Of a stretch of DNA of 64,000 nt, positions 1 to 64,000 are shown one piece after another. Position numbers and translations under genes: made by a program. Each line of letters begins with the position of its first letter. The stretch's first letter is position 1. Below the pieces are notes generated by a model. That model did no database searches. It was not told where the DNA came from and saw nothing but the letters and a program-made list of their open reading frames with translations. Source of the stretch: an uncultured Acidobacteriota bacterium (GTDB lineage Bacteria > Acidobacteriota > JAQAZP01); assembly GCA_963836075.1 (NCBI GenBank), contig CAWIIB010000001.1:832001-896000 (forward strand). Reading direction: 5' to 3'.

Positions 1-2045
1 CGGTCAACGTGGCCCAGCCCGCGGATGTCGCGGTGCGCCCCGGGGCGCGGGGAAGCGCCGTGCAGCCTGCGGGCCAGGGCGCGGTAGAGGATGTCCAGCA
101 CCAGGGTGCTCTTGCCCGAACCGGAAACCCCGGTGACCACGGTGAAGAGGCCCAGCGGGATGCTCACGTCGATCGTCTTCAGGTTGTGCTCGGCGGCGCC
201 GACGATCTCGATACGCGGCCGCCCGGCGGCCTTGCGCCGGCGCTCCGGCACCTCGATGGATTTCTCGCCGCTGAGATACTGCCCGGTGAGCGAGCGGGGC
301 TCGGCCTGGATTTCTTCCGCCGTGCCCTGGGCCACCACCTCTCCGCCATGCACTCCGGCGCCGGGGCCGAGGTCGATGATCAGGTCCGCCTGAAGCATGG
401 TCTCCAGGTCGTGCTCCACCACCAGCACCGTGTTGCCCAGGTCGCGCATGCCCTGCAGTGTTTCCAGCAGCCGGCGGTTGTCCCGCTGGTGCAGTCCGAT
501 GCTCGGCTCGTCGAGGACGTAGAGCACCCCCGAAAGACGCGACCCGATCTGGGTGGCCAGCCGGATGCGCTGGCCCTCCCCGCCGGAGAGGGAGGCCGCC
601 CGCCGGTCGAGTGTCAGGTAGTCCAGGCCGACGTTGGTCAGAAAGTGCAGCCGCTCCTCGATCTCGCGCAGCACCCGGTGGGCGATCTCGCGCTCCGCCG
701 TGTCCAGCTCCAGCGCCTGGACCATCTCCAACGCTCCCAGCACCGTCAGGCCGGTGAAGCCGCTGATGTTAGTCCCGCCGAGGGTCACGGCCAGGCTCTC
801 CGGCCGCAGCCGCTGTCCGCCGCAGGAGAGGCAGGGGCTCTGCACCATGTACTTTTCGATCTGCTCCCGGATCACCGGCGAAGTGGTTTCCCGGTAGCGG
901 CGGCGAAGCAGGGGCAGCACCCCTTCGAAGGGCCGGTTGAAGGCGTGCTTCATCGCCTTGCTCTTGAAGACCATCTCGATCTTCACCTCCCCCGAACCCT
1001 CCAGCAGGATCCGCTGGTGCTTTTTCGACAACCGCTTCCAGGGTTTGTCGAGGTCGATGCCAAAGTGCCCGGCCGCCCCCTCCACCATCTGAAAGAAATA
1101 GGACCCCTCGTTGTCCCCCAGGGGGGCGAATGCCCCCTCGCGTACCGGGCGGCCCGGGTCGGGTACCACCAGAGCGGGATCGAGCTCGAGGGAGGCGCCG
1201 AGGCCGTCGCATGCCGGACAGGCCCCGTGGGGGCTGTTGAAGGAGAAGGACCGCGGTGCCAGCTCGGGGAGGCTGACCCCGCAGTGGTGACAGGAGAGGG
1301 TCTCCGAAAAGAGCTGCTCCGGCAGGTCGGCGTCGGGGTGGTAGGCCAGGGCCACCCCCTCGGCCTGCTTGAGGGCGATCTCCAGCGAGTCGGCCAGCCG
1401 CCCGGCGATCCCCTCCTTGACCACCAGCCGGTCCACCACCACATCGATGGTGTGTTTCTTTCGCGCGTCGAGATCCAGCGGATCGCCCAGTTCGATGAAC
1501 GCGCCGTCCACCCGGGCGCGGATGAACCCCTCCCGCAGCAGGCGCTCCAGCAGTCCGCGGTGGGCCCCCTTGCGGCCCCGCACCACCGGGGCCAGCACCT
1601 GCAGCCTGGTGCCGCCGGGCAGGAGCAGCAGGCGGTCCACCATCTGCTGCACGGTCTGGGCCGAGACAGCCCGCCCGCACTCCGGGCAGTGCGGATGCCC
1701 CACCCGGGCGTAGAGCAGCCGGAGATAGTCGTAGATCTCGGTCACCGTGCCCACGGTGGACCGGGGGTTGCGCCCGGCAGAGCGCTGCTCGATGGCGATG
1801 GCCGGGGAAAGCCCCTCGATGGACTCCACCCTTGGCTTTTCCATCTGTTCCAGAAACTGGCGGGCGTAAGTGGAAAGGGATTCCACGTAGCGGCGCTGCC
1901 CCTCGGCGTAGATGGTGTCGAAGGCCAGGGATGACTTTCCCGAGCCGCTCACCCCGGTGATCACCACCAGGCGGTCCCGCGGGATCACCAGGTCGATCTG
2001 TTTCAGGTTGTGTTCGGCGGCGCCGGTGATGACGATGTTCTTCAT
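1..2045 (-). CDS. uvrA: Excinuclease ABC subunit A (3' end runs off the window)
   Basis: Manual translation from ATG 2045: MKNIVITGAAEHNLKQIDLVIPRDRLVVITGVSGSGKSSLAFDTIYAEGQRRYVES. Later zinc-finger CxxC motifs, LSGGE, LDEPSIGLH and a second Walker A GVSGSGKS. Not in the ORF track because it is open at the edge. Confidence 0.97.
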   Translation of the reverse strand, partial: MKNIVITGAAEHNLKQIDLVIPRDRLVVITGVSGSGKSSLAFDTIYAEGQRRYVESLSTYARQFLEQMEKPRVESIEGLSPAIAIEQRSAGRNPRSTVGTVTEIYDYLRLLYARVGHPHCPECGRAVSAQTVQQMVDRLLLLPGGTRLQVLAPVVRGRKGAHRGLLERLLREGFIRARVDGAFIELGDPLDLDARKKHTIDVVVDRLVVKEGIAGRLADSLEIALKQAEGVALAYHPDADLPEQLFSETLSCHHCGVSLPELAPRSFSFNSPHGACPACDGLGASLELDPALVVPDPGRPVREGAFAPLGDNEGSYFFQMVEGAAGHFGIDLDKPWKRLSKKHQRILLEGSGEVKIEMVFKSKAMKHAFNRPFEGVLPLLRRRYRETTSPVIREQIEKYMVQSPCLSCGGQRLRPESLAVTLGGTNISGFTGLTVLGALEMVQALELDTAEREIAHRVLREIEERLHFLTNVGLDYLTLDRRAASLSGGEGQRIRLATQIGSRLSGVLYVLDEPSIGLHQRDNRRLLETLQGMRDLGNTVLVVEHDLETMLQADLIIDLGPGAGVHGGEVVAQGTAEEIQAEPRSLTGQYLSGEKSIEVPERRRKAAGRPRIEIVGAAEHNLKTIDVSIPLGLFTVVTGVSGSGKSTLVLDILYRALARRLHGASPRPGAHRDIRGLGHVD

Positions 2046-2082
2046 CTGCCACGGTCCAGGATAGTAGTGGTTGTCCGGAACG

Positions 2083-2097
2083 GTTCGCGAGGAGTTG
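2083..2097. promoter_or_regulatory. Possible LexA box at the uvrA transcription start
   Basis: GTTC-GCGAGGA-GTTG, one mismatch to the GTTC-N7-GTTC type SOS box, directly next to the putative -10. Confidence 0.4.
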
Positions 2098-2127
2098 ATT
2101 CTAGGAGCGCCGTGCCGAATCTGTCAA
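2098..2127 (-). promoter_or_regulatory. Sigma70-like promoter for uvrA
   Basis: TTGACA-N18-TAGAAT on the minus strand. Confidence 0.65.
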
Positions 2128-2197
2128 CGAAGGGGACCGCTCTCCGGGTTGACCGCCCGGGGCCCTTGCTGTATACCAACCGCAGAGGGAGGGACTG

Positions 2198-2845
2198 ATG
2201 ATCAAAACCGGTATGTCCACGGCTGTTCTCCTGCTGGCCGTCCTGCTGCTCTTCACCGCCACGGCCTGTCAGAAAAAACTACCGACAACGCCCAGCCTGA
2301 GGCCGCTGATCAGCGAGACGGCCGGATTGACGTCCTCCGGCACGGAAGTGCAGCTGGTTCTTTTCGGCACGCTGCGCCTGGGCATGCGCCAGCTGGACCG
2401 GGCCACCCGGGCCAGGTATCTGCAGGAAGTGACCGGGCAGTCGGAAGACCCCTTCCTCGCCCCCACCCCCGACCAGGAGGATCCCTTTCTGATCTTCCTC
2501 TTCACCGTGGAAAACCGCGGTGACAAACCGGCGCTGCTCAGCCCCTCCTTCGCTACCCTCACCGACCAGAAGGGCCGGTTCAACGTCGCCCCCTTCGACA
2601 TCCACGAGTTGAGCGGGATCCTGGCGGTCAACCCGGCCTTCACCCCGGAGGTCTCCCGGCGGATCCACGAACCCACGATCAACGTCAATCCCGGAACGCA
2701 GCACACCAAAATGCTGCTCTTCCCGGCGTTGGACCGTAAGAGCGATGTTGTGGAGGTTTTGATCCCGTCGGTGGTGTCCGGTAACGTGACCGCGGACGCC
2801 CACTTCCCCTTTTCGGTGACCTGGGAGCCGCTTCCGGCATTTTGA
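2198..2845 (+). CDS. Hypothetical lipoprotein
   Basis: GGAGG RBS, hydrophobic N-terminus ending in a lipobox-like ATAC, beta-rich body. Confidence 0.75.
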   Translation: MIKTGMSTAVLLLAVLLLFTATACQKKLPTTPSLRPLISETAGLTSSGTEVQLVLFGTLRLGMRQLDRATRARYLQEVTGQSEDPFLAPTPDQEDPFLIFLFTVENRGDKPALLSPSFATLTDQKGRFNVAPFDIHELSGILAVNPAFTPEVSRRIHEPTINVNPGTQHTKMLLFPALDRKSDVVEVLIPSVVSGNVTADAHFPFSVTWEPLPAF

Positions 2846-2870
2846 CCTTTTTTTCATTGTTTGCTATATT
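2842..2870 (+). promoter_or_regulatory. Sigma70-like promoter for the TPR-glmU-glmS operon
   Basis: TTGACC-N17-TATATT with an extended TGn. Confidence 0.6.
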
Positions 2871-2959
2871 TTGTCGTTTCATTGACGCTCACAAATCTGC
2901 TGCCGGGGCCGTGCCGTACCAACGCCAGAGGCAGACGCCGACACGAAGGGATTCATCAC

Positions 2960-3448
2960 ATGACCGACACCACTGTCAACCCCAAGGCCGCCCTGCTGCT
3001 GGAACGCGGAGTCAAGGCACTGCAGAAAAAGAACTACAAGCAGGCGGCGAACGCGTTTAACTCACTGCTGGAGAAGTTCCCCGGCGAGTATGCCCTGAAA
3101 GACCGGGCGCAGGTCTATATCAAGGCCTGTGAGCGGATGACCGCCGCCAGGCCGAAAGCGCCCACCGATGGCAACGATATCCTGCACCTGGCCACCTACC
3201 ACCTCAACCGGGGCGAACTGGAGCAGGCCCGGGAACTGCTGGAAAAGGCCCGGCGCAAGACGAGCATCAAGCCGGAAACCACCTACGGCTTCGCCATCTA
3301 CCACGCCCTGCTCGGTGAAGAAGAGCAGGCGCTGACCTGCCTCGCCGAGGCCATCGAGCTGGACCAGGCCGTCAAATATGCCGCCCGCACCGAAAACGAT
3401 TTCGCCTCGCTCCAGGAGGAGCCACGATTTAAGGAACTGGTGGGTTGA
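2960..3448 (+). CDS. Small TPR protein
   Basis: Helical repeats, ending ...AIYHALLGEEEQALTCLAEAIELD...ARTENDFASL. Confidence 0.8.
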   Translation: MTDTTVNPKAALLLERGVKALQKKNYKQAANAFNSLLEKFPGEYALKDRAQVYIKACERMTAARPKAPTDGNDILHLATYHLNRGELEQARELLEKARRKTSIKPETTYGFAIYHALLGEEEQALTCLAEAIELDQAVKYAARTENDFASLQEEPRFKELVG

Positions 3449-3486
3449 CCTCGCGGGCCCCCGGGGACCCGGCAGGGAGCGGCGCC

Positions 3487-4512
3487 ATGGCTGACCTCCA
3501 AGCTCTGATTCTGGCTGCCGGCAAGGGCACCCGGATGAAATCCGGGCTGCCCAAGGTGTTGCACCGCCTTGCCGGCCGGCCGATGATCCGTTTCGTGGTG
3601 GATACCGCTCTGGCCTGCGGCGCCCGGCGGGTGGTGATGGTGGTGGGCCACGGAGCCGACAGGGTAAAAGAGGCGGTGCGCGACCTGCCGGTGGAGTTCG
3701 TCACCCAGCACGAGCAACTGGGCACCGGTCACGCGGTGATGTCGGCCCGGGGCGAGATGGCGGGCGGGCCCGGCCAGTTGCTGATCCTCAGCGGCGACGT
3801 ACCGCTGCTCGGATCGGACACCGTGAGCCGTCTGGTCGACCTGCAAGCTTCGCCGGGCACCGGCTGCGCCCTGCTCACGGCCACCCTGGAGGATCCCACC
3901 GGATACGGCCGGATCATCGCCGACGGCTCGGGGTTGGTGCAACGGATCGTCGAGGAGGCCGACGCCACTCCCGACCAGCGCCGGATCCGGGTGATCAACG
4001 CCGGCATCTACTGCTTTCATACCGACCTGCTGTTCCGGGTCCTCGACAGTTGCGGCAGTGACAATGCCCAGGGCGAGTACTACCTCACCGACGCCATCGC
4101 CGCCATCCGGGAACAGGGCCACGCGGTGCAGGCACTGGGCGTGCCCGACCCCGACGAGGTGGCCGGTATCAACACCCGGCTGGAGTTGGCCGGGATGGGC
4201 GAAATCATCAACCGGCGCAAGCTGGAACAGCTGATGCTCTCCGGTGTCACGGTGGTTTCTCCGGAGACGACACTGGTGGAGTGGGACGTGGAAGTGGGTC
4301 TGGACACCCTGATCCACCCCCACACCTCGCTGGAGGGCCGGACCCGGGTCGGAACCGGGTGCACCATTCACAGCTTCACCCGCCTGGCAGACAGCAGTCT
4401 CGGCGACAACGCCGTAGTCCGCGAATACAGCACCCTCAGCGGCTGCCGGCTGGAACCGGACAGCGTTACCGGGCCCAACGCCATACTGGAAGGGGACGGC
4501 AGCACCAGCTGA
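3487..4512 (+). CDS. glmU: GlmU-like UDP-GlcNAc pyrophosphorylase, C-terminally truncated
   Basis: ILAAGKGTRMKS, QLGTGHAV, GYGRI, NAQGEYYLTD. Only a short beta-helix follows. Lies directly upstream of glmS. Confidence 0.9.
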   Translation: MADLQALILAAGKGTRMKSGLPKVLHRLAGRPMIRFVVDTALACGARRVVMVVGHGADRVKEAVRDLPVEFVTQHEQLGTGHAVMSARGEMAGGPGQLLILSGDVPLLGSDTVSRLVDLQASPGTGCALLTATLEDPTGYGRIIADGSGLVQRIVEEADATPDQRRIRVINAGIYCFHTDLLFRVLDSCGSDNAQGEYYLTDAIAAIREQGHAVQALGVPDPDEVAGINTRLELAGMGEIINRRKLEQLMLSGVTVVSPETTLVEWDVEVGLDTLIHPHTSLEGRTRVGTGCTIHSFTRLADSSLGDNAVVREYSTLSGCRLEPDSVTGPNAILEGDGSTS

Positions 4513-4577
4513 CCTGTGCTCGGCAGCAGAGAGAATCGCTTCAGTGCGGGCCCAGCCCTGCCGAAGGAGTCAGTACC

Positions 4578-6407
<1,830 letters not shown>

Positions 6408-6422
6408 CTTGTCCGGCCCTCG

Positions 6423-6481
6423 AACTGCTTTCTCCTCGCTCCGGTCGCGAAACGCTCCAACGTCGCTCGGAAGGAACAGTT
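6423..6481. repeat. Dispersed intergenic hairpin element, copy 1
   Basis: Core 6441-6471 matches 37246-37276 at 29/31 nt. Enclosed by the imperfect inverted repeat AACTGCTTTCTCC...GGAAGGAACAGTT. Confidence 0.7.
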
Positions 6482-6624
6482 GGAAGGCCTGACCCCTCAT
6501 TTTTCGCTCACATCCCTTCCTGACTCGACGTACCTGCCCCGATTGAGTAAACTGCCCGATCCGATGAAAATGTAAATTCACGGCCGATCAGCGGTCGATT
6601 CTAATGATGGGTTACAGATACACA

Positions 6625-8941
6625 ATGGGCAATGCCGATCTGCTGAAACAGTTGAACCCGGCACAGCAGAAGGCCGTGATGCACGGCACTGGGCCGATCC
6701 TCGTCCTGGCCGGCGCAGGTTCGGGCAAGACCAGGGTGATCACCTACCGCATCGCCCGGCTGCTTCTGGAAAAGCTGGCCCGCCCCTCGGAGATCCTGGC
6801 CGTCACCTTTACCAACAAGGCGGCGGCGGAGATGAGGTCACGGGTAGACCAGTTGCTGGGGGACGAACTCCCCGGCCTCTGGATCTCAACTTTCCACTCC
6901 GCCTGTGCGCGGTTCCTGCGCATCGAAGGCGCTCCGGACGGCATCGGCCGGCACTTCCAGATCTACGACACCAACGACCAGCAGGCCCTGATCAAACAGG
7001 TGATCGAAAGCCTGAGCCTCAATCCCAAAATTTTCCAGCCGCGGCGGATGCTGGCCTTCTTCAGCCAGGCCAAGAACCAGCTGCTGACACCGGAGACCTA
7101 CAAACCCCATTTCAACGACTGGCTGGGCGACGAGGAGGAGAAGCTCTTCCGGGAATACCAGCAGCGGCTGGCCGACTGCGGCGCGGTGGACTTCGACGAC
7201 CTGCTGCTGCTCACCGTGCGGCTGCTCAACGAGAAGCCCGGGCTGGCCGAGCTCTACCAGCAGCGGTTCCGCTACCTGCTGGTGGACGAGTACCAGGACA
7301 CCAACCGCGCACAGTACCGAGCTGGTGCGCCTGCTGGCCGGCCCGCAGGGCAATGTCTGCGCCGTGGGCGACGAGGACCAGTCGATCTACCGCTGGCGCG
7401 GTGCCGAGGTGCGCAACATCCTCGATTTCGAACGGGACTTCCCCGGGACGCGTCTGGTGAAGCTGGAGCAGAACTACCGTTCCACCGGCACCATCCTCCG
7501 CGCGGCGGGCGGGGTGATCGACCACAATACCCAGCGCAAGGGCAAGAAGCTCTGGACCGCCGCCGGGGACGGCGATCCGATCCGGTTGATCCACGCCGAT
7601 TCCGACCTGGAGGAGGCGCGGATGGTCACCGGCGTGATCAGGGAGGAGCGGCGCCGCTTCGAGCTGGACCAGATGGCAATCCTCTACCGCATGAATTTCC
7701 AGTCCCGGGTGCTGGAGGACGCCCTGCGCGCCGACGGCATTCCGCACAAGATCGTCGCCGGCCTCTCCTTCTACGAACGGAAGGAGATCAAGGACCTGGT
7801 GGCCTACCTCAGGGTCGTGGCCAACCCGCGGGACGACCTGGACCTCAAGCGGATCATCAATGTCCCGCCCCGCGGTGTGGGCAAGAAAACCGTGGAGCGT
7901 CTGGAGAGCCACGCCGCTGCCGGCGGCCTCACCTTGCGCCAGGCCCTGGCCGAGGCGGTGGAGGGCAAAGCCGGAAAGGCGCGGCTCCCGGCGGCGCTGG
8001 CCGATCTGGATACCCTGCTGCGGGAGCAGGCCGGACGCCTGGAGGGCGGGGCCGGGCCGGCCGACCTGCTGGAGGAGATCATCAACGGCACCGGCTTCGC
8101 CGAGTACATCCGCAGCTTCGACATTGCCGGGGCCGACCGGCTGGAGAACGTGGAGGAACTGCTGGCCAAGGCCCGGGAATTCGAGGAGACCTCCGGGGAC
8201 GAGGAAGGCCTGAGCCAGTTTCTCGACCTGGTCTCCCTGGTCTCGGACAGCGATGCCCTGGACGCCGACAGCCCGCAGGTGCGGTTGATGACCCTGCACA
8301 CGGCCAAGGGCCTGGAGTTCCCCCTGGTCTTTATCGTCGGTCTTGAAGAGGGGGTCTTCCCCATCGACCGCGGCGACCAGGACCCCGAGGAACTGGAAGA
8401 GGAACGACGGCTGTTTTACGTGGGGCTGACCAGGGCGATGAAAAAGCTGAACCTCTCCTGGGCCGGACGCAGACGGATCTACGGCCAGACCCGCTACACC
8501 TACGAACAGTCACGGTTTCTGGCCGAGATCCCCGAGGGCTGCCTGATCGACCCCACACCACGCCCCAGGACCGGCCACTCCCTGCCCCGGACCACCGACC
8601 TCAGCTGGGCGCCGGACAGGCGGGCCAGGGCCAACACCGCCCGGCGTGCGGCCTCCTCCAGGTCCGGCAGCGGCAGGCAGGCGGGGAAGAAGGCGGTGGA
8701 CGAGGCCCGCCAGTTCCTGGCCAACCTGAACATCAAGGTGGAGCAACCGGAAGAGGCCCCGGGCGACACGACCCTGGAGCCCCAGCCCGGGGACCTGGTG
8801 CAGCACCCCAAGTTCGGCCGGGGGCGGGTTCTGCAAAAAGAGGGGCAGGGGGAAGACGCCAAGGTCCGCGTGCACTTCAACCGCGTCGGCGCACGGACCC
8901 TGGTGCTGCGCTATGCCCGGCTGGAAGTCCTGGAAGGCTGA
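6625..8941 (+). CDS. pcrA: UvrD/PcrA DNA helicase (frameshift near 7318, probably a sequencing error)
   Basis: AGAGSGKT, TFTNKAA, VDEYQDTN in one frame. VGDEDQSIYRWRGA, LEQNYRST, TLHTAKGLEF, EERRLFYVGLTRA and the C-terminal HPKFGRG domain in the next. Confidence 0.93.
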
Positions 8942-8953
8942 CCGGGGACGCCG

Positions 8954-10324
8954 ATGAACGAACCCCGACACCAGACACCTGACCCGGATCTGCTGCGGCG
9001 GATTTTGGCCCGCGCGTGCGCCGGCCGGCGGTACAGTGAAGCGGACCTCTTTGCCGAGCGGAAGAGCACCCTGAGGATCGACCTGCTGGACGGCCGGGTG
9101 ATCGGTCTTGTTTCGGGCCTGGAGGAGGGCGCCGCGGTGCGCACCGCCGGGCCGGCCGGCTGCCGCTTCGCACACAGCGGAGGGTTGGACGAAGCGTCGC
9201 TGTGCCGTCTGGCCACCGGCGAGGCCGTGGACAGTTCCGACGGAGCGGCTCATCCCGGACTGGAACCGTCGGTGCCGGAATCGCTGGTGCAGGCCCTGGG
9301 CCATGTCGGCGCCGAGGCCGGGCGGGGCGAACCGCCGTGCCAACGGGTGGAGGTATCCTGCTATGCCGCATGCCAGCAGGTCTGGATCCTTGACGAGAGC
9401 GGACACCTGGCCATGGACCAGCGGTCGGCCTTCCGGGTCAGCGCCCGGGTCCTGACTGCTGACCGCTGGGGCGCGGCCCATCACGGCGGCGCATGGACCG
9501 ACACGATCTTCGACCTCCGGCAGGCGCGCCATCTGGCCCGCCACGCCCGATCCGCCGCCCTGACCGCCGCCGGCGCCAGGCCGGTCCCGGCAGGAGAACA
9601 GACCGTAGTGCTGGCCGCCGGCTCGGGCGGTATCCTGCTGCACGAGGCCTGCGGGCACCTGCTGGAGGCCGACTACATCATCCCCGGGCTCTCCCCCTAT
9701 GCCGGCCGGCTGGGCCAGGCAGTGGCCTCCCCGCTGGTCAGCGCCGTGGATGACCCCACGCTGCCCGATCTCCCGGCGTCGCAGATGGTTGACGACGAAG
9801 GGGTGCCCACAACACGCAAGCTGCTGCTGGATCAGGGGATCATCGCCGCCTTTCTCTGCGGGCGCCGCGAAGCCGGCGGCGGCGCCGGGTTCCAGCCCGG
9901 AAACGGCCGCCGGCGCTCGTTCCGCCACCTGCCGCTGCCGCGGATGAGCAACACCATGATCCTTTCCGGTGAGACGCCCCCGAAGGAGATCATCCGCCGC
10001 ACCGGCAGCGGGATCTACGCCGCGCGCCTCTCCGCCGGTCAGGCCGACCCGGCCAGCGGCCGCTTCCGCTTCACCGTGGCCCAGGGCAGGCTCATCGAAG
10101 ACGGAAAACTGACCTGGCCACTGGACGGGGCGGTGATCAGCGGAACCGGCCCGGCGGCGCTGTCCGCGGTGGACCTGGTGGGAAACGATGCCCGGGTTGA
10201 CGCCACGGCCGCCGGCTGCACCAAGGCGGGGCAGACCATTCCGGTTTCGGTGGGCCACCCCACCCTGCGGATCCGCACCCTGACGGTGGAGCCCCTGGGC
10301 TCGACCAGGGAGGGCCAGCCATGA
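8954..10324 (+). CDS. tldD: TldD family metalloprotease subunit
   Basis: LLHEACGHLLEAD, VDDEG, PRMSNT, GCTKAGQTIPV..GHPT. Confidence 0.9.
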   Translation: MNEPRHQTPDPDLLRRILARACAGRRYSEADLFAERKSTLRIDLLDGRVIGLVSGLEEGAAVRTAGPAGCRFAHSGGLDEASLCRLATGEAVDSSDGAAHPGLEPSVPESLVQALGHVGAEAGRGEPPCQRVEVSCYAACQQVWILDESGHLAMDQRSAFRVSARVLTADRWGAAHHGGAWTDTIFDLRQARHLARHARSAALTAAGARPVPAGEQTVVLAAGSGGILLHEACGHLLEADYIIPGLSPYAGRLGQAVASPLVSAVDDPTLPDLPASQMVDDEGVPTTRKLLLDQGIIAAFLCGRREAGGGAGFQPGNGRRRSFRHLPLPRMSNTMILSGETPPKEIIRRTGSGIYAARLSAGQADPASGRFRFTVAQGRLIEDGKLTWPLDGAVISGTGPAALSAVDLVGNDARVDATAAGCTKAGQTIPVSVGHPTLRIRTLTVEPLGSTREGQP

Positions 10325-11662
10325 GCGCATTGACAATGACCGACGCCCTCCCCCTGCTGGACCATTGGCCCAAGGCCGGCGGCGCCGCGGAACTGCTGCT
10401 CAAGCAGAGCCGCAGCCGTCTGTGGAGCATGGCCGGAGGGATCATGGACACCGCCAGGGGCCGGGAGCGGGGGTCAGCGGTGAGGGTGGTGCTGCCGGAC
10501 GGACGCTGCAGCCTGGTCACCGCCGCCTCACCCTCTTTCGCCCGGCTGACCCGCGACCTGGATCGGGCACGCCTGCTGGCCGAGCTCACCGCCCCTGACC
10601 CGCACCTGACCCTTCCCGGACCGGCGCCGGATGCGGGCCTCCAGCCACTCCCCGCCACCGGCGGTTCGCCGGCGGAACTGTTCGGTGAGGATGCCGCCCG
10701 GGCCCTGCTGGACCGTCTGCTGGAGCCGGATACAAGGTGTGCCAGGGTGGTGAAAGCCTGGGTCCGCCAGGCTGAGGTGGGTACCGAGCTGGTGAACAGC
10801 ACCGGGTTCACCGGCAGCCACCGGGGGATATTGACCAGCCTCGGCGTGCTGCTGGACGGCGGCGGAGAGGAGCCGCTGGTTCACGAAGAACTGCTCACCG
10901 CCGGAGCGGTGCCGGCCCCCGATCGCTTTCTGGAAACCGCACGGTCCCGGGCCGCCGGAATATTCGGCGCCCGGGGCACACCTCCCGGACCCACCGGGTC
11001 GCTGGTGCTGACCCCGGAGGCTGCAGGTCCCGCTGCTGGCAGCCCTGGGCACCCGGTTTGTTCCCCTGCCCTGTTTGACGGAAGGCCCGGGTCTGCCGCC
11101 GCCGGGAACCCGGGTGGCGCCGGCGGGCATCACCCTGGCGGATGACGGCCGCCATCCCGGCGGGCCGCGCAGTGCCCCCTTTGATGGTGAAGGAACAGCG
11201 ACAGACACCACGGTCCTGGTCCGGGACGGCATCCTGCAATCCCTGGTGCACGACCGCCGGTCCGCCTCCCGGTCCGGCACCCGCAGCACCGGAAACGCGG
11301 TGCGCGACAGCTACCGCCAGGGCCCGGCTCCCGGCCTGACCACCCTGGTGCTCCACCCCCGGCCGGACCTCACCGAAGACGACCTGCTGGGGGACATCTC
11401 CCGGGGCCTCTACGCGGTGGTTGCCGCCCCGCCGGACCCGGACCGGCTGGAGGCCGGGATCTTCTCCATCCGCTTCCGGGGACGGCTGATCAACAGAGGC
11501 AGGCTCCTCTCTCCCACCGGCCCGGTGGCCTTCCGGCTTCCGCTGGACGATCTCCTCCCCCGGCTCCGGGCGGCTGCCGGCCGACCGAGATTGATCGCCC
11601 TGGACGGCGGCGTGGAAACACCGCTGCTGCGGCTGGACGGCGTACGGCTTGACTCCTGCTGA
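10321..11662 (+). CDS. pmbA: PmbA/TldE family subunit (frameshift near 11030)
   Basis: ATGA overlap with tldD. NSTG, PFDGEG, VRDGIL and STGNA motifs across two frames. Confidence 0.75.
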
Positions 11663-11668
11663 TCGGAT

Positions 11669-12325
11669 CTAGCTGCGGACATCGGGATTGGAGAGAAAGA
11701 AGGCCAGGTTCTCCATTTGCACGGTGAGGTCCACCGTGTTCAACTTTACTGCGGGGGGCAACCGCAGGTTCAGCGGAGTGAAGTTGAGGATCGCCCTGAT
11801 CCCGGCCGCGGCCAGCCGGTCGGCCAGCACCTGGGCCGCCTCACCGGGCACGGCCAGAACGGCGATGCTGATCCCGTCGCGCTGCAGCACCTCCTCACAC
11901 CGGGCCACGTCGATGATCGGAATCCCCTTCCTGGTGCTGCTGTCGATTTTGCGCGGGTTGCTGTCAAAAAGCGCGGAGACGGTGAATCCACGGCTGTTGA
12001 ACCGCCCGTGGTCGGCCAGCGCCTGCCCCAGGTGCCCCGCACCGAAGATGGCTATCCGGTACTGCTGGTCGAGGCCCAGGATCCGGGTGATGTGATCGAC
12101 CAGGTCTTCCACGTAATAGCCGACACCGCGGACACCGAACTCCCCGAAGCAGGCCAGGTCTTTCCTGATCTGATCAGAATTCAGCTGGAACAGCCCGGCC
12201 AGCCGGTGGGAGGAGATCGTTTTGACCCCCTCGTCACGCAGTCGGGTGAAGCAGCGAAGGTAGAGGGAGAGACGGTTCACCGTATGGTCGGAGATGGTTT
12301 CAGTTTTGCGGGGGATTTTCGTCAT
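11669..12325 (-). CDS. rex: Redox-sensing transcriptional repressor Rex
   Basis: RLSLYLR, QIRKDLACFGEFGVRGVGY, GAGHLGQAL, ILNFTP. Confidence 0.96.
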   Translation of the reverse strand: MTKIPRKTETISDHTVNRLSLYLRCFTRLRDEGVKTISSHRLAGLFQLNSDQIRKDLACFGEFGVRGVGYYVEDLVDHITRILGLDQQYRIAIFGAGHLGQALADHGRFNSRGFTVSALFDSNPRKIDSSTRKGIPIIDVARCEEVLQRDGISIAVLAVPGEAAQVLADRLAAAGIRAILNFTPLNLRLPPAVKLNTVDLTVQMENLAFFLSNPDVRS

Positions 12326-12340
12326 CTGGGGGCTGTCCGG

Positions 12341-12358
12341 TTGTTCTTTTTTTCACAA
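12341..12358. promoter_or_regulatory. Probable Rex operator (autoregulation)
   Basis: Minus strand TTGTGAA-AAAA-AGAACAA versus consensus TTGTGAA-N4-TTCACAA, 15 nt before the rex ATG. Confidence 0.6.
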
Positions 12359-12408
12359 GCAGTCTAGCACAGGTTACCGCTTCTGAAAACCGCAGCGCCG
12401 GCGTCTGT

Positions 12409-14202
12409 TCACCTGCTTCGAAAAACGGTGATGCCCCAGTCAGCGCCGCGCTGCCGGGGTGGGTCGGCATTCCAATCGTTGAAGGAGTGCGAGTCGTCGG
12501 ACACGTAGCGCAGCCGGTAGGAGCCGGATGGCAGATTTATTTCACCGCGCCACTCCCGGTTCTTCTTCGCCCCACCGGCGTGGCTGGAGATGTCGTAGTT
12601 CATGGTCCAGACCCGCTCGCCGTTGTCCGCCCGTTCGATCCACCCGTAGTCGTACATCTCGGACTGGGAACCTTCTCCCTGGCAGACCACCAGGACGGTT
12701 GCCGGACGGCTCAATTCAAAGGTGTCCTTCTCGCTGGCATTGTTCCCCGGGGCGGCGATCATCCCCAGCAGGCCGGAGGAACGTTCCGTGGTGTAGGCGA
12801 CATAGGAGCCCGGGGCCGCCTCTTCCCCGACCCAGTACAGCGTGATACCCGCGCGGTCGGCATCCCAGGGTGGAGTGGCATTCCAGCCGTCTCCGCCGGA
12901 GTGGCTGTCGTCGGTGACAAAGGTGACCACGTATTCACCGGGGGCCAGCGTCACCACTCCCTCGTTCATCCGGTTCTTGCGGCCACCGCCGGCCCAGACC
13001 GCCTGCTGCGCGTCCATCGTCCAGACCACCTCGCCGGTGCCGCAGTCCCTGACCCAGCCCCAGTCGTAGAGCGTGTCATCATCCCCTTCACCGATCCCGT
13101 AAAACAGCACCGGTCCGCCCCGTCTGAGCCGCACCATCCGGGTGGAGACGGTGTTGTTCCTCGGGCGCCAGATGGCGGCGATCACCCGGTCCGCGGGAAA
13201 GGCGGGGAGATCGCCGCGGTGGGCCGCCAAAGCCCCACCGCTATCACCGGGGACCAGCCGGACAGTAATTCCCCAGAAATCGGGATCGCGGGGCGGCGGC
13301 TGGTTCCAGCCGCCCCAGTGGTGCGATTCGTCGGTCACATACCAGACTTCGTAACGGCCGGGCTCGAGGGTCATCCGCACCCGGGCCAGGCGGTTCTTCC
13401 GTGCCCCCCCGGCGTGGGTCGTCCCGTCGAATTCCATCTTCCAGGGCCGCGAACGGTCGGCAGTGCGCACCAGCCAGCCGCGGTCGAACAGCTTGCCTTT
13501 GTTTCCTTCGCCCAGGGCATAAATCTCCACTTCGGCGGGTTCCAGGAGTTCGAAGGCTCTGGTGGCAAACGCCTCGCCACCCACCCGCCGAATGCTGGCC
13601 AGTGTCCCCGGCCCCGGTCGCTCTTCGGCAGCGAGGCGAACCGGGATGTCGCCGTGCCCGGCGCCGCCGGGTGTGGTGACCCGCACGCCCCACTGGGCCT
13701 GGTTTGACTGGCGCTCGAAATCCTTCCCCTCCAGCATCACACTGTCGCCGAACAGCCCCTTGATCAGCCCGGACAGGGCCTCGGAGTCCACCCCGCGAAG
13801 CGAGATCGACGGCCCTGCTTTCACCGTGGAGAAGTAGATCTCATACTGCCCGGCCTCCAGGTTCAGCGAGGTGTCGCAATTGAACCCGTATTTGCAGCTC
13901 TGGACACACTGCTCCCTGTCCAGGGCCCAGACGGTCTCCCTGGTGGCCGCGTCCAGCAGCCAGCAGTCGGTGTACGGATGGTCGTTGAGCCAAGCCCCCA
14001 CCACCTGCAGCCGCACCTCCCGGGGACTGCCCAACCGGAAGGCCCCGGAGGTCACCTCCCCGCGCTCCGACCCGTCCAGCCGTGCGAGGTAGTGCGGCGC
14101 GGCGGAAGCCGTCCGGACCGCCGGCAGCAGCATGGCCAGCGCGAACAGCGCGGCCAGAACGCCCGGCGCTCTCCTGATGGTGATGGTTTCCGGATCCAGC
14201 AT
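12409..14202 (-). CDS. Secreted protein with four tandem beta-rich repeat domains
   Basis: Signal peptide. Repeated GEG..D.GW...W.M...AGG.[RK]KNR...L..G.Y...D[DE]SH...WN..PP...GIT. Confidence 0.85.
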   Translation of the reverse strand: MLDPETITIRRAPGVLAALFALAMLLPAVRTASAAPHYLARLDGSERGEVTSGAFRLGSPREVRLQVVGAWLNDHPYTDCWLLDAATRETVWALDREQCVQSCKYGFNCDTSLNLEAGQYEIYFSTVKAGPSISLRGVDSEALSGLIKGLFGDSVMLEGKDFERQSNQAQWGVRVTTPGGAGHGDIPVRLAAEERPGPGTLASIRRVGGEAFATRAFELLEPAEVEIYALGEGNKGKLFDRGWLVRTADRSRPWKMEFDGTTHAGGARKNRLARVRMTLEPGRYEVWYVTDESHHWGGWNQPPPRDPDFWGITVRLVPGDSGGALAAHRGDLPAFPADRVIAAIWRPRNNTVSTRMVRLRRGGPVLFYGIGEGDDDTLYDWGWVRDCGTGEVVWTMDAQQAVWAGGGRKNRMNEGVVTLAPGEYVVTFVTDDSHSGGDGWNATPPWDADRAGITLYWVGEEAAPGSYVAYTTERSSGLLGMIAAPGNNASEKDTFELSRPATVLVVCQGEGSQSEMYDYGWIERADNGERVWTMNYDISSHAGGAKKNREWRGEINLPSGSYRLRYVSDDSHSFNDWNADPPRQRGADWGITVFRSR

Positions 14203-14291
14203 TATATTTTCTCCTCGGAATCGGCAGTGCTCTCATACTCCGCCGTGCCAGTATCTGATACGAACCGGACGGCCAAACTGTTCCCCATGGG

Positions 14292-15674
14292 CTACAGATA
14301 GCCCAGGCTGGCCAGCCGCGCTTCCAGCTCGGGGTCCGCGGTGTGCGGAGCGGATGCCTCACCGGCCACGGTGGGTCGGGGCAGCATCCGCGACGGCAGC
14401 TTCCGCCGCAGCTCTTCCAGGCGCCGCGGGTTTTCCCGGCTGAGATCGGTCAGCTCCTGCGGGTCGTCCTCGAGGCAGTGCAACCGGGACGTCCCGTCCC
14501 CGGCCAGGACCAGCTTCCAGCCACCTCCGCGGACCATGGCCAGGGCCTGCCCCGGAACGGCTTCTCCGGGATAGCGCCGCCGCAACGCGGCGTTCACCGG
14601 CTCGGTGTACTGGGCCAGCGCCCATGGCCGCCCCGGAGGCACAGCGTCCCCCGGCAGCAGACCGCGGCGTTCCGGAAATCTGCGGAGGGCCTGGTGCGGC
14701 CCCTCCAGACGCTCCACGAGGGAGGGAAAGAGGTCCAGCGGCTGGAACTGGTCCCCCACCACCGCACCGCTTTCCAGTACTCCGGGCCAGTTGACCAGCA
14801 GGGGCACCCGTACCAGCGTGTCGGAGAGCGAGAATGCGTGGTCCATCATCCCCTGCTCCCCCAGGTGTTCCCCATGGTCGGAGGTGACCACGGAGAGCTG
14901 TCCGTGGGGGCGACCGGAACCGGCCACAAGCTCCAGCACCCGGCCCAGCGCCGCATCCATCCAGGAGAGGGCCCCGTCATACAGCGCACCCAGAATCTCG
15001 AAACCGCGGCGGTCCACCTGCATCCGGCCGCCGAAAAGGGCTGCGGCATCCTGGCTGACACCGCGGAGCTCTCCGTCCGTGGCGCCGATCCTCCGGAGAA
15101 AGGGCCGGGCGTACCGCTCCGGGGGAAAGTACGGCAGGTGCGTGTCCACGAAATGAAGGTAGAGAAAAAACGGCTCCGTTGACCTGAACGCCCGGCGGAG
15201 CAGCTGTTCCGCCGCCGCGGCCACCATTCCCGCCGAATCCTTCAGCGGGAGCACGCCCGCTGCACCGCCCGCCTGGGCTCCGGCCGGGACAACCTGCGGC
15301 GCGACTTCCTCCAGCCGGTGGAATCCCCGGTGCAGCCCGGTGTGCCGGCCGACGAATGCGCTGTTCGCCGATACGCCGAGGGTGCGGTATCCCATACGCT
15401 GCAGCCAGACCGGCAGCGTATCCAGGTCTTCGGAGAGCCGCGGCGCTCCGAAGTGGGCGCCGTGGTCCGCGGGATAGAGCCCGGTGAACAGCGACGCCAC
15501 ACTCTCCAGGGTCCAGCAGGAGGTGGCGATGGCCTGCTGGAAGCGCAGCCCCCCGGCGGCCAGGCGGTCCAGCGACGGCGTCACTGCACCGCCCCGGCCA
15601 TAGCAGCCGAGGCGGTCGGCACGTGCGGCGTCGAGCACCACCAACAGGATGTCGGGCCGCGGAGCGGTTCCCAT
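14292..15674 (-). CDS. Sulfatase/alkaline-phosphatase superfamily hydrolase
   Basis: PDILLVVLDAARADRL, SLFTGLYP, DTHLPY, TSDHGEHLGE, C-terminal RLASLGYL. Confidence 0.9.
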   Translation of the reverse strand: MGTAPRPDILLVVLDAARADRLGCYGRGGAVTPSLDRLAAGGLRFQQAIATSCWTLESVASLFTGLYPADHGAHFGAPRLSEDLDTLPVWLQRMGYRTLGVSANSAFVGRHTGLHRGFHRLEEVAPQVVPAGAQAGGAAGVLPLKDSAGMVAAAAEQLLRRAFRSTEPFFLYLHFVDTHLPYFPPERYARPFLRRIGATDGELRGVSQDAAALFGGRMQVDRRGFEILGALYDGALSWMDAALGRVLELVAGSGRPHGQLSVVTSDHGEHLGEQGMMDHAFSLSDTLVRVPLLVNWPGVLESGAVVGDQFQPLDLFPSLVERLEGPHQALRRFPERRGLLPGDAVPPGRPWALAQYTEPVNAALRRRYPGEAVPGQALAMVRGGGWKLVLAGDGTSRLHCLEDDPQELTDLSRENPRRLEELRRKLPSRMLPRPTVAGEASAPHTADPELEARLASLGYL

Positions 15675-15813
15675 CAGCGTCCCCCCGATGGACTGAAGAT
15701 CAACGGTTCGGTGTGAACAGATACAGACGGATTCTAATTGGCGGGCGCAAACGAGGCAAGAAGAGCCGCAGCGGTGCCTCGGGGCACCGGGCGCAGTCCG
15801 GGAGTGTCGACAG

Positions 15814-16059
15814 TTAAACCAGGTCGGGGATCTCGTCCATGTCCGGATGCCACTGCGGGTTGCCCTGCTTGTTTCCGGGAGACATGGATTTCTGCTGGTT
15901 GGCCAGAATCTGCTGCTGCTGCTGAGCCTGCTGGAGGAGAACGGCTTCCATCTGGATGGAACGCTGATTCAGGGCTGAGATCTCCAACCGGTGTGTCACG
16001 TGGGCAATGGTGAAGTAGACCACCAGCAGGACGAGAATGAGTTTGTGGGTTTTTTTCAT
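15814..16059 (-). CDS. Small membrane-anchored or secreted Gln-rich protein
   Basis: MKKTHKLILVLLVVYF followed by QQAQQQQQILANQQ. GGAG upstream. Confidence 0.65.
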   Translation of the reverse strand: MKKTHKLILVLLVVYFTIAHVTHRLEISALNQRSIQMEAVLLQQAQQQQQILANQQKSMSPGNKQGNPQWHPDMDEIPDLV

Positions 16060-16138
16060 CGATAGAGCTCCATGATCCTGATCCTCCGAAAGACAACCTG
16101 GAACGTACCGCATCGGAGGCCGGCAGCTATCTGTTAGA

Positions 16139-16154
16139 TGCAAGTTGCAGGCCA
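16139..16154 (-). promoter_or_regulatory. Sigma54 -24/-12 promoter
   Basis: TGGCCTG-CAAC-TTGCA (GG-N10-GC), 80 nt upstream of the 16059 ATG. Confidence 0.6.
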
Positions 16155-16397
16155 CCCCCGGTTGCACATCAGGACTGGCTGAAATTTCGATATCGACCTG
16201 TCCGCGGGCAAAAAACAGGAGAGGCCAGCAATCAAGTGGGTAACTTTTTTCCACTTTTCGTCTCTTTTAATCCCTGATCCGTTTTCCCGGCGGGCGGCCC
16301 GATGTTGCCCCTGCGGCCGGAAACCGGTACCATGCACACCATGGACCCGGGAACCGGGCGACGTCGGTTCCGCAACAGATGGAGGAAAAGACCAGAA

Positions 16398-17534
16398 ATG
16401 GAGCCAGTTCTCGATACACGGCGGATCTACAGACTGTCCCTGGCCGGCCTGCTGGCCGTGCTGCTCAGCTTTACCTGGCTGACTTCCCCCTCGGTGGCCG
16501 AGGAGGAGGCCGCACCACCACGGATGGTGTTTTCGTCGGTGACCCACGATGCCGGCCAGGTGGAGCGGGGGGCGATGATCTCCCACCAGTTCACCTTTCG
16601 CAACACCGGCGGTTCGGATCTGGTGATCCTGAGCACCAAGGCCGGGTGAGGGTGCACGGTGACCGGGGACTACGACCGGGTCACCCCTCCTGGTCAGGAG
16701 GGGCGCATAACCGTCACACTGAACACGCAAAAATTCAACAAGCCGATCTCGAAAACCGTCACCATCACCACCAACGACCCGGCGTCGAAACGGGTGGTGT
16801 TGACCATGAAGGCCGCCGTTCGTTCGCCCCTGGAGATCAGGCCTGACGACCGGGCCGATTTCCGTGTCTACCACGGGGAGGGGGGCAGCCGGTTGCTGGG
16901 TCTGATTCTCCGTCAGGACACTGAAGCCAGGGTGGTGAGTATCCAGTCGAACAGCGAACTGTTCACCGTGAATTGGGGCCCCTGGTCCCCCTCCGAAAAC
17001 CCGTCCCCGCAGGAGCGGGAGATCTTTGCCGGGGCGGCCGGCAACTCCGCCGTCCGGCTGGAGATCGGTCTCAGTCCGGATGCCACCGTGGGCTACCACA
17101 GCGGGCGGATCACCATTTATCTCGACGGAACGGAGCAGAAGCAGCTGGAGATCAAGGCCCTGGCCCGGGTGATGGGCCGCATACACTTCACGCCCCAGTG
17201 GATCTACTTCGGCTCGGTAACCGCCGGTGAACCGCAGCAGGCCGAGCGGCTGCTGGAGGTCCGCGCCCACGGCGGGCTCCCCTTTACGGTCGGCGGGGTG
17301 GAATACCAGGGACTCCCGCTCCAGTGGGAGATCAAGCCGCTGGAGGAGGGCGCCGGCACCGACATTCTCTTCCGCTGGGACGGTTCCGAACCGGCGGGCA
17401 TCCACAAGGGCCGGGTGGTTATCCTGACCGACAACCCGGCCCAGCCCCGCATCGAAGTGCCGTTCAGCATCAACGTACTGGCCGCGGAACCTGAAAAGGA
17501 AGAGCCGGTGGACAACCGGCTGAAGAGGCGCTGA
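16398..17534 (+). CDS. Secreted DUF1573-like multi-Ig protein with in-frame TGA (candidate selenoprotein)
   Basis: Signal peptide, HQFTFRNTGGSDLVILSTKAG*GCT...PPGQEGRITV...KTVTITTNDP. ORFs 16302-16649 and 16659-17534 share one frame. Confidence 0.8.
16650..16703 (+). promoter_or_regulatory. SECIS-like stem-loop(s) directly after the in-frame TGA
   Basis: GGTGACC(GG)...(CC)G-GGTCACC hairpin at 16658-16685 with a G-initiated loop. Second hairpin CCCCTCCT-GGTC-AGGAGGGG at 16684-16703. Confidence 0.5.
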
Positions 17535-17538
17535 GTTC

Positions 17539-19476
17539 TCAGTCAGCGTGGATGGTGAAACTGCCGGCGGCGCTGTACTGGTCGCCGCTGGCGGTGCCGT
17601 CCAGCACGACCAGTTCCAGACCCATGGGACACTCCAGCAGCTGCGCGGGCATCTGGGCTGGGATCCGGATCGGCAGGTTGATCCGCCGTTCGTCGCCCGG
17701 CTGGATGCTGCCCGACCCGCGGCGGAAGCCGTTGACCCGGCTGCCGTCACAGCGGATCAGGTCGAGGCTGGCCTGGAAGGACTGCCGGGTATCCGAGATG
17801 TTGGCGATGGCCAGCTGGGTCCAGAGCTGTTCACCGGTGCTCACTTCCGCCTGGACCAGCAGGCCCACCTGGAAGACCTGAATCGTGCCTTCCCGGACCA
17901 CCGTCCAGCTCACCCGCTCGGTGAGCCGGCCGTCCGGATCGGCCAGCAACCAGGAATCGTGGAGGGTGACCACCGCCTCCAGAAGATGCTCTCCCGGAGC
18001 GACGGAGTCGGTCTGGAGCTGGTACTGGGTGCCATGGCCGTCGGCCAGCGGTGTCCCGTCCAGAGACCACTGCACGTCCACCACATCTGCCGCCGTCCGC
18101 ACCAGGAAGGACTGCACGGCGGTCTCCAGGATCACCTGCTGAGACGAAGGCTCCCGGGAGTCCACCGGCCCGGCGTAGTCAAAGATCTCCAGGGCCATGA
18201 TCTCGCGGCAGACCGGGTCGAACCCGCTGTCCAGCGACCGCATCAGGCAACTGTCCGCCGGGCGGAACTTGCCGTGGGCGTAATACTCGCATCCCTCGTT
18301 GATCCCCACCCCTTCGATACCCAGCCAGTGGTGCCACTTGAGCTGCTGGGCCGCCATGTCGAACCAGCCCATGGAGGTGCAGTTGGGAGCGGACGGTTCG
18401 GGTCCACTGTACGTGTCGTAGGGGTTCTGGTACTCGTCGGTGAGACCGCCGAAGCTGTGGCCGAACTCGTGCAGCATCAGCTGGTGGGCGCTGGACGAAC
18501 CGCCGGCAAAGACGGCGTAGGCACCGGCGCCACCGCCGTAGCGCGACGTGTTGACCAGCAGGATGATCGTGTCGTATTCAGGAACGGCCGCGGCCGCCTC
18601 GAGCACCAGGGAGGTCTGAGCGTAGAGCAGCTGCGGAACGCCGGCGTAGTTGAACGAGGAATTGAAGGCCGTGTCCACATAGACCGGGGGCGACTGGTCC
18701 GGCTGGTCGGTCCCCGACTGGCTGGAGACCACCTCGAGCTTGTGAATGTTGACAAAGGACGCGAAGCGGTTGAACGGCTCACTGCCCAGCAGACCGTCCA
18801 CCAGGTTGTCCACGTGGTCGGCAAAGAGACCCATTTCAAATTCGGTGTAACCGTCGCCCAGCACCAGGATGTCCAGACGGTTGGCCGGGTCACCGGTCTG
18901 ATACACCATTTCCGCCTGGGTGCCGGCAGTGGTGCGGCGGGACTGCCGTGTCCGGTCTTCGCTGAGCCCGATCTCCCGGCCATCCAGGACGGTGAGCGGG
19001 CCCCAGGGGTCGCCCGCCCGGGAGATTTCGATCCGCTGGCCGGGCCCCACCACTGGAACAACGACCGAAAACCGCTGGTCGTCTTCCAGTGAAGCAGGGC
19101 CGCCGGCCAGGGATCCGTCAACCACCGTATCGGCGTGAACGAGGAAGGGGTCGGCCAGGGGCCGGCGCAGGATCGCGTGGCCGCTGGCCTTGTCGATCAC
19201 GGTGATTTCCAGCGAACCACTGTCCGCTGCTGCAGCCGGCCCCCGGCGGGAGGATACCCGCTGCACCGAAGTGAGCTCGATGCCGTGGGGGCCGCTGCGG
19301 AAGACCAGCCGCTGGGCGGACCGGTCATCCATGGAGACGTCGTCAGCCATACACGGGGAAAAACCGAATGTGGTGGAAATGATGACCATGAGAAGAGCGG
19401 TGAACAGAACCCGGGGATACCTGGCATCGGATTTGATTACCGGGCGATGTGCGCTGATTCTGTTTCCCTTGCTCAT
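17539..19476 (-). CDS. Secreted M64 (IgA peptidase family) metallopeptidase with C-terminal domain
   Basis: NRLDILVLGDGYT, YGGG, HEFGHSFGGLTDEY, EGCEYY..GKFRP..CLMR. Confidence 0.9.
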   Translation of the reverse strand: MSKGNRISAHRPVIKSDARYPRVLFTALLMVIISTTFGFSPCMADDVSMDDRSAQRLVFRSGPHGIELTSVQRVSSRRGPAAAADSGSLEITVIDKASGHAILRRPLADPFLVHADTVVDGSLAGGPASLEDDQRFSVVVPVVGPGQRIEISRAGDPWGPLTVLDGREIGLSEDRTRQSRRTTAGTQAEMVYQTGDPANRLDILVLGDGYTEFEMGLFADHVDNLVDGLLGSEPFNRFASFVNIHKLEVVSSQSGTDQPDQSPPVYVDTAFNSSFNYAGVPQLLYAQTSLVLEAAAAVPEYDTIILLVNTSRYGGGAGAYAVFAGGSSSAHQLMLHEFGHSFGGLTDEYQNPYDTYSGPEPSAPNCTSMGWFDMAAQQLKWHHWLGIEGVGINEGCEYYAHGKFRPADSCLMRSLDSGFDPVCREIMALEIFDYAGPVDSREPSSQQVILETAVQSFLVRTAADVVDVQWSLDGTPLADGHGTQYQLQTDSVAPGEHLLEAVVTLHDSWLLADPDGRLTERVSWTVVREGTIQVFQVGLLVQAEVSTGEQLWTQLAIANISDTRQSFQASLDLIRCDGSRVNGFRRGSGSIQPGDERRINLPIRIPAQMPAQLLECPMGLELVVLDGTASGDQYSAAGSFTIHAD

Positions 19477-19520
19477 TTGCTTCTCCTCATGCCGTTTGAT
19501 CGCTGCTGGCCAAGAGATAT

Positions 19521-19536
19521 TTCAACATCCGTGCCA
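19521..19536 (-). promoter_or_regulatory. Sigma54-like promoter for the M64 gene
   Basis: TGGCACG-GATG-TTGAA (perfect -24, GA variant at -12), preceded by a very AT-rich tract. Confidence 0.65.
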
Positions 19537-19602
19537 CCTACGGCACACAATAATCCATAATAAATATAGATTTTTATGTACTTTATTTAGAATAGTTTAT
19601 AT

Positions 19603-19619
19603 TGTAGTGAAAATTGACA
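19603..19619 (-). promoter_or_regulatory. Enhancer-like TGT-N11-ACA box
   Basis: TGTCAATTTTCACTACA, 66 nt upstream of the -24 element. Confidence 0.6.
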
Positions 19620-19801
19620 GGCTGGTGCGAGGCAGGATTTTGGCTGTTTCAGAGCGCTGGGGATGACATCAATAAGCCCCGGAAAAGGGTAATTATTTAC
19701 CCATGCCACCGGTAATGGGAAAACTTTTACCTTCCTTGCTGGCCGGAGTCACCGGAACCCCGGGACTGGATCGAAAGCCGGGCCAATCCAGGGGATCCGG
19801 A

Positions 19802-20223
19802 TTACTTGTCGAAGAACCCGAATTTGGACCCGATCCGCATCTTGTCCTGCAAATCCTGGAAATCTTCGTACTTGATGACCAGGGCGCAGAGCGATTCCAT
19901 CTCCTCGGAGAGACGTGGTCCCGGTCTTGTGGATGGCGATGATCGGCTTTCCCAGGGCACAGGCATAGCCGGCTTCGAAAAATGCCTGCCGCGAGGGGTA
20001 GGAGAACTCACCGATATAGTATTCCGCTGAGTTGAGACCCTCCAGCCGGTGCTGCATCTTTTCCGCCGAGTGCTCACCGCCCAGTTTCCCCCAGCCGTCC
20101 ACATCCCGCTTGGGCACGAACAGTTCCGTATCAGCATCTTCGAGGTAGTCAACCAATCGTTTCCACTTCCTGGCGCCCCAACTTGGGACCCGTACCCAGA
20201 TAGACCCGTTTTTTGCTCATCAT
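19802..20223 (-). CDS. Nucleoside 2-deoxyribosyltransferase-like small protein (frameshifts near 20153 and 19917)
   Basis: Reconstructed MMSKKRVYLG...IGEFSYPSRQAFFEAGYACALGKPIIAIHK...LVIKYEDFQDL. Confidence 0.65.
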
Positions 20224-20285
20224 CCTCCCCCCCCTTTTGATCGATTCCAGCCACTCATCAGTATACGCGCGGCATCGCCGCATGT

Positions 20286-21447
20286 TCACGGCGCCCGGTC
20301 CTTGCCGGACTGCCCCACCATCCCGGCCATGTGTCGGTCCAGCCCCAGGGAACGGACTTTGCCCGCCATGCGCCGGTGCTGCTCGAAGCCCAGCCTGATC
20401 AACTCGTCGATCAGTCCGGTGAAATCGAGCCCCGAGGCTTCCCACAGCATGGGGTACATGCTGATCGGCGTGAATCCGGGGATGGTGTTCACCTCGTTGA
20501 GCACCAGCGCCCCGGTCTCCTCGGACGAAAAAGAAGTCCACCCGGGCCATCCCCCGCACTCCCAGCGCCTGGAAGGCCTCGCCCGCAAGCCGGCGGACCT
20601 CGTCCGCCACCGGCTGCGGAATTTCCGCAGGCACTACGGTCTGCGAGGACTGGTCCAGGTACTTGGCCCGGTAATCGTAGAATGTGCCGCCGGGGATCAC
20701 TTCACCGGCCACCGAGACCCGGGGCCGCAGGTTTCCCAGCACGGCACACTCGATTTCCCGCCCGGACACCGCCTCCTCCACCAGCAGCTTGTCGTCGTAA
20801 CGGAAGGCCTCGTCCACCGCCGCCGCCAGCTGCTCCTCCCGGTCCACCCTGCTGATGCCGACACTGGAACCGCCGCGGGCCGGCTTGACGAAGCAGGGGA
20901 GCCCGATGTCCCGCAGCAGTGCAGCTCCCGTGCCGTCAGGGTCGGCTTTCCAGTGGTGCTCTTCCACGGCGCGCCAGGGGACCACCGGCAGCCCGCTGGA
21001 GGCGAGGACAATCTTGGTCCGGTCCTTGTCGAAGCAGAGTGCCGAGGCGTCCAGCGGTGGACCGGCGTATGGGAGCCCGGCCATTTCCAGCACCCCCTGC
21101 AGCGTCCCGTCCTCTCCCGGAGAACCGTGGATCATCGGCAGGACAAAATCGACGGCGATCCGTTCCGCCGACTCCCCGGCGCCGGCCTCCGCCAGCAGCC
21201 CGCCCGCGGCAGCATCGGCCGGCAGTGAGCATCGGCGCACACCGGGAGCCTCCCCGTCGCCCCGCGACATCATCTCCAGGGTTCCCGGACCGCAAAACCA
21301 GGCGCCGTCCCGGGAGATGCCGACCTCCAGCACCCGGTACCGCCCGCGGTTGATCTGTTCCAGCACGCCGCGGGCCGACACCAGGGAAACTTCATGCTCG
21401 GTTGATGGGCCGCCAAAAAGAATGGCCACGGTCGGTGTATCGCGCAT
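20286..21447 (-). CDS. ddl: D-alanine--D-alanine ligase (frameshift near 20525)
   Basis: [47 protein letters not shown], then [16 protein letters not shown] in the next frame. Confidence 0.95.
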
Positions 21448-21694
21448 GGTTCGGCTCCCGCTCGAGGGAAAACAGACACTGCCGGAGGACTTCTGTTCTT
21501 TGTGTGATTCTACCAGACATGGAATCCCTCCGATACCACAGAAAAGGGGTAAGACCGGGGAGCCCAGTTGCCGACTATTCAATAGAGGCCGCTGGGGTCC
21601 GGAAAGCGGTGGCGGAATACCGCCTTTTCCGGTGTGCCGTGACATTTTCACCCGGCACCCGCCCGGTCTGCTTCAGTACGAAACGGAGTCGTGC

Positions 21695-22567
21695 ATGACC
21701 GACAACTGGAAAGTGAACAAGAAGATTCTCATCGTCGATGACGACCGGAATTTCCGTGAATTCCTGCGTACCATGCTCACCGAGTGGGGCTATCCCGTGG
21801 TGGAAGCCGAGGACGGCATCAAAGCCATGCTGCGCATCATGGACGAGTCACCGGACCTGGTGCTGCTCGACCTGGCCATGCCCACCATCTCCGGACACCG
21901 GGTCACCGAGTTGATCAACAGTGTCCCCGACATCCGCAACATCCCGATCATCGTCATCAGCGGCAATGCCATGAAGTTCAAGGATCGCCTGGAGACCCTC
22001 GGTGCCGTGGCCGTCTTCTCCAAGCCGTTCGACCTGGAGGAGCTGCTGTCCGCCATCGATACGGTCCTCTCCGCCCCCACCGTGGAGATCATCGAGGAGA
22101 ACGCGGCCGAGGCTCCGTCCCCTTCTCCGCCCTCCGAAACAGTGGAAAGCCCGGTCCGGCCGGCTGGTCAAGACAAGCGGCGGGGCTGGTTTGCCCCGAT
22201 GCGCGACGGTTCACCGCAAAAGACCCTGGACCGCCTGCGCCGGGCGATACAGCAGAAACCGGACGACCTTGAGGCCGCCGGATATCTCAAGCTGGCAGAA
22301 ACCCTGATCGTCAGGAATTTCTTCAAACGGTTCGACGAACCGGGCGACGTGGTGCCCCGCCTGCACCCGCAGCTGGCCCAGGAGATCACGAGGTTCAGCC
22401 TCAACCCCGCCGAAGGGTTCCTGCTGTCACAGATGGACGGCCAGACCGACCTGGGCAGCCTCTTTTTTGTCAGCGGGATGAACCGTTTCCGCACCTGCCT
22501 GCTGCTGGAAAACCTGCTCCGCGAGGGTATCGTGCTGCTGGAGAACGGGAGGGCGCTCGATGAGTGA
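21695..22567 (+). CDS. Response regulator receiver fused to a helical/winged-helix C-terminal region
   Basis: ILIVDDD, LLDLAMP, SKPF. C-terminal LNPAEGFLLSQMDG..L..L. Confidence 0.85.
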   Translation: MTDNWKVNKKILIVDDDRNFREFLRTMLTEWGYPVVEAEDGIKAMLRIMDESPDLVLLDLAMPTISGHRVTELINSVPDIRNIPIIVISGNAMKFKDRLETLGAVAVFSKPFDLEELLSAIDTVLSAPTVEIIEENAAEAPSPSPPSETVESPVRPAGQDKRRGWFAPMRDGSPQKTLDRLRRAIQQKPDDLEAAGYLKLAETLIVRNFFKRFDEPGDVVPRLHPQLAQEITRFSLNPAEGFLLSQMDGQTDLGSLFFVSGMNRFRTCLLLENLLREGIVLLENGRALDE

Positions 22568-23642
22568 CAGCGGCACCATCTCCGGTTCCCCCTTCTGGTC
22601 GGCCAGCTACCCGATGGTCATTTTCAACCAGGAAGGCATGATCAGGGAGTCCAACCCGGCCTTTAATCTCTGTTTCTCCGACCAGGCCGGCCAGCTGTGC
22701 GGCACCAACCTGGCCCAGTTGTTCTTCCCCAACAATCCGGCCAAATTCGCCGAACTGCTCACCGCCATGATCCGCTCCGGTGATGACAAACGGCCCACCA
22801 TCGAGGTGGAATCCAACGGCAAGCACTACCGGGCCGACATCTTCCCGCTCCACGGGGACAACGGCAGCGGCGGCCCGTCACTGCTGGCCACCGTGCTGAT
22901 CGACATCACTCGCGAGAAACAGATCGAGCAGAAAAAGGCGGACTTCACCTCGATGATCGTCCATGACCTCCGCGGGCCGCTCACCGCGATCATGGGTGTC
23001 ATGGAGCTGGTGGTGGCCTCGTGGGACAAGGGGCTCAAGGAGTCCTACCGCGAGATGCTGTCCAATGGAGTCCAGGAATCGATACGGATGAGCGGCCTGA
23101 TCGATGAACTGCTGGATTTCGGCAAAATCGAATCGGGCAAGTTCACCATCACCAGTGACCGGATCAGTGTCGCCTCGGTGGTCCGGCGGGCGGTGACCTC
23201 GATGAAGAACATCGCCGAGCGCGAAGGCATTCTGCTGGAATCGGTGATCGAGGCCCAGCTGCCCAACGTGCTGGGGGACGAGGACAAGCTGACCCAGGTC
23301 TTGATCAACCTGCTCTCCAACGCCATCAAGTTCACACCCCGGGAGGGCATGGTCTGCGTTTTTGTGGAGAATGCCGACGGTGAGCGGCCGGACACCCCGG
23401 AGATCAGAATCACCGTCACCGACACCGGCGGCGGCATCGGCCGGGAGGAGGTGGACAACCTGTTCGCCCGCTACAGCCAGGCCGACAACCAGGACGCGGC
23501 TGCGGGCAAGAAGCTGGGCGGGACCGGCCTGGGCCTCTACATCGTCAAGGAACTGGTGGAAGCCCATGGCGGCCGAATCGCACTGGCCAGTGAAAAGGGC
23601 CTTGGCACCTCGGTGATCTTCACCCTACCCCTGTCCGACTGA
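22560..23642 (+). CDS. Cytoplasmic PAS sensor histidine kinase
   Basis: VHDLRGPL, NLLSNAIKFT, DTGGGI, GTGLGL. No transmembrane segment. Confidence 0.93.
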   Translation: MSDSGTISGSPFWSASYPMVIFNQEGMIRESNPAFNLCFSDQAGQLCGTNLAQLFFPNNPAKFAELLTAMIRSGDDKRPTIEVESNGKHYRADIFPLHGDNGSGGPSLLATVLIDITREKQIEQKKADFTSMIVHDLRGPLTAIMGVMELVVASWDKGLKESYREMLSNGVQESIRMSGLIDELLDFGKIESGKFTITSDRISVASVVRRAVTSMKNIAEREGILLESVIEAQLPNVLGDEDKLTQVLINLLSNAIKFTPREGMVCVFVENADGERPDTPEIRITVTDTGGGIGREEVDNLFARYSQADNQDAAAGKKLGGTGLGLYIVKELVEAHGGRIALASEKGLGTSVIFTLPLSD

Positions 23643-24752
23643 CCCGGGCACCTTCACCCGCTGCTGGGTGGCGTACTGGTTGAAGAGCCGTCCCCACTTG
23701 CCGGCCAGAACCTTGCGCACCCGGGACTTGCCCACCATCGGGTACCAAAGGACATCGTGGTAGAACCGGGAGGCCACATAGGACCAGGGCACCAGCCAGG
23801 TCCGCAGCAGCAGGTGCTCCAGCGGCTTCAGCGCCCCGTGGTAGATCAGTTTCTGCCCGCGGCTGGCCAGGGTATTCTTCTTTGATCGGAAACCGAAACT
23901 GACCTTCTCCACGTCGTCGCCCACGATATCGATCTCCTCGAAGCGGCCGCAGCCCAGCCCGCGCTCGTGGGCGAGGCGGATGAAGTCGAGGGACATGGGA
24001 TCGATGCCCATCATGTGCGCCGATACCGCGTCGATGGCCACCATGTCGGCGCTGGCCAGGACGTAGTCGGTCTCGTGGGGCACCATGCAGCGCGGCCCCG
24101 GGCCATCCCCGGCCACCGTGCCGTCCATCACCGCGAAGAGGCCGGGGTGGATCTCCTTCTGGATCATCAGCAGATCCACCAGCGTCTCGTGGATCACGCT
24201 GTGGGTCCAGTGCCGCTTCTGGTTCAAGAGGCCGCCAAAGGCGTTCTTCATCGCCCCGGTCATCTCGGTAAACACGTGGGTCTTCATGGTGGGCAGGTGG
24301 ATGATGTTTTCGCCGATGAACCGTTTGGGGATCTGAAACCCTTCGGGGTAGACCTGGTCGAGAACCAGCAGCTCCCCCTTGGGCCGGAAGTCGATCCACT
24401 CCTCCTCCTCCAGGTGGATGTTGTTCAGACCGTACTTGTCCACCACCACCTGCTTCTGGTGGTTGTTCACCTCGCCCACCTTGGAGTTCACCACCACCGT
24501 GCTGTTGTGACAACCGTGGATCAGCCCGGGGTCGTAGCCGTCCTCCAGCATGGTGTTGATCACCCCGTCCAGCTGGTACGGGGTGGTGGAGCAGGCCGGG
24601 AAGTAGACGTGCCAGGAGATGTTGATCTTCAGCCCGGTCTCGTTCTCCGGCGGGAGGTGTGACTGGTAGTCGGCAAGGCGCATCACCTTGCCGTAATCGG
24701 CGATCACCCCTTCGGGGCTGGTCTTCAGAACGGCCACCTTCGATCTGCTCAA
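23625..24752 (-). CDS. DUF362 domain protein
   Basis: LKINISWH, HLPTMKTH..MTGAMKNAFGGL, MDGTVAGDGPGP, DMVAIDAV. TTG start after AAGGAG. Confidence 0.85.
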   Translation of the reverse strand: MSRSKVAVLKTSPEGVIADYGKVMRLADYQSHLPPENETGLKINISWHVYFPACSTTPYQLDGVINTMLEDGYDPGLIHGCHNSTVVVNSKVGEVNNHQKQVVVDKYGLNNIHLEEEEWIDFRPKGELLVLDQVYPEGFQIPKRFIGENIIHLPTMKTHVFTEMTGAMKNAFGGLLNQKRHWTHSVIHETLVDLLMIQKEIHPGLFAVMDGTVAGDGPGPRCMVPHETDYVLASADMVAIDAVSAHMMGIDPMSLDFIRLAHERGLGCGRFEEIDIVGDDVEKVSFGFRSKKNTLASRGQKLIYHGALKPLEHLLLRTWLVPWSYVASRFYHDVLWYPMVGKSRVRKVLAGKWGRLFNQYATQQRVKVPGSVGQG

Positions 24753-24931
24753 GACTCGGGTCTCCTTGGTTGTCTCGCGCCCGGCGCGAATCATTCAACA
24801 TCGGGAAGAGGAATTATAGACCCTGCCGCCCACTGTTGCCACTTCCGGCAGGAGTCTGCTATATTTTCAATCCTGTCCGGAATGGCCGAATAGGGAGAAA
24901 CATCACCTCAACCGGAGTTACCCCTGACTGC

Positions 24932-26197
24932 ATGAACAACGACCCCCTTCAGCCGAGCACCGTAATCACCCCCGAAACGGACGCGCCGTCCTCCGCGGGC
25001 CGGGGCCTGCTGCTCTCTCTCGCGGTCCTGGCCCTGCTGGCCGTTCTTGGCTTCGTGCTCTACGGCAACACCATCGACTCCGAGTTCCACCTCGACGATT
25101 ACCCCAACCTGGTGGACAACGCGGCGATCCACATGACCAGTCTCGATGCGGAATCACTCTGGCGGGCCCTCTCCACCTCGGTGGGCGGCAACCGGCCGGT
25201 GGCCTCGCTGCTCTTCGCGCTCAACTTCCGCGCCGGCCAGTTCAACGTGCGCAGTTTTCACATCACCAGCATTATCTGTCACATTCTCGCCGGCTGGCTG
25301 CTCTTTCTCTTTCTCCGCCGCACCCTGCTGCTGTCCCGCTTTGCCGGGCGCTTCGGCGACCGGGCCAGCCTGGTGGCCCTGCTGGCCACCCTGGTCTGGT
25401 TCGCCCACCCGATCCAGACCCAGGCGGTGACCTACATCGTCCAGCGGGCCAACGTGCTCTCCGGGCTGTTCAGCTTTGCCGCGCTCTACCTCTTCGCCGT
25501 GATCAGGACGTCCAGCCCCGGCCGCGGACTGCGGGCCCTGCAATGGGCCGGCCTGCTGCTGGCCGGTCTGCTGGCCCTGGGCAGCAAGGAGACCGCCGCG
25601 GTGCTGCCGGTGATCATCCTGCTCTACGAACTGTTCTTCATCCGCACCTTCGACTTCGGCGCCCTGCGCAACAAGTGGGCCTACCTGGCCGGCATCATCA
25701 TCGCGCCCGCGCTGATCCTCGCCGCCGACTACCACCGTTTCGGCATGTCGCTCATCGAACGGACGGGGGCCATCTACCAGTTGCGCGGGTTCACCATGTG
25801 GGAGCGCGTGCTCACCGAGTTCCGGGTGCTGGTGCGCTACATCACCCTGCTCATCCTGCCCCTGCCGGGCCGGCTGAACCTCGAACACGAGGTGTCCATC
25901 TCCCGGGGCCTGTTCAGCCCGCTGACCACCCTGCTCAGCCTGCTGGTGCTGCTGGCCCTGGTGGCCCTGGGCTTCTACCTTGCCCGGCGGCGGCCGCTGA
26001 TCTCGTTTTTCATTTTCTGGTTCTTCATCCAGCTGGCCATCGAGTCCTCGGTGGTGCCCCTGGAGCTGATGTTCGAGCACCGGCTCTACCTCCCCTCGGT
26101 GTCGCTGGCCGTAATCCTGGCCGCGCTGCTCCTCGAGCAGCAAAAAACGTCCACTTCCCCTCCCCCGCTGCGGACCGACGAGGAGGTGCAGTCATGA
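24932..26197 (+). CDS. TMTC-like GT-C glycosyltransferase, membrane part
   Basis: FHLDD..N, NRP, HPIQTQAVTYIVQR, SKE, EHRLYLPS, many TM helices. Confidence 0.85.
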   Translation: MNNDPLQPSTVITPETDAPSSAGRGLLLSLAVLALLAVLGFVLYGNTIDSEFHLDDYPNLVDNAAIHMTSLDAESLWRALSTSVGGNRPVASLLFALNFRAGQFNVRSFHITSIICHILAGWLLFLFLRRTLLLSRFAGRFGDRASLVALLATLVWFAHPIQTQAVTYIVQRANVLSGLFSFAALYLFAVIRTSSPGRGLRALQWAGLLLAGLLALGSKETAAVLPVIILLYELFFIRTFDFGALRNKWAYLAGIIIAPALILAADYHRFGMSLIERTGAIYQLRGFTMWERVLTEFRVLVRYITLLILPLPGRLNLEHEVSISRGLFSPLTTLLSLLVLLALVALGFYLARRRPLISFFIFWFFIQLAIESSVVPLELMFEHRLYLPSVSLAVILAALLLEQQKTSTSPPPLRTDEEVQS

Positions 26198-27166
26198 ACA
26201 CCCTCCTGGCAAAAGTCACCGGCAAAGTACCCGGGCACCCTGATCCTGCTGGCGGTGGTGCTGGTCTTCTCGCTGTTCACCATCCAGCGAAACCGGGTCT
26301 GGACCACCGAACTGTCGCTGCTGGAGGACTCGGCGCAGAAATCCCCGGGCAAGGCGCGGATATTCTCCAACCTCGCCCGGACCCACTACCTGATGGCCGA
26401 AGCGGAAACCGACGGTGACGCGGCCCTGGCCCGGATGCAGCAGGTGATCGACAACGCACAGAGCGCATTGAAGCGCGACCCCACCCTGCTGGATGCCCAC
26501 GTGCACCTGGGCAACGCTTACGCCTACCTGGCCCAGATGGCCGCCGGCAACCCGGAAACCGCGGCCCAGGCGTCGGAACTGCGCGAGATGGCCATCGATT
26601 CCTTTTCCCGGGCCATCTCCATCAACCCCGAATATCCCGACGCCCATGTCAACCTGGGCCTTGAACTCTCCCGCAAGGGTTTGAAGAATGAAGCCATCGA
26701 GGAGTACAAACTGGCCATCGAACTCAACCCGATGCACCTCAAGGCGCGCAACAACCTGGGCAATGTCTACCAGTCCCAGCAGCAGTACCAGCTGGCCATC
26801 GAGCAGTATCTCTTCTGCCTGGACATGTATTCCGGAATGCCGGAGGTGCACAACAACCTGGCCAACAGCTACCTGAGCCTCAAGCGCTACGAGGAGGCCG
26901 AGCAGCACTACAAGGCGGCGATCAACCTGTTCAAGGATTTCGGTATCGCCCACACCAACCTGGCCATGGCCTACCTGGAACAGGGCAAGGTCAAGGAAGC
27001 GCGTTTCCACATCGACGAGGCGCTGCGCATCGACCCCAACAACAGCGTGGCCCAGTCGATGGTCAGCACCGTACCGCTGCAGCGGGTACCGGTGCAACCG
27101 GGAGACGGCGCACCGCGCACCCGCCCGCCACGCCCCGGCCCACCGGCCGCTCCCCAGGGTCAGTAG
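26194..27166 (+). CDS. Membrane-anchored TPR protein matching the C-terminal half of TMTC-like proteins (frameshift near 26225)
   Basis: GGAGG RBS, ATGA overlap, TIQRNRVW..ELSLLED...SP.KAR then TPRs (AHVNLG, ARNNLG, VHNNLA). Confidence 0.8.
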
Positions 27167-27189
27167 CCAAAGCCACCCACCGGACAGGA

Positions 27190-28338
27190 TCACCCTTTTC
27201 CGTGCAGCAGTCGTGCGCCGATAAGGCAGAGGAAAACGGCGCAGAGGGTGAAGGACCAGAGCGCCGCGCCGCTGATGCCGGTGAACAGCTGGTTCATCTC
27301 GGTGCTGCGGACCGGTGCTGCGGAATCGAACCCGCCCTGAGCCGTCAACCGGGCCTGGACGTCCCCGGGCAGGCGCGGGTCCAGCACTTTCATCACCGCC
27401 GGGAAGTGGCGCAGCAGGATTTTCTGCTCCGCGGCCGCCATGACCGGCCGCCCGGCGTCGAGGTGGTGGTTCCGTGCGCCGATGTGCCGCAGGGCCTCGG
27501 TGATGAAGAAGTCCTCCACCGCCCAGGCCCCGTATCCCGCCACCGTCTCTTCCGGGTTGAAGCGGGCCCCGGTCTCCTGCCACCGCAGACGGTGGATGCG
27601 GTTCTGTCTTCCCAGGCCGTTCCGGTCAAAGCGGGTCTTGAAGGCCACCCCGGCCTTGCGGTCCACGATCAGGTGGCCCAGCTGGACCTGCTGGAGAAAC
27701 CCGCCCAGGGCCAGCAGGAAGACGGCCGATCCGAGCAGGATGTTTCTCCAGACCCGCGCGGCCGGCGGATTGATCCCCTGCCCCGGGCGGATCACCAGGG
27801 CCACGTAGAGCAACCCCAGCGCCCCGGCCAGCAGGTTGATCCAGACGTCGCGGATCTCCCCCACCCGCAGGGGCAGGAGGTGCTGGACATACTCGTCCAG
27901 CAGTCCGGCCAGCACGGTGAACAGCAGGCCGTGAACATAGATCTGGGGCCCGGGCAGCCGCCGGTGAAAAGCCCACCAGAAGAGCACCGCCAGCAGGCTG
28001 TATTCCAGCAGGTGGACCTTCTCCACCAGGCCCACCACCGGGTTGGGCCCCTTGAGCAGCACGAAGACCAGACCGAAGAGCAGCAGAAAGAGGCCCAGCC
28101 GGAGCCAGCGTGAGGGCTGCCCCCGAAACAGGCGCAGGTGGACGGCGAGAAACCCGAGGACCGCTGCGGCGAAGAGGATGAACAGCGGCAGTTGCACGCC
28201 CTCGTCACCCAGGGCGGCCCGCAGCCGGCCGACATAGGGCAGGGTGAGCAGGATCAGGGCCAGCGCCAGGACCAGGACAGCAATCCGCAACTCCTCGGGT
28301 ATACCCCTGGCCGCCGGCCTGCCGTGATCCGGTTCCAT
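27190..28338 (-). CDS. VanZ-like membrane protein with C-terminal extension
   Basis: EKVHLLEYSLL, LDEYVQHLLPLRVGEIRDVWIN. TGATG overlap with argS. Confidence 0.75.
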   Translation of the reverse strand: MEPDHGRPAARGIPEELRIAVLVLALALILLTLPYVGRLRAALGDEGVQLPLFILFAAAVLGFLAVHLRLFRGQPSRWLRLGLFLLLFGLVFVLLKGPNPVVGLVEKVHLLEYSLLAVLFWWAFHRRLPGPQIYVHGLLFTVLAGLLDEYVQHLLPLRVGEIRDVWINLLAGALGLLYVALVIRPGQGINPPAARVWRNILLGSAVFLLALGGFLQQVQLGHLIVDRKAGVAFKTRFDRNGLGRQNRIHRLRWQETGARFNPEETVAGYGAWAVEDFFITEALRHIGARNHHLDAGRPVMAAAEQKILLRHFPAVMKVLDPRLPGDVQARLTAQGGFDSAAPVRSTEMNQLFTGISGAALWSFTLCAVFLCLIGARLLHGKG

Positions 28339-30310
28339 CACATCCGCTCCGGGATCCCGATTCCGAGAATGGCAAGGGTCTGTGCCATCCGGCTGCGGAA
28401 GAGCCGGACCAGCAGCGACCGCATCTCCCGCAGGCGCGGGTCGTCCTCACCGATGATGTGATACTTGTGGTAGTAGGTGTTGAACCGCTGGGCCATGGTA
28501 AAGGCGTGGCGGGCAACCTGGGACAGTTCCAGGGCCTCCACCGCCGAGGCGGTGACGTCCTCGCCCTGGGAGAGCAGGTGCAGCAGTTCCCAGGTGTCGC
28601 CCCTCTCGGCGTCGGAGAGCAGTTCCATGTCGTAGCGGGCGGCGGCGTCAGCGGCCTGGCGTTGGTCGAAACCGCCCAGCTTGCCAATGATGTTGCCCGC
28701 CCGCACCGCGGCATACTGGACGTAGGGCCCGGACTCACCCTCGAAACTCATCGCCTCGTCGAGGTCGAAGACGATGACCTTGTTTCTCGTGAACTTGAGC
28801 ATGAAGAAACGCAGCGCGCCCTGGGCGATGACCCGCGCCGTTTCCCCCTGCGCCTCCGGCGTCAGAGCCGGGTTGCGCTGGGCCACCTCCCGGCCGGCCT
28901 TCTCCTCCAGGTGGTCCAGCAGGTCGTCGGCCTTGACCCCCAGCCCCTTGCGGCCCGACATCTCCACGAACTGCCGGCCGGCATCGTCGTCGGACACCGG
29001 CAGCCCCAGCTCCCGGGCCGTGCCCGGGCTCAGCGCCACGAACTCGTAGGAGAAGTGGATCGAGCGGTCGGACTGCTCGGGGTAGCCCAGCACCCTGAGC
29101 CCCTCGGCCACGATGCGCTGGAGGTAGGACTGGCGCACGTCGATCACGTTGTAGACTACACCGGCGTTGCCGAACTGCGGTGCCTGGTCCGCGGGAACAC
29201 CGTCCGCCCGGGTGGCCCACAGCTGGTGGCCGTCCGGGTAGCGGTGGAACCGTGCGTAGGTGAAGTCGGCGCCCAGCAAGCCGAACTTCCAGAGCTGGTA
29301 GGCCACGTCCTTGCCCACGTAGGTCACCGTGCCGTCGGAGCGCACCAGCACCTTGTCCGGGTCGTCCATCTCGGCAAAGGCTTCGCTCTCTTTCAGCGGC
29401 ATGACCCAGCAGCCGGCGTTCTTGCCATCTTTCTCCAGCACGGCGGCGCCCCGTTCCTTGAGCAGGTCAAAGGCCTTCTGCCAGAACTGCAGGCGGATGA
29501 TCTCCCCCTCCCAGGGCAGCAGGTCGTAGGCCACACCGATGCGCTCCATGGTGGCGATGTGCTGCCGGACGTTGCGCTCGGCGATGGCCGCGGCCACGAC
29601 CGCGGTCTCCCCCTCCCCCTCCTCGATCTGCCGCAGGGTGGTGCTGCGCATTTGCCCGGCCTTGTCGCCGACCGACTCGTAGAAGTCCATCACCCGGGAG
29701 TAGACGTCCCAGCAGCTGAAGTCGAAGGGCTCGGCCACCCCCTCCAGGTCCTGCAGGGTCTTCACGCCCCCAGTTCCCGGAAGCCGATCACCACGTCGGC
29801 CACCTGGACTCCGGTGTTGTCGATGTAGTTCTGCACCTCCACCGGGCGGCCCAGGCTGCGCAGGGCCCGGACCAGGGTGTCGCCCAGCACGGCGTTGCGC
29901 AGGTGGCCGATGTGCGCCGCCTTGTTGGGATTGATGTTGGTGTGCTCGACGATGGCTCTCGGGGCTGAAGGGTCCGCTTCAGCCGGACCGGCGACCAGGG
30001 CCTGGTGCAGTTCACCCACGAAGCGGTTGCGGTCGAAGAAGATGTTGACATACCCGCCGCCGGCCACGGTGATCGACGAACAGCCGGGCGGGGGCGTGTC
30101 AAAAGATTCGACGATCTGCTGGGCGATCTGCCGCGGCGCCCGCTTGAGCATCTTGGCCAACTCGAAACAGACCGGCGTGGCCAGGTCGCCCATCTCGGTG
30201 TTCGGGGGCTGCTCCAGCACCAGCCGTTCAGGCGCCTGCCCGAACAGCGTGTGGATTCGCTCGCTCAGCGCGGTGGAGACATTCTCTCTCAACTGATCCC
30301 AGATGGCCAT
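28338..30310 (-). CDS. argS: Arginine--tRNA ligase (frameshift in the G run near 29769)
   Basis: [43 protein letters not shown]-terminal LGIGIPERM. Confidence 0.95.
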
Positions 30311-30586
30311 GCGGCTCCCCCTGTCGCCCGTCGCTACGGGCGCCCGAATTACGCGATTTACCCACTCCTGTCCCGCCCTGCGGCGGATCAATTGCCGGAG
30401 CAAAACAGGATAGGCAAAAGCGTTCTCCCAGTCAATCCGATCGAGGAGTTGAGAGAAAAGGATTTGGTCTGTAATGAAAATATCGCGGGCTAATTCCCTC
30501 TGCTCTTCAGGAAATACCAGGAGCAGATTTCAGGGCAGCCGAACCCGGTTCAGTTTTCATTTATTTTCATCGTGGGAGGTGGATGA

Positions 30587-30928
30587 ATGTGTAGCAGGAC
30601 CACAGCTTTCAGCCTGTTTATTCTTCTGCTGATCTCCTGCATCCCGGTGATCGCCTTCGGTCCCACCAATTCACGCCTGCTCGGCTTCAGCGGAGCCGGC
30701 AGGAGAGTGATGGACGACACGTCGTATGATAATGATTACTGGCGAGATTTCGTTTCCCCGGTCGATTCCGATTCCTGGGTGTTCTCCGCCGGCTGCACAT
30801 ACAAGAAGAGCGGCAACATGGGATTCGATCTCTTCCTGCAAAGAATCGACGGCGACGGAGCCACACAAATTTCCACTTTCGAAGAGGAATACTGGCGGCT
30901 CGGCTTTGGCATGACCTTCCTGTACTGA
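30587..30928 (+). CDS. Small secreted protein ending in outer-membrane beta-signal-like strands
   Basis: GGAGGTG RBS, signal peptide, ends YWRLGFGMTFLY. Confidence 0.55.
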   Translation: MCSRTTAFSLFILLLISCIPVIAFGPTNSRLLGFSGAGRRVMDDTSYDNDYWRDFVSPVDSDSWVFSAGCTYKKSGNMGFDLFLQRIDGDGATQISTFEEEYWRLGFGMTFLY

Positions 30929-30997
30929 TGCCCCACACTTCACAGAAGATTAAGGTTCCTGTTATATTTAGCCGTTGTACATCCTTGGGAGGATCAG

Positions 30998-33164
30998 ATG
31001 GCTTCGCCCCCGCGGCCCGGGACCATCGGGCGCTACCAGATCACCAGCAAGCTCGGCGAAGGGGCGATGGGCGTAGTCTACAAGGCCCTCGACCCGGTGA
31101 TCGGCCGGATGGTGGCGATCAAGACCGTCCGCACCGACACCGGGATGACCGGGGAGCAGTACGAGGACTTCACCCGGCGCTTCATCCAGGAAGCCCGCAT
31201 CGCCGGCACCCTCTCCCATCCCAACATCGTCACCATCTACGACGTTGGCCAGTGGCAGGACTCCCCCTTCATCGCCATGGAGTTCCTGGAGGGGCAGTCC
31301 CTGATGGAACTGCTGGCCGCCAGCTCCCCCTTCACCCCCTCGCGGCTGGTGAACCTGCTGGCCCAGATGGCCCGCGGCCTCGACTTTGCCCACGAGCACA
31401 AGGTGGTGCACCGGGACATCAAGCCGGGCAACATCATGGTCCTGCCCGGGGACCGGGTGAAGCTGATGGATTTCGGTATCGCCAAGATCCCGGGCCTCGA
31501 CACCACCCAGACCGGCGTCTTCCTCGGTTCGCCCAACTACACGGCGCCGGAGCAGATCGTCGGCAATTCGGTGGACCACCGGGCGGACATCTTCTCCCTG
31601 GGCATCGTGGCCTTCGAGCTGCTCACCGGTGCACTGCCCTTCCCCGGGGACTCCATCACCTCCGTGCTCTACAGCATCGTGCACAAACCGCCGGAATACC
31701 CCGATCACCGGCCGCGAATCGAAACCCTGGACCAGCGCTGGCAGGCGGTGTTCAACATCGTGCTGGACAAGAACCCCGACCGCCGCTTCCAGCGGGCCGA
31801 AGCATTCCTCGATGCGCTGGGCGAGAGTGTCCTGGGACGGCGTCCCGACAGCGCTGCGGGGCCCGAGGCCCGGACCACCGTTATCCCGCACTTCACCGAC
31901 CCGCCGCCCGGCACGGTTCTTGCCGGCACCCGCAAGAACCGGCGGCCGGCTGCGCGGCCCTCCGATGTCTTTCGCGGCCAGGAGGAGGTGCCGGACAGCG
32001 CCGGGGCGATGGACCTGCGCTACCGTCCGCTGGTCCCCGGGGAGGCCGCCGGCGAGCAGCAGGCCGTCGAAAAAATGGGGCCCCGGCCCCTGCCGCGAGT
32101 CTCACTGCTCCGCGTCGCCCTCACGTTGCTGGTGCTGTTCCTGGTCCTGGCCCTCGGCGCCGCTGCGGCGCTGCAGTTCGGTTTCGGTCGTCCGGAGGCC
32201 CTCTTCCTGCTGGAGGCCTGCACGCCGGCGGCAGCCGGGGAAAACAGTGTGGCCTCTTTTGTGAACGACTGGCTGGACCAGCCGGACCGCCGGCCCCGCC
32301 AGCGCCTCGTACGGCTGTCCAGCGATCCCCCCGGCGCGTCGATCCGCTTCGGCACCCGGCAGACCGGGCAGGTGACCCCGGTGGAGATGACCCTTCCCTT
32401 CGCCGCTGCGGGGCGCAACCTGGTGACTTTCGAGCTGGAGGGCTACCTGCCGGGCCAGATCCAGTTCGCCATCGGCGAAGCCCCGCCGCAGGAGATCTCA
32501 CTGACGCTGAAGCCCGACCTGGAGGAACTGCAAGTGCTCAGCAGTCCGCCGGGCGCTGTTGTTTCAGTGGACGGGGAGGAAGTGGCCGGAACCACGCCGC
32601 TGAAGCTCCGGATCGATCGGTACCGCGTTGCCGGAGATCCGGCTGGAGCTGCAGGGCTACGACAGCGCCCGGGTGGCCGCCGGCGATCTGCCCGCGGACG
32701 GCTCTCCGCTCCAGGTGACGCTGGTGCGGATCCCCGGTCCGGGCACCCTGGTGATCCGCAGCCCGTTCCCGGTCACCGCCAGCGCCGGCGGCCAATCCCT
32801 GTCCCTGCGCAGCAGCGGGTCCGGGGTCTACCGGGCCAGTCTCCCGGCAGGCCGGCGCACGGTGACCATCCGCAACCGGGAGTATTTTCACTACGAGAAG
32901 CGGAATTTCGACATCCCCGAGGGTGGGTCGGCCGAGCACCGTATCGCCTCCCCCGGCTGGGCCGACTTAACCGCTCTTCCCGGCAACTGCAAGATCCACA
33001 TCGACGGCGCATATGTCGATTTTGTCCCGATCATCGGCCTGCCGCTGGCTGCCGGCTCCCACCGCGCCAAATTTACCTGGCCGTCCGATGGAACCGCTCG
33101 CGAGAAAAGATTCACGGTGCAATCGGGCCAGACCACCAAGGTTTTTCTTTCCCGGGATCAGTAG
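30998..33164 (+). CDS. Hanks-type Ser/Thr kinase with a TM helix and extracytoplasmic PEGA domains (frameshift near 32620)
   Basis: LGEGAMGVVY, VAIK, HRDIKPGN, DFGIAK, APE. PEGA motifs SDPPGA, SSPPGA..VDG..GTTP. Confidence 0.92.
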
Positions 33165-33282
33165 TGGCACCATGTTGCGCTCCATGGCGACCCCCTGTAC
33201 AATTTACCGTCAAATCGATATCCACCGCCCGGCCCCAGCGCATGCCGACTGTGCCGGGCACCAAGGAGGAGAATCCCCCGAG

Positions 33283-34974
33283 ATGAATTTCACTCGGCAC
33301 CGGGTGTGCCTGCTGCTCGCCGCGGCTGTGACCGTGCTTTCCCTGCTGTCGCCTCCGGGTGCCACCGCGCAGAGCGGCGGCCGGGACCTGGCCCGGGCGT
33401 ATTTCGAGAGCGGGATGGATTTCATGCGTTCGGGCCGCCACCAGCAGGGCCTGGCCGACTTGCAGATCATCGTCGAATCGTATTCCCAGTCGCCATATGC
33501 CGACGACGCCCTGTTGCAGATCGGTATCCACAACCAGGAAACCCTGGGTGATCCGGCGAAGGCCCTCAAATACTACAACACGGTGATCCTGCGCTATGCG
33601 GACAGCGAGTCTGCGGCCGAGGCTTACGTGCGCAAGGGCCTGATCCTGCTCGAGGCCGGCGGCAGCCATGAGCGGCTGGCCGAGGCCTCGGCGGCCTTCG
33701 ACCGCGTGGTCCGATTTTATCCCGACAGCCCGGCGGTCTGCCGCTCGCTGGTCTACTCGGCCATGGCGCTCAAGCAGATGGGTGAACCAAAAGCGGCGCT
33801 CTCCCGTCTGCTGGATCTGCGGCTGATCCAGGGCGAATGCCCCGAAGCGGCCCGGGCCGACTGGGAGGCGGCCCTGCTGCTGATGGAAACCGGCTACCCC
33901 CTGGAGGCGATGAAACGTCTGCAGAACCTGCGCGACCGCCACCCGGACTCCGCCGAAGCGCCCCGGGCGCTGGAAGCACTGGCCCTGCTCTACCGGATGG
34001 AGATCCGGTCCAGGGAGGACGCGTCGGCACTCTACATTCCCGACCCGTCCTTCTCCCTCTCCGCCCCCGAAAAGTGGAAGAACCTGCGCAACCTGCGGGT
34101 GCTGACCGACGGCCGGCTGGTGGTTTCCGACCGGGGCCGCGACTCGATCTATATCTTTGACCGGCGGGGCCGGCTGATCGAAACCATGGAGCCCGGCCCG
34201 GTGGACCAGATCTGCGTCTGCCCCGGAGGAGATGTCCTGGTGGGCGCCGGCAAGCGCGCGGTCCGTCTGGCGGGCGGCCGAATCACTTTCCGCGCCCCGA
34301 AGAGCCTCAAGGACCGTGGTGTGTCCGGAGTGGTGGGCGGCTGGTCCCGGGGCCCCTGGAAAATGGCCGGCACACCTGCGGAACGCACCGAGGAGGATAA
34401 AGACAAGGACGAGGATGATGAGGATGACGAGGAGAAGGGGAAAGACGACGACCTGAAGGAACTGGAAGAACTCTCCCGGGTCGCGCTCCTCAGTTCGGGC
34501 ATTTTCCTGACCATCGACGGTGACCGGGACCGGGTGGACATCTTCCGGCCCCCGTCCTCGCCCGGTTCGGCGGCGGCCACCTTCCGGGACGCGGCGATCC
34601 AGAGTGTCCCCGACCCGGTATCCCTGGAAGTGGACCGGGAGAACCGGATTTTCCTCATCTCGGCCAAGGAGCGGGCGGTGGTGGTCTTCGACCGCAACGG
34701 CCGCGAAATCGAGCGGCTGGGCGGCCGGAAAACCGGGACCTTTGAAGAGCCGCTGGACATGGCCGTGGACGCGGCGGGCAACCTCTTCGTCCTCGACGGC
34801 AAGATGGAGCAGGTGTTGGTCTTCTCCCGGACTTTTGAACCGCTGTTCACCATTTCCCTGGACAGCGGGTCGCTGGGCGTGGACGTGAAAAAGGTCGTTT
34901 CCCTGTCCGTGGGCCCTGACGGTTCCCTCTACCTCCTGGACGCCGGTGCCCGGACGGTTCACCGGCTCAATTGA
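33283..34974 (+). CDS. Secreted TPR (BamD/CpoB-like) plus NHL beta-propeller protein
   Basis: Signal peptide, YSQSPYADDAL, YPDS, then FEEPLDMAVDAAGNLFVLD-type repeats. Confidence 0.85.
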   Translation: MNFTRHRVCLLLAAAVTVLSLLSPPGATAQSGGRDLARAYFESGMDFMRSGRHQQGLADLQIIVESYSQSPYADDALLQIGIHNQETLGDPAKALKYYNTVILRYADSESAAEAYVRKGLILLEAGGSHERLAEASAAFDRVVRFYPDSPAVCRSLVYSAMALKQMGEPKAALSRLLDLRLIQGECPEAARADWEAALLLMETGYPLEAMKRLQNLRDRHPDSAEAPRALEALALLYRMEIRSREDASALYIPDPSFSLSAPEKWKNLRNLRVLTDGRLVVSDRGRDSIYIFDRRGRLIETMEPGPVDQICVCPGGDVLVGAGKRAVRLAGGRITFRAPKSLKDRGVSGVVGGWSRGPWKMAGTPAERTEEDKDKDEDDEDDEEKGKDDDLKELEELSRVALLSSGIFLTIDGDRDRVDIFRPPSSPGSAAATFRDAAIQSVPDPVSLEVDRENRIFLISAKERAVVVFDRNGREIERLGGRKTGTFEEPLDMAVDAAGNLFVLDGKMEQVLVFSRTFEPLFTISLDSGSLGVDVKKVVSLSVGPDGSLYLLDAGARTVHRLN

Positions 34975-35009
34975 TCGGCCGCACGACGCTGAAGGAGATC
35001 GTTCATCAA

Positions 35010-37187
35010 ATGACACTACCCAAGCCACAGCGAACTCTGCTGGCCGTGCTGCTTCTGCTGGCCTCGATGCTCTGCCCGCCCCTTGCGGCCCAGGTCACCG
35101 GGAGCGACCTGCCATCTTACAGCATGGCCGACGTGGACCGTCTGCTCCAGGCCTCCCTGGCCCTGTTCCATTCCAGCCGCCAGGAGGAGTCGATCCCCGG
35201 GTTCAGCGATATCCTTGACACCGTGCGGCTGAGCACTTCGGTGGAGGAACTCACCGCCGCCGAGCGGCGGCTGCTGACCACCTGTTACGAGCACCGGGCG
35301 CGGGCCCTGTTCAACCAGGGATATTCTGTGGAAGCGGGCCACGACCTGCGCAGCCTGCTCTCCCTGGAACCAGGGTTTCAGCTGGACCCGGACCAGGTCT
35401 CGCCAAAGATCATCCAGCTCTTCAACTCGGTCCGCGACGATCTCATCGGGTCGGTGATGGTCAGCGCCATCCCCCCGCTGTCGGCCCTGGTCATCGACGG
35501 TGTCGAACAGGGAGTCACCGACAGCGCAGCAGTATACCTGTTCGCCGGCAACCACCGGGTGGAAGTGCGGCGGCCGGGCTACGACGCCTATCAGCAGCTG
35601 GTGGACGTTCCCGCCGGGCAGCAGCTGGTGCTGGGACCGGTGGAACTGGTGCGCACCATGGCCACCTGCCGCTTCATCACCGTGCCGGCCGGCGTCTCGG
35701 TGTACATCGACGGCGAACTGGCCGGGGTCACCGGTGACCGCCCCTCCGCCGAGGCACGCCAGGCAGCGCGGGAAGCCGACTGCAACCCGCTGGACATCTC
35801 CGAATTTCTCCTGGTGCCCGACATCGCCCCCGGAACACACCAGGTGGAGTTCCGCAAACCGTGCCGGGTGACCATTGCCAAGGAACTGAATTTCGGCCAG
35901 CCCATCGATTACGTGGACAGCGTCCGGCGACTGGCCCCCAGCGAGGGCACCATCGCCGTGCGCGCCATACCTCCCGGATGCACCATCTTCCTCAACGGCG
36001 ACGAGGTGGGCACCGGCGACCAGCTGCTGGAACGGATCTGCACCGGTGAGCACCGGATAGACGCCGCCTTTCGCGGCGGACGGTTCAGCACCACGGTGAT
36101 GGTGAACAACGGCGACCGGGTGGAGGTGACCACCGTGCTGCGCCCCACACTGGCCTTTGCCGGTGTCTTCCCCCGGCTGGGCCTGGGGAGCGGAGCGGGA
36201 GAGGACCTGGCCCGGGTGCGCGAAGGTCTGGCCGGGGTGAGCAGTCTCAACCTGAAGTTTCCCGGGGAAACCGAGGTGGACACGCTGTTCCAGCGCTTCG
36301 GCCTGAACCCTGCCCAGACCCCCCCCGCAGAACTGCCCGTTGAACTGCTGGCGGCTCTGGGTCGCACCCTGGAGTGCAATCTCGTGCTGCTGGCGGTGCG
36401 CGAGGGCATCGAACGTGAGCTGCGGCTCTACAGCACCTTGCACCCCGTCCCGGAACGGATCCCGGTGGCCGAGGGTGGCCTGCGCTCGGCCCTGCCGAAG
36501 TTCTCCGCCCTGCTGGACGCCGCACCTCAGCTGAGCCGGCCCTGGACCGGCCTGCTGGTGGCCGACGTGCCGTTGGCCATCGGCTTCCCGGTGATCGGGG
36601 TCACCCCCGGTTCGCCGGCCGCGGACGCCGGCATCCATTTGGGTGACGTGGTTTCCAGCGTAGAGGGCAACCGCCTCACCGGCGCGTCCATGCTCCGCCA
36701 GGCTGCGGATGCAGCCGGAGAAGGCGGCAGCCTGGCCATCCAGCTGAACCGGGACGGCCGCCTGTCCCAGGTCACGCTCCTGGTGGGACGCACCCCGGTG
36801 CTCCTGCCCATCAACTCGAATAATTTTCTCTACAACCGGATGCTGGAATCCCTCTCCTCCCGGCTCAACACCACCGAACCCGGTGGTGACGAAGCAGCGG
36901 AGATCCGGCTCAACATCGCCGTCTGCCTGCTCCGTTTCGGGCAGCCGGAACGGGCCGCCGGCTTCCTCGAGGCAGCGTCCACCACGCGGACGGCGGGCAT
37001 CTCCCAGGGCACGATCTCCTACTACCTGGCCCGCTGCGCGGCGGAGATCGGACGGATCGACCGGGCGGAGCAGCTCTACGCCGAGGTGCTCAACAACCCG
37101 GAGAGCACGCTGGTGGACCACGAGGGGCCGCCGGCCTGGATCGCGGTGACCGGGCTGTTCAGCAACCGCGGCGCCGCGGGGCACTAG
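35010..37187 (+). CDS. Secreted TPR-PEGA-PDZ-TPR protein
   Basis: Signal peptide, SPKI..LF, PEGA repeats, PDZ motif VTPGSPAADAGIHLGDVV. Confidence 0.85.
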   Translation: MTLPKPQRTLLAVLLLLASMLCPPLAAQVTGSDLPSYSMADVDRLLQASLALFHSSRQEESIPGFSDILDTVRLSTSVEELTAAERRLLTTCYEHRARALFNQGYSVEAGHDLRSLLSLEPGFQLDPDQVSPKIIQLFNSVRDDLIGSVMVSAIPPLSALVIDGVEQGVTDSAAVYLFAGNHRVEVRRPGYDAYQQLVDVPAGQQLVLGPVELVRTMATCRFITVPAGVSVYIDGELAGVTGDRPSAEARQAAREADCNPLDISEFLLVPDIAPGTHQVEFRKPCRVTIAKELNFGQPIDYVDSVRRLAPSEGTIAVRAIPPGCTIFLNGDEVGTGDQLLERICTGEHRIDAAFRGGRFSTTVMVNNGDRVEVTTVLRPTLAFAGVFPRLGLGSGAGEDLARVREGLAGVSSLNLKFPGETEVDTLFQRFGLNPAQTPPAELPVELLAALGRTLECNLVLLAVREGIERELRLYSTLHPVPERIPVAEGGLRSALPKFSALLDAAPQLSRPWTGLLVADVPLAIGFPVIGVTPGSPAADAGIHLGDVVSSVEGNRLTGASMLRQAADAAGEGGSLAIQLNRDGRLSQVTLLVGRTPVLLPINSNNFLYNRMLESLSSRLNTTEPGGDEAAEIRLNIAVCLLRFGQPERAAGFLEAASTTRTAGISQGTISYYLARCAAEIGRIDRAEQLYAEVLNNPESTLVDHEGPPAWIAVTGLFSNRGAAGH

Positions 37188-37227
37188 CGTCGATGACAAG
37201 CCACAGCGCTGAAGAGATCCCTGAACG

Positions 37228-37291
37228 CATTGGCCGCTACCTGGCCCGGTCGCGAAACGCTCCGACGTCGCTCAGACGCAACGGTCCGATG
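37228..37291. repeat. Dispersed intergenic hairpin element, copy 2
   Basis: Same core as 6441-6471, enclosed by CATTGGCCGCTACCTG...CAGACGCAACGGTCCGATG. Confidence 0.7.
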
Positions 37292-37323
37292 AACAGTCGT
37301 CCCCTATCTTCTGCTGGGTGGGA

Positions 37324-38094
37324 TCAGTTGGTGAAACGGACGAGGATGACCGAGATATTGTCCTTGCCGCCGTTCCGGTTGGAGGCTTCCACCAGATCGC
37401 GGCCGACCGCTTCCGCCCCGCGCTCGGCCACCCCGGCCAGCAGTCCGGCGATCTGATCATCATCGAGCATCCCGGTGAGGCCGTCGGAACAGAGCAGGTA
37501 GCAGTCCCCTTCCTCGATACTGTCGCTGCGGACGTCCACCTGGAGATTTTTATCGCTGCCCAGGGCCCTGGTCACCACGTTGCGGAAAGGGTGAATCCTG
37601 GCCTGCTGCTCGGTGAGCATGCCCTCCTGCATCTGCTCGTTGACCCAGGAGTGGTCGTTGGTCAGCAATTCCATTTCGTCGCGGCGGAAGCGGTAAACCC
37701 GGCTGTCCCCCACACTGCCGATGGTGGAGCGGTCTTCAGTGATCAGCAGGGAGACCATGGTGGCTCCCATGCCCTGGTAGCGGCTCTCCTCCTCCACCGC
37801 ATCCCTGATCCGGTTGTTGGCCAACCGGATGGCCGTCTGCAACCGGTTTCCGTCGTAGGACAGGTTCTCGTCGTAGGCGTAGGGCCAGGTCAGTTCGCGG
37901 TCCCGGCGGGTGTGGATGATGAACTCGTTCACCGCATCGACGGCGATACCGGATGCGACGTCCCCGGCGGCATGACCACCCATGCCGTCGGCCACCAGAA
38001 AGAGCTGGTCCTCTTCGTTGAGATGGATCCGGTCTTCGTTTTCTTCCCGGACCAGGCCCTTGTGGGTCAGTCCAAACGCTTCCACACTGCTCAC
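37324..38094 (-). CDS. PP2C/Stp1 family Ser/Thr phosphatase
   Basis: REENED, VADGMGGHAAG, VGDSRVY, TNDHS, CSDGL, DNISV. Confidence 0.95.
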   Translation of the reverse strand: MSSVEAFGLTHKGLVREENEDRIHLNEEDQLFLVADGMGGHAAGDVASGIAVDAVNEFIIHTRRDRELTWPYAYDENLSYDGNRLQTAIRLANNRIRDAVEEESRYQGMGATMVSLLITEDRSTIGSVGDSRVYRFRRDEMELLTNDHSWVNEQMQEGMLTEQQARIHPFRNVVTRALGSDKNLQVDVRSDSIEEGDCYLLCSDGLTGMLDDDQIAGLLAGVAERGAEAVGRDLVEASNRNGGKDNISVILVRFTN

Positions 38095-38141
38095 ACCGAA
38101 ATCTCCTTGAAGAGGCTGATCGTCCGGTCAAAGCCCATATC

Positions 38142-39179
38142 TTATCCCTTCGCGAGCTTTTTGGCCAGCTTCCGCTTGCCGGCCTTGCGGATCACTTCGG
38201 GAACGTCACGGTTGCGGCTGAGAATGCGCAGGTCCAGCGGAGTCAGCCGGTTGAGGAACTTCAACGATACCGCGATGGGTGTTCGCGGGTTCTGGACCAG
38301 GTTGACCACCAGCGAGTAGCGACGGGTCCACTCCCGTTTGATGGCCACGTAGCGCAGCACGTCCTCGTGCACATTACGCAGCTGGACGATGGCGTCGACT
38401 TCGGAATCGGTGATTTTCGGGCTGCGCACCGCAGCGGTGCAGATCAGGCGGTTGGGGCTCTTCACCAGGTGCATCCGCTCTTCCCGGGATCCGATCTTGG
38501 CCAGCCGAATCCTGCCCGTGATGTCCAGCCGGGTCATTTTCTGCAACATGGTTTCCTTCCGCTCCGGCCCCTCCGGCGGCAGATCCTCGGTCTGCGAAAC
38601 GGCCATTTCCACCGGGAGGTCCGGCACCTCGGGCACAGGTGGTTCCTCGGCCGGCAACGCGACCGGCGGGGCAGCATCGGGCGCAGGTGTTTCCTTCTTC
38701 TCGAAAAAATCGAATTTCAGCTCGTTCACCCGGCCCCGGATGTGTGCGTTGAGGGCCGGGTTCTGCAGCAGCGCCTCGAGAATGCCGGGCTCGCGGATGA
38801 TACGGACCTGGTTGATCACGATCAGTTCCATCAGATCCACCGGCGCCGTTCGGGCAAGGTCGAGGATGGCCTGGTCCGGTGTTGCGGGATTGAGGATCAC
38901 CGCTTCCAGGGGGCCCGAACGGCCCTCGCAGGACCGGGAATAGAACTGCAGCAGCTCCGGCGCCCAGCCGTCTTCATGGAGCGCCGCCTCCAGAATGTTG
39001 TCCGGCAGTTCCTTGATCGATTTGGCGGCAGCGGAGCAGATCTCGTCATCGTCATCTGAGGAGAGCAGGTGCAGCGCTTGCACCAGGTCGGCGGCCTCCA
39101 TGGGCAGCAGCCCGCGGGCCGTGGAGATCCTCACCTCCCGGGAAGCGGTAGCGGCACGAATTTCGGCTAAAACGTCCAT
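38142..39179 (-). CDS. Conserved hypothetical helical protein
   Basis: ILNPATPD, LLQNP, IAIKREW-like segment VAIKREWTRRYSLVVNLVQNPRTP. Confidence 0.8.
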   Translation of the reverse strand: MDVLAEIRAATASREVRISTARGLLPMEAADLVQALHLLSSDDDDEICSAAAKSIKELPDNILEAALHEDGWAPELLQFYSRSCEGRSGPLEAVILNPATPDQAILDLARTAPVDLMELIVINQVRIIREPGILEALLQNPALNAHIRGRVNELKFDFFEKKETPAPDAAPPVALPAEEPPVPEVPDLPVEMAVSQTEDLPPEGPERKETMLQKMTRLDITGRIRLAKIGSREERMHLVKSPNRLICTAAVRSPKITDSEVDAIVQLRNVHEDVLRYVAIKREWTRRYSLVVNLVQNPRTPIAVSLKFLNRLTPLDLRILSRNRDVPEVIRKAGKRKLAKKLAKG

Positions 39180-39260
39180 CGCTGCCTGTTGTCATTGGAG
39201 TGTCGGCGGAGACACGGCCTTTCAGGGGATAGAAACCGGGGAGGATCGCGAACAGCGGGC

Positions 39261-39653
39261 TCAGCGGCCGAAGAAATACCACGATGCCGCCAGCGCCGCC
39301 GCAACCACCACCAGCGCCACGGTGATCCAGACCGCCCTCCGGCCTGACGAGTGTCGAACCGACCCCGCCAGGGAACCCAGATCCGTTTCCTCCCCGTTCT
39401 CCGCCTCGAGCTGCTGCATGTGGAAGAGGTAGTTGTTCACCATCTCGTCATCGTCGACGCCGATATACTTGGCGTAGGCCCGGATGAAACCGACGTTGAA
39501 CACCCCGCCGGGGAGCAGGTCAAACTGGTTCTCCTCGATGGCGTGAAGGAACTTCATGCTGATCTTGGTCGCCTCGGAGATCTCCTGCAACGACACTTCC
39601 CGCAGTTCCCTCTCCCTGCGCAGATCACCACCGAATGAAGAACCATCGGTCAT
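39261..39653 (-). CDS. RodZ-like HTH plus TM protein lacking the periplasmic domain
   Basis: FGGDLRRERELREVSL.EIS..TKI...L.AIE...LPGGVFNVGFIRAYAKY, single C-terminal TM helix. Confidence 0.85.
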   Translation of the reverse strand: MTDGSSFGGDLRRERELREVSLQEISEATKISMKFLHAIEENQFDLLPGGVFNVGFIRAYAKYIGVDDDEMVNNYLFHMQQLEAENGEETDLGSLAGSVRHSSGRRAVWITVALVVVAAALAASWYFFGR

Positions 39654-39733
39654 GGCCATTCCTCCACACCCCGTCAATCTGCAGGGCTGCACGCCAACTA
39701 CATGAGGATAAACATCGAACATATATCGCCAGC

Positions 39734-39763
39734 ATTGTAGAAAATGGGAGCAAGGGCTGTCAA
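39734..39763 (-). promoter_or_regulatory. Sigma70 promoter for the RodZ-like/hypothetical/PP2C operon
   Basis: TTGACA-N18-TACAAT on the minus strand. Confidence 0.7.
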
Positions 39764-39865
39764 ACAGGGGCCGGCGGCGGTTTGACCTCCACCGATGGCA
39801 TCTGGTAGGTTCGTCACACCCTGGGGCCGGAGCGGCCCGGCCGGATTGCTTTTGAAGAAACGGAA

Positions 39866-41830
39866 ATGATGGCCCGCACCAACACTCATGCATCCACCGC
39901 CAGCGGTGACGGCGGGACAGACCAGGATTTCGGCCGGCGGACCTATCTCCTTGTCCTGCTGGTCATCATCCTCCTCGCCCTGGCCCTGCGGGTGGGCTAT
40001 ATACTGGAGGTCCGCCACCAGCCGTATTTCTCCGCCCCGGAGACCGATGCCGCCTACTACGACGACTGGGCCCGCAACCTGGCCCAGGGCCGGCCGGGCG
40101 AAGTGCCGTTCTTCCGGGTACCGTTCTACCCGCTGCTGCTGGGGGCCTGCTACCGCCTCTTCGGCGGCGGCTACCTGGTGCCGCGGCTGCTCCAGGCCCT
40201 CTTTTCGGCGCTGACCATCCTCCTGCTGGCGGAGCTGGCCCGCCGGATGGCCGGACGCCGCACCGCACTGCTGGCAGCGGCACTACTGGCGCTCCACGGG
40301 CTGTCGATCTACTTCTCCGGCGAGCTGTTGCTCACCACACTGGTCGTCGCCCTCGACCTGGGTTTCCTGCTGGCCTTCCTGGCCGCCGAAGAAGGCCGGC
40401 CGAAACTGCACCTGCTCAGCGGGCTGCTGCTGGGCCTCTCGGTGATCACCCGGCCCAGCGTATTGCTGGCCGCCCCGCTGGGGTTCCTCTGGATCCTGCT
40501 CCGCAAGCACGATCCGAAATCGTCCGCGGCGCCGGCCGCCCTCTTTTTTCTGGGGGTCGTCCTCCCCATCCTCCCGGTGACCCTGACCAACCTGCTGGCC
40601 GGAGGAGAGGCGGTGCTGCTGGCCACCCAGGGCGGGGTGAACTTCTACATCGGCAACAACGCCGAGGCCACCGGGGCCCACGCCACCCTCCCGGGCGCCG
40701 GTCCCGCCTGGCAGCGGGAGGATGCCCGGGCCCTGGCCGAGAGGGAGGCCGGCCGCCGGCTCAGCGCGGCCGAGGAGTCCTCCTTCTACTACCGCAAGGG
40801 CCTCGAGTTCGTCCACGGCAGCCCGGGAAGCTGGCTGGCCCTGATGGCCAGGAAGACCGCCCTCTTCTGGAACCGTGCCGAGACCGGCAGCAACCGCGAC
40901 TACGCCTTTGCCGCCCGGGATTCGCTGATCCTCCGTCTCACTCTGCCGCTGGGCTTCGCGCTCATCGGGCCCCTGGGTCTTGCCGGGATGGTGGCCCTCC
41001 GGCGAGGGGACCGCTCACGGGAACCGCTGCTCTTCCTCGCCCTCTTCACCCTGGTCTACATGGCCGGCGTGGTGATTTTCTTCGTCAATGCCAGGTTTCG
41101 TATGCCGGTGGTCCCGCTGCTGATCCTCTTCGCCTCGATCTTCATCCTGCAGGTGGTGAACCAGCTGCGCCGGCGCCGCTTTCCCTACCGGGCCGCCGCA
41201 CTGCTGGCCGCCGCCGTGCTGGTCACCTGGTGGCCGCTGGGGGTGGCGGCGAGCAATCCCGCCTTCGGTCACTTCCACAACGGCAACGCCCACCTCGAAC
41301 AGGGGAATCTCAGCGAGGCGCGGGCTGCCTTTACCCGGGCCCTGGCGGAGAGCCCCGGGTATCCCCAGGCCCAGCTCAACATCGGCTTCACCTACTTCCG
41401 CGAAGGGAATCTCGAACAGGCGGCTGCCGCGTTCCGCGAGGAGTTGCGGCTCCACCCGGACAGCGAGAAGGCGATGTACAACCTCGGTGTGCTGAGCCGC
41501 GACAGCGGTGACCGAGCCGGGGCCGTGAGGTGGCTTCGCCGGGCAGTGGAGCAAAAACCGTGGTTCAGTGAAGCCCGCACCACCCTGGCCGCGCTGCTGG
41601 CCAGCCAGGGGGCGGCCGAAGCGGGCCAGGGACAGATCCAGCAGGCCCTGGCACTCTTTGGTGAAGCGGTGGAACTGGACGGTTCGCGGCCGATCTACCG
41701 CTACAACTACGCCCTGGCCCTGGGTCAGAGCGGGCGGGAGAACGAAGCACTGGAACAGTTGCGAAAAGCCCTGGAGATCGACCCCGGTTTCGAACCGGCC
41801 CGACAGATGCTGGAAGCCAGGGGCCGATAG
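39866..41830 (+). CDS. GT-C (PMT/ArnT-like) glycosyltransferase with C-terminal TPRs
   Basis: DAAYYDDWA, PFYP, GGVNFYIGNN, ARFRMPVVP, then TPRs. Confidence 0.85.
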   Translation: MMARTNTHASTASGDGGTDQDFGRRTYLLVLLVIILLALALRVGYILEVRHQPYFSAPETDAAYYDDWARNLAQGRPGEVPFFRVPFYPLLLGACYRLFGGGYLVPRLLQALFSALTILLLAELARRMAGRRTALLAAALLALHGLSIYFSGELLLTTLVVALDLGFLLAFLAAEEGRPKLHLLSGLLLGLSVITRPSVLLAAPLGFLWILLRKHDPKSSAAPAALFFLGVVLPILPVTLTNLLAGGEAVLLATQGGVNFYIGNNAEATGAHATLPGAGPAWQREDARALAEREAGRRLSAAEESSFYYRKGLEFVHGSPGSWLALMARKTALFWNRAETGSNRDYAFAARDSLILRLTLPLGFALIGPLGLAGMVALRRGDRSREPLLFLALFTLVYMAGVVIFFVNARFRMPVVPLLILFASIFILQVVNQLRRRRFPYRAAALLAAAVLVTWWPLGVAASNPAFGHFHNGNAHLEQGNLSEARAAFTRALAESPGYPQAQLNIGFTYFREGNLEQAAAAFREELRLHPDSEKAMYNLGVLSRDSGDRAGAVRWLRRAVEQKPWFSEARTTLAALLASQGAAEAGQGQIQQALALFGEAVELDGSRPIYRYNYALALGQSGRENEALEQLRKALEIDPGFEPARQMLEARGR

Positions 41831-41954
41831 GAGCCCTGGGTAACCTGCTTCAAAGAATCCCCCCCCAACTCCAATTAGTTCTTGCTATTTTCACGAAAAG
41901 GCATTATGTATGAAAGCATACGTGCGCCGGGGCCACCCTACCCCCGCGCTCGAC

Positions 41955-41971
41955 TGTCTGTATAATCTACA
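41955..41971 (+). promoter_or_regulatory. Enhancer-like TGT-N11-ACA box
   Basis: TGTCTGTATAATCTACA, 11/17 identical to the box upstream of the M64 gene. Confidence 0.5.
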
Positions 41972-42354
41972 ACAAAAGAGATTTACCGCCCTGCCAGTGG
42001 CGACGTGGCGTACTCTTCCTCTGTGTGCCCGTTCTTCGCTGTATGGGCATCATTTTTCCATGTCCAGCATGTCAAACCGCTAATTCCATAAGGAGTTTCC
42101 TGTGTTGCTGATGATATGGAAAACAGCATTGCCGGACATAAATACTGATTACGGCCTCTGTTTTCACAGGCACGAAACAGGAAGTTCTGTATTGAATCGG
42201 CAACGGCCCTGGTCGTGATGACCGGGGCCAGGGTTTCTGTCTCGGAGGTATGGAGAAAAATACGCCTCCACGAGTCCTGCTCATGGATGAAGGGGATCTG
42301 TGCAAGATGTCACCTGGCCCGCTCGCGGGCCGCAACAAAGTGGAGATTGCTGAT

Positions 42355-44802
42355 ATGAGATTTCTGACGAGAACTCTGATGGCCACCCTCTGTATGTTGA
42401 TCCTGGTGCTTCCGGCGATGGCCTCCGATACACCACTGGTGAATGCCACAACGCCGGCCACCGGTATCGCCGCCTCCCCGGCCGCCACGGTCACCATCGG
42501 TACTTTCGCGACACCGCCGAACACCGCCACCATCGATACCGAAAAGTTGCTGAACAGCTGGCAGCCCGCACCCGGCTACGAAACGCCGCGGATGCAGATG
42601 ACGAACATGGGCACCGAACAGCTGAACACCTTCCAGGGCCACGACCTCAGCTCGTTGACCAACAGGGGGGGGGGCGTGGGGAGCATCCTCTATGCACCCT
42701 CCCAACCTGACAACCCGACCTTCCGTGCGGCTGTGGCCGCCTGCTCGGGGGCGACGGTGGACTACTTCGACGCCAGCGCCGGCACCCCGGACGTGGCCCT
42801 GCTCGCCGCCTATGACTGTGTGCTGGTCTGGGGCAACTACGCCTTTGCCGACGCCTTCCTCTACGGCGACAACCTCGCGGCCTACGTGGACGGCGGGGGC
42901 AAGGTGATCCTCGGCCAGTGGTGCTACCACACCACCCAGATCAACTGGCTGGAAGGTGCGATCATGGGGATGGCCTACTGCCCCATCACCGCAAGCGCCT
43001 ACGAAAGCGGAGCCTACAACGGCGACGGCACCGATTGTGTGCATGGCGGTGTGGTCGCCTACGAATCCTCCTATTTCGACGCCTGCTCGCCGATCATCGG
43101 AGCTGCCTCCGACGGGACGTTCAGCAACCCGTCGAACAGCCTGGCCGTGGCCTGGCGGCCGGACCGCGCGGTCTATTACAGCCCGGGCAATACCGGTACC
43201 GACTACGGCACCGGTGATTGGCCCCAGCTGGTCTGCAACATGGCCATGTGCGGCGGCGGTGGCGGCTGGGGCATCCTCTACGCGCCGAGCACTGTAGACA
43301 ACCCGGACTTCCGCGCGGAACTCGCCGCCTGCACCGGGCTGAACGTCGACTACTACGACGCCAGCGCCGGCACCCCCACCATGTCCGAACTCTCAGGCTA
43401 CACCTGCGTGCTCACCTGGGCCAACTCTGCCTATGCCGACAACGTTCTCTTCGGCGACAACCTCGCGGCCTACGTGGATGGCGGCGGCAAGGTGATCCTG
43501 GGCCAGTGGACTTATGACAGCGGCCAGTTGAACGCCCTGGCCGGAGCGATCATGACCGCGGCATACTGCCCGGTCACCACCTCCACAAGTTACGACGTTG
43601 GTGCCTACAACGACGACGGCATTGACTGCGTGCACGGCGGTGTCAGCGCCTACGATACCTCGTATCTGGACGTCGCCACGGTGGTGGCCGGAGCTCTCTC
43701 TGACGGGACGTTCAGCAACCCGTCGAACAGCCTGGCCGTGGCCTGGCGGCCGGACCGCGCGGTCTACTACAGCCCGGGCAACACCGGCGGTTCTTTTGGC
43801 ACTGGACAGTGGGCCCAGCTGGTCTGCAACATGGTCTTTTGCATCGACGTCACTACCGGGGACATCCTCTACGCGCCGAGCGAAGCGGACAACCCGACCT
43901 TCCGCGCGGAAGTCGAAGCCTGCACGGGGTTGACCGTCGACTACTTCGACCCCAGAGTGGCCACCCCGGACGTGGCCCTGCTCTCGAACTACCAGTGCGT
44001 GCTCACCTGGGCCAACTGGGCCTACTTCGACAATGTCGCATTCGGCGACAACCTCGCGGCCTACGTGGACCTCGGCGGCCAGGTGATCCTCGGCCAGTGG
44101 TGCCTGCCCACCGCGGGCAACTACCTGGACGGCGCCATCATGACGCCGGCCTACTGCCCGACCACCGGAATGCCGCCCTGGGAAACCGGAACCTACAACG
44201 GCGACGGTACCGATTGCGTGTTTGGCGCAGTCACTTTCCTTGATGCCCCCTATTTCGACGCCGCTACTCTGGTGGCCGGGGCTTCCGACGGGACGTTCAA
44301 CAACCCGTCGAACAGCCTGGCCGTGGCCTGGCGCGCCGACCGGATGGTCTACTCCAGCCCGGGCAACACCGGCGGCACTTACAGCACCGGTGATTGGGCC
44401 CAGCTGGTCTGCAACATGATCGAGTGCCCGGCGGGACCCAGCGGCACCATCGCCGTGGATCTCAATGCGACGCCCGACACTGGTTTCGCACCCTTTGTCA
44501 CCGCCTTCACGACGCAGCTGACCAACCTGACCACCGAGCGCCGGCGGGCCTCCGCGAGAATCAACGTGGTCATCGCCAACGGCAACAACTACAACAACTG
44601 GAGAGCCGGGTGGACCAACCTCGACAGCATGGAGACTTTCACCAGAACCTGGCCCCAGACCATCCCGGCCCTGGCCACCGTGATCGGCACCAACACCTTC
44701 ACCCTCGAGGGTGAAGACGTGACGCCGGCGCCTTACAACCAGCCGCCCTACGCGCCTTCCGGTGACACGGACACGGACGTGCAGACCGTGATCGCCAACT
44801 AG
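42355..44802 (+). CDS. Secreted protein with three tandem Cys-rich ~196-aa repeats and a C-terminal domain
   Basis: GGAG RBS, signal peptide MRFLTRTLM..., repeats ILYAPS..DNP.FRA...GDNLAAYVD.GG.VILGQW...W.QLVCNM. Confidence 0.9.
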   Translation: MRFLTRTLMATLCMLILVLPAMASDTPLVNATTPATGIAASPAATVTIGTFATPPNTATIDTEKLLNSWQPAPGYETPRMQMTNMGTEQLNTFQGHDLSSLTNRGGGVGSILYAPSQPDNPTFRAAVAACSGATVDYFDASAGTPDVALLAAYDCVLVWGNYAFADAFLYGDNLAAYVDGGGKVILGQWCYHTTQINWLEGAIMGMAYCPITASAYESGAYNGDGTDCVHGGVVAYESSYFDACSPIIGAASDGTFSNPSNSLAVAWRPDRAVYYSPGNTGTDYGTGDWPQLVCNMAMCGGGGGWGILYAPSTVDNPDFRAELAACTGLNVDYYDASAGTPTMSELSGYTCVLTWANSAYADNVLFGDNLAAYVDGGGKVILGQWTYDSGQLNALAGAIMTAAYCPVTTSTSYDVGAYNDDGIDCVHGGVSAYDTSYLDVATVVAGALSDGTFSNPSNSLAVAWRPDRAVYYSPGNTGGSFGTGQWAQLVCNMVFCIDVTTGDILYAPSEADNPTFRAEVEACTGLTVDYFDPRVATPDVALLSNYQCVLTWANWAYFDNVAFGDNLAAYVDLGGQVILGQWCLPTAGNYLDGAIMTPAYCPTTGMPPWETGTYNGDGTDCVFGAVTFLDAPYFDAATLVAGASDGTFNNPSNSLAVAWRADRMVYSSPGNTGGTYSTGDWAQLVCNMIECPAGPSGTIAVDLNATPDTGFAPFVTAFTTQLTNLTTERRRASARINVVIANGNNYNNWRAGWTNLDSMETFTRTWPQTIPALATVIGTNTFTLEGEDVTPAPYNQPPYAPSGDTDTDVQTVIAN
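42685..44430 (+). repeat. Three intragenic tandem repeats
   Basis: Units start at 42685, 43273 and 43864 (periods 588 and 591 nt) and share long identical DNA blocks. Confidence 0.95.
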
Positions 44803-44832
44803 GCAACTGGTTGCCGGACGGTAGCCAGACGT

Positions 44833-44875
44833 AAAAAGGGGGTTTCAGCATTTCGCTGAAACCCCCCGTTTTTTT
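44833..44875. terminator. Bidirectional rho-independent terminator
   Basis: A5-GGGGGTTTCAGC-ATTTC-GCTGAAACCCCC-CG-T7 between the convergent CDS and tRNA. Confidence 0.9.
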
Positions 44876-44876
44876 C

Positions 44877-44951
<75 letters not shown>

Positions 44952-45124
44952 CCGAGTGTTCGATTGCGGACCGCTGAGCTTCAGGCCGCAAAACGCGGCT
45001 CAATCTGCCATAACCTGCTGCTGAAAGTCAACCCACCACATGAAACCCGCCCGATTTGCCGTGGACCCACTGCTTTCCATGGCCCGGCCGGCCGGAAACG
45101 ACGGATTCCACGAGATTTCCGGCC

Positions 45125-45172
45125 ATACCATATCTTGGGGTATTACCCGGGGCGGTACACCAGAAATTGTGT
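45125..45172. promoter_or_regulatory. Tandem NrdR-box-like sites upstream of smc
   Basis: ATACCATATCTTGGGG (45125) and ACACCAGAAATTGTGT (45157), 32 bp apart. Confidence 0.6.
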
Positions 45173-45273
45173 AATTATCTTTACAGTGGCCGGTGGACCA
45201 TGTTAGGATGTCGCCACTGTACACGTGTCTCTTCACGTCCCGATTACAAGAGATTTTGGGAGTTTAGCGTTCA

Positions 45274-48200
45274 ATGCCCTACAAGCTGGATAAAATGGAG
45301 ATCAACGGTTTCAAGTCCTTTTTCTCCAAGTCCGAACTGACCTTTCCCAGCAACATCACCGCCGTGGTGGGCCCCAATGGCTGCGGCAAGAGCAATATCA
45401 GCGACGCCGTGAGCTGGGTGCTGGGCGAACAGAGCCCCAAATCCCTCCGTGGCAACAAGATGGAAGACGTGATCTTCAACGGCACCCAGACCCAGCAACC
45501 GCTGGGCATGGCCCACGTCACCCTGGTCCTCTCCCCCACCGACGGCCCCGAGGATCAGAACGGCCACCGCCAGGTGGAGATCACCCGCAAGCTCTTTCGT
45601 TCCGGCGACAGCGAGTATCTGCTGAACAACCGGCGGGTGCGGCTGAAGGACCTCCGCGACCTGCTCTTCGGCGAGGGGATGGGCAACGCCGACACCGCCG
45701 TCATCGAACAGGGGCGGGTGCACCAGATCATCAGCAACAAGAGCCAGGAGCGTCGCTCGCTGATCGAGAACGCCGCCGGCGTTTCACAATACAAGATCAA
45801 GAGGCGGCTGGCCGAGGGCCGGCTGGCCGCGGCCAAGACCAACCTGGTCACCGTGGGCACCCTGGCCAACGAACTGGAGCGCCAGTTGCGGTCGCTCAAG
45901 CGCCAGGCCGGCGCCGCCCGCCGCTACGGCGGCATTGTGGAGCAGTTCAACAACGCCAAGAAACTGGCCCTGGGAATCGACCATGCGCGGCACATTCGCG
46001 AGCGTGACCGGCTGCTGCGCGAGCGCGAGGAAGCCGAACGGGAGCTGGCCGCGGTGTCCGGCGCCCTGGCCCGGCGGGAGACCCGGCTGGAGGAAGGCCG
46101 CGGAACCCTCGAGGAAAAGCAGGCGCTGCTGCTCAGCGAGCGCGAGCGGGCCCACGCCGAGGAAGTGAAAATCGAACGGCTGGAGACCAGCGCGGCGGCC
46201 ATGGGTGAGTCACTGGAGGTGTCCGCCCAGCGACAGAAAGAGCTGGAAGAAGAGACCACCCGGCTGGAAGAGGCGCAGGCCGACACCCTGAAACAGATCG
46301 AAGGGGCCAGACTGCTCGCCGGAGAACTGGAACGGGAACTGCAGACTCTCACCGACGAGGCGGCCCGGCGACAGGAAGCCCACGGGGCAGCCCTTGAAGC
46401 GGTGGAGGAGATGACCGCGCGGCGCAACAGCCACGCCACCCAGCGCATGGAAGCCATGGACCAGTTGCTGGCCAGCAAGAACCAGCTTCGCGGTCTGGAG
46501 AGGGACTGCGCTTCCATCACCACCGAACTGGAGGCTCTGGAACGGCGGATGGCCGAGCTGGACCAGGAGCACGGTCCGCTGGGCCGCCAGCAGGAAGAGA
46601 ACCGTCAGGCCGCGGCCCACCTGGCCGCACTGATCGGCGGCCATGGGGCCGAGGAGCAACGTCTCTCCTCGCTGTCCGAGGCGGCCGAGGAACGCCGCTC
46701 CGATCTCGGCACACGCCTGCAGACGGCGCAGGGACGCCGTGCTTCCCTCGACGAACAGTTCCGGGCGGTGGAACGGATGGTGGAAGAACGCCTGGGCTTC
46801 TCATCCAGCGTCCAGCGCCTGCTCACCACTGCCCCACCGGAGCTGACCGGGCGGATCAAGGGCCCCCTGGCCGACTTCATCAAGGTGGAGAAGAGTGACG
46901 AACGCCGGGTGGAGCGGTTTCTTGGCGACAAGCTGGAATGGATCCTGGTGCAGGACGGCCAGACGGCCCGGGAGATCAGGGACTGGATGGGATCGGCCGG
47001 GCTGCCCGGCCCCTGCACGCTGCTGCCCCTGGACGCCGCGGATGCTGTCGTCCCGCCGGAGGCTGACGCTCTGGAACCGCTGCTCCGCCGGGTATCGATT
47101 CCCGAGTTCTGCCGCCGGGCGGTCACCCCGCTGCTCTCCCGGGTCTACCTGGTTGACTCCATCGGCGATGGCCTGGAAGCCGCAACCCGGGTGCCCGGGG
47201 CCACCTTCCTCACACCCGAGGGAGACTGTCTGTCGCCGGCGGGGTCGATCACCTGCTGGGGCACACGTGGTGAAGAGGCCCTCCAGGAAGAGGCCGGGGA
47301 CGGCCCGCTGGCCCTGCGCCGCCGCGCCCGGGAACTGGACACCGAACGGACCAGGGCGGCGGAAGAGGAAGCCCGGCTGTCTGCCGAGCTGGAGTCCGTG
47401 GGAAGCGAAGCGGCCCGTCTGATCAGTGAGCTGGCCGCGGTGAACATCCAGCTCAAGCAGAGCCAGGACCAGCGTTTCCAGGTGCAGCACGACGGCGAAC
47501 GCCTGAAGGCGGCGCTGGAGGAGAACCGCCGGCAGCACCGCAGCCAGACAGACGCGTCGGCCCGCCTCAATGCCGACCTGGCGGGGCTGCGCCAGGAAGA
47601 GGAAAACCTGAAGCAGCAGTCGGCTGCACTGGTGGAGAACCTGGAGCGGCTCAATGAAGAAGGCGAGGAAATCCACCGCCGCGAGGCCGAGCTCCGCGGC
47701 CGGCAGGAAAACGTCCGGGCCGAACTGGAGGAGACCCGCACCCTGCTGGCCGCCTGCCGCGAAAAACTGGAGGGGGCCAAACGGACCCGGCAAGGTCTGG
47801 CGACGGCACGGGAGGACCTGATCCAGCGCACCGACCGCACCCAGACAGCGCGCACGGCCGAACTAAAGAAACAGGAATCCCTCAGGATATCGATCAGCGA
47901 AGCCGGAGAAACCAGGGGCGCGCACCTGGAAACCCTCGACGTCCTGCGCAAGAAGGTCAACGGGGCGGAGCAGGCCTGCAACCAGCTGGCCCGCGATACC
48001 TCCCTCCTCGGTTCCGAGGTGAAGAATATCCGCAGGGACGTGGACACGGCACGGGAGAAGAAAGAGGCCTTTGACATCCAGTTGACCCGGACCAACTCCG
48101 AAATCGGGTTCTTCGAGGCGGACCACCAGGAGACCTTTGGCCAGCCGCTGGAGGCCATCCCGCCCTGGGAACTGGCCAAGATCGAGACCGAAGCGGTGGG

Positions 48201-48969
48201 TGACCCCCTGGTCACCGCGCGTGGAGAAGCGGAGAAGCTGCAGGCTCGGCTGCAGCGGATGGGCCAGGTGAACATGAGGGCCATCGAGGAGTGCGACTCG
48301 GTGGAAACGCGGTTCCGGTTCGTCAGCGAGCAGAAAACCGACATCGAGGAGTCCATCGCCTCGCTGGAAAAGACGATCAAGAAGATCAACGTCACCTCCC
48401 GCAAGCGCTTTCTCGACGCCCTGCACCAGATCAACGAATCGTTTGAGACCACCTTCAGTGATTTCTTCGGCGGCGGCACGGCCACCATTGCCCTGCCCGA
48501 GGGCGCCGATCCGCTGGAGTCCGACATCGAGATCACCGCCCGCCCGCCGGGCAAGAAGAACCAGAATGTGCTCCAGTTGTCGGGCGGCGAGAAAGCCCTC
48601 ACCGCCATCGCCTTCCTCTTCTCCGTGATCAAGTACCGGCCCACCCCCTTCTGCATCCTCGACGAGGTGGACGCGGCCCTGGACGACGCCAATGTCGACC
48701 GCTTCCTCAACCTGATGAAGGAGATGTCGAAGGAGACGCAGTTCATCCTGATCACCCACAACAAGGTGACCATGGAGAGCGCCGACCTGCTGTACGGTGT
48801 GACCATGGAAGAGCCGGGGATCAGCAAGCTGGTATCGGTGAGCCTCAACGGCCACGGTGGAAACGGTTCGCGCAAGCCCGGGCCGGGGGACGTATCGGGA
48901 TCGGGCGAGTGGGTGGGCCCGCTGCCTGAATCGGGCGAAACACTAATCGAACCTCACCTCAGGGCGTAA
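45274..48969 (+). CDS. smc: Chromosome segregation protein SMC
   Basis: GFKSF, GPNGCGKSN, long coiled coils with central hinge, LSGGEK, LDEVDAALD, ITH. Confidence 0.97.
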   Translation: MPYKLDKMEINGFKSFFSKSELTFPSNITAVVGPNGCGKSNISDAVSWVLGEQSPKSLRGNKMEDVIFNGTQTQQPLGMAHVTLVLSPTDGPEDQNGHRQVEITRKLFRSGDSEYLLNNRRVRLKDLRDLLFGEGMGNADTAVIEQGRVHQIISNKSQERRSLIENAAGVSQYKIKRRLAEGRLAAAKTNLVTVGTLANELERQLRSLKRQAGAARRYGGIVEQFNNAKKLALGIDHARHIRERDRLLREREEAERELAAVSGALARRETRLEEGRGTLEEKQALLLSERERAHAEEVKIERLETSAAAMGESLEVSAQRQKELEEETTRLEEAQADTLKQIEGARLLAGELERELQTLTDEAARRQEAHGAALEAVEEMTARRNSHATQRMEAMDQLLASKNQLRGLERDCASITTELEALERRMAELDQEHGPLGRQQEENRQAAAHLAALIGGHGAEEQRLSSLSEAAEERRSDLGTRLQTAQGRRASLDEQFRAVERMVEERLGFSSSVQRLLTTAPPELTGRIKGPLADFIKVEKSDERRVERFLGDKLEWILVQDGQTAREIRDWMGSAGLPGPCTLLPLDAADAVVPPEADALEPLLRRVSIPEFCRRAVTPLLSRVYLVDSIGDGLEAATRVPGATFLTPEGDCLSPAGSITCWGTRGEEALQEEAGDGPLALRRRARELDTERTRAAEEEARLSAELESVGSEAARLISELAAVNIQLKQSQDQRFQVQHDGERLKAALEENRRQHRSQTDASARLNADLAGLRQEEENLKQQSAALVENLERLNEEGEEIHRREAELRGRQENVRAELEETRTLLAACREKLEGAKRTRQGLATAREDLIQRTDRTQTARTAELKKQESLRISISEAGETRGAHLETLDVLRKKVNGAEQACNQLARDTSLLGSEVKNIRRDVDTAREKKEAFDIQLTRTNSEIGFFEADHQETFGQPLEAIPPWELAKIETEAVGDPLVTARGEAEKLQARLQRMGQVNMRAIEECDSVETRFRFVSEQKTDIEESIASLEKTIKKINVTSRKRFLDALHQINESFETTFSDFFGGGTATIALPEGADPLESDIEITARPPGKKNQNVLQLSGGEKALTAIAFLFSVIKYRPTPFCILDEVDAALDDANVDRFLNLMKEMSKETQFILITHNKVTMESADLLYGVTMEEPGISKLVSVSLNGHGGNGSRKPGPGDVSGSGEWVGPLPESGETLIEPHLRA

Positions 48970-50198
48970 TACCCCTCGCGGGCCTTCACCGTGTATTTCT
49001 CGCCCGGCACGCTGACCGCGATGCGCCGCCACCTGCCGTCCCGCCGCTGGTTTGACGACGAGTAGTAGATCGAGTACTGGTGCTTCAGCTCGTCGGCCAC
49101 CCGGTCATAGAATCCCGACAGTTCGCGCGCCCGGCGGGGGAAGTAGGCGTTGCCCCCGGTGCGCCGGGCCAGCAGCGCCAGCTGCTCCTCGAGGCTGGTA
49201 CCGTCGATGATGCTGCGGTGGTGAATTTCCCGGCCCAGCCCGATGACGAAAACCGCCACGTCGGAACGGAGAGCATGTTCCAGGGACTGGTGAAAGGTGT
49301 GGCTGCTGCCTGGTGAAAGTCCGTCGAAGCTCTCGTCACGGCCGTCGCTGAGCAGCAGGATCGCCTTGCGGCCCGAATCACGGCCCAGCAGGTCCACGGC
49401 CTGGTAGAGCGCATCGTAGAGCGCGGTTCCCCGGCCGATATCCAGCGACGTGATGGCCTGCTGGAGTTCCGCCGGCTGATTGGTGAAGGGGCAGGCGCGG
49501 TTCACCGTCTCGTGGAAGCCGAGAACGGTGAAGCTGTCCTCGACACTCACCGTCTCGGCGAAACGGGAGGCGGCGGTGCGGGCCAGCTCGATCTTCTCCT
49601 TGGCCTGGTCGGTGCGGGCCATGCTCTGGCTGCAGTCCAGAAGCATCACCAGCCGCAGCGGTTTGTCCTCGGCGCTGAAGTGGGTGATCTCCTGGGACTT
49701 GCCATCTTCGGCCAGCAGCAGATCATCCTCGGTCAGCTGGTCGACGAAATGGCCGCGGCGGTCGGTGACGGTGGCGTAGACCTCCACCAGGCGCACTTCG
49801 GAGGCATAGTCGATCTGGAGCGGACGGCTGCGGACGCTGGCATCGGCCCAGTTTCCCTGGCTGTCCAGTGCCTGGACCTCGATCAGAGTCTCGTAGAGCA
49901 TTTTTTCACCGGGCATCCAGTCCAGCGAAAATGGCGCCTCGTCATCCACCCCGATCAGTTCACCATCAGCGAAGAACTCCACCCGCACCACCGTGACCCC
50001 CTCGGCCGGCTGAACTTCCGCTTCGATCCGGCTCTCCTCTTCCAACAGCTGTCCGTTGAGCGGGCGGAGGATAATTACCCTGGAGCCCTGCATTGCCTGG
50101 AGCGCCGGGGAGAGAATCGTGGCCGCCGCCAGCAGGATGACAATGGCCGCCAGAACAGCGGCCGGTTGGACTGTGGGTCTGTCTGCTTGGCTCATCAT
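48954..50198 (-). CDS. Secreted Ig-like plus VWA domain protein
   Basis: VEFFADGELIG (Ig), VYATVTDRRG, MIDAS DCSQS, TALYDA, LLSDGRD, DGRWRRI, AREGYYA. Start is approximate. Confidence 0.88.
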   Translation of the reverse strand: MMSQADRPTVQPAAVLAAIVILLAAATILSPALQAMQGSRVIILRPLNGQLLEEESRIEAEVQPAEGVTVVRVEFFADGELIGVDDEAPFSLDWMPGEKMLYETLIEVQALDSQGNWADASVRSRPLQIDYASEVRLVEVYATVTDRRGHFVDQLTEDDLLLAEDGKSQEITHFSAEDKPLRLVMLLDCSQSMARTDQAKEKIELARTAASRFAETVSVEDSFTVLGFHETVNRACPFTNQPAELQQAITSLDIGRGTALYDALYQAVDLLGRDSGRKAILLLSDGRDESFDGLSPGSSHTFHQSLEHALRSDVAVFVIGLGREIHHRSIIDGTSLEEQLALLARRTGGNAYFPRRARELSGFYDRVADELKHQYSIYYSSSNQRRDGRWRRIAVSVPGEKYTVKAREGYYALR

Positions 50199-50337
50199 CT
50201 CCGCTGCCGGGCCCTTCGCCCGAAGGTTGCCGGTCACCCCGTTGCCGCTGCCTTGATGGGCAACGGCGATTCATCTATCATAAACGCCGCCACTGCAGCG
50301 CCGGTTCGATTTTTACCGGCCGGCGGGGAGGAAGAGC

Positions 50338-50601
50338 ATGAGCGAACAGCCTGAGCCGGGGAACTATTCCGATGCCGGTAGTACCCCCGGGACGCAGCCG
50401 GAGAGCGGATCTCGCCGGCGAATCTGGATCTCCCTGGTGGTGCTCTACATTTCGGCGGGTTTTCTGCTCACCTTCACCTTGCGTACGCAGTGGATCATGC
50501 CCGTCCCCGGGCACACCGACTTTCTTGACGCCCTGCTCAACCCCCGGATCTATCTCAGCGCCCTGTTCTGGCCCTTCTGGCTGATCTGGGGCCTGTTTTA
50601 G
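50338..50601 (+). CDS. Small two-TM membrane protein
   Basis: GGAGG RBS and two hydrophobic segments. Confidence 0.55.
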   Translation: MSEQPEPGNYSDAGSTPGTQPESGSRRRIWISLVVLYISAGFLLTFTLRTQWIMPVPGHTDFLDALLNPRIYLSALFWPFWLIWGLF

Positions 50602-51530
50602 AGGGATACCTCAGCCCAGCGGCCGCCCTCCGGTGACATTCGCCCCAGACCCCGCTGGTGAGCCTTGACGATGAAATCCAGCGAGCCGGGCTCCAGTCCG
50701 AACAGCCCGGCCGCCGCCGCATCTGCGGCCACCTGGTCGGTGCTGGCCACCAGGGTGTTGATCTGCTCCACATCCTTGACGTTCCCGCCCTGGGGCCCGT
50801 TCCGCTTGAGAATCCGCACCGCATCCACCACCACCAGCCGGGGCTGGAAGTAGGCGGCCATATCGGCGATGGTGGTACTGATGTTCTGGTGCAGGTGCTG
50901 CCGGCGGCCCCCCACGGCTCCGAACCAGTTCTTCATCCCCAGGGAGAGTTTGGTCAGCGAATGGTGCTTGGCCACCGGAACATTGATCAGGCAGTCCGCC
51001 TCGAGCACCGGTCGGGCGGCCATCCAGCGGCCGATCACCTCCCCTTTCATATCCACTTCCACGTAGTCCCGGGGCACCAGCGGCCTCAGTTCGGCACCCT
51101 GCTCGCGGCAGACCGCCTCGATCCCGCTGCGGGCGTAACAGCGCCGCTGGTCATTGCAGGTGTTGTCCAGCACGGTCACCGACGCGGCGCCGGCTTCCTG
51201 GCAGTGCCGGATCAGGCTCTGCACAACCTGCGGATTGGTATTGGCCCCCTGCTCGGGAATGCGGTCCCAGCCGATGTTCGGCTTGAGCACCACCTTGTCC
51301 CCCTTGGAGACAAAACGCCCCATCCCGCCGAGGCTTTCCAGGGCGGTCTTCACCAGCCGCAGGGGAGAGCCGCCGCGCACGGTCACCAGGTCCGGCCAAT
51401 CACCGGCGGCCGCCGGTGCTCCGCCCTCCCCCGCCCGCAGTGGACGGCCCCGCAAGGGACCGCCGCCCACCAGGCTCAGCAGTCCGGCGCCGGCCACGGT
51501 GCGAATAAAATCTCTTCTTTCGTTTCCCAC
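50598..51530 (-). CDS. Tat-exported DUF362 protein
   Basis: ERRDFIR twin-arginine signal, VVLKPNIGW, NTNP, INVPVAKHH, LGMKNWFG, NGPQGG. Confidence 0.88.
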   Translation of the reverse strand: MGNERRDFIRTVAGAGLLSLVGGGPLRGRPLRAGEGGAPAAAGDWPDLVTVRGGSPLRLVKTALESLGGMGRFVSKGDKVVLKPNIGWDRIPEQGANTNPQVVQSLIRHCQEAGAASVTVLDNTCNDQRRCYARSGIEAVCREQGAELRPLVPRDYVEVDMKGEVIGRWMAARPVLEADCLINVPVAKHHSLTKLSLGMKNWFGAVGGRRQHLHQNISTTIADMAAYFQPRLVVVDAVRILKRNGPQGGNVKDVEQINTLVASTDQVAADAAAAGLFGLEPGSLDFIVKAHQRGLGRMSPEGGRWAEVSL

Positions 51531-51640
51531 GATTACCTCCCTCACCAGGATCTTCTCCAATGGTCTTCAATCTGTCATCATTTGATGTCCAATTGTAGCA
51601 CAGCGGCGCCGCCAACCTGCCAGGACAAAGGCGTTGCGCA

Positions 51641-51669
51641 TTGACTCCCCCGGGGCGAGTTGCTAATAT
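51641..51669 (+). promoter_or_regulatory. Sigma70-like promoter
   Basis: TTGACT-N17-TAATAT with TGn. Confidence 0.55.
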
Positions 51670-51729
51670 CCGACTCCGTCAACCGGCGGTCATTCCGCCC
51701 ATAACACACCTTTGCGGAGCATCCGGAGA

Positions 51730-52863
51730 TTGAGCAGAACGGGAATAATCTATGTCCTGCCGCACCTGGAGACCGGTGGAACACAGCGGCAGATGAAGGA
51801 ACTGCTGCTGGGGCTGGACCGGGAGCGCTTCGAGCCCCGGGTGGTGGCCTTTTCCGGGTTCGGCAGCGACTACAAGTCAGAGATCGAGGCCACCGGTACA
51901 CCGGTGACCATTCTGCCCAAGCGGAAGGGCGGCGACCCGCGGATCCTCTTCCGGCTGGCCAACATCTTCCGTAAACACCGGCCGGCCATCGTCCACACTC
52001 TGCAGACCGCCGGTAACCGCTACGGTATCCTCGCCGCAAAAATGGCCGGCATCCCCCACCGGATCACCACCGAACTCTATTACTTCGACTGGGAGCACAA
52101 ATACCGCATCCTGGACCGCCTCGATCGGCTGGTGGCCGGGCTGACCAGCGTGGTGGTGGCCAACTCCAAATTCGTCAAGACCGAACTGAACCGGGCCCTC
52201 GGCATCCCGCTGGACAAGATGGAGGTGGTCTACAACGGTTATGACCTCGATTTCTACCATCGCGCTTCGCTGGAGGGGGAGACCCGGCAGGCCAAACGGC
52301 GGGAACTGGGGCTGGAGGACGGCATCGTCTCCTTTGCCATCGTCGCCCGGCTGGTGCTGGTGAAAAACCACACCATGCTGCTGAAAGCGGCCGGACTGCT
52401 CAAGGAGCAGGGCCACGATTTCAGGCTGCTGATTGCCGGTGACGGCGCCCAGCGTGAGGCGCTGGAGGAGCAGGCGCGCCAGCTTGACCTGCAGCGCCAG
52501 GTCACCTTTCTCGGTACCCGCTCGGATGCCGCAGAGCTCATGGGCGCCGTGGACCTGACACTGCTCACCTCGCACACCGAAAGCCTCTCCAACGCGATCA
52601 TCGAGTCGCTGCTCACCGGCCGGCCGGTACTGGCCACCGGGGTGGGCGGCAACCCGGAGCTGATCCGCGACGGCGAGAACGGGTTTCTGGTGCCCGACGA
52701 CGATCACCAGGCTCTGGCCGAGCGGATGAGCCGCTTCATCCTCGACCCCGACCTGGCCGGCACCATGGGCCGCCGGGCCCAGGAAAACGCCCGCAACACC
52801 TTCAGCGCTGCCAAAATGGTGGACCAGACCTGTGCGGTCTACCAGCGGTTGCTGGGTAAGTAG
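51730..52863 (+). CDS. GT4 glycosyltransferase
   Basis: GGTQRQ, VYNG, VARL..KNH, ESLSNAIIE, VGGNPELI. Confidence 0.92.
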   Translation: MSRTGIIYVLPHLETGGTQRQMKELLLGLDRERFEPRVVAFSGFGSDYKSEIEATGTPVTILPKRKGGDPRILFRLANIFRKHRPAIVHTLQTAGNRYGILAAKMAGIPHRITTELYYFDWEHKYRILDRLDRLVAGLTSVVVANSKFVKTELNRALGIPLDKMEVVYNGYDLDFYHRASLEGETRQAKRRELGLEDGIVSFAIVARLVLVKNHTMLLKAAGLLKEQGHDFRLLIAGDGAQREALEEQARQLDLQRQVTFLGTRSDAAELMGAVDLTLLTSHTESLSNAIIESLLTGRPVLATGVGGNPELIRDGENGFLVPDDDHQALAERMSRFILDPDLAGTMGRRAQENARNTFSAAKMVDQTCAVYQRLLGK

Positions 52864-52866
52864 CGG

Positions 52867-54024
52867 TCACTTGCGGGTGGTGGGCTCCCAGACCACGGCC
52901 TGCTTGCCGGTGACACAGTTCCACATGCCGTGAACCGACGCCATATTGACCATGGCGAAGTAGTAGGGGGCGTAAATCAGGAACGGCGCCTGCCCCTTGT
53001 CCGAGACGATTTTCCATCCGGCCAGGGCGAGGATGATGATCCCCAGCTGGCCGAGGAGCAGGATCCCGTAAAGCAGGGACGGTTGGCGCAGCACGATCAG
53101 CAGGTTGAGCAGCAGGACCGCCGGAAAGAGCAGGGCCACGGCCCGGCGGAGGAACTGGCGGGAGAAGATCTGGATCGAGTAGACCCCGGTTCTCAGCGGG
53201 TTGCAGAGATGCTTCATCAGCCAGAAGCCGCGCAGTCCGCCCTGGATGATCCGTACCTTTCGCCGGTACTCATCGGACGATGTGGGCGCCACGTCCTCGA
53301 AAGAGCGGGCCAGCGGCTCGTAGATCAAGCGGTAGTCCCGGTGCCGGATATACGCCGAGAGGTAGTAATCATCGGCCACGGCCGGGTCGGGCATCGGCTC
53401 GTAGATCGACCTGCGGATGGCGAACATCGACCCCTCGGCCGAGACGATACTGCCCAGACGGTTCTCACACCGCTTGGAGAACTTTTCGTAGCGCAGATAG
53501 AGGCTCTCCCCCTCTCCGGAGATCACCTCCCCCGGGTTGCGGTAGATCTTGTCGCCCCAGATTCCTCCCACCTCCGGATCCTTGAACCCGGGAACGAGAT
53601 TGAGGATGGCCCGCGGGTCGTACATCACGCTGGCGTCGGAGAGTACCACGATGTCGCCAGACAGCTGGGGTACGGTTTCGTTGAGCGTCAGCACCTTCCC
53701 CCGGTTGACCTTGTAGTCATAGAGTTTCACGCCCTGATCGGCGAACCGGCCGACTATCTCCGCGGTCCGGTCGGACGAACCGTCCGAGGCCACGGCGATT
53801 TCCAACCGGCCTTCGGGGTAATCCAGGGCCAGGCAGTTGCGCACCTTCTCCTCGATGATCGCCTCTTCGTTGTGGGCACAGACCAGCACGGTGACCGTGG
53901 GTCGATACTCCGGGTCACGGCGGACCGGCTTGTTGATCACCGCCGAGAGCAGGACCAGCAGCACCGGATAGCCGACATAGGTGTAGGCGAAGACGGCCAG
54001 CAGCACCCAGAAGAGGATTTCCAT
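52867..54024 (-). CDS. GT2 membrane glycosyltransferase
   Basis: AHNEE, ASDGSSD, SDA, ADD, EYRRKVRI. Confidence 0.92.
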   Translation of the reverse strand: MEILFWVLLAVFAYTYVGYPVLLVLLSAVINKPVRRDPEYRPTVTVLVCAHNEEAIIEEKVRNCLALDYPEGRLEIAVASDGSSDRTAEIVGRFADQGVKLYDYKVNRGKVLTLNETVPQLSGDIVVLSDASVMYDPRAILNLVPGFKDPEVGGIWGDKIYRNPGEVISGEGESLYLRYEKFSKRCENRLGSIVSAEGSMFAIRRSIYEPMPDPAVADDYYLSAYIRHRDYRLIYEPLARSFEDVAPTSSDEYRRKVRIIQGGLRGFWLMKHLCNPLRTGVYSIQIFSRQFLRRAVALLFPAVLLLNLLIVLRQPSLLYGILLLGQLGIIILALAGWKIVSDKGQAPFLIYAPYYFAMVNMASVHGMWNCVTGKQAVVWEPTTRK

Positions 54025-55961
54025 CAGTGCAGCTCCCCTGAGGACTGCCCGGCGCGGGTGGAGTGGAGCGCGTCGCACCAGAGCATGAAATTGGTCAGCC
54101 CCCAGATGGGTCGGCTGTTGTCCCGGCGTCCGGCCAGGTGGTCGTCGATGACCTGCTGCACGTAGTCCGGGTTGAAAAGCCCGGTGCGGGCCAGCGATGC
54201 GGGGCTCAGCACGTCGAGCACCATCTCCCGCAGGCTGCCCTTGATCCAGGCGGCGATGGGCAGGCTGAACCCCGCCTTCTTGCGGTAGAGGATGGTGTCC
54301 GGCAGCAGCCCCTTGAGCGACTGCTTGAGAATGTGCTTTTTCTGCCGGCCCTTCAGTTTGAAACGGGCAGGGACGGACGCGGCGAACTCGGCCACGGTGT
54401 AGTCGAGGAGCGGCACCCGGGATTCCAGGGAAACCGCCATGCTCATCTTGTCCACCTTCATCAGGATATCGTCCGGGAGGTAGACCATGGTGTCGACGTA
54501 GAGCAGACGGTCCAGATCGTCCGACGCCGCCGCCGATCCGAAGTAACCGCAAAAGAGATCGGCTGCGGTATCCCGCCCGGTGAGGCCGGCCTGGTAGTCC
54601 GGTGCATAGAGATTCCGCTTCTCTTCTTCGGTGAAGATCACTTTCCAGGCCAGGTGCGCCTGGGCCGGAGAGAGGTGATATCCTGAAAGAAGGCGTTTGG
54701 CCTTGTAATCCAGACTGACCTTCTTGTCAGAAACCGGCAGCATCCCCACCGCCGGCTGGAGCAGACCGCGGACCAGCGGCCCGGGAAGTTTCTTGAGCAT
54801 CCGGGCATAGCGGTATGCCGCATATGTCTCGTACCCGGCAAAGAGTTCGTCCCCGCCGTCCCCGGAGAGCACCACGGTGACGTCCCGGCGGGCCAGCCGC
54901 GACACATAGTAGGTGGGGATGGCCGAATGGTCGGCAAAGGGCTCGTCAAGATGCCAGGCCAGCTGCGGCAGCAGCGCCGCGGCATCGGGCGTGACCAGTT
55001 CCTCGTGGTGATCGGTTTCGAACTGCTGAGCCACGATCCTGGCGTATTTCAGCTCGTTGAAGGTGTCCTCTTCGAAACCGATGGAGAAGGTCTTCACCTG
55101 CTGGTTGAACCAGCGGCTGACGATGGCCACCATGGAACTGGAGTCGATGCCCCCGCTGCAGAGCACACCCAGCGGCACATCGCTGATCAGGTGCCGTTTC
55201 ACCGCCGCCTTGAGCAGTTCCAGCAGCCGCCCGGCATACCACTCTTCGGACTGCTCGGGGCCGTTCCGGCCGTCCCCGCTGTACTGCAGCGACCAGTAGC
55301 GCTGGATGTTCACCTTGCCGTCACGCCACTGGAGGTAATGGGCCGGTGGAAGTTTGCTCACCGCCCGGTAGATCGACTGCGGGGCCGGAATGTAGTTCAG
55401 GGAGAGGTAATTGTTCAGGCCCACGGGATCGAAATCCCGGGGCAGTTCCGGGTCCTCCATCAGGCACTTCAACTCCGAAGCAAAGGCCAGCCGCGTGCCG
55501 TCCATCCAGTAATAGAGCGGTTTGATCCCCAGGCGGTCGCGGACCAGCAGCAGGCTTTTGCGGTCGGCGTCCCAGATTGCCAGACCGTACATCCCGTTCA
55601 GTTTCCGCACCAGGCCCTCGACGCCCTCCTCCTCGTAGAGGTGGACGGCCACTTCCACATCGCTGTTGGTGGAGAAGCGGTGGCCCCGGGCCTCCAGATC
55701 CTGGCGCAATTCCGGAAAATTGTAGATTTCACCATTGCAGACGATGGCGATCCGGCCGGTCTCATTGAGGATCGGCTGTCGTCCCGAGGAGAGGTCGATG
55801 ATCGAAAGACGCCGCATACCCATGCCAAAGGCGCCATCAGTGTAGATGCCCTCGTCGTCGGGACCGCGATGGGTCATCACCGAGCACATCCGGCGCAGCA
55901 GTTCTTCGGACACCGGGCGGTTGGTATCCCCGGTGTGGAGATACCCGCAAATACCGCACAT
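54024..55961 (-). CDS. asnB: Asparagine synthase-like amidotransferase (polysaccharide-associated)
   Basis: MCGICG, HRGPDD, NGEIYN, RDRLGIKP, SGGIDSS, SGDGGDELF. Confidence 0.93.
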   Translation of the reverse strand: MCGICGYLHTGDTNRPVSEELLRRMCSVMTHRGPDDEGIYTDGAFGMGMRRLSIIDLSSGRQPILNETGRIAIVCNGEIYNFPELRQDLEARGHRFSTNSDVEVAVHLYEEEGVEGLVRKLNGMYGLAIWDADRKSLLLVRDRLGIKPLYYWMDGTRLAFASELKCLMEDPELPRDFDPVGLNNYLSLNYIPAPQSIYRAVSKLPPAHYLQWRDGKVNIQRYWSLQYSGDGRNGPEQSEEWYAGRLLELLKAAVKRHLISDVPLGVLCSGGIDSSSMVAIVSRWFNQQVKTFSIGFEEDTFNELKYARIVAQQFETDHHEELVTPDAAALLPQLAWHLDEPFADHSAIPTYYVSRLARRDVTVVLSGDGGDELFAGYETYAAYRYARMLKKLPGPLVRGLLQPAVGMLPVSDKKVSLDYKAKRLLSGYHLSPAQAHLAWKVIFTEEEKRNLYAPDYQAGLTGRDTAADLFCGYFGSAAASDDLDRLLYVDTMVYLPDDILMKVDKMSMAVSLESRVPLLDYTVAEFAASVPARFKLKGRQKKHILKQSLKGLLPDTILYRKKAGFSLPIAAWIKGSLREMVLDVLSPASLARTGLFNPDYVQQVIDDHLAGRRDNSRPIWGLTNFMLWCDALHSTRAGQSSGELH

Positions 55962-56278
55962 TATCTACCCCTCTCCGATCAGCTGCCCCGGGCCGGGCGG
56001 ACAGAAAAACCTGCCCGCGGAACCACCGGGACGGAAGGCGAAGTTACCACAGGAACCACGGTGTATCAATGCCGGGCTCCCGGGTGCACGCACCAATGCC
56101 GCGATTATTACGGAAACGTAACAGCTGCGACAGAAACGTCATCACCGCCAACAACACCGATCCCGGGCAGTGACCTTGCTCTATGCAGACATATCGGCAC
56201 GAAAGCAGTGGATTTCAACAGAAAAGAATGTGGAGTACCGCAAGCAGGTTCAGACGAGGAGGAGTCAGGGCCGTACGA

Positions 56279-57097
56279 TCAGTAAGCCCCGCTTCTTTTG
56301 GACACCGCCACCGCGGTTCGAAGCAGTATTCGCAGGTCCAGGGCCAGGGACTGGCGATTGATGTAGTCGATATCCAGCCGCACCCGTTCGTCGAACTCAA
56401 GGTCGCTCCGGCCATTGACCTGGTGCAGACCGGTGATGCCGGGAATCGCCTTGAGACGAAGCTTGTGCCACTCGTCGTACTTGTCCTCGTGAAACGAGGT
56501 GGGGCGCGGGCCAACGAGGCTCATTTCGCCGCGCAGCACATTGATGAAGTTGGGCAGCTCATCAAGACTGAATTTTCGCAGCACATGGCCCACTCTGGTC
56601 ACCCGGGGATCGTTTTCGATCTTGAAATCGGGCCACTTGAGTTTGTTCTGTTTCTGGATCTCTTCGGTGAACTTGATCGCGTCGGCGTCGCGGTGCATGG
56701 TGCGGAACTTGTACATCGGAAACTTGGTTCCGTCCTTGCCCAGACGGATCTGCCGAAAGAGAACCGGACCGGGGGATTCGAGTTTGATCAGCAGGGCGAT
56801 GAGGAGCATCACCGGCATTCCGATCACCAGGGCCACCAGGGACATGGAGACGTCCAGACAACGCTTGGCGACCTTGTACAGGTTGCGCCCGTTGGTCTGA
56901 ACCAGTTCCTCGGCATAGCGATTGAGAACCGCGATATCAAGGGTGGCCAGGTTCATGGCGTTGGCTGACATGTGATTTCTCTTCCGCTCACGATGGACGG
57001 AAGGGATGGTCATGCTGAGAGGAAAGTTAATTTCCTCAGGCTCTGCGTGGACGACCCGTTGGGACTGCTGCATTTCGAGAATACTCCCTGCACTCAT
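56279..57097 (-). CDS. Priming polyprenyl-phosphate sugar transferase
   Basis: KRCLD, KFRTM, DPRVTRVG, SLDELP, GEMSLVGPRP, PGITGLHQV. Start uncertain. Confidence 0.92.
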   Translation of the reverse strand: MSAGSILEMQQSQRVVHAEPEEINFPLSMTIPSVHRERKRNHMSANAMNLATLDIAVLNRYAEELVQTNGRNLYKVAKRCLDVSMSLVALVIGMPVMLLIALLIKLESPGPVLFRQIRLGKDGTKFPMYKFRTMHRDADAIKFTEEIQKQNKLKWPDFKIENDPRVTRVGHVLRKFSLDELPNFINVLRGEMSLVGPRPTSFHEDKYDEWHKLRLKAIPGITGLHQVNGRSDLEFDERVRLDIDYINRQSLALDLRILLRTAVAVSKRSGAY

Positions 57098-57341
57098 GTC
57101 TACACGCGGGTGTTGCTGCACGTTTGTCCATGCCGGCAACCGCAACCTCAACCCCCTTGAAAACAGGCCGCGGTCTGAAATCGTACCGGAAAATGAACAG
57201 GATGGTGGCGGGAGCAATACTTCTTATCGGGATGTTTTATTGCTTGCTGCCCAAGGACCGGTCCCCAGGAATTCTCCGTTCCCGGTGGATACCTTCAGTT
57301 GGTGAAACCAACAGCCTATCACCATTCTCGACGGATAATTA

Positions 57342-57357
57342 TGCAATATCAATACCA
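57342..57357 (-). promoter_or_regulatory. Sigma54 -24/-12 promoter upstream of the priming transferase
   Basis: TGGTATT-GATA-TTGCA (GG-N10-GC). Confidence 0.6.
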
Positions 57358-57467
57358 GGATGATAATGTAGAGACTCAATGGTAATTATATGAAAACAAA
57401 GACTTGCTCCTAACAGTATTGAGAGGGCAGTTCCGAGACACCGAATCCCGAGGTTAAAATTATGCAT

Positions 57468-57512
57468 ACAGTGTGTAAAACAGTGCCCTTCTCTACAGTG
57501 GACATCGCAGTG
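57468..57512. promoter_or_regulatory. Four RCAGTG direct repeats (candidate activator sites)
   Basis: At 57468, 57480, 57495 and 57507 (spacing 12/15/12). Confidence 0.4.
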
Positions 57513-57533
57513 TGCCATGGAGAATTGCGGGTG

Positions 57534-58784
57534 TCAAGAGGATTTTTTACCGCTGGGCAGTGAGAAGAATTTCAGTTGTTCCTTGACGTTCGTGCGGATA
57601 TTGTGCCTTTTAAGAACCTCCTCCCGGCCGGCCGCTGCCACTCTTTCGCGAAGACTCCGGTCGGAAATCAACCGCTCGAGGGCAACTGCCAGCGCCGGGG
57701 CGTCCTGCTCTTCCACGATCAATCCGGTCTTGTCGTTCATCACCAGTTCGGGAATGCCGGCGATATTTGTAGAGACGGCCGGGAGGCCGAGGGCCAGCGA
57801 TTCGATCAGGACATTGGGCAGTCCTTCCATCTTTCCATTCTTCTCAATAATGCTGGGCAAGACAAAGATGTCCGACGACCGGTATTTCTCGATCACCTGG
57901 TGGTGGGGGAAGATCCCCGGAAGTTTCACCACCTCCTCCAGGCCCGCCCTGCGGATCCGTTCTTCCAGGGACGAACGCAGTTCCCCCTCGCCGATCACGG
58001 TGCAATCGACTTCGATCCCCTTCTCCTTCAGCAGGCGGCAGGCCTCGATGAGAAAACGGATGCCCTTGTATTCCTGCAGCGCGGCCACCGAGAGGATTTT
58101 GACCCGGCCCTCGATGGACCAGGATGTTTTCGGCTCGTATTCCTCGAGACGGAGACCGTAGCGCACCGGCTTGATCTTGTCCGGGTCCATGTCAGGGCAG
58201 ATCCTGAGGAAATAGTCCCGGTTGTAGTCCGAGATGGCCACTACCATGTCGGCCCGCCGCAGTTTGTCGTCGAGCATCACGGTGTCCACAAAAATGTCGT
58301 GGGCGTGAGGAGTCATGGAGAAGGGGATGCCGGTGAGCCAGTTGATCACCAGACCGCACACCGCCGGCTGCCTGGCAAAGTGGCAGTGGATCCGGTCCAA
58401 CCCCTGCTCCTGCGCCTGGCGGGCGAACCGCACGCACTTGGGCAGCAGGGCAACCGTCTTGAGCAGGAAGCTGCCGCTCCGGCGCATGCCGCGCACCAGG
58501 TGGGCCCACAGCGAGAGATAGCGGCCCGGGCTGCGGAAGAGGAAGCCGAGGTTGGCTGTCCAGACCGCCCAGGAAAGCAGGAATGGCGAGTAGGTGGTCC
58601 GCTCCAGCATGATCCGTGTTTCCTGGTGGTGCACCGGGTAATCGGAGATGGTCTTCAACGAAAAGAGCCGCACATCCACTCCGAGGTTGCGCAGTTCGAT
58701 CATCTCCCGCAGGATGAACGTCTCGGTCACTTTGGGGAATTCCACCACAACATAGCCGACTTTCGCTGGTGCGCCATCATTCAC
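57534..58784 (-). CDS. GT4 glycosyltransferase (WcaL-like)
   Basis: FPKVTETFILRE, IHCHFA, HAHDIF, EGLPNVLIE. Confidence 0.92.
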   Translation of the reverse strand: MNDGAPAKVGYVVVEFPKVTETFILREMIELRNLGVDVRLFSLKTISDYPVHHQETRIMLERTTYSPFLLSWAVWTANLGFLFRSPGRYLSLWAHLVRGMRRSGSFLLKTVALLPKCVRFARQAQEQGLDRIHCHFARQPAVCGLVINWLTGIPFSMTPHAHDIFVDTVMLDDKLRRADMVVAISDYNRDYFLRICPDMDPDKIKPVRYGLRLEEYEPKTSWSIEGRVKILSVAALQEYKGIRFLIEACRLLKEKGIEVDCTVIGEGELRSSLEERIRRAGLEEVVKLPGIFPHHQVIEKYRSSDIFVLPSIIEKNGKMEGLPNVLIESLALGLPAVSTNIAGIPELVMNDKTGLIVEEQDAPALAVALERLISDRSLRERVAAAGREEVLKRHNIRTNVKEQLKFFSLPSGKKSS

Positions 58785-58909
58785 GATTCAGACCCCTTCC
58801 CTTTGAGCAGCGGCTCCTGCTCTCTACAGATCGGTGACGCAGGATCATACCTTTAATCCGGTTCAGTGGAAACGAAGGTGCGGGTGGATCGTCTCGACAC
58901 TCCGGCGGC

Positions 58910-60343
58910 TTACCTCGAGGCTCTGAGGTATTCCAGCAGTATGATCGTGGCGAGGGCCAGCAGGAACCCGAGCACCAGCCCGAGAAACGTGGTGACCAGA
59001 ATGGCCGGGGATACCGGCCGCACGGGCAGGGTGGGCGGCTCCACGATACGGATATCGTAAAGCTTGGCCACTTCCAGGAGCCGGGCTTCGCCGAGCTTTT
59101 CCTGGAGCAGGCTATACGTGGTGTTCAGTGCCGACATCCGGCGGTTCAACCGGGTGAAGTGGGTCTCCTTGCCGGGGAGGTCGGCAAGCATCTCGTCATA
59201 TCTCTGCAGCACCTCGTCCACGGCGCTGAGGCGGGCTTCCTGGGAGATGAGCAGGGTCTCCACCCGGACCAGCCGGTTCATCATCTCGGTGTAGACCGGG
59301 TTGGCGGAGAACTGTTCCTGGGTCAGGATCTTTTCCATCTCTCCGCCGAGCGCCGCGCGCAGGGTGGCGATGGACGACTCCACCGACTTCACCTGCTGGT
59401 GCTCGGAGGTGTAGACCTCGAGCAGCGACGCCAGCTCGATCTCTTTCTCCGCCAGATCGAACCGCAATTGCTGGAGCGTGGGGTTCAGTTCCACCATCCG
59501 CGAGGAGACTTCCTTGTCCACCTTCCCCAGCTGGCCGAGCAGACCGTCGCGCTCGGCGCGAAGTTCCTGCAGCGTGGCCCACAGCGAATCGTATTCAGCC
59601 CGGTATTCGCTCTCCCGGCTGATCAGGTCGGCGCCCTGGGTCCGGAGCTGCGGGGCGTTCTCGCTCTCCTTGAACAGGCGCAGCTCTTCCTCCACACCAT
59701 AGAGTTCGGTTTGCAGTCGGGACAGTTCGGCCTCGATGAAGCGGCGGGACTCACCGGCCAGATCGTGGTTGAACGACCGCGTGTATTCCACATAGGTCTC
59801 GGAAAGATTTTTGGTGATCTGGTAGGCCAGGGTCGAGGATGTGGCCCGGGCCTGAATCTCCAGAACAAAGGAGTTGGGGAAGATGTTGATGCTGACCTTC
59901 TTCTCCAGGGTATCGATCATATCCTCCAGCTCGGTGGTCTCGCGGCCCGGCCCGTAGTTGAGAAAGGCCAGGGTGTTCCCCGCCGCCGCCACCACCGCGC
60001 CGAAGGCGCGGGTGGCCAGCCCCGGTGCTTCCTCTTTCAGCGCCGGGCTGTCCATCAGCTTCCGGGCAACCGATTCCAGCACCGTCCGGCTGAGAATGAT
60101 CTGTGTCTTGGACAGGGTGGTGCTCTCCACGTCCTGGCGTCCGCCAAAGACCGATTGCTCCCGCAGCAGGGCCCGGTCCTCCTCCGAGGGATAGACAAGG
60201 ATCAGGCATGAAGAGACAAAGGTGGGCTTGACCAGCCGCAGGGCCACGCTGCCCAGCAGGGACAGCAGACCCACAAACAGCGTGATGGAGATCAGAAGCT
60301 TGCTATATTTTCTCGTCAGGACCTGCAGGTAGCTGACTTCCAT
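58910..60343 (-). CDS. Polysaccharide co-polymerase (GumC/Wzc-like, no kinase domain)
   Basis: Two TM helices around a coiled coil, YTSEHQQV, IRIVEPPTLPVRPVSP. Confidence 0.88.
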   Translation of the reverse strand: MEVSYLQVLTRKYSKLLISITLFVGLLSLLGSVALRLVKPTFVSSCLILVYPSEEDRALLREQSVFGGRQDVESTTLSKTQIILSRTVLESVARKLMDSPALKEEAPGLATRAFGAVVAAAGNTLAFLNYGPGRETTELEDMIDTLEKKVSINIFPNSFVLEIQARATSSTLAYQITKNLSETYVEYTRSFNHDLAGESRRFIEAELSRLQTELYGVEEELRLFKESENAPQLRTQGADLISRESEYRAEYDSLWATLQELRAERDGLLGQLGKVDKEVSSRMVELNPTLQQLRFDLAEKEIELASLLEVYTSEHQQVKSVESSIATLRAALGGEMEKILTQEQFSANPVYTEMMNRLVRVETLLISQEARLSAVDEVLQRYDEMLADLPGKETHFTRLNRRMSALNTTYSLLQEKLGEARLLEVAKLYDIRIVEPPTLPVRPVSPAILVTTFLGLVLGFLLALATIILLEYLRASR

Positions 60344-60388
60344 GGTTCTCCTCGTCCCTCTGGCCGGATCAATGGCCGGCGTTGATCC

Positions 60389-61177
60389 TCACTCAGCGAT
60401 GCTTTCGTTGACGTAGTAGTTCTTGCCCCACAGGTAGCGGAACATAACATTGACCTGCAGCGGGATGATCCCGTAAATATACTGGTCGAGGAACTCGTTG
60501 ACCTTGGAAATATTTTTCATCGGCACGATCAGCAGATCGGCTGACTGGAGGTAGATGTCATCGAGGCTGCTCTCCATGTTCATTGTATCTCGAAGGTTGA
60601 GACGATAGATCTCCCGCTCGCCCTCCGGGGATTTCCGGACCAGCAAGACCTCCTTGACCTTGGCCTTGTTGGAGAAGCCGCCGGTACGCATGATCGCCTG
60701 CAAGGCGGTCATCCTGCCGTTCAGGTTGAGCATCGACGGGTGACGCACCTCGCCGCCGATGTAGACCTTTGCCTCGGCGATCTTGAGCACCGCCACGGTC
60801 ACTTCCGGCCTGGTGAAATAGGTCGAGTAGGCCTCAGTCAACTCCAGGTCCAGTTCTTCAGGGGTGCGGCCGGCCACTTCCACGTCATCCACCAGCAGCA
60901 GCGAAACCCGGCCATCCGGACGAACGGTCACCTCCTGGTTCAGGTCGCTGTCGTAAAAGAAACTGAACCGCAGGGAGTCCCCGGGTTTGATCCGATAGGT
61001 TTCACCGCTGTTCTGGACGCCAAACTGGTCCACGGCATCGAGGACCGCCGACTCCGGTGTCACCTCGCGGTATTCAGGAGAAGTGCAGCCTGAAAGGATG
61101 AGGAGGAAACAGAGAACAGGCAACAGGATGTTCCGGCCTGGCACTGAAGACCTGCGAAACCATCGAGAGCCGATCAT
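60389..61177 (-). CDS. wza: Polysaccharide export lipoprotein
   Basis: Lipobox LSGC, YRIKPGD, VRPDGRVSL, YIGGEV..P, SLBB domain. Confidence 0.9.
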   Translation of the reverse strand: MIGSRWFRRSSVPGRNILLPVLCFLLILSGCTSPEYREVTPESAVLDAVDQFGVQNSGETYRIKPGDSLRFSFFYDSDLNQEVTVRPDGRVSLLLVDDVEVAGRTPEELDLELTEAYSTYFTRPEVTVAVLKIAEAKVYIGGEVRHPSMLNLNGRMTALQAIMRTGGFSNKAKVKEVLLVRKSPEGEREIYRLNLRDTMNMESSLDDIYLQSADLLIVPMKNISKVNEFLDQYIYGIIPLQVNVMFRYLWGKNYYVNESIAE

Positions 61178-61669
61178 GGCAGCATGCGCTCCTCAAGTTC
61201 CGGGGAACCCCGCCAGATCAGTTTCCGGCCCGCCCCGTGTAGTCCCTGACAAGTGCAGGTCGGGACATCTCGCCCCGGCTCTGCGCAACATTGACCACTG
61301 CGATCTAACTTCGTATCGGTATCCTGAGCAAAAGGTTGATCCATTAATGATGCAAGGATACCGGAAAACCTTCTCAGAATTCAACCAATCTGGCGGCCGC
61401 GACACCGCCGGCAGCGAGAGTTCACCAGGGAGGAACCATTTACTGCGGCTCCCCTCCTCCTCCCTGAGAGCAGCCATCCTGGGATTTTGATTTCAACGAA
61501 TGAAAAATCGTAACTCATATGGACGAAAAAATCAACATCAACCGGGCTGCTGGATTTCCACCCGCAGGATCTCTTACACTTGTCCGGCACTGTCCCGGGC
61601 AGAAATGATCCAAACAGGGATATCGCGTAACCCGGGCCGCCCCCCGCGGTCCAGCAGCCGGCAGGTACC

Positions 61670-63618
61670 ATGACCAGTCGATCTCGTGCGGCACAGGCGC
61701 CTCTGATCAGCGAGCGGGGTGCGGGCGGCGCGGCCCGCGGCTTGCTGCCCCTGCTCCTCCTGGCGGCCGTTGCGGTGCTGCCCTATCTGAACAGTCTGGG
61801 GAACGGATTTCACTGGGACGATCACCACCACGTCCTGGAAAATCCGGCGATCCGGGACCCTGGATACATCCCGCGGTTCTTCACCGACCCTTCCACCTTT
61901 TCCCGCGACCCCGGTATCCAGATGTACCGACCGCTGCTGATGGTGACCTACGCCATGAACTTCGCCGCCGGAGGAGACCAGGGCTGGGGATACCACCTGG
62001 TGAACATCGGGTTGCACCTGCTGGTGACCCTGCTGCTGCACCGCCTGTTGCTGCTGATCCTGCCGTCCCCCAGGGGCCGGGGCCCGGCGTTTGCCGCCGC
62101 GGCGCTGTTCGCGGTTCACCCGATCAACAGCCAGGCCGTGAACTATATCTCCAGCCGTTCGGTGCTGCTGGCCGCCGCCCTGTTGCTGCTGGGGCTGTCT
62201 TTCAGCCTGGCCGGCCGCTCCCCCGGACGCCGCCTGTTGCTCCTCCCCGCCGCGGTGTCTTTCTTTCTCGCGTTGCTCTCCAAATCCACGGCCATCGTGG
62301 CCATCCCCCTGCTGCTGGCCGCGGAACTGCTGCTCCCGGTGAAGGGCCAGAGATTGCGGGATCCGGTCCTGCGCCTGGCGGGCCCGCTGATCGCGGCCGC
62401 GGCGTATCTCTGGCTCTCGCGGACAGTCCTGGAGCGAAGCCTGGCCAACCCCATCAGGCCCCTGGGCATCCAGTTGGGGACCCAGGCGCGGGTCTTCTGG
62501 CACTATGTCCGGTTGGTCTTCGCCCCCTTCGGCTTCAGCGTGGAGAGCGACATCGTTCCCGTGGCATCCCCCTTCAGCCCGGCGGCGATGTTGTCAGTGG
62601 CGGGTCTCCTGCTCTTTGCCGCGGCAGCCGTTCTGATCTCGCTGCGGCTCAAATCGAGGCCGGCCCTGTTTTTCTTCCTCTGGATATTCATCACCCTGGC
62701 CCCCACCTCCATTATCCCGCTCAACGTGGTGGTGAACGAGCACCGCTTCTACCTGCCGCTGGCCGGCCTGCTGGGCATGGCCGCCGCCTGGTCGGTGCGC
62801 CGCTCGCCCGCTTTCCCCGGGCCCCCGGGCACGGGCGGTGCTGGCCGCCGTGCTGCTTCTGCTGGCCGCGGTCACCGTGGTACGCAACCGGGACTGGCGT
62901 GACGAATTCACCCTCTGGACCGCAGCCGCGAAGCAAAGTCCCGGCCGCCCGCTGCCCCAGGTCAACCTCGGGCTGGCCCACCTGCGGCTGGGCCAGTCCG
63001 ATCAGGCCGCCGAGCGATTCGACCGCGCCCTGGCCCTCGCACCCGGCCATTTCCAGGCCCTGGTCAATCGCGGGGTGACCCACCTGCGCACCAGGGAGTA
63101 TGGAAAGGCGGCGGCCCGTTTTCGCGAGGCCCTGGTGCAGGACCCCTCCCGGGTGGATGTGGCGATCAATCTCGCCCTGGCCGAAAACGGGAGCGGGCAT
63201 GCTGAAGAATCAGTGGAACTGCTGCGGCCCTACACCGATCTCTGGCCGGACCACCCGCACCTCTTCCATACCCTGGGCACGGCCCTGGTCAAATCGGGGA
63301 GTGCCGCCGAGGGCCTGGCCTGTTTCCGGCGCTGCACCGAGATTGATCCCGGCAGCGCCAAAGGCTGGAGCGGCACCGGCCTGGCCCTGGTCCGGCTGGG
63401 CCGGCGCAGGGAGGCCGATCGCCGCCTTCCGCCGCTCCGTCCAGGCCGATCCGGCCCATTTCGAGGGCTGGGCCTACCTGGGCAACACGCTGTTTCAACA
63501 GGGTGATTACCAGGGGGCCATCGCCGCGTACGAGCGGGCCAGGGCCATCAGGCCGGATGACGCCAAATTGAACCACAACCTCGCCTTGTGCTATAACAGG
63601 GCCCGCGGCAACGGGTAG
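61670..63618 (+). CDS. TMTC-like GT-C glycosyltransferase with TPRs (frameshifts near 62825 and 63415)
   Basis: FHWDD..N, YRP, HPINSQAVNYISSR, NEHRFYLP, RNRDW.DE.TLW, TPRs. Confidence 0.85.
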
Positions 63619-63671
63619 GCCGGGCCGCGAAAATCACCCTGAATCGCCTGCTCCAGCGAGGTCCTCCTCCC

Positions 63672-64000
63672 ATGGACGAATCACCCGCTTCTCCCATGCC
63701 GGATGCCCGCTCGCTCAGCGTCATCGTTCCGGCCTTCAACGAGGAAGCGGTGATCGGTGACGTGGCGCGGAAGATCATCCAGCGGCTGGGGCCGGAGGAC
63801 GAGCTGCTGGTGGTGGACGACGGCTCCACCGACCAGACCGCCCACCGGGCCCGTGAAGCCGGGGCCCGGGTGGTCTCCCACCCCTACAACATGGGTAACG
63901 GCGCGGCGATCAAGACCGGCATCCGCAACGGCCGGGGCAAGGTCTTCGTCTTCATGGACGGGGACGGCCAGCACGACCCCGACGAGATTCACGACCTGAC
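63672..64000 (+). CDS. GT2 polyprenol-phosphate sugar synthase-like protein (partial)
   Basis: Manual translation: LSVIVPAFNEE, VVDDGSTD, NMGNGAAIKTG, FMDGDGQHDP. Confidence 0.9.
   Translation, partial: MDESPASPMPDARSLSVIVPAFNEEAVIGDVARKIIQRLGPEDELLVVDDGSTDQTAHRAREAGARVVSHPYNMGNGAAIKTGIRNGRGKVFVFMDGDGQHDPDEIHDL

Follow-up and report, generated by a model that had tools for sequence, protein, structure and literature searches.

Can a TGA that stands inside a conserved motif belong to an intact gene, and if so, how would the cell read it? This question is raised by a locus on a stretch of 64,000 nucleotides, here called the window, from the genome of an uncultured Acidobacteriota bacterium (G000; 6.23 Mb in 10 contigs, 94.7% complete). 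From the letters alone, the initial annotation had proposed a secreted selenoprotein, in which a TGA takes the place of the first Cys in the CGC motif of a DUF1573 domain. The reading that we prefer, with a probability of about 0.92, is that of a single gene, which encodes an exported DUF1573 / OS_HP2 protein with three Ig-like domains and whose UGA at 16647-16649 would be decoded as selenocysteine (Sec, U).

One frame across the TGA

Translation of the plus strand gives a frame that is open throughout, apart from a single TGA at residue 84. When this TGA is read as U, the product has 378 residues, with ...STKAG-U84-G85-C86-TVTG... around the codon. The earlier claim of one continuous frame interrupted by the TGA only (STKAG-U-GCT) is thus confirmed for 16398-17534 (+). 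The start Met is common to both relatives from the same genus in the alignment, and residues 1-378 are matched in G001 and G002. The features of the gene, along with those of the related genes discussed below, are collected in Table 1.

The Pfam profile of DUF1573 (PF07610) runs straight through the codon. It matches residues 44-141 with 83.3 bits against a cut-off of 26.1, and its positions 2-98 of 98 are covered. The ORFs of translation table 11 split this profile, as positions 2-39 fall in 16302-16646 and positions 54-98 in 16659-17531. Since the domain spans the TGA, and each of these ORFs has only a part of the profile, the gene is continuous across the codon. An overlapping HYDIN/VesB-like Ig model also matches the product. 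On the opposite strand, the ORF at 16134-17750 has no family match in the profile search, and no Rfam match is found in 15000-18000 at E up to 1.

Table 1. Features of the window gene, and related genes elsewhere in genome G000
Feature	Position	Strand	Basis and remarks
Possible ribosome-binding site GGAGGA	16381..16386	+	From the letters only; 11 nt 5' of the ATG, a longish spacing
Whole predicted selenoprotein gene, 378 residues + TGA stop	16398..17534	+	ATG start to TGA
Predicted signal peptide, residues 1-34	16398..16499	+	Basic n-region, hydrophobic LSLAGLLAVLLSF, cleavage after SVA; by eye
DUF1573 (PF07610) Ig-like domain with U84-G85-C86	16527..16820	+	Pfam; residues 44-141
TGA predicted to be read as selenocysteine, residue 84	16647..16649	+	Aligns with the first Cys of CGC in homologues
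SECIS-type hairpin 1, 7 bp + 2 bp, 8-nt apical loop GACUACGA	16658..16685	+	Folding, covariation
Hairpin 2, CCUCCU / AGGAGG, loop GGUC	16686..16701	+	Abuts hairpin 1; over the PPGQEG codons
Second Ig-like beta-sandwich, residues about 145-259	16830..17174	+	AlphaFold2; Foldseek, HYDIN/ASH-type Ig repeats
Third Ig-like beta-sandwich, residues about 262-361	17181..17480	+	AlphaFold2, Foldseek
True stop codon, likewise TGA	17532..17534	+	Sequence
selD copy 1	L011 1501-2421 = G000:C4:17381-18301	+
selD copy 2	L012 1501-2427 = G000:C9:892330-893256	-
TGA-type DUF1573 paralogue	L047 = G000:C1:411698-411991		TGA at the same column
TGA-type DUF1573 paralogue	L048/L050 = G000:C9:2365644-2365910		TGA at the same column; in tandem with a Cys-type copy

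Every one of the three species of the genus retains the TGA, and their proteins are 77-83% identical. In the comparisons of these three species, dS ranges from 0.3 to 1.2. The dN/dS is 0.08-0.18 upstream of the TGA (mature residues 36-83) and 0.19-0.22 downstream of it (293-294 codons). Purifying selection, therefore, acts on both sides of the TGA, and in one frame.

Public databases give the gene in another shape. In a collection of 5.8 billion proteins, the product of the window gene is called as a protein of 291 aa. There, 11 relatives at 70-83% identity are also found, and all the calls, including that of the window, are 286-292 aa long with a query cover of 74-77%. As only this much of the query is covered, the calls begin after the TGA. 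This is how standard gene callers, which take no account of Sec at TGA, deal with such a codon: they start the product after it. These 11 relatives probably have the TGA too. What is missing from the public entries, for the window gene as for 11 or more close relatives, is the signal peptide, one half of DUF1573 and the active motif; re-annotation that allows for Sec would restore these N-terminally truncated proteins.

Near-identical or related sequence to 16300-17600 of the window occurs in freshwater, salt-marsh and marine sediment metagenomes of 13 studies (runs X1-X20). A 790-nt contig from run X2, a salt-marsh metagenome of a different study from X1, aligns with 16302-16912 without gaps and at about 95% identity, differing at 31 positions. 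Among the 28 differences listed of these 31, none falls in 16641-16704, which holds the TGA and both the hairpins described below; hence, the TGA is very probably kept in this contig, likely rather than proven in view of the 28 listed. The contigs of X1, the best-matching run, are identical to the window over the parts they cover and have a gap at 16525-16710, and the pieces from X8 are short or diverged. One 243-nt contig comes from an RNA-library run, X18, and spans 16779-17020, which does not imply transcription of the whole gene. A check of raw reads, in which TGC or TGT would tell against the proposal, had been advised at the outset; relatives and metagenome contigs give TGA in three species of the genus and, very probably, in the X2 contig.

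Sec machinery and Sec/Cys alternation

The proposal of a Sec codon had been tied to the presence of selA, selB, selC and selD, and indeed the whole Sec machinery is present in G000. Profile search finds selA with 488.5 bits, and the SelB winged-helix domain is recognised with 70.7 bits within an open frame of 698 aa. The tRNA-Sec scores 74.7 bits, which is above the Rfam cut-off, and is also called by ARAGORN as tRNA-SeC with the anticodon TCA. Of selD there are two copies. Both have a single in-frame TGA, at ...SGG-U-AAK..., with a G+C-rich hairpin of 9 bp behind it, so that selenophosphate synthetase here is a selenoprotein too, and a duplicated one.

A six-frame protein search of 61 genomes (G000 and 60 relatives) gives matches in 33 of them. 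The 75 matches comprise 23 with one in-frame TGA, two with one TAA and 50 with no stop. The domain was cut from 35 loci and then aligned, and one Cys form (L024, from genome G025) was left out of the counts. In this alignment, 14 distinct genes have the TGA exactly where CGC has its first Cys, and they represent 12 genomes and 9 taxonomic families (G000 with three paralogues, G001, G002, G003, G005, G017, G018, G019, G021, G023, G024 and G049). The same column holds TGC or TGT in 21 distinct homologues. Thus, the alternation of TGA with TGC or TGT, for which homologues were to be searched, is found at precisely the column of the TGA, and the claimed replacement of the first Cys is borne out by 14 TGA forms against 21 Cys forms.

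Three of the five DUF1573 copies in G000 carry the TGA. Tandem pairs of Sec/Cys or Cys/Cys paralogues are frequent in G000, G001, G002, G005, G018, G035 and G050. In a larger set of 301 genomes from the phylum, G025 and G151 among them, 188 have the DUF1573 domain. Among the best 150 matches listed from this set (327 further matches lie beyond them), 24, spread over 18 genomes, have one TGA, wherever in the match it falls. Across 18 full-length relatives, the invariant positions are N69, G71, L75, U/C84, G85, C86, P98, G99 and D127. The window protein shows the marks of the DUF1573 family, that is, the C-G-C motif, with U for its first Cys, together with the invariant N, G, PG and D.

Two hairpins behind the codon

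A hairpin just after the TGA, with a loop that begins with G at a distance of about 18 nt, was already part of the original proposal, and it is present. The seven bases GGTGACC at 16658-16664 pair with GGTCACC at 16679-16685, and two inner G-C pairs extend the stem. The apical loop lies at 16668-16675, its first base being the G that stands 18 nt after the TGA, and the local minimum free energy (MFE) is -18.3 kcal/mol. The published model of the bacterial SECIS element has a loop of 3-9 nt, a G in the first two loop positions, a spacing of 16-37 nt and an MFE of -7.5 or lower (PMC13188914, Fig. 2 legend). With its 8-nt loop and the values above, hairpin 1 of the window agrees with all four constraints. 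Additional to what had been noted earlier is hairpin 2, in which 16686-16691 pair with 16696-16701, and which follows hairpin 1 with no spacer.

Folding of a single sequence says little in such a G+C-rich stretch. When compared with shuffles of it, hairpin 1 alone has a z of -0.52, and 56 of 200 shuffles fold as well. As folding is no better than in the shuffles, the significance of the hairpins rests on the comparison of TGA forms with Cys forms. For positions +7..+40, the median MFE is -12.65 kcal/mol in the 14 TGA forms and -5.4 in the 21 Cys forms (Mann-Whitney p = 1.4e-6), and for +34..+58, which is the region of hairpin 2, it is -11.4 against -6.3 kcal/mol (p = 7.6e-5), both p-values being overstated because the TGA forms are akin to one another and three of them come from one genus. 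The two groups do not differ in G+C content (0.66 each).

A hairpin is present in each of the 14 TGA forms, with a loop of 3-8 nt, a distance of 17-21 nt from UGA to loop and an MFE of -8.1 to -18.9. In these minimum-energy hairpins, a G is present somewhere in the loop in 14 of 14, and in the first two loop positions in only 7 of 14. The TGA forms thus differ from the bacterial SECIS model in two respects: half of them are without the G in the first two loop positions, and they have an extra hairpin, specific to TGA forms, that joins on without a spacer. The 5' arm of hairpin 1 is found in at least three registers among them. Varied registers are usual for SECIS elements that are embedded in coding sequence. 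A single consensus structure for all 14 TGA forms was rejected for this reason, and covariation was counted only on the seven TGA genes that share a register.

In these seven genes, 90.5% of the cells of the two-hairpin structure are paired and five pairs are changed on both sides, as in one example where G-C becomes C-G through two synonymous Val codons. The covariation score was reached by 0 of 500 shuffles, and slid controls are 29-49% paired, figures to be read with the caveat that the sequences are related and that the tested structure was derived from those very sequences. The same columns in 11 Cys forms, taken in the same codon register, are 44.2% paired, which is no better than the slid controls. 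For helix 2 alone, 95.2% is paired in the seven TGA genes, with two compensatory pairs, against 39.4% in the Cys forms. Both the hairpins are specific to TGA forms.

Hairpin 2 may also leave its mark on the protein. The tripeptide PPG is present in 11 of 14 TGA forms, as compared to 2 of 21 Cys forms. Furthermore, the third, synonymous positions of the two Pro codons co-vary with the second positions of downstream codons (pairs 42-53 and 45-50). We tentatively suggest that the Sec signal of this DUF1573 branch may be a two-hairpin variant of the bacterial SECIS, in which helix 2, lying over the PPG-x-E/V-G codons next to the hairpin that SelB binds, would be needed for efficient insertion and would have shaped the protein. 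If this is true, an RNA signal would dictate residues of an exported protein, and it would do so in Acidobacteriota, a phylum whose selenoproteome is little described.

The way in which the codon would be decoded follows from established bacterial Sec insertion and from the tests on this gene. SelB, together with Sec-tRNA(Sec), would bind hairpin 1, the loop of which lies 18 nt after the UGA, and would deliver Sec to the ribosome at this codon. Hairpin 2, which is also under selection at the RNA level, may stabilise or extend the insertion signal.

The product, its possible role and its known kin

The first 34 residues look like a cleavable signal peptide of the Sec-translocon type, and AlphaFold2 gives a pLDDT of 47-66 for residues 1-40. 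Tat export was considered and rejected: the window protein reads TRRIYRL where the 83%-identical orthologue of G002 reads TQRIFKM, and as the twin arginine is absent from the latter, no Tat signal is called. Export through the Sec translocon thus appears likelier than through Tat.

The model from AlphaFold2, built on an alignment of 18 sequences, shows three beta-sandwich domains in tandem, with a pLDDT of 86.6 on average. Foldseek returns only generic matches to HYDIN/ASH, cadherin and titin Ig repeats. By sequence, the closest relative with a solved structure is the uncharacterised PDB entry 2qsv, a distant DUF1573-like Ig domain (E = 7.1e-6). It is without the CGC motif at the aligned position, and it is, therefore, uninformative on the active site. 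The U-G-C lies in a predicted turn between strands 75-82 and 87-92, Sec84 being the only selenol and Cys86 the only thiol of the protein. In the product, U84-G85-C86 would thus sit where two beta strands of the first Ig-like domain meet in a tight turn. If the pair is redox-active, the exposed Sec would act there as the attacking nucleophile, with Cys86 as the resolving residue, in the cell envelope.

The surroundings of the gene were also looked at. It is solitary: some 720 bp upstream lies a divergent sulfatase gene, and the gene downstream, for an M64 peptidase, is convergent. The stretch 15675-16397, between the sulfatase and the gene, is without a family-supported ORF. An all-against-all ORF comparison of 31 loci finds no neighbour that is shared beyond the genus. 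One cluster of neighbours from four loci was discounted, as it consists of antisense ORFs of the DUF1573 genes themselves. Another TGA-type paralogue of G000, p3, stands in tandem with a Cys-type copy (C-S-C), and next on that strand come a GT4 glycosyltransferase, a class-III aminotransferase and a GNAT protein; its surroundings hold no redox or metal clue.

Elsewhere in the window, at 20149-22567, the longest ORFs of a D-Ala-D-Ala ligase (-) and a response-regulator protein (+) overlap by about 800 bases. The Pfam domains start at residue 75 in the ligase ORF, and the receiver domain starts at residue 291 in the response-regulator ORF. Probably one or both ORFs have been extended too far at the start, or else the plus-strand ORF is spurious in its N-terminal part. 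Two further ORFs, of 597 aa at 12409-14202 (-) and of 274 aa at 10321-11145 (+), match no Pfam family at E up to 0.001.

Could the UGA simply terminate? The locus would then yield an 83-residue fragment, or two genes, of which the second has its real start at GTG 16659. The 291-aa public call and the 11 similar ones are on the side of this explanation, such calls being the work of the kind of standard software that is blind to Sec. Termination would, however, halve DUF1573 and deprive the downstream piece of the signal peptide and of the conserved motif, and it sits badly with purifying selection on both halves in one frame and with the TGA-specific hairpins after the codon. We regard it as very improbable. 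Still less is to be said for a recent nonsense mutation (a pseudogene), or for a Cys codon that was wrongly sequenced or assembled. Just one base separates TGC or TGT from TGA, and other lesions in the window had been reported in the initial annotation; nevertheless, the TGA persists in three species of the genus at dS of 0.3-1.2, with a downstream dN/dS of about 0.2, recurs at the same column in 12 genomes of 9 families and is very probably there in the X2 contig. This explanation is close to refuted. Nor is it credible, to any real extent, that UGA is read as Trp, Cys or Gly without Sec, be it by a near-cognate tRNA or through a genome-wide change of the code; nothing specific speaks for such a reading. 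The description of TGA as a normal stop elsewhere holds good, for it ends five of the seven Pfam-backed neighbouring ORFs, is internal in none of the seven and also terminates the gene itself. Moreover, the full Sec system is present, and a codon that aligns with Cys is the signature of Sec.

With Sec as the preferred reading of the codon, the chemistry of the motif has to be weighed. The thiol oxidase Erv2p reportedly has a Cys-Gly-Cys shuttle disulfide, and CGC peptides serve as mimics of PDI. These C-X-C redox motifs resemble the U-G-C of the window in having two chalcogens around a Gly in an exposed turn. The likeness is one of analogy only and not of homology, as the scaffold here is an Ig-like domain and Sec comes first. 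By this analogy, and by that with UxxC redox motifs, U-G-C may form a redox-active selenenylsulfide on an exported Ig-like scaffold, a role for which we see about an even chance. The redox role has to be argued from analogy since no conserved neighbour gene gives a functional clue. Its main rival accepts the insertion of Sec and holds that U-G-C binds a soft metal (Cu(I), Hg, Cd, Zn or Ni) and is no redox couple. Metal-linked selenoprotein families do stand in the same published tables as the DUF1573 family, namely, MerP/MerT-like proteins, a cation-transporting ATPase with UxxC, YHS and a putative mercuric reductase with UxxU. However, no metal-handling gene is found among the 10 neighbouring ORFs tested at the window locus or the 10 around p3, no neighbour is conserved over the 31 loci, and the protein has no further Cys. 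A metal site is possible, yet somewhat doubtful. Natural Sec/Cys pairs, including the tandem paralogues, are well suited to probing the role of U-G-C on an exported Ig-like domain.

Is the location of the Sec unusual, as the initial annotation had it for an exported protein? DsbA-like and DsbG-like selenoproteins are periplasmic. Both appear in the same published table as the DUF1573 family, so that precedents exist and this part of the earlier view needs correction.

The family, too, has been on record for some time. Table 2 of Zhang and Gladyshev (2007, PMC1976440) gives OS_HP2 as a new selenoprotein family in an Olavius symbiont metagenome, and a table row of the 2008 GOS study has it with pfam07610 and UxC (PMC2398784). 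The family first came to light in deltaproteobacterial worm symbionts and marine metagenomes. The tabulated families in two reviews of 2022 and 2026 (PMC9312934, PMC13188914) include a 'DUF1573 domain-containing protein', PF07610, with UGC, among the selenoproteins. No function of DUF1573 is given in the main texts matched by a full-text search for 'DUF1573'. Among the NCBIfam models, the best match of the window protein is NF041425, 'OS_HP2 family (seleno)protein', aligned over positions 5-97 of the 98 in the model. With 79 bits the protein stays under the curated cut-off of 100, as do all seven other TGA or Cys relatives tested (46.8-97.9 bits). With scores under 100 bits, the window protein and its relatives lie outside the curated NF041425 subfamily.

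The kind of selenoprotein described here has, therefore, been catalogued since 2007, and the window gene is a further member rather than a new class. It shares with the OS_HP2 family the same Pfam domain, the Sec at the first Cys of C-G-C, the hairpin just 3' of the UGA and the existence of Cys homologues. It differs in its 378 residues with three Ig-like domains, in its origin from Acidobacteriota and in the two abutting hairpins. What is new is a member that was unannotated, its build of three Ig domains and its two-hairpin signal. Thus, a selenoprotein family already known from worm symbionts and the sea gains a branch in Acidobacteriota that has three Ig-like domains, and a genome with three Sec paralogues.

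What the first reader, a model, noticed from the sequence alone, without database searches (positions are those of the whole stretch)
44443..44802. Shared C-terminal domain on two unrelated secreted proteins: candidate undescribed protein-sorting or anchoring system
Seen: the last ~115 aa of the M64 peptidase (17539-17889, minus strand) and of the triple-repeat protein (44443-44802) align without gaps over 50 aa. The segments are ANISDTRQSFQASLDLIRCDGSRVNGFRRGSGSIQPGDERRINLPIRIPA and TNLTTERRRASARINVVIANGNNYNNWRAGWTNLDSMETFTRTWPQTIPA: 11 identities plus many conservative pairs. Both domains begin GTI.V and end L...D.T...SGD plus a final strand, and one carries an extra PAPYNQPPYA loop. Both proteins have N-terminal signal peptides and otherwise unrelated passengers. 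Established: a common terminal domain on diverse secreted proteins is the hallmark of sorting signals (T9SS CTD, PEP-CTERM, SLH). Inference: this matches none of those by eye (no TM helix or basic tail) and may be a lineage-specific secretion or surface-anchoring domain.
Basis: partly seen in the sequence, partly recalled or inferred. Interest (0 to 1): 0.85.

Follow-up and report, generated by a model that had tools for sequence, protein, structure and literature searches.

The report
New C-terminal tag on exported proteins
The tail of the triple-repeat protein is one copy of an uncatalogued 115-residue folded domain that ends about 200 different exported proteins in this uncultured bacterium, most likely a shared address or anchor label whose reader is unknown, and the peptidase's tail is only a distant relative of it.

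Summary
The last 119 aa of the triple-repeat protein (window 44443-44799) are a canonical copy of a ~115-aa domain. I found 215 copies in 214 open frames of this genome, and 208 of them end within 30 aa of the stop. They sit on unrelated passengers (peptidases, beta-helix, FG-GAP, glycosidases), mostly with signal-peptide-like starts.

The predicted fold is a seven-strand CARDB/Ig-like sandwich (pLDDT 97). It has a conserved loop, DVTPAPYNQPPYxPSGD, usually a co-varying cysteine pair, and a fixed five-residue end, TGxAP-stop.

No Pfam, NCBIfam or PDB sequence model matches it. It shows no profile similarity to type IX (T9SS) or FlgD_ig-type tails. It occurs in 3 of 401 sampled genomes of the phylum, all in one genus.

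The M64 peptidase tail lacks the loop and the fixed end. It is a remote relative: reciprocal HMM E-values are about 1e-3 to 1e-2 genome-wide, it aligns in register, and the predicted fold is the same.

Homologues of both passengers in other lineages end in T9SS, FlgD_ig, dockerin or RTX modules. A sorting or anchoring role is therefore likely but not shown, and I found no machinery.

The scan had already flagged this domain twice on other DNA of the same genome (e1-366787, e1-1902832).

The parts
44443..44799 (+). C-terminal tag domain of the triple-repeat protein (residues 732-850). It is a canonical family member, a variant without the cysteine pair, and ends ...TVIAN-stop.
   Evidence: Family HMM 160.2 bits, HMM 1-115 on residues 733-847. 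AF2 pLDDT 97.2, seven strands. At least 150 paralogous matches in the genome.
44716..44766 (+). Signature loop DVTPAPYNQPPYAPSGD (domain residues 92-108), between the sixth and last strands.
   Evidence: D92, T94, P97, N99, P101, P102 and G107 are invariant in 37 diverse copies. Residues 93-108 have no secondary structure in the model. The loop is absent from the M64 tail and from six loop-less members.
42250..44802 (+). Triple-repeat exported protein (longest ORF 850 aa). The true start is probably M36 at 42355.
   Evidence: ORF. MRFLTRTLMATLCMLILVLPAMA-SD reads as a signal peptide (sequence). The database gene call is 839 aa (P0244).
42685..44418 (+). Three tandem passenger repeats (residues 146-331, 342-528, 539-723).
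   Evidence: Pairwise identity is 123-132 of 197-198 columns. Only sub-threshold Pfam hints (Glyco_hydro_42M 21.6 bits against a cut-off of 25.8). Homologues elsewhere carry 1-3 repeats.
17542..17889 (-). C-terminal Ig-like tail of the M64 peptidase (residues 530-645). It is a remote, loop-less relative of the tag family.
   Evidence: sequence. AF2 pLDDT 90.0. All 10 of the triple-repeat tail's top-10 PDB matches are among the M64 tail's top 12. The tail is conserved at 65-88% in nine orthologues.
17539..19476 (-). M64 family metallopeptidase, 645 aa, with a signal-peptide-like N-terminus.
   Evidence: PF09471 at 127.8 bits, residues 192-386. 92 homologues.

Best explanation
The triple-repeat protein ends in a lineage-specific C-terminal address or anchor domain. 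The cargo is exported by Sec through its N-terminal signal peptide. The 115-aa tail then folds outside the cytoplasm into a CARDB/Ig-like sandwich, stapled in most copies by a disulfide between the first and last strands. A single shared partner recognises it as a folded unit and takes the passenger to the cell surface, or holds it there.

Recognition probably uses the conserved face (NWRAGWTN, WNQ.PAL), the Pro-rich, possibly Ca-binding loop DVTPAPYNQPPYxPSGD, and the fixed free end TGxAP-COOH. About 200 proteins, roughly 4-5% of this genome's genes, use the tag.

The M64 peptidase tail descends from the same domain stock, closest to a small loop-less subfamily. It has lost or never had the signature loop and end, so it may act only as an Ig-like appendage.

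Shown: the family, its position, its fold, its narrow distribution, its diverse exported passengers, and positional equivalence with known tags. Inferred: recognition by a partner, surface targeting, metal binding, and the disulfide.
For: - Copy number and position: 215 domain hits in 214 of 37,094 ORFs; 208/215 end within 30 aa of the stop. Of 177 full copies, 162 have exactly 5 residues after the model end, consensus TG[IVM]AP-stop.
- Among the 150 best of 494 representatives in 1.84 billion proteins, 147 end within 12 aa of the C-terminus.
- Export: signal-peptide-like starts in 126/166 carriers against 226/600 control genes, by a crude hydropathy rule (Fisher P=1e-18). The cysteines co-vary: both present 127, neither 21, one only 29.
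- Passengers are unrelated. 39 of 75 scanned have Pfam families: 9 peptidases (S8, M14, M28, C1, C25), 10 beta-helix, 7 FG-GAP, GH5, CBM96, BNR and others. None of these families covers the tail.
- The tail is strongly conserved: mean column identity 62% over 37 diverse copies.
- Fold: pLDDT 97.2.
- Positional equivalence: homologues of the repeat passenger end in FlgD_ig (P0250, P0255, P0258, P0267), Por_Secre_tail (P0354, P0355) or dockerin (P0343). M64 homologues end in Por_Secre_tail (P0190, P0201), dockerin (P0168) or RTX repeats (P0170).
- Restricted range: 3/41 relatives and 3/401 phylum genomes, 1 of 227 genera. The motif scan of 185,579 species genomes gave 128 confirmed stretches, and all 80 kept loci lie in two MAGs.
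Against: - No partner was found. There is no SprA or PorV match (no positive control rang).
- The best PorU-like C25 peptidase has an orthologue in G001 but none was found in G002, and it has 29-34% homologues in 17 genera that lack the tag.
- Neighbouring genes are generic families.
- 8 of 150 representatives carry two tandem copies, and P0019 has the domain just after its signal peptide. This fits a binding module better than a strictly terminal secretion signal.
- The fold is common, and the Z-scores fall off gradually with no outstanding match.
- No conserved linker or cleavage motif precedes the domain.
- 40 of 166 carriers lack a signal-peptide-like start under my rule, and the rule also fires on 38% of controls.
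- Secretins are present, so an ordinary type II route cannot be excluded.
- Nothing here shows where the proteins end up.
Confidence: 0.6

Rival explanations
1. The domain is a substrate- or matrix-binding module (CBM- or adhesin-like). It tethers many secreted enzymes to one external polymer or biofilm matrix, and is not a signal that sorts them within the cell's own envelope.
For: - Conserved Trp, Tyr, Asn, Gln and Arg positions (W53, W57, W70, Y98, N59, Q72, R54) resemble glycan-binding faces (my knowledge, not tested).
- The best structural neighbours include the Vibrio matrix scaffold RbmA (Z 12.2), CARDB (Z 10.4) and Ig-like domains of glycosidases.
- The nearest ESM-feature clusters are CARDB proteins, score 0.89, which is only a lead.
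- Tandem doubles occur in 8/150 representatives, and one copy is N-terminal.
Against: - The distance to the free C-terminus is fixed in 162/177 copies. Internal arrays are nearly absent, which is unusual for CBM, CARDB or PKD modules.
- The domain is attached to peptidases, FG-GAP and beta-helix proteins alike.
- It is confined to one genus, whereas useful substrate-binding modules usually spread.
- Homologous passengers elsewhere carry sorting tags at this position.
Confidence: 0.2
2. The domain is a generic structural Ig-like domain that spread by gene duplication with its passengers. It has no shared partner and no sorting role.
For: - The fold is common: 82 PDB chains reach Z>=8.
- The largest neighbour/paralogue cluster (264 members) mixes 76 carriers with non-carriers, so part of the expansion is family duplication.
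- Adjacent near-identical copies exist (L007 and L008).
Against: - Passengers belong to at least 20 unrelated Pfam families, so the tail was combined with many passengers independently.
- The tail is far more conserved than the passengers.
- The terminal position and the TGxAP end are constrained.
Confidence: 0.08
3. The resemblance between the M64 tail and the triple-repeat tail is only that of two Ig/CARDB-like sandwiches. On this view the M64 tail is an ancestral part of this peptidase subfamily, not a relative of the tag.
For: - The family HMM gives only 15.4 bits on 55 positions. phmmer with the M64 tail finds nothing significant in the genome (best E=0.076). hhalign probability is only 51%.
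- A 35%-identical M64 homologue (P0165) has a Pfam CARDB domain at the same place (516-625), and the BLASTP alignment runs about 25 residues into it.
- The M64 tail lacks the loop, the Trp residues and the TGxAP end.
Against: - The reciprocal HMM searches single each other out among 37,094 ORFs, in register at the C-terminus. 26 of the 40 best non-self hits are carriers.
- M64 tails show no profile similarity to the CARDB region of P0165 (P=0.08 over 8 columns).
- Other Ig-like domains in the genome (CARDB, PKD, Big_7, fn3) are not picked up.
Confidence: 0.15
4. The domain is a very divergent type IX secretion C-terminal domain, served by a cryptic T9SS.
For: - The logic is the same: an Ig-like C-terminal domain on Sec-exported hydrolases and adhesins.
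- A PorU-like C25 peptidase is present (201.9 bits, below the cut-off of 420).
- Passengers elsewhere use T9SS or FlgD_ig tails.
Against: - Profile-profile comparison of the family against 4 Por_Secre_tail and 10 FlgD_ig tails gives P=0.16 in both cases. The positive control (those two sets against each other) gives probability 96%, P=3.6e-9.
- No member hits PF18962, TIGR04183 or PF13860.
- SprA 0/41 and PorV 0 in the own genome.
- Por_Secre_tail matched in 1/41 relatives.
Confidence: 0.05

Closest known systems
T9SS type A C-terminal domain (Pfam PF18962 Por_Secre_tail / TIGR04183) and the FlgD_ig-type tails (PF13860) of FCB-group bacteria
   Same: It is a folded Ig-like beta-sandwich at the extreme C-terminus of many unrelated Sec-exported hydrolases and adhesins. 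There are up to hundreds of cargos per genome. It occupies the very position at which homologues of both window passengers carry PF18962 or PF13860.
   Different: There is no sequence or profile similarity. The domain is longer (115 aa, against models of 72-79 positions) and much more uniform between paralogues. It has a signature Pro-rich loop and a TGxAP end. No SprA or PorV was detected. Some tandem copies exist.
CARDB domain (Pfam PF07705; PDB 3idu/2kl6)
   Same: The sandwich type is the same (Z 10.4, rmsd 2.4 over 99 residues). The nearest ESM-feature clusters are CARDB proteins (0.89, a lead only). An acidic or polar segment follows the sixth strand, where CARDB binds metals (the metal site is recalled from the 3idu title, not tested).
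   Different: The Pfam CARDB model matches 0 of 17 members at E<=10. CARDB domains occur internally and in arrays, whereas this domain is terminal with a fixed end.
Dockerin (PF00404) / cohesin assembly of cellulosomes
   Same: It is a single conserved C-terminal module shared by many different secreted enzymes of one organism, with possible Ca-binding Asp/Thr-rich motifs. Homologues of both passengers carry dockerins (P0343, P0168).
   Different: The fold is unrelated (beta-sandwich versus EF-hand-like helices). No Pfam match. No scaffold protein with repeated receptor modules was found.
Vibrio cholerae RbmA FnIII domains (PDB 4be5/4kkq)
   Same: It is the best structural match (Z 12.2; Foldseek TM 0.74-0.75). 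RbmA is an extracellular protein that holds cells to a matrix.
   Different: Identity is 12-13%. The match stands only about 1 Z unit above many unrelated sandwiches. RbmA is a stand-alone two-domain protein, not a tag.

Membership tests
New C-terminal tag family of this genus (defined here) | Full-length match to the family HMM, including the DVTPAPYNQPPYxPSGD loop: triple-repeat tail | tested here: met
   160.2 bits, HMM 1-115. 42-82% identical to more than 150 paralogous tails.
New C-terminal tag family of this genus (defined here) | Full-length match to the family HMM, including the loop and the TGxAP end: M64 tail | tested here: not met
   15.4 bits on HMM 22-76 only. The loop and end are absent. 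Remote homology to the loop-less subfamily is supported.
T9SS type A CTD (PF18962 / TIGR04183) and FlgD_ig-type CTD (PF13860) | Sequence match to the family model | tested here: not met
   0 of 17 members in Pfam and NCBIfam at E<=10. hhalign P=0.16 against both tail sets, with positive control P=3.6e-9.
T9SS type A CTD (PF18962 / TIGR04183) and FlgD_ig-type CTD (PF13860) | C-terminal position on signal-peptide-bearing, diverse cargo | tested here: met
T9SS type A CTD (PF18962 / TIGR04183) and FlgD_ig-type CTD (PF13860) | T9SS core (SprA/Sov translocon, PorV shuttle, PorU sortase) encoded in the genome | tested here: inconclusive
   SprA has 0 candidates and PorV 0 matches in the own genome. 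SprA is 0/41 in relatives. No control genome rang for SprA. A PorU-like C25 peptidase scores 201.9 bits, below the cut-off of 420.
CARDB (PF07705) | Match to the Pfam model | tested here: not met
   0 of 17 members at E<=10. P0001 and P0002 have no CARDB hit at E<=1. A2 against the CARDB region of P0165 gives P=0.87.
CARDB (PF07705) | CARDB-type beta-sandwich fold | tested here: met
   3idu: Z 10.4 (triple-repeat tail) and 10.8 (M64 tail). The Z-scores are no higher than for many other sandwich types.
PEP-CTERM / LPXTG / GlyGly-CTERM type signals | Short motif followed by a C-terminal transmembrane helix and a basic tail | tested here: not met
   Of 36 genes with a C-terminal hydrophobic helix plus basic tail, none is a tag carrier and none has a PEP- or LPXTG-like motif (crude regex). 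The tail ends TGxAP without a helix.
Dockerin (PF00404), SLH (PF00395) | Match to the Pfam model | tested here: not met
   No Pfam family at E<=10 except one chance-level hit (STIV_turret_3rd, E=0.084, 1 of 17).
PKD (PF00801 / PF18911) | Match to the Pfam model. The N-terminal 'P.SG.LPF' resembles the PKD start (recalled). | tested here: not met
   No PKD hit in 17 members. The fold match to PKD 4xed is Z 9.6.

The most novel reading that the evidence does not exclude
The tag marks the cargo of an undiscovered outer-membrane export or surface-attachment pathway, unrelated to type IX secretion. A deep-branching, uncultured Acidobacteriota genus uses it for some 200 proteins (4-5% of its genes). 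The folded, disulfide-stapled domain, with its Pro-rich loop and free TGxAP end, would be the recognition element, and a genus-specific envelope protein still hidden among the unannotated genes would be its reader.
Probability: 0.3. Interest if true: 0.85.

Novelty: new variant of a known kind. Interest (0 to 1): 0.6.

Why it matters
Shared C-terminal tags are how bacteria address whole sets of secreted proteins. Each known tag (T9SS CTD, PEP-CTERM, LPXTG, dockerin) led to a dedicated machine.

Here a single uncatalogued domain ends about 200 exported peptidases, glycosidases and adhesin-like proteins in a lineage where neither T9SS nor PEP-CTERM-type signals were found. It therefore gives a ready-made cargo list and a bait for finding a new sorting or anchoring partner.

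On the practical side, a family model would annotate hundreds of 'hypothetical' proteins in these genomes as exported or surface proteins.

The limits are that the family is confined to one uncultured genus, that the function is inferred, and that this scan keeps finding comparable lineage-specific tags in other uncultured phyla.

Tried and rejected
- PorU-like C25 peptidase (G000:C1:1027244-1029985, 914 aa, with a signal peptide, no tag, followed by an S24/S26-type peptidase) as the tag's 'sortase'. I rejected it as a specific partner. Its orthologue is in G001 (65%) but was not found in G002 (100% complete, at least 111 tags). Homologues at 29-34% occur in 17 genera without the tag.
- Gene neighbourhood. 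Tag genes are mostly scattered (132 singletons; 19 runs of 2-4). The recurrent non-tag neighbours are big generic families: hybrid two-component regulators with Reg_prop/Y_Y_Y (21 of 111 members), RND pumps, TPR-CHAT, radical SAM, sulfatases, MscS. No candidate emerged.
- Giant open frames as possible novel translocons. All 14 scanned frames of 1500 aa or more have ordinary Pfam content.
- T9SS parts: TIGR04183 0, SprA 0, PorV 0. PF18962 and PF13860 have no match above cut-off in the own genome. SprA and TIGR04183 had no ringing control.
- PEP-CTERM/LPXTG regex: 0.
- Sequence search of PDB chains: best E=0.2.
- ESM Atlas: only CARDB-like leads below 0.9.
- Comparison with the CARDB domain of the M64 homologue P0165: no profile similarity.
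- Short representatives that looked like 'tag-only' proteins (P0016, P0017, P0061, P0079, P0141, P0101) have no signal peptide and read as gene fragments.
- Three literature searches (listings and abstract starts only, no paper opened) found nothing on such a domain.
- Not run: complex prediction, sequencing-run look-ups, and the metagenome-contig scan.
Full report
**The two genes.** The triple-repeat protein is the ORF at window 42250-44802 (+), 850 aa.
- It probably starts at M36 (nt 42355), where MRFLTRTLMATLCMLILVLPAMA-SD reads as a signal peptide.
- Three repeats follow (residues 146-331, 342-528, 539-723), 62-67% identical to each other.
- The 119-aa tail is at 44443-44799.

The M64 peptidase is at 17539-19476 (-), 645 aa. 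It has PF09471 at 127.8 bits and a hydrophobic N-terminus. Its tail is residues 530-645 (17542-17889). The window lies at G000:C1:832001-896000 of a 6.23-Mb, 10-contig, roughly 64% G+C genome.

**The triple-repeat tail is one of about 215 copies.**
All had E<=8e-27 and 42-100% identity.
- I cut all 37,094 stop-to-stop frames of at least 80 aa, built an HMM from the phmmer hits, and found 215 domain hits in 214 frames at E<=1e-3.
- 208 of the 215 end within 30 aa of the stop codon, and 188 of these end 4-10 aa from it.
- Of 177 full-length copies, 162 have exactly five residues after the model end, with consensus TG[IVM]AP-stop.
- In a crude gene set of 4,400 genes, 179 of the 214 frames are included, so about 4-5% of genes carry the domain.
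- The window copy scores 160 bits over the whole model. It belongs to a minority without the two cysteines and ends ...TVIAN. Its paralogue on contig C9 (L002/P0032) is 82% identical in the tail and 81% in the passenger.

**Anatomy of the domain.** An alignment of 37 diverse copies (A2) has a mean column identity of 62%. The invariant positions are P11, P17, F18, G47, R54, G56, W70, P75, G82, D92, T94, P97, N99, P101, P102 and G107. The consensus is ..C.P.SG.LPF...N.T..RR.AGRI....A.G....NWRAGWTN...GE....W.Q..PAL..LVG.N.F.L...DVTPAPYNQPPY.PSGDTD.D.CTV.
- AlphaFold2 with this alignment gives pLDDT 97.2 and pTM 0.87. The model is a seven-strand sandwich, and residues 93-108, the Pro-rich loop, form a long coil before the last strand.
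- A cysteine near the first strand and one in the last strand co-vary: both present 127, neither 21, one only 29 of 177. I read this as a disulfide and hence folding outside the cytoplasm. That is an inference.
- No conserved linker or cleavage motif precedes the domain.

**Relation to known families.**
- Pfam gave no match to 17 members at E<=10, apart from one chance-level hit. NCBIfam gave none.
- The best PDB chain by sequence has E=0.2.
- By fold it is a common Ig-like sandwich. VIA-align gave RbmA Z 12.2, transglutaminase-3 C-terminal barrel 11.2, AlkC Ig-like 11.1, CARDB 3idu 10.4 and PKD 4xed 9.6, with 82 chains at Z>=8. Foldseek agrees.
- ESM-Atlas features point to CARDB clusters at 0.89, which is only a lead.
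- For a direct test against type IX tails I used tails found here: 4 Por_Secre_tail and 10 FlgD_ig. hhalign of A2 against each set gave P=0.16. The two sets against each other, as a positive control, gave probability 96% and P=3.6e-9.
- The domain is therefore a new sequence family within a known fold class.

**Who carries it.**
- By a crude hydropathy rule, 126 of 166 carriers of at least 300 aa have a signal-peptide-like start within the first 80 codons. The figure for control genes is 226 of 600 (odds ratio 5.2, P=1e-18). The rule is loose, as the 38% control rate shows.
- An earlier, looser version of the rule gave 136 of 185.
- Of the 150 best database representatives, 130 start with M, and 97 of those have a hydrophobic N-terminus.
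- I scanned 75 of these 150 with Pfam, choosing those that start with M, are at least 300 aa long, and fit the 50,000-residue limit. 39 have families: S8 x5, M14, M28, C1, C25, beta-helix/NosD x10, FG-GAP x7, BNR x2, PQQ, GH5, CBM96, F5/8-C, PKD, PPC and others. 36 have none. No family covers the tail.

**Exceptions to the terminal rule.** Among the 150 representatives, 147 have the last copy ending within 12 aa of the C-terminus. Eight carry two tandem copies. Three are not terminal: P0019 has signal peptide, then tag, then 335 aa; the others are P0034 and P0098. Short 'tag-only' entries look like fragments.

**Distribution.**
- A profile search of 1.84 billion representatives found only 494 proteins at E<=1e-3, and 453 at E<=1e-10.
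- In whole genomes the domain occurs in 3 of 41 relatives: G000, G001 and G002, all one genus, with 291, 192 and 165 first-look candidates. It was found in none of 38 other genera of the phylum.
- It occurs in 3 of 401 genomes sampled across the phylum, that is 1 of 227 genera. At most 11 candidates per genome were scored in that run.
- A motif scan (TP[AS]P[YF]NQPP) of one genome for each of 185,579 species gave 128 confirmed stretches. All 80 kept loci lie in two MAG records (JAQAZP01..., labelled Acidobacteriota bacterium, and CBESOE01...). The own genome may be left out of that collection.

**The M64 tail.** It is not a normal member.
- The family HMM gives 15.4 bits on positions 22-76. 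It missed the genome-wide threshold. phmmer with the tail finds nothing significant (best E=0.076).
- The family does contain a small loop-less subfamily of six frames with a ...TLCNG...R.G...IPA...TCNCDLV... pattern. This subfamily aligns with the M64 tail over its whole length.
- An HMM of those six, run on all 37,094 frames, lists 209 frames at E<=10. The only non-family frame is the M64 peptidase (E=0.011). The tail alone scores 21.4 bits, E=4.7e-4 at that database size.
- The tail is conserved in nine orthologues, all M64 peptidases of 639-643 aa, at 65-88% identity.
- An HMM of the ten tails has two loop-less members as its best non-self hits (E=7.5e-4 and 9.6e-4), at their C-termini. 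26 of its 40 best non-self hits are carriers, mostly aligned in the same register 44-46 aa from the end.
- hhalign of M64 tails against A2 gives probability 51%, P=1.5e-4 over 52 columns.
- The AF2 model of the tail (pLDDT 90.0) is the same kind of sandwich. All ten of the triple-repeat tail's best PDB matches are among its best twelve.
- Against homology, the M64 homologue P0165 (35% identical) has a Pfam CARDB domain at the equivalent place. However, the M64 tails show no profile similarity to it.
- I conclude that the two tails share ancestry, with about 85% confidence. The M64 tail may no longer work as a tag.

**Positional equivalence with known tags.**
- Homologues of the repeat passenger in other lineages end in FlgD_ig (for example 980-1027 of 1043), Por_Secre_tail (761-819 of 821; 589-655 of 657) or dockerin (717-765 of 773).
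- M64 homologues end in Por_Secre_tail (354-430 of 431; 382-456 of 458), dockerin or RTX repeats. One is named MYXO-CTERM by its source.
- This is the strongest indirect argument for a sorting or anchoring role.

**Search for machinery.**
- SprA, PorV and the type A tail model found nothing in the genome. SprA was 0/41 and Por_Secre_tail 1/41 among relatives. The SprA and TIGR04183 searches had no ringing control, so absence is not proven.
- The PorU model hits 22 C25 peptidase regions, many of them passengers of tagged proteins. The best (201.9 bits, cut-off 420) is a 914-aa secreted C25 peptidase without a tag, next to an S24/S26-type peptidase. Its distribution does not follow the tag.
- Tag genes are mostly scattered, and their neighbours are generic.
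- All 14 scanned frames of at least 1500 aa have ordinary domains.
- Secretins are present, so a type II route is possible.
- No PEP-CTERM- or LPXTG-like tails were seen.

**Reading.** The position, the fixed free end, the uniformity between paralogues, the exported and diverse cargo, the swap with known tags, and the lineage restriction make a shared address or anchor domain the best explanation (0.6). I cannot separate 'secretion signal' from 'surface retention'. The fixed terminus favours the first. The tandem copies and the one N-terminal copy favour the second.

The rivals are a substrate- or matrix-binding module (0.2), a partnerless structural domain (0.08) and a cryptic T9SS tail (0.05).

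**Prior knowledge.** Three full-text searches gave nothing relevant (I saw listings and abstract starts only). The scan's own notes had already flagged this domain twice on other windows of this genome (e1-366787, e1-1902832), calling it Ig-like, uncatalogued and without known machinery. I confirmed those points independently. I find about 215 copies rather than 'dozens'. Notes on other genomes describe analogous lineage-specific tags. I did not test them.

Noticed in passing
window 39866-41830 (+): The gene directly upstream of the triple-repeat gene encodes a 654-aa membrane protein with a PMT_2 (GT-C mannosyltransferase-like) domain and C-terminal TPR repeats. One adjacency says nothing about a link with the tag.
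   Followed up: partly
window 16659-17534 (+): A 291-aa ORF converges on the M64 peptidase gene and has a DUF1573 match (32.7 bits). The longer overlapping frames on both strands in this region look like high-GC shadow ORFs.
   Followed up: partly
L137 (G000:C9:2267510-2274076) and L138 (G000:C9:1011951-1018484): Two open frames of 2189 and 2178 aa hold TamB, POTRA repeats and an Omp85 barrel in one frame with no stop. This may be a TamB-TamA fusion, present twice.
   Followed up: no
L041/L043 (G000:C1:1025744-1031485): A 914-aa secreted C25 peptidase resembles PorU (201.9 bits, below the cut-off of 420). It is followed on the same strand by a 164-aa S24/S26 signal-peptidase-like protein. Its orthologue is in G001 but was not found in G002.
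   Followed up: yes
L127 (G000:C9:1044193-1048524) and its paralogues: My BLAST clustering finds a cluster of about 111 paralogues whose example member is a hybrid two-component regulator (Reg_prop, Y_Y_Y, HisKA, HATPase, receiver, AraC HTH), like the glycan-sensing regulators of Bacteroidota. 21 members lie within two genes of a tag gene.
   Followed up: partly
P0019, P0003-P0010 (database representatives): P0019 has the tag right after its signal peptide, followed by 335 aa of other sequence. Eight proteins carry two tandem tags, and both copies score well.
   Followed up: partly
G000, six frames (for example C9 reverse-strand frame 1122467-1124644 and C1 reverse-strand frame 587828-589276, in my script's coordinates): A loop-less subfamily of the tag has extra cysteines (TLCNG...TCNCDLV...C..TT.C) and its own C-terminal ending. 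It is the closest relative of the M64 tail.
   Followed up: yes
L147 (G000:C9:127651-132345), L144 (G000:C9:1316198-1321003): Stop-free frames join an AcrB-type pump to an outer-membrane efflux protein domain (1565 aa) and to an ABC ATPase domain (1602 aa). These could be fusions or adjacent genes in one frame. I did not check.
   Followed up: no
G000 genome-wide: 40 of 166 tag carriers of at least 300 aa have no signal-peptide-like start, and several lie directly after another frame (for example the two reverse-strand C9 frames 2363863-2365626 and 2365630-2368167, in my script's coordinates). This suggests frameshifts or assembly errors in some genes.
   Followed up: no
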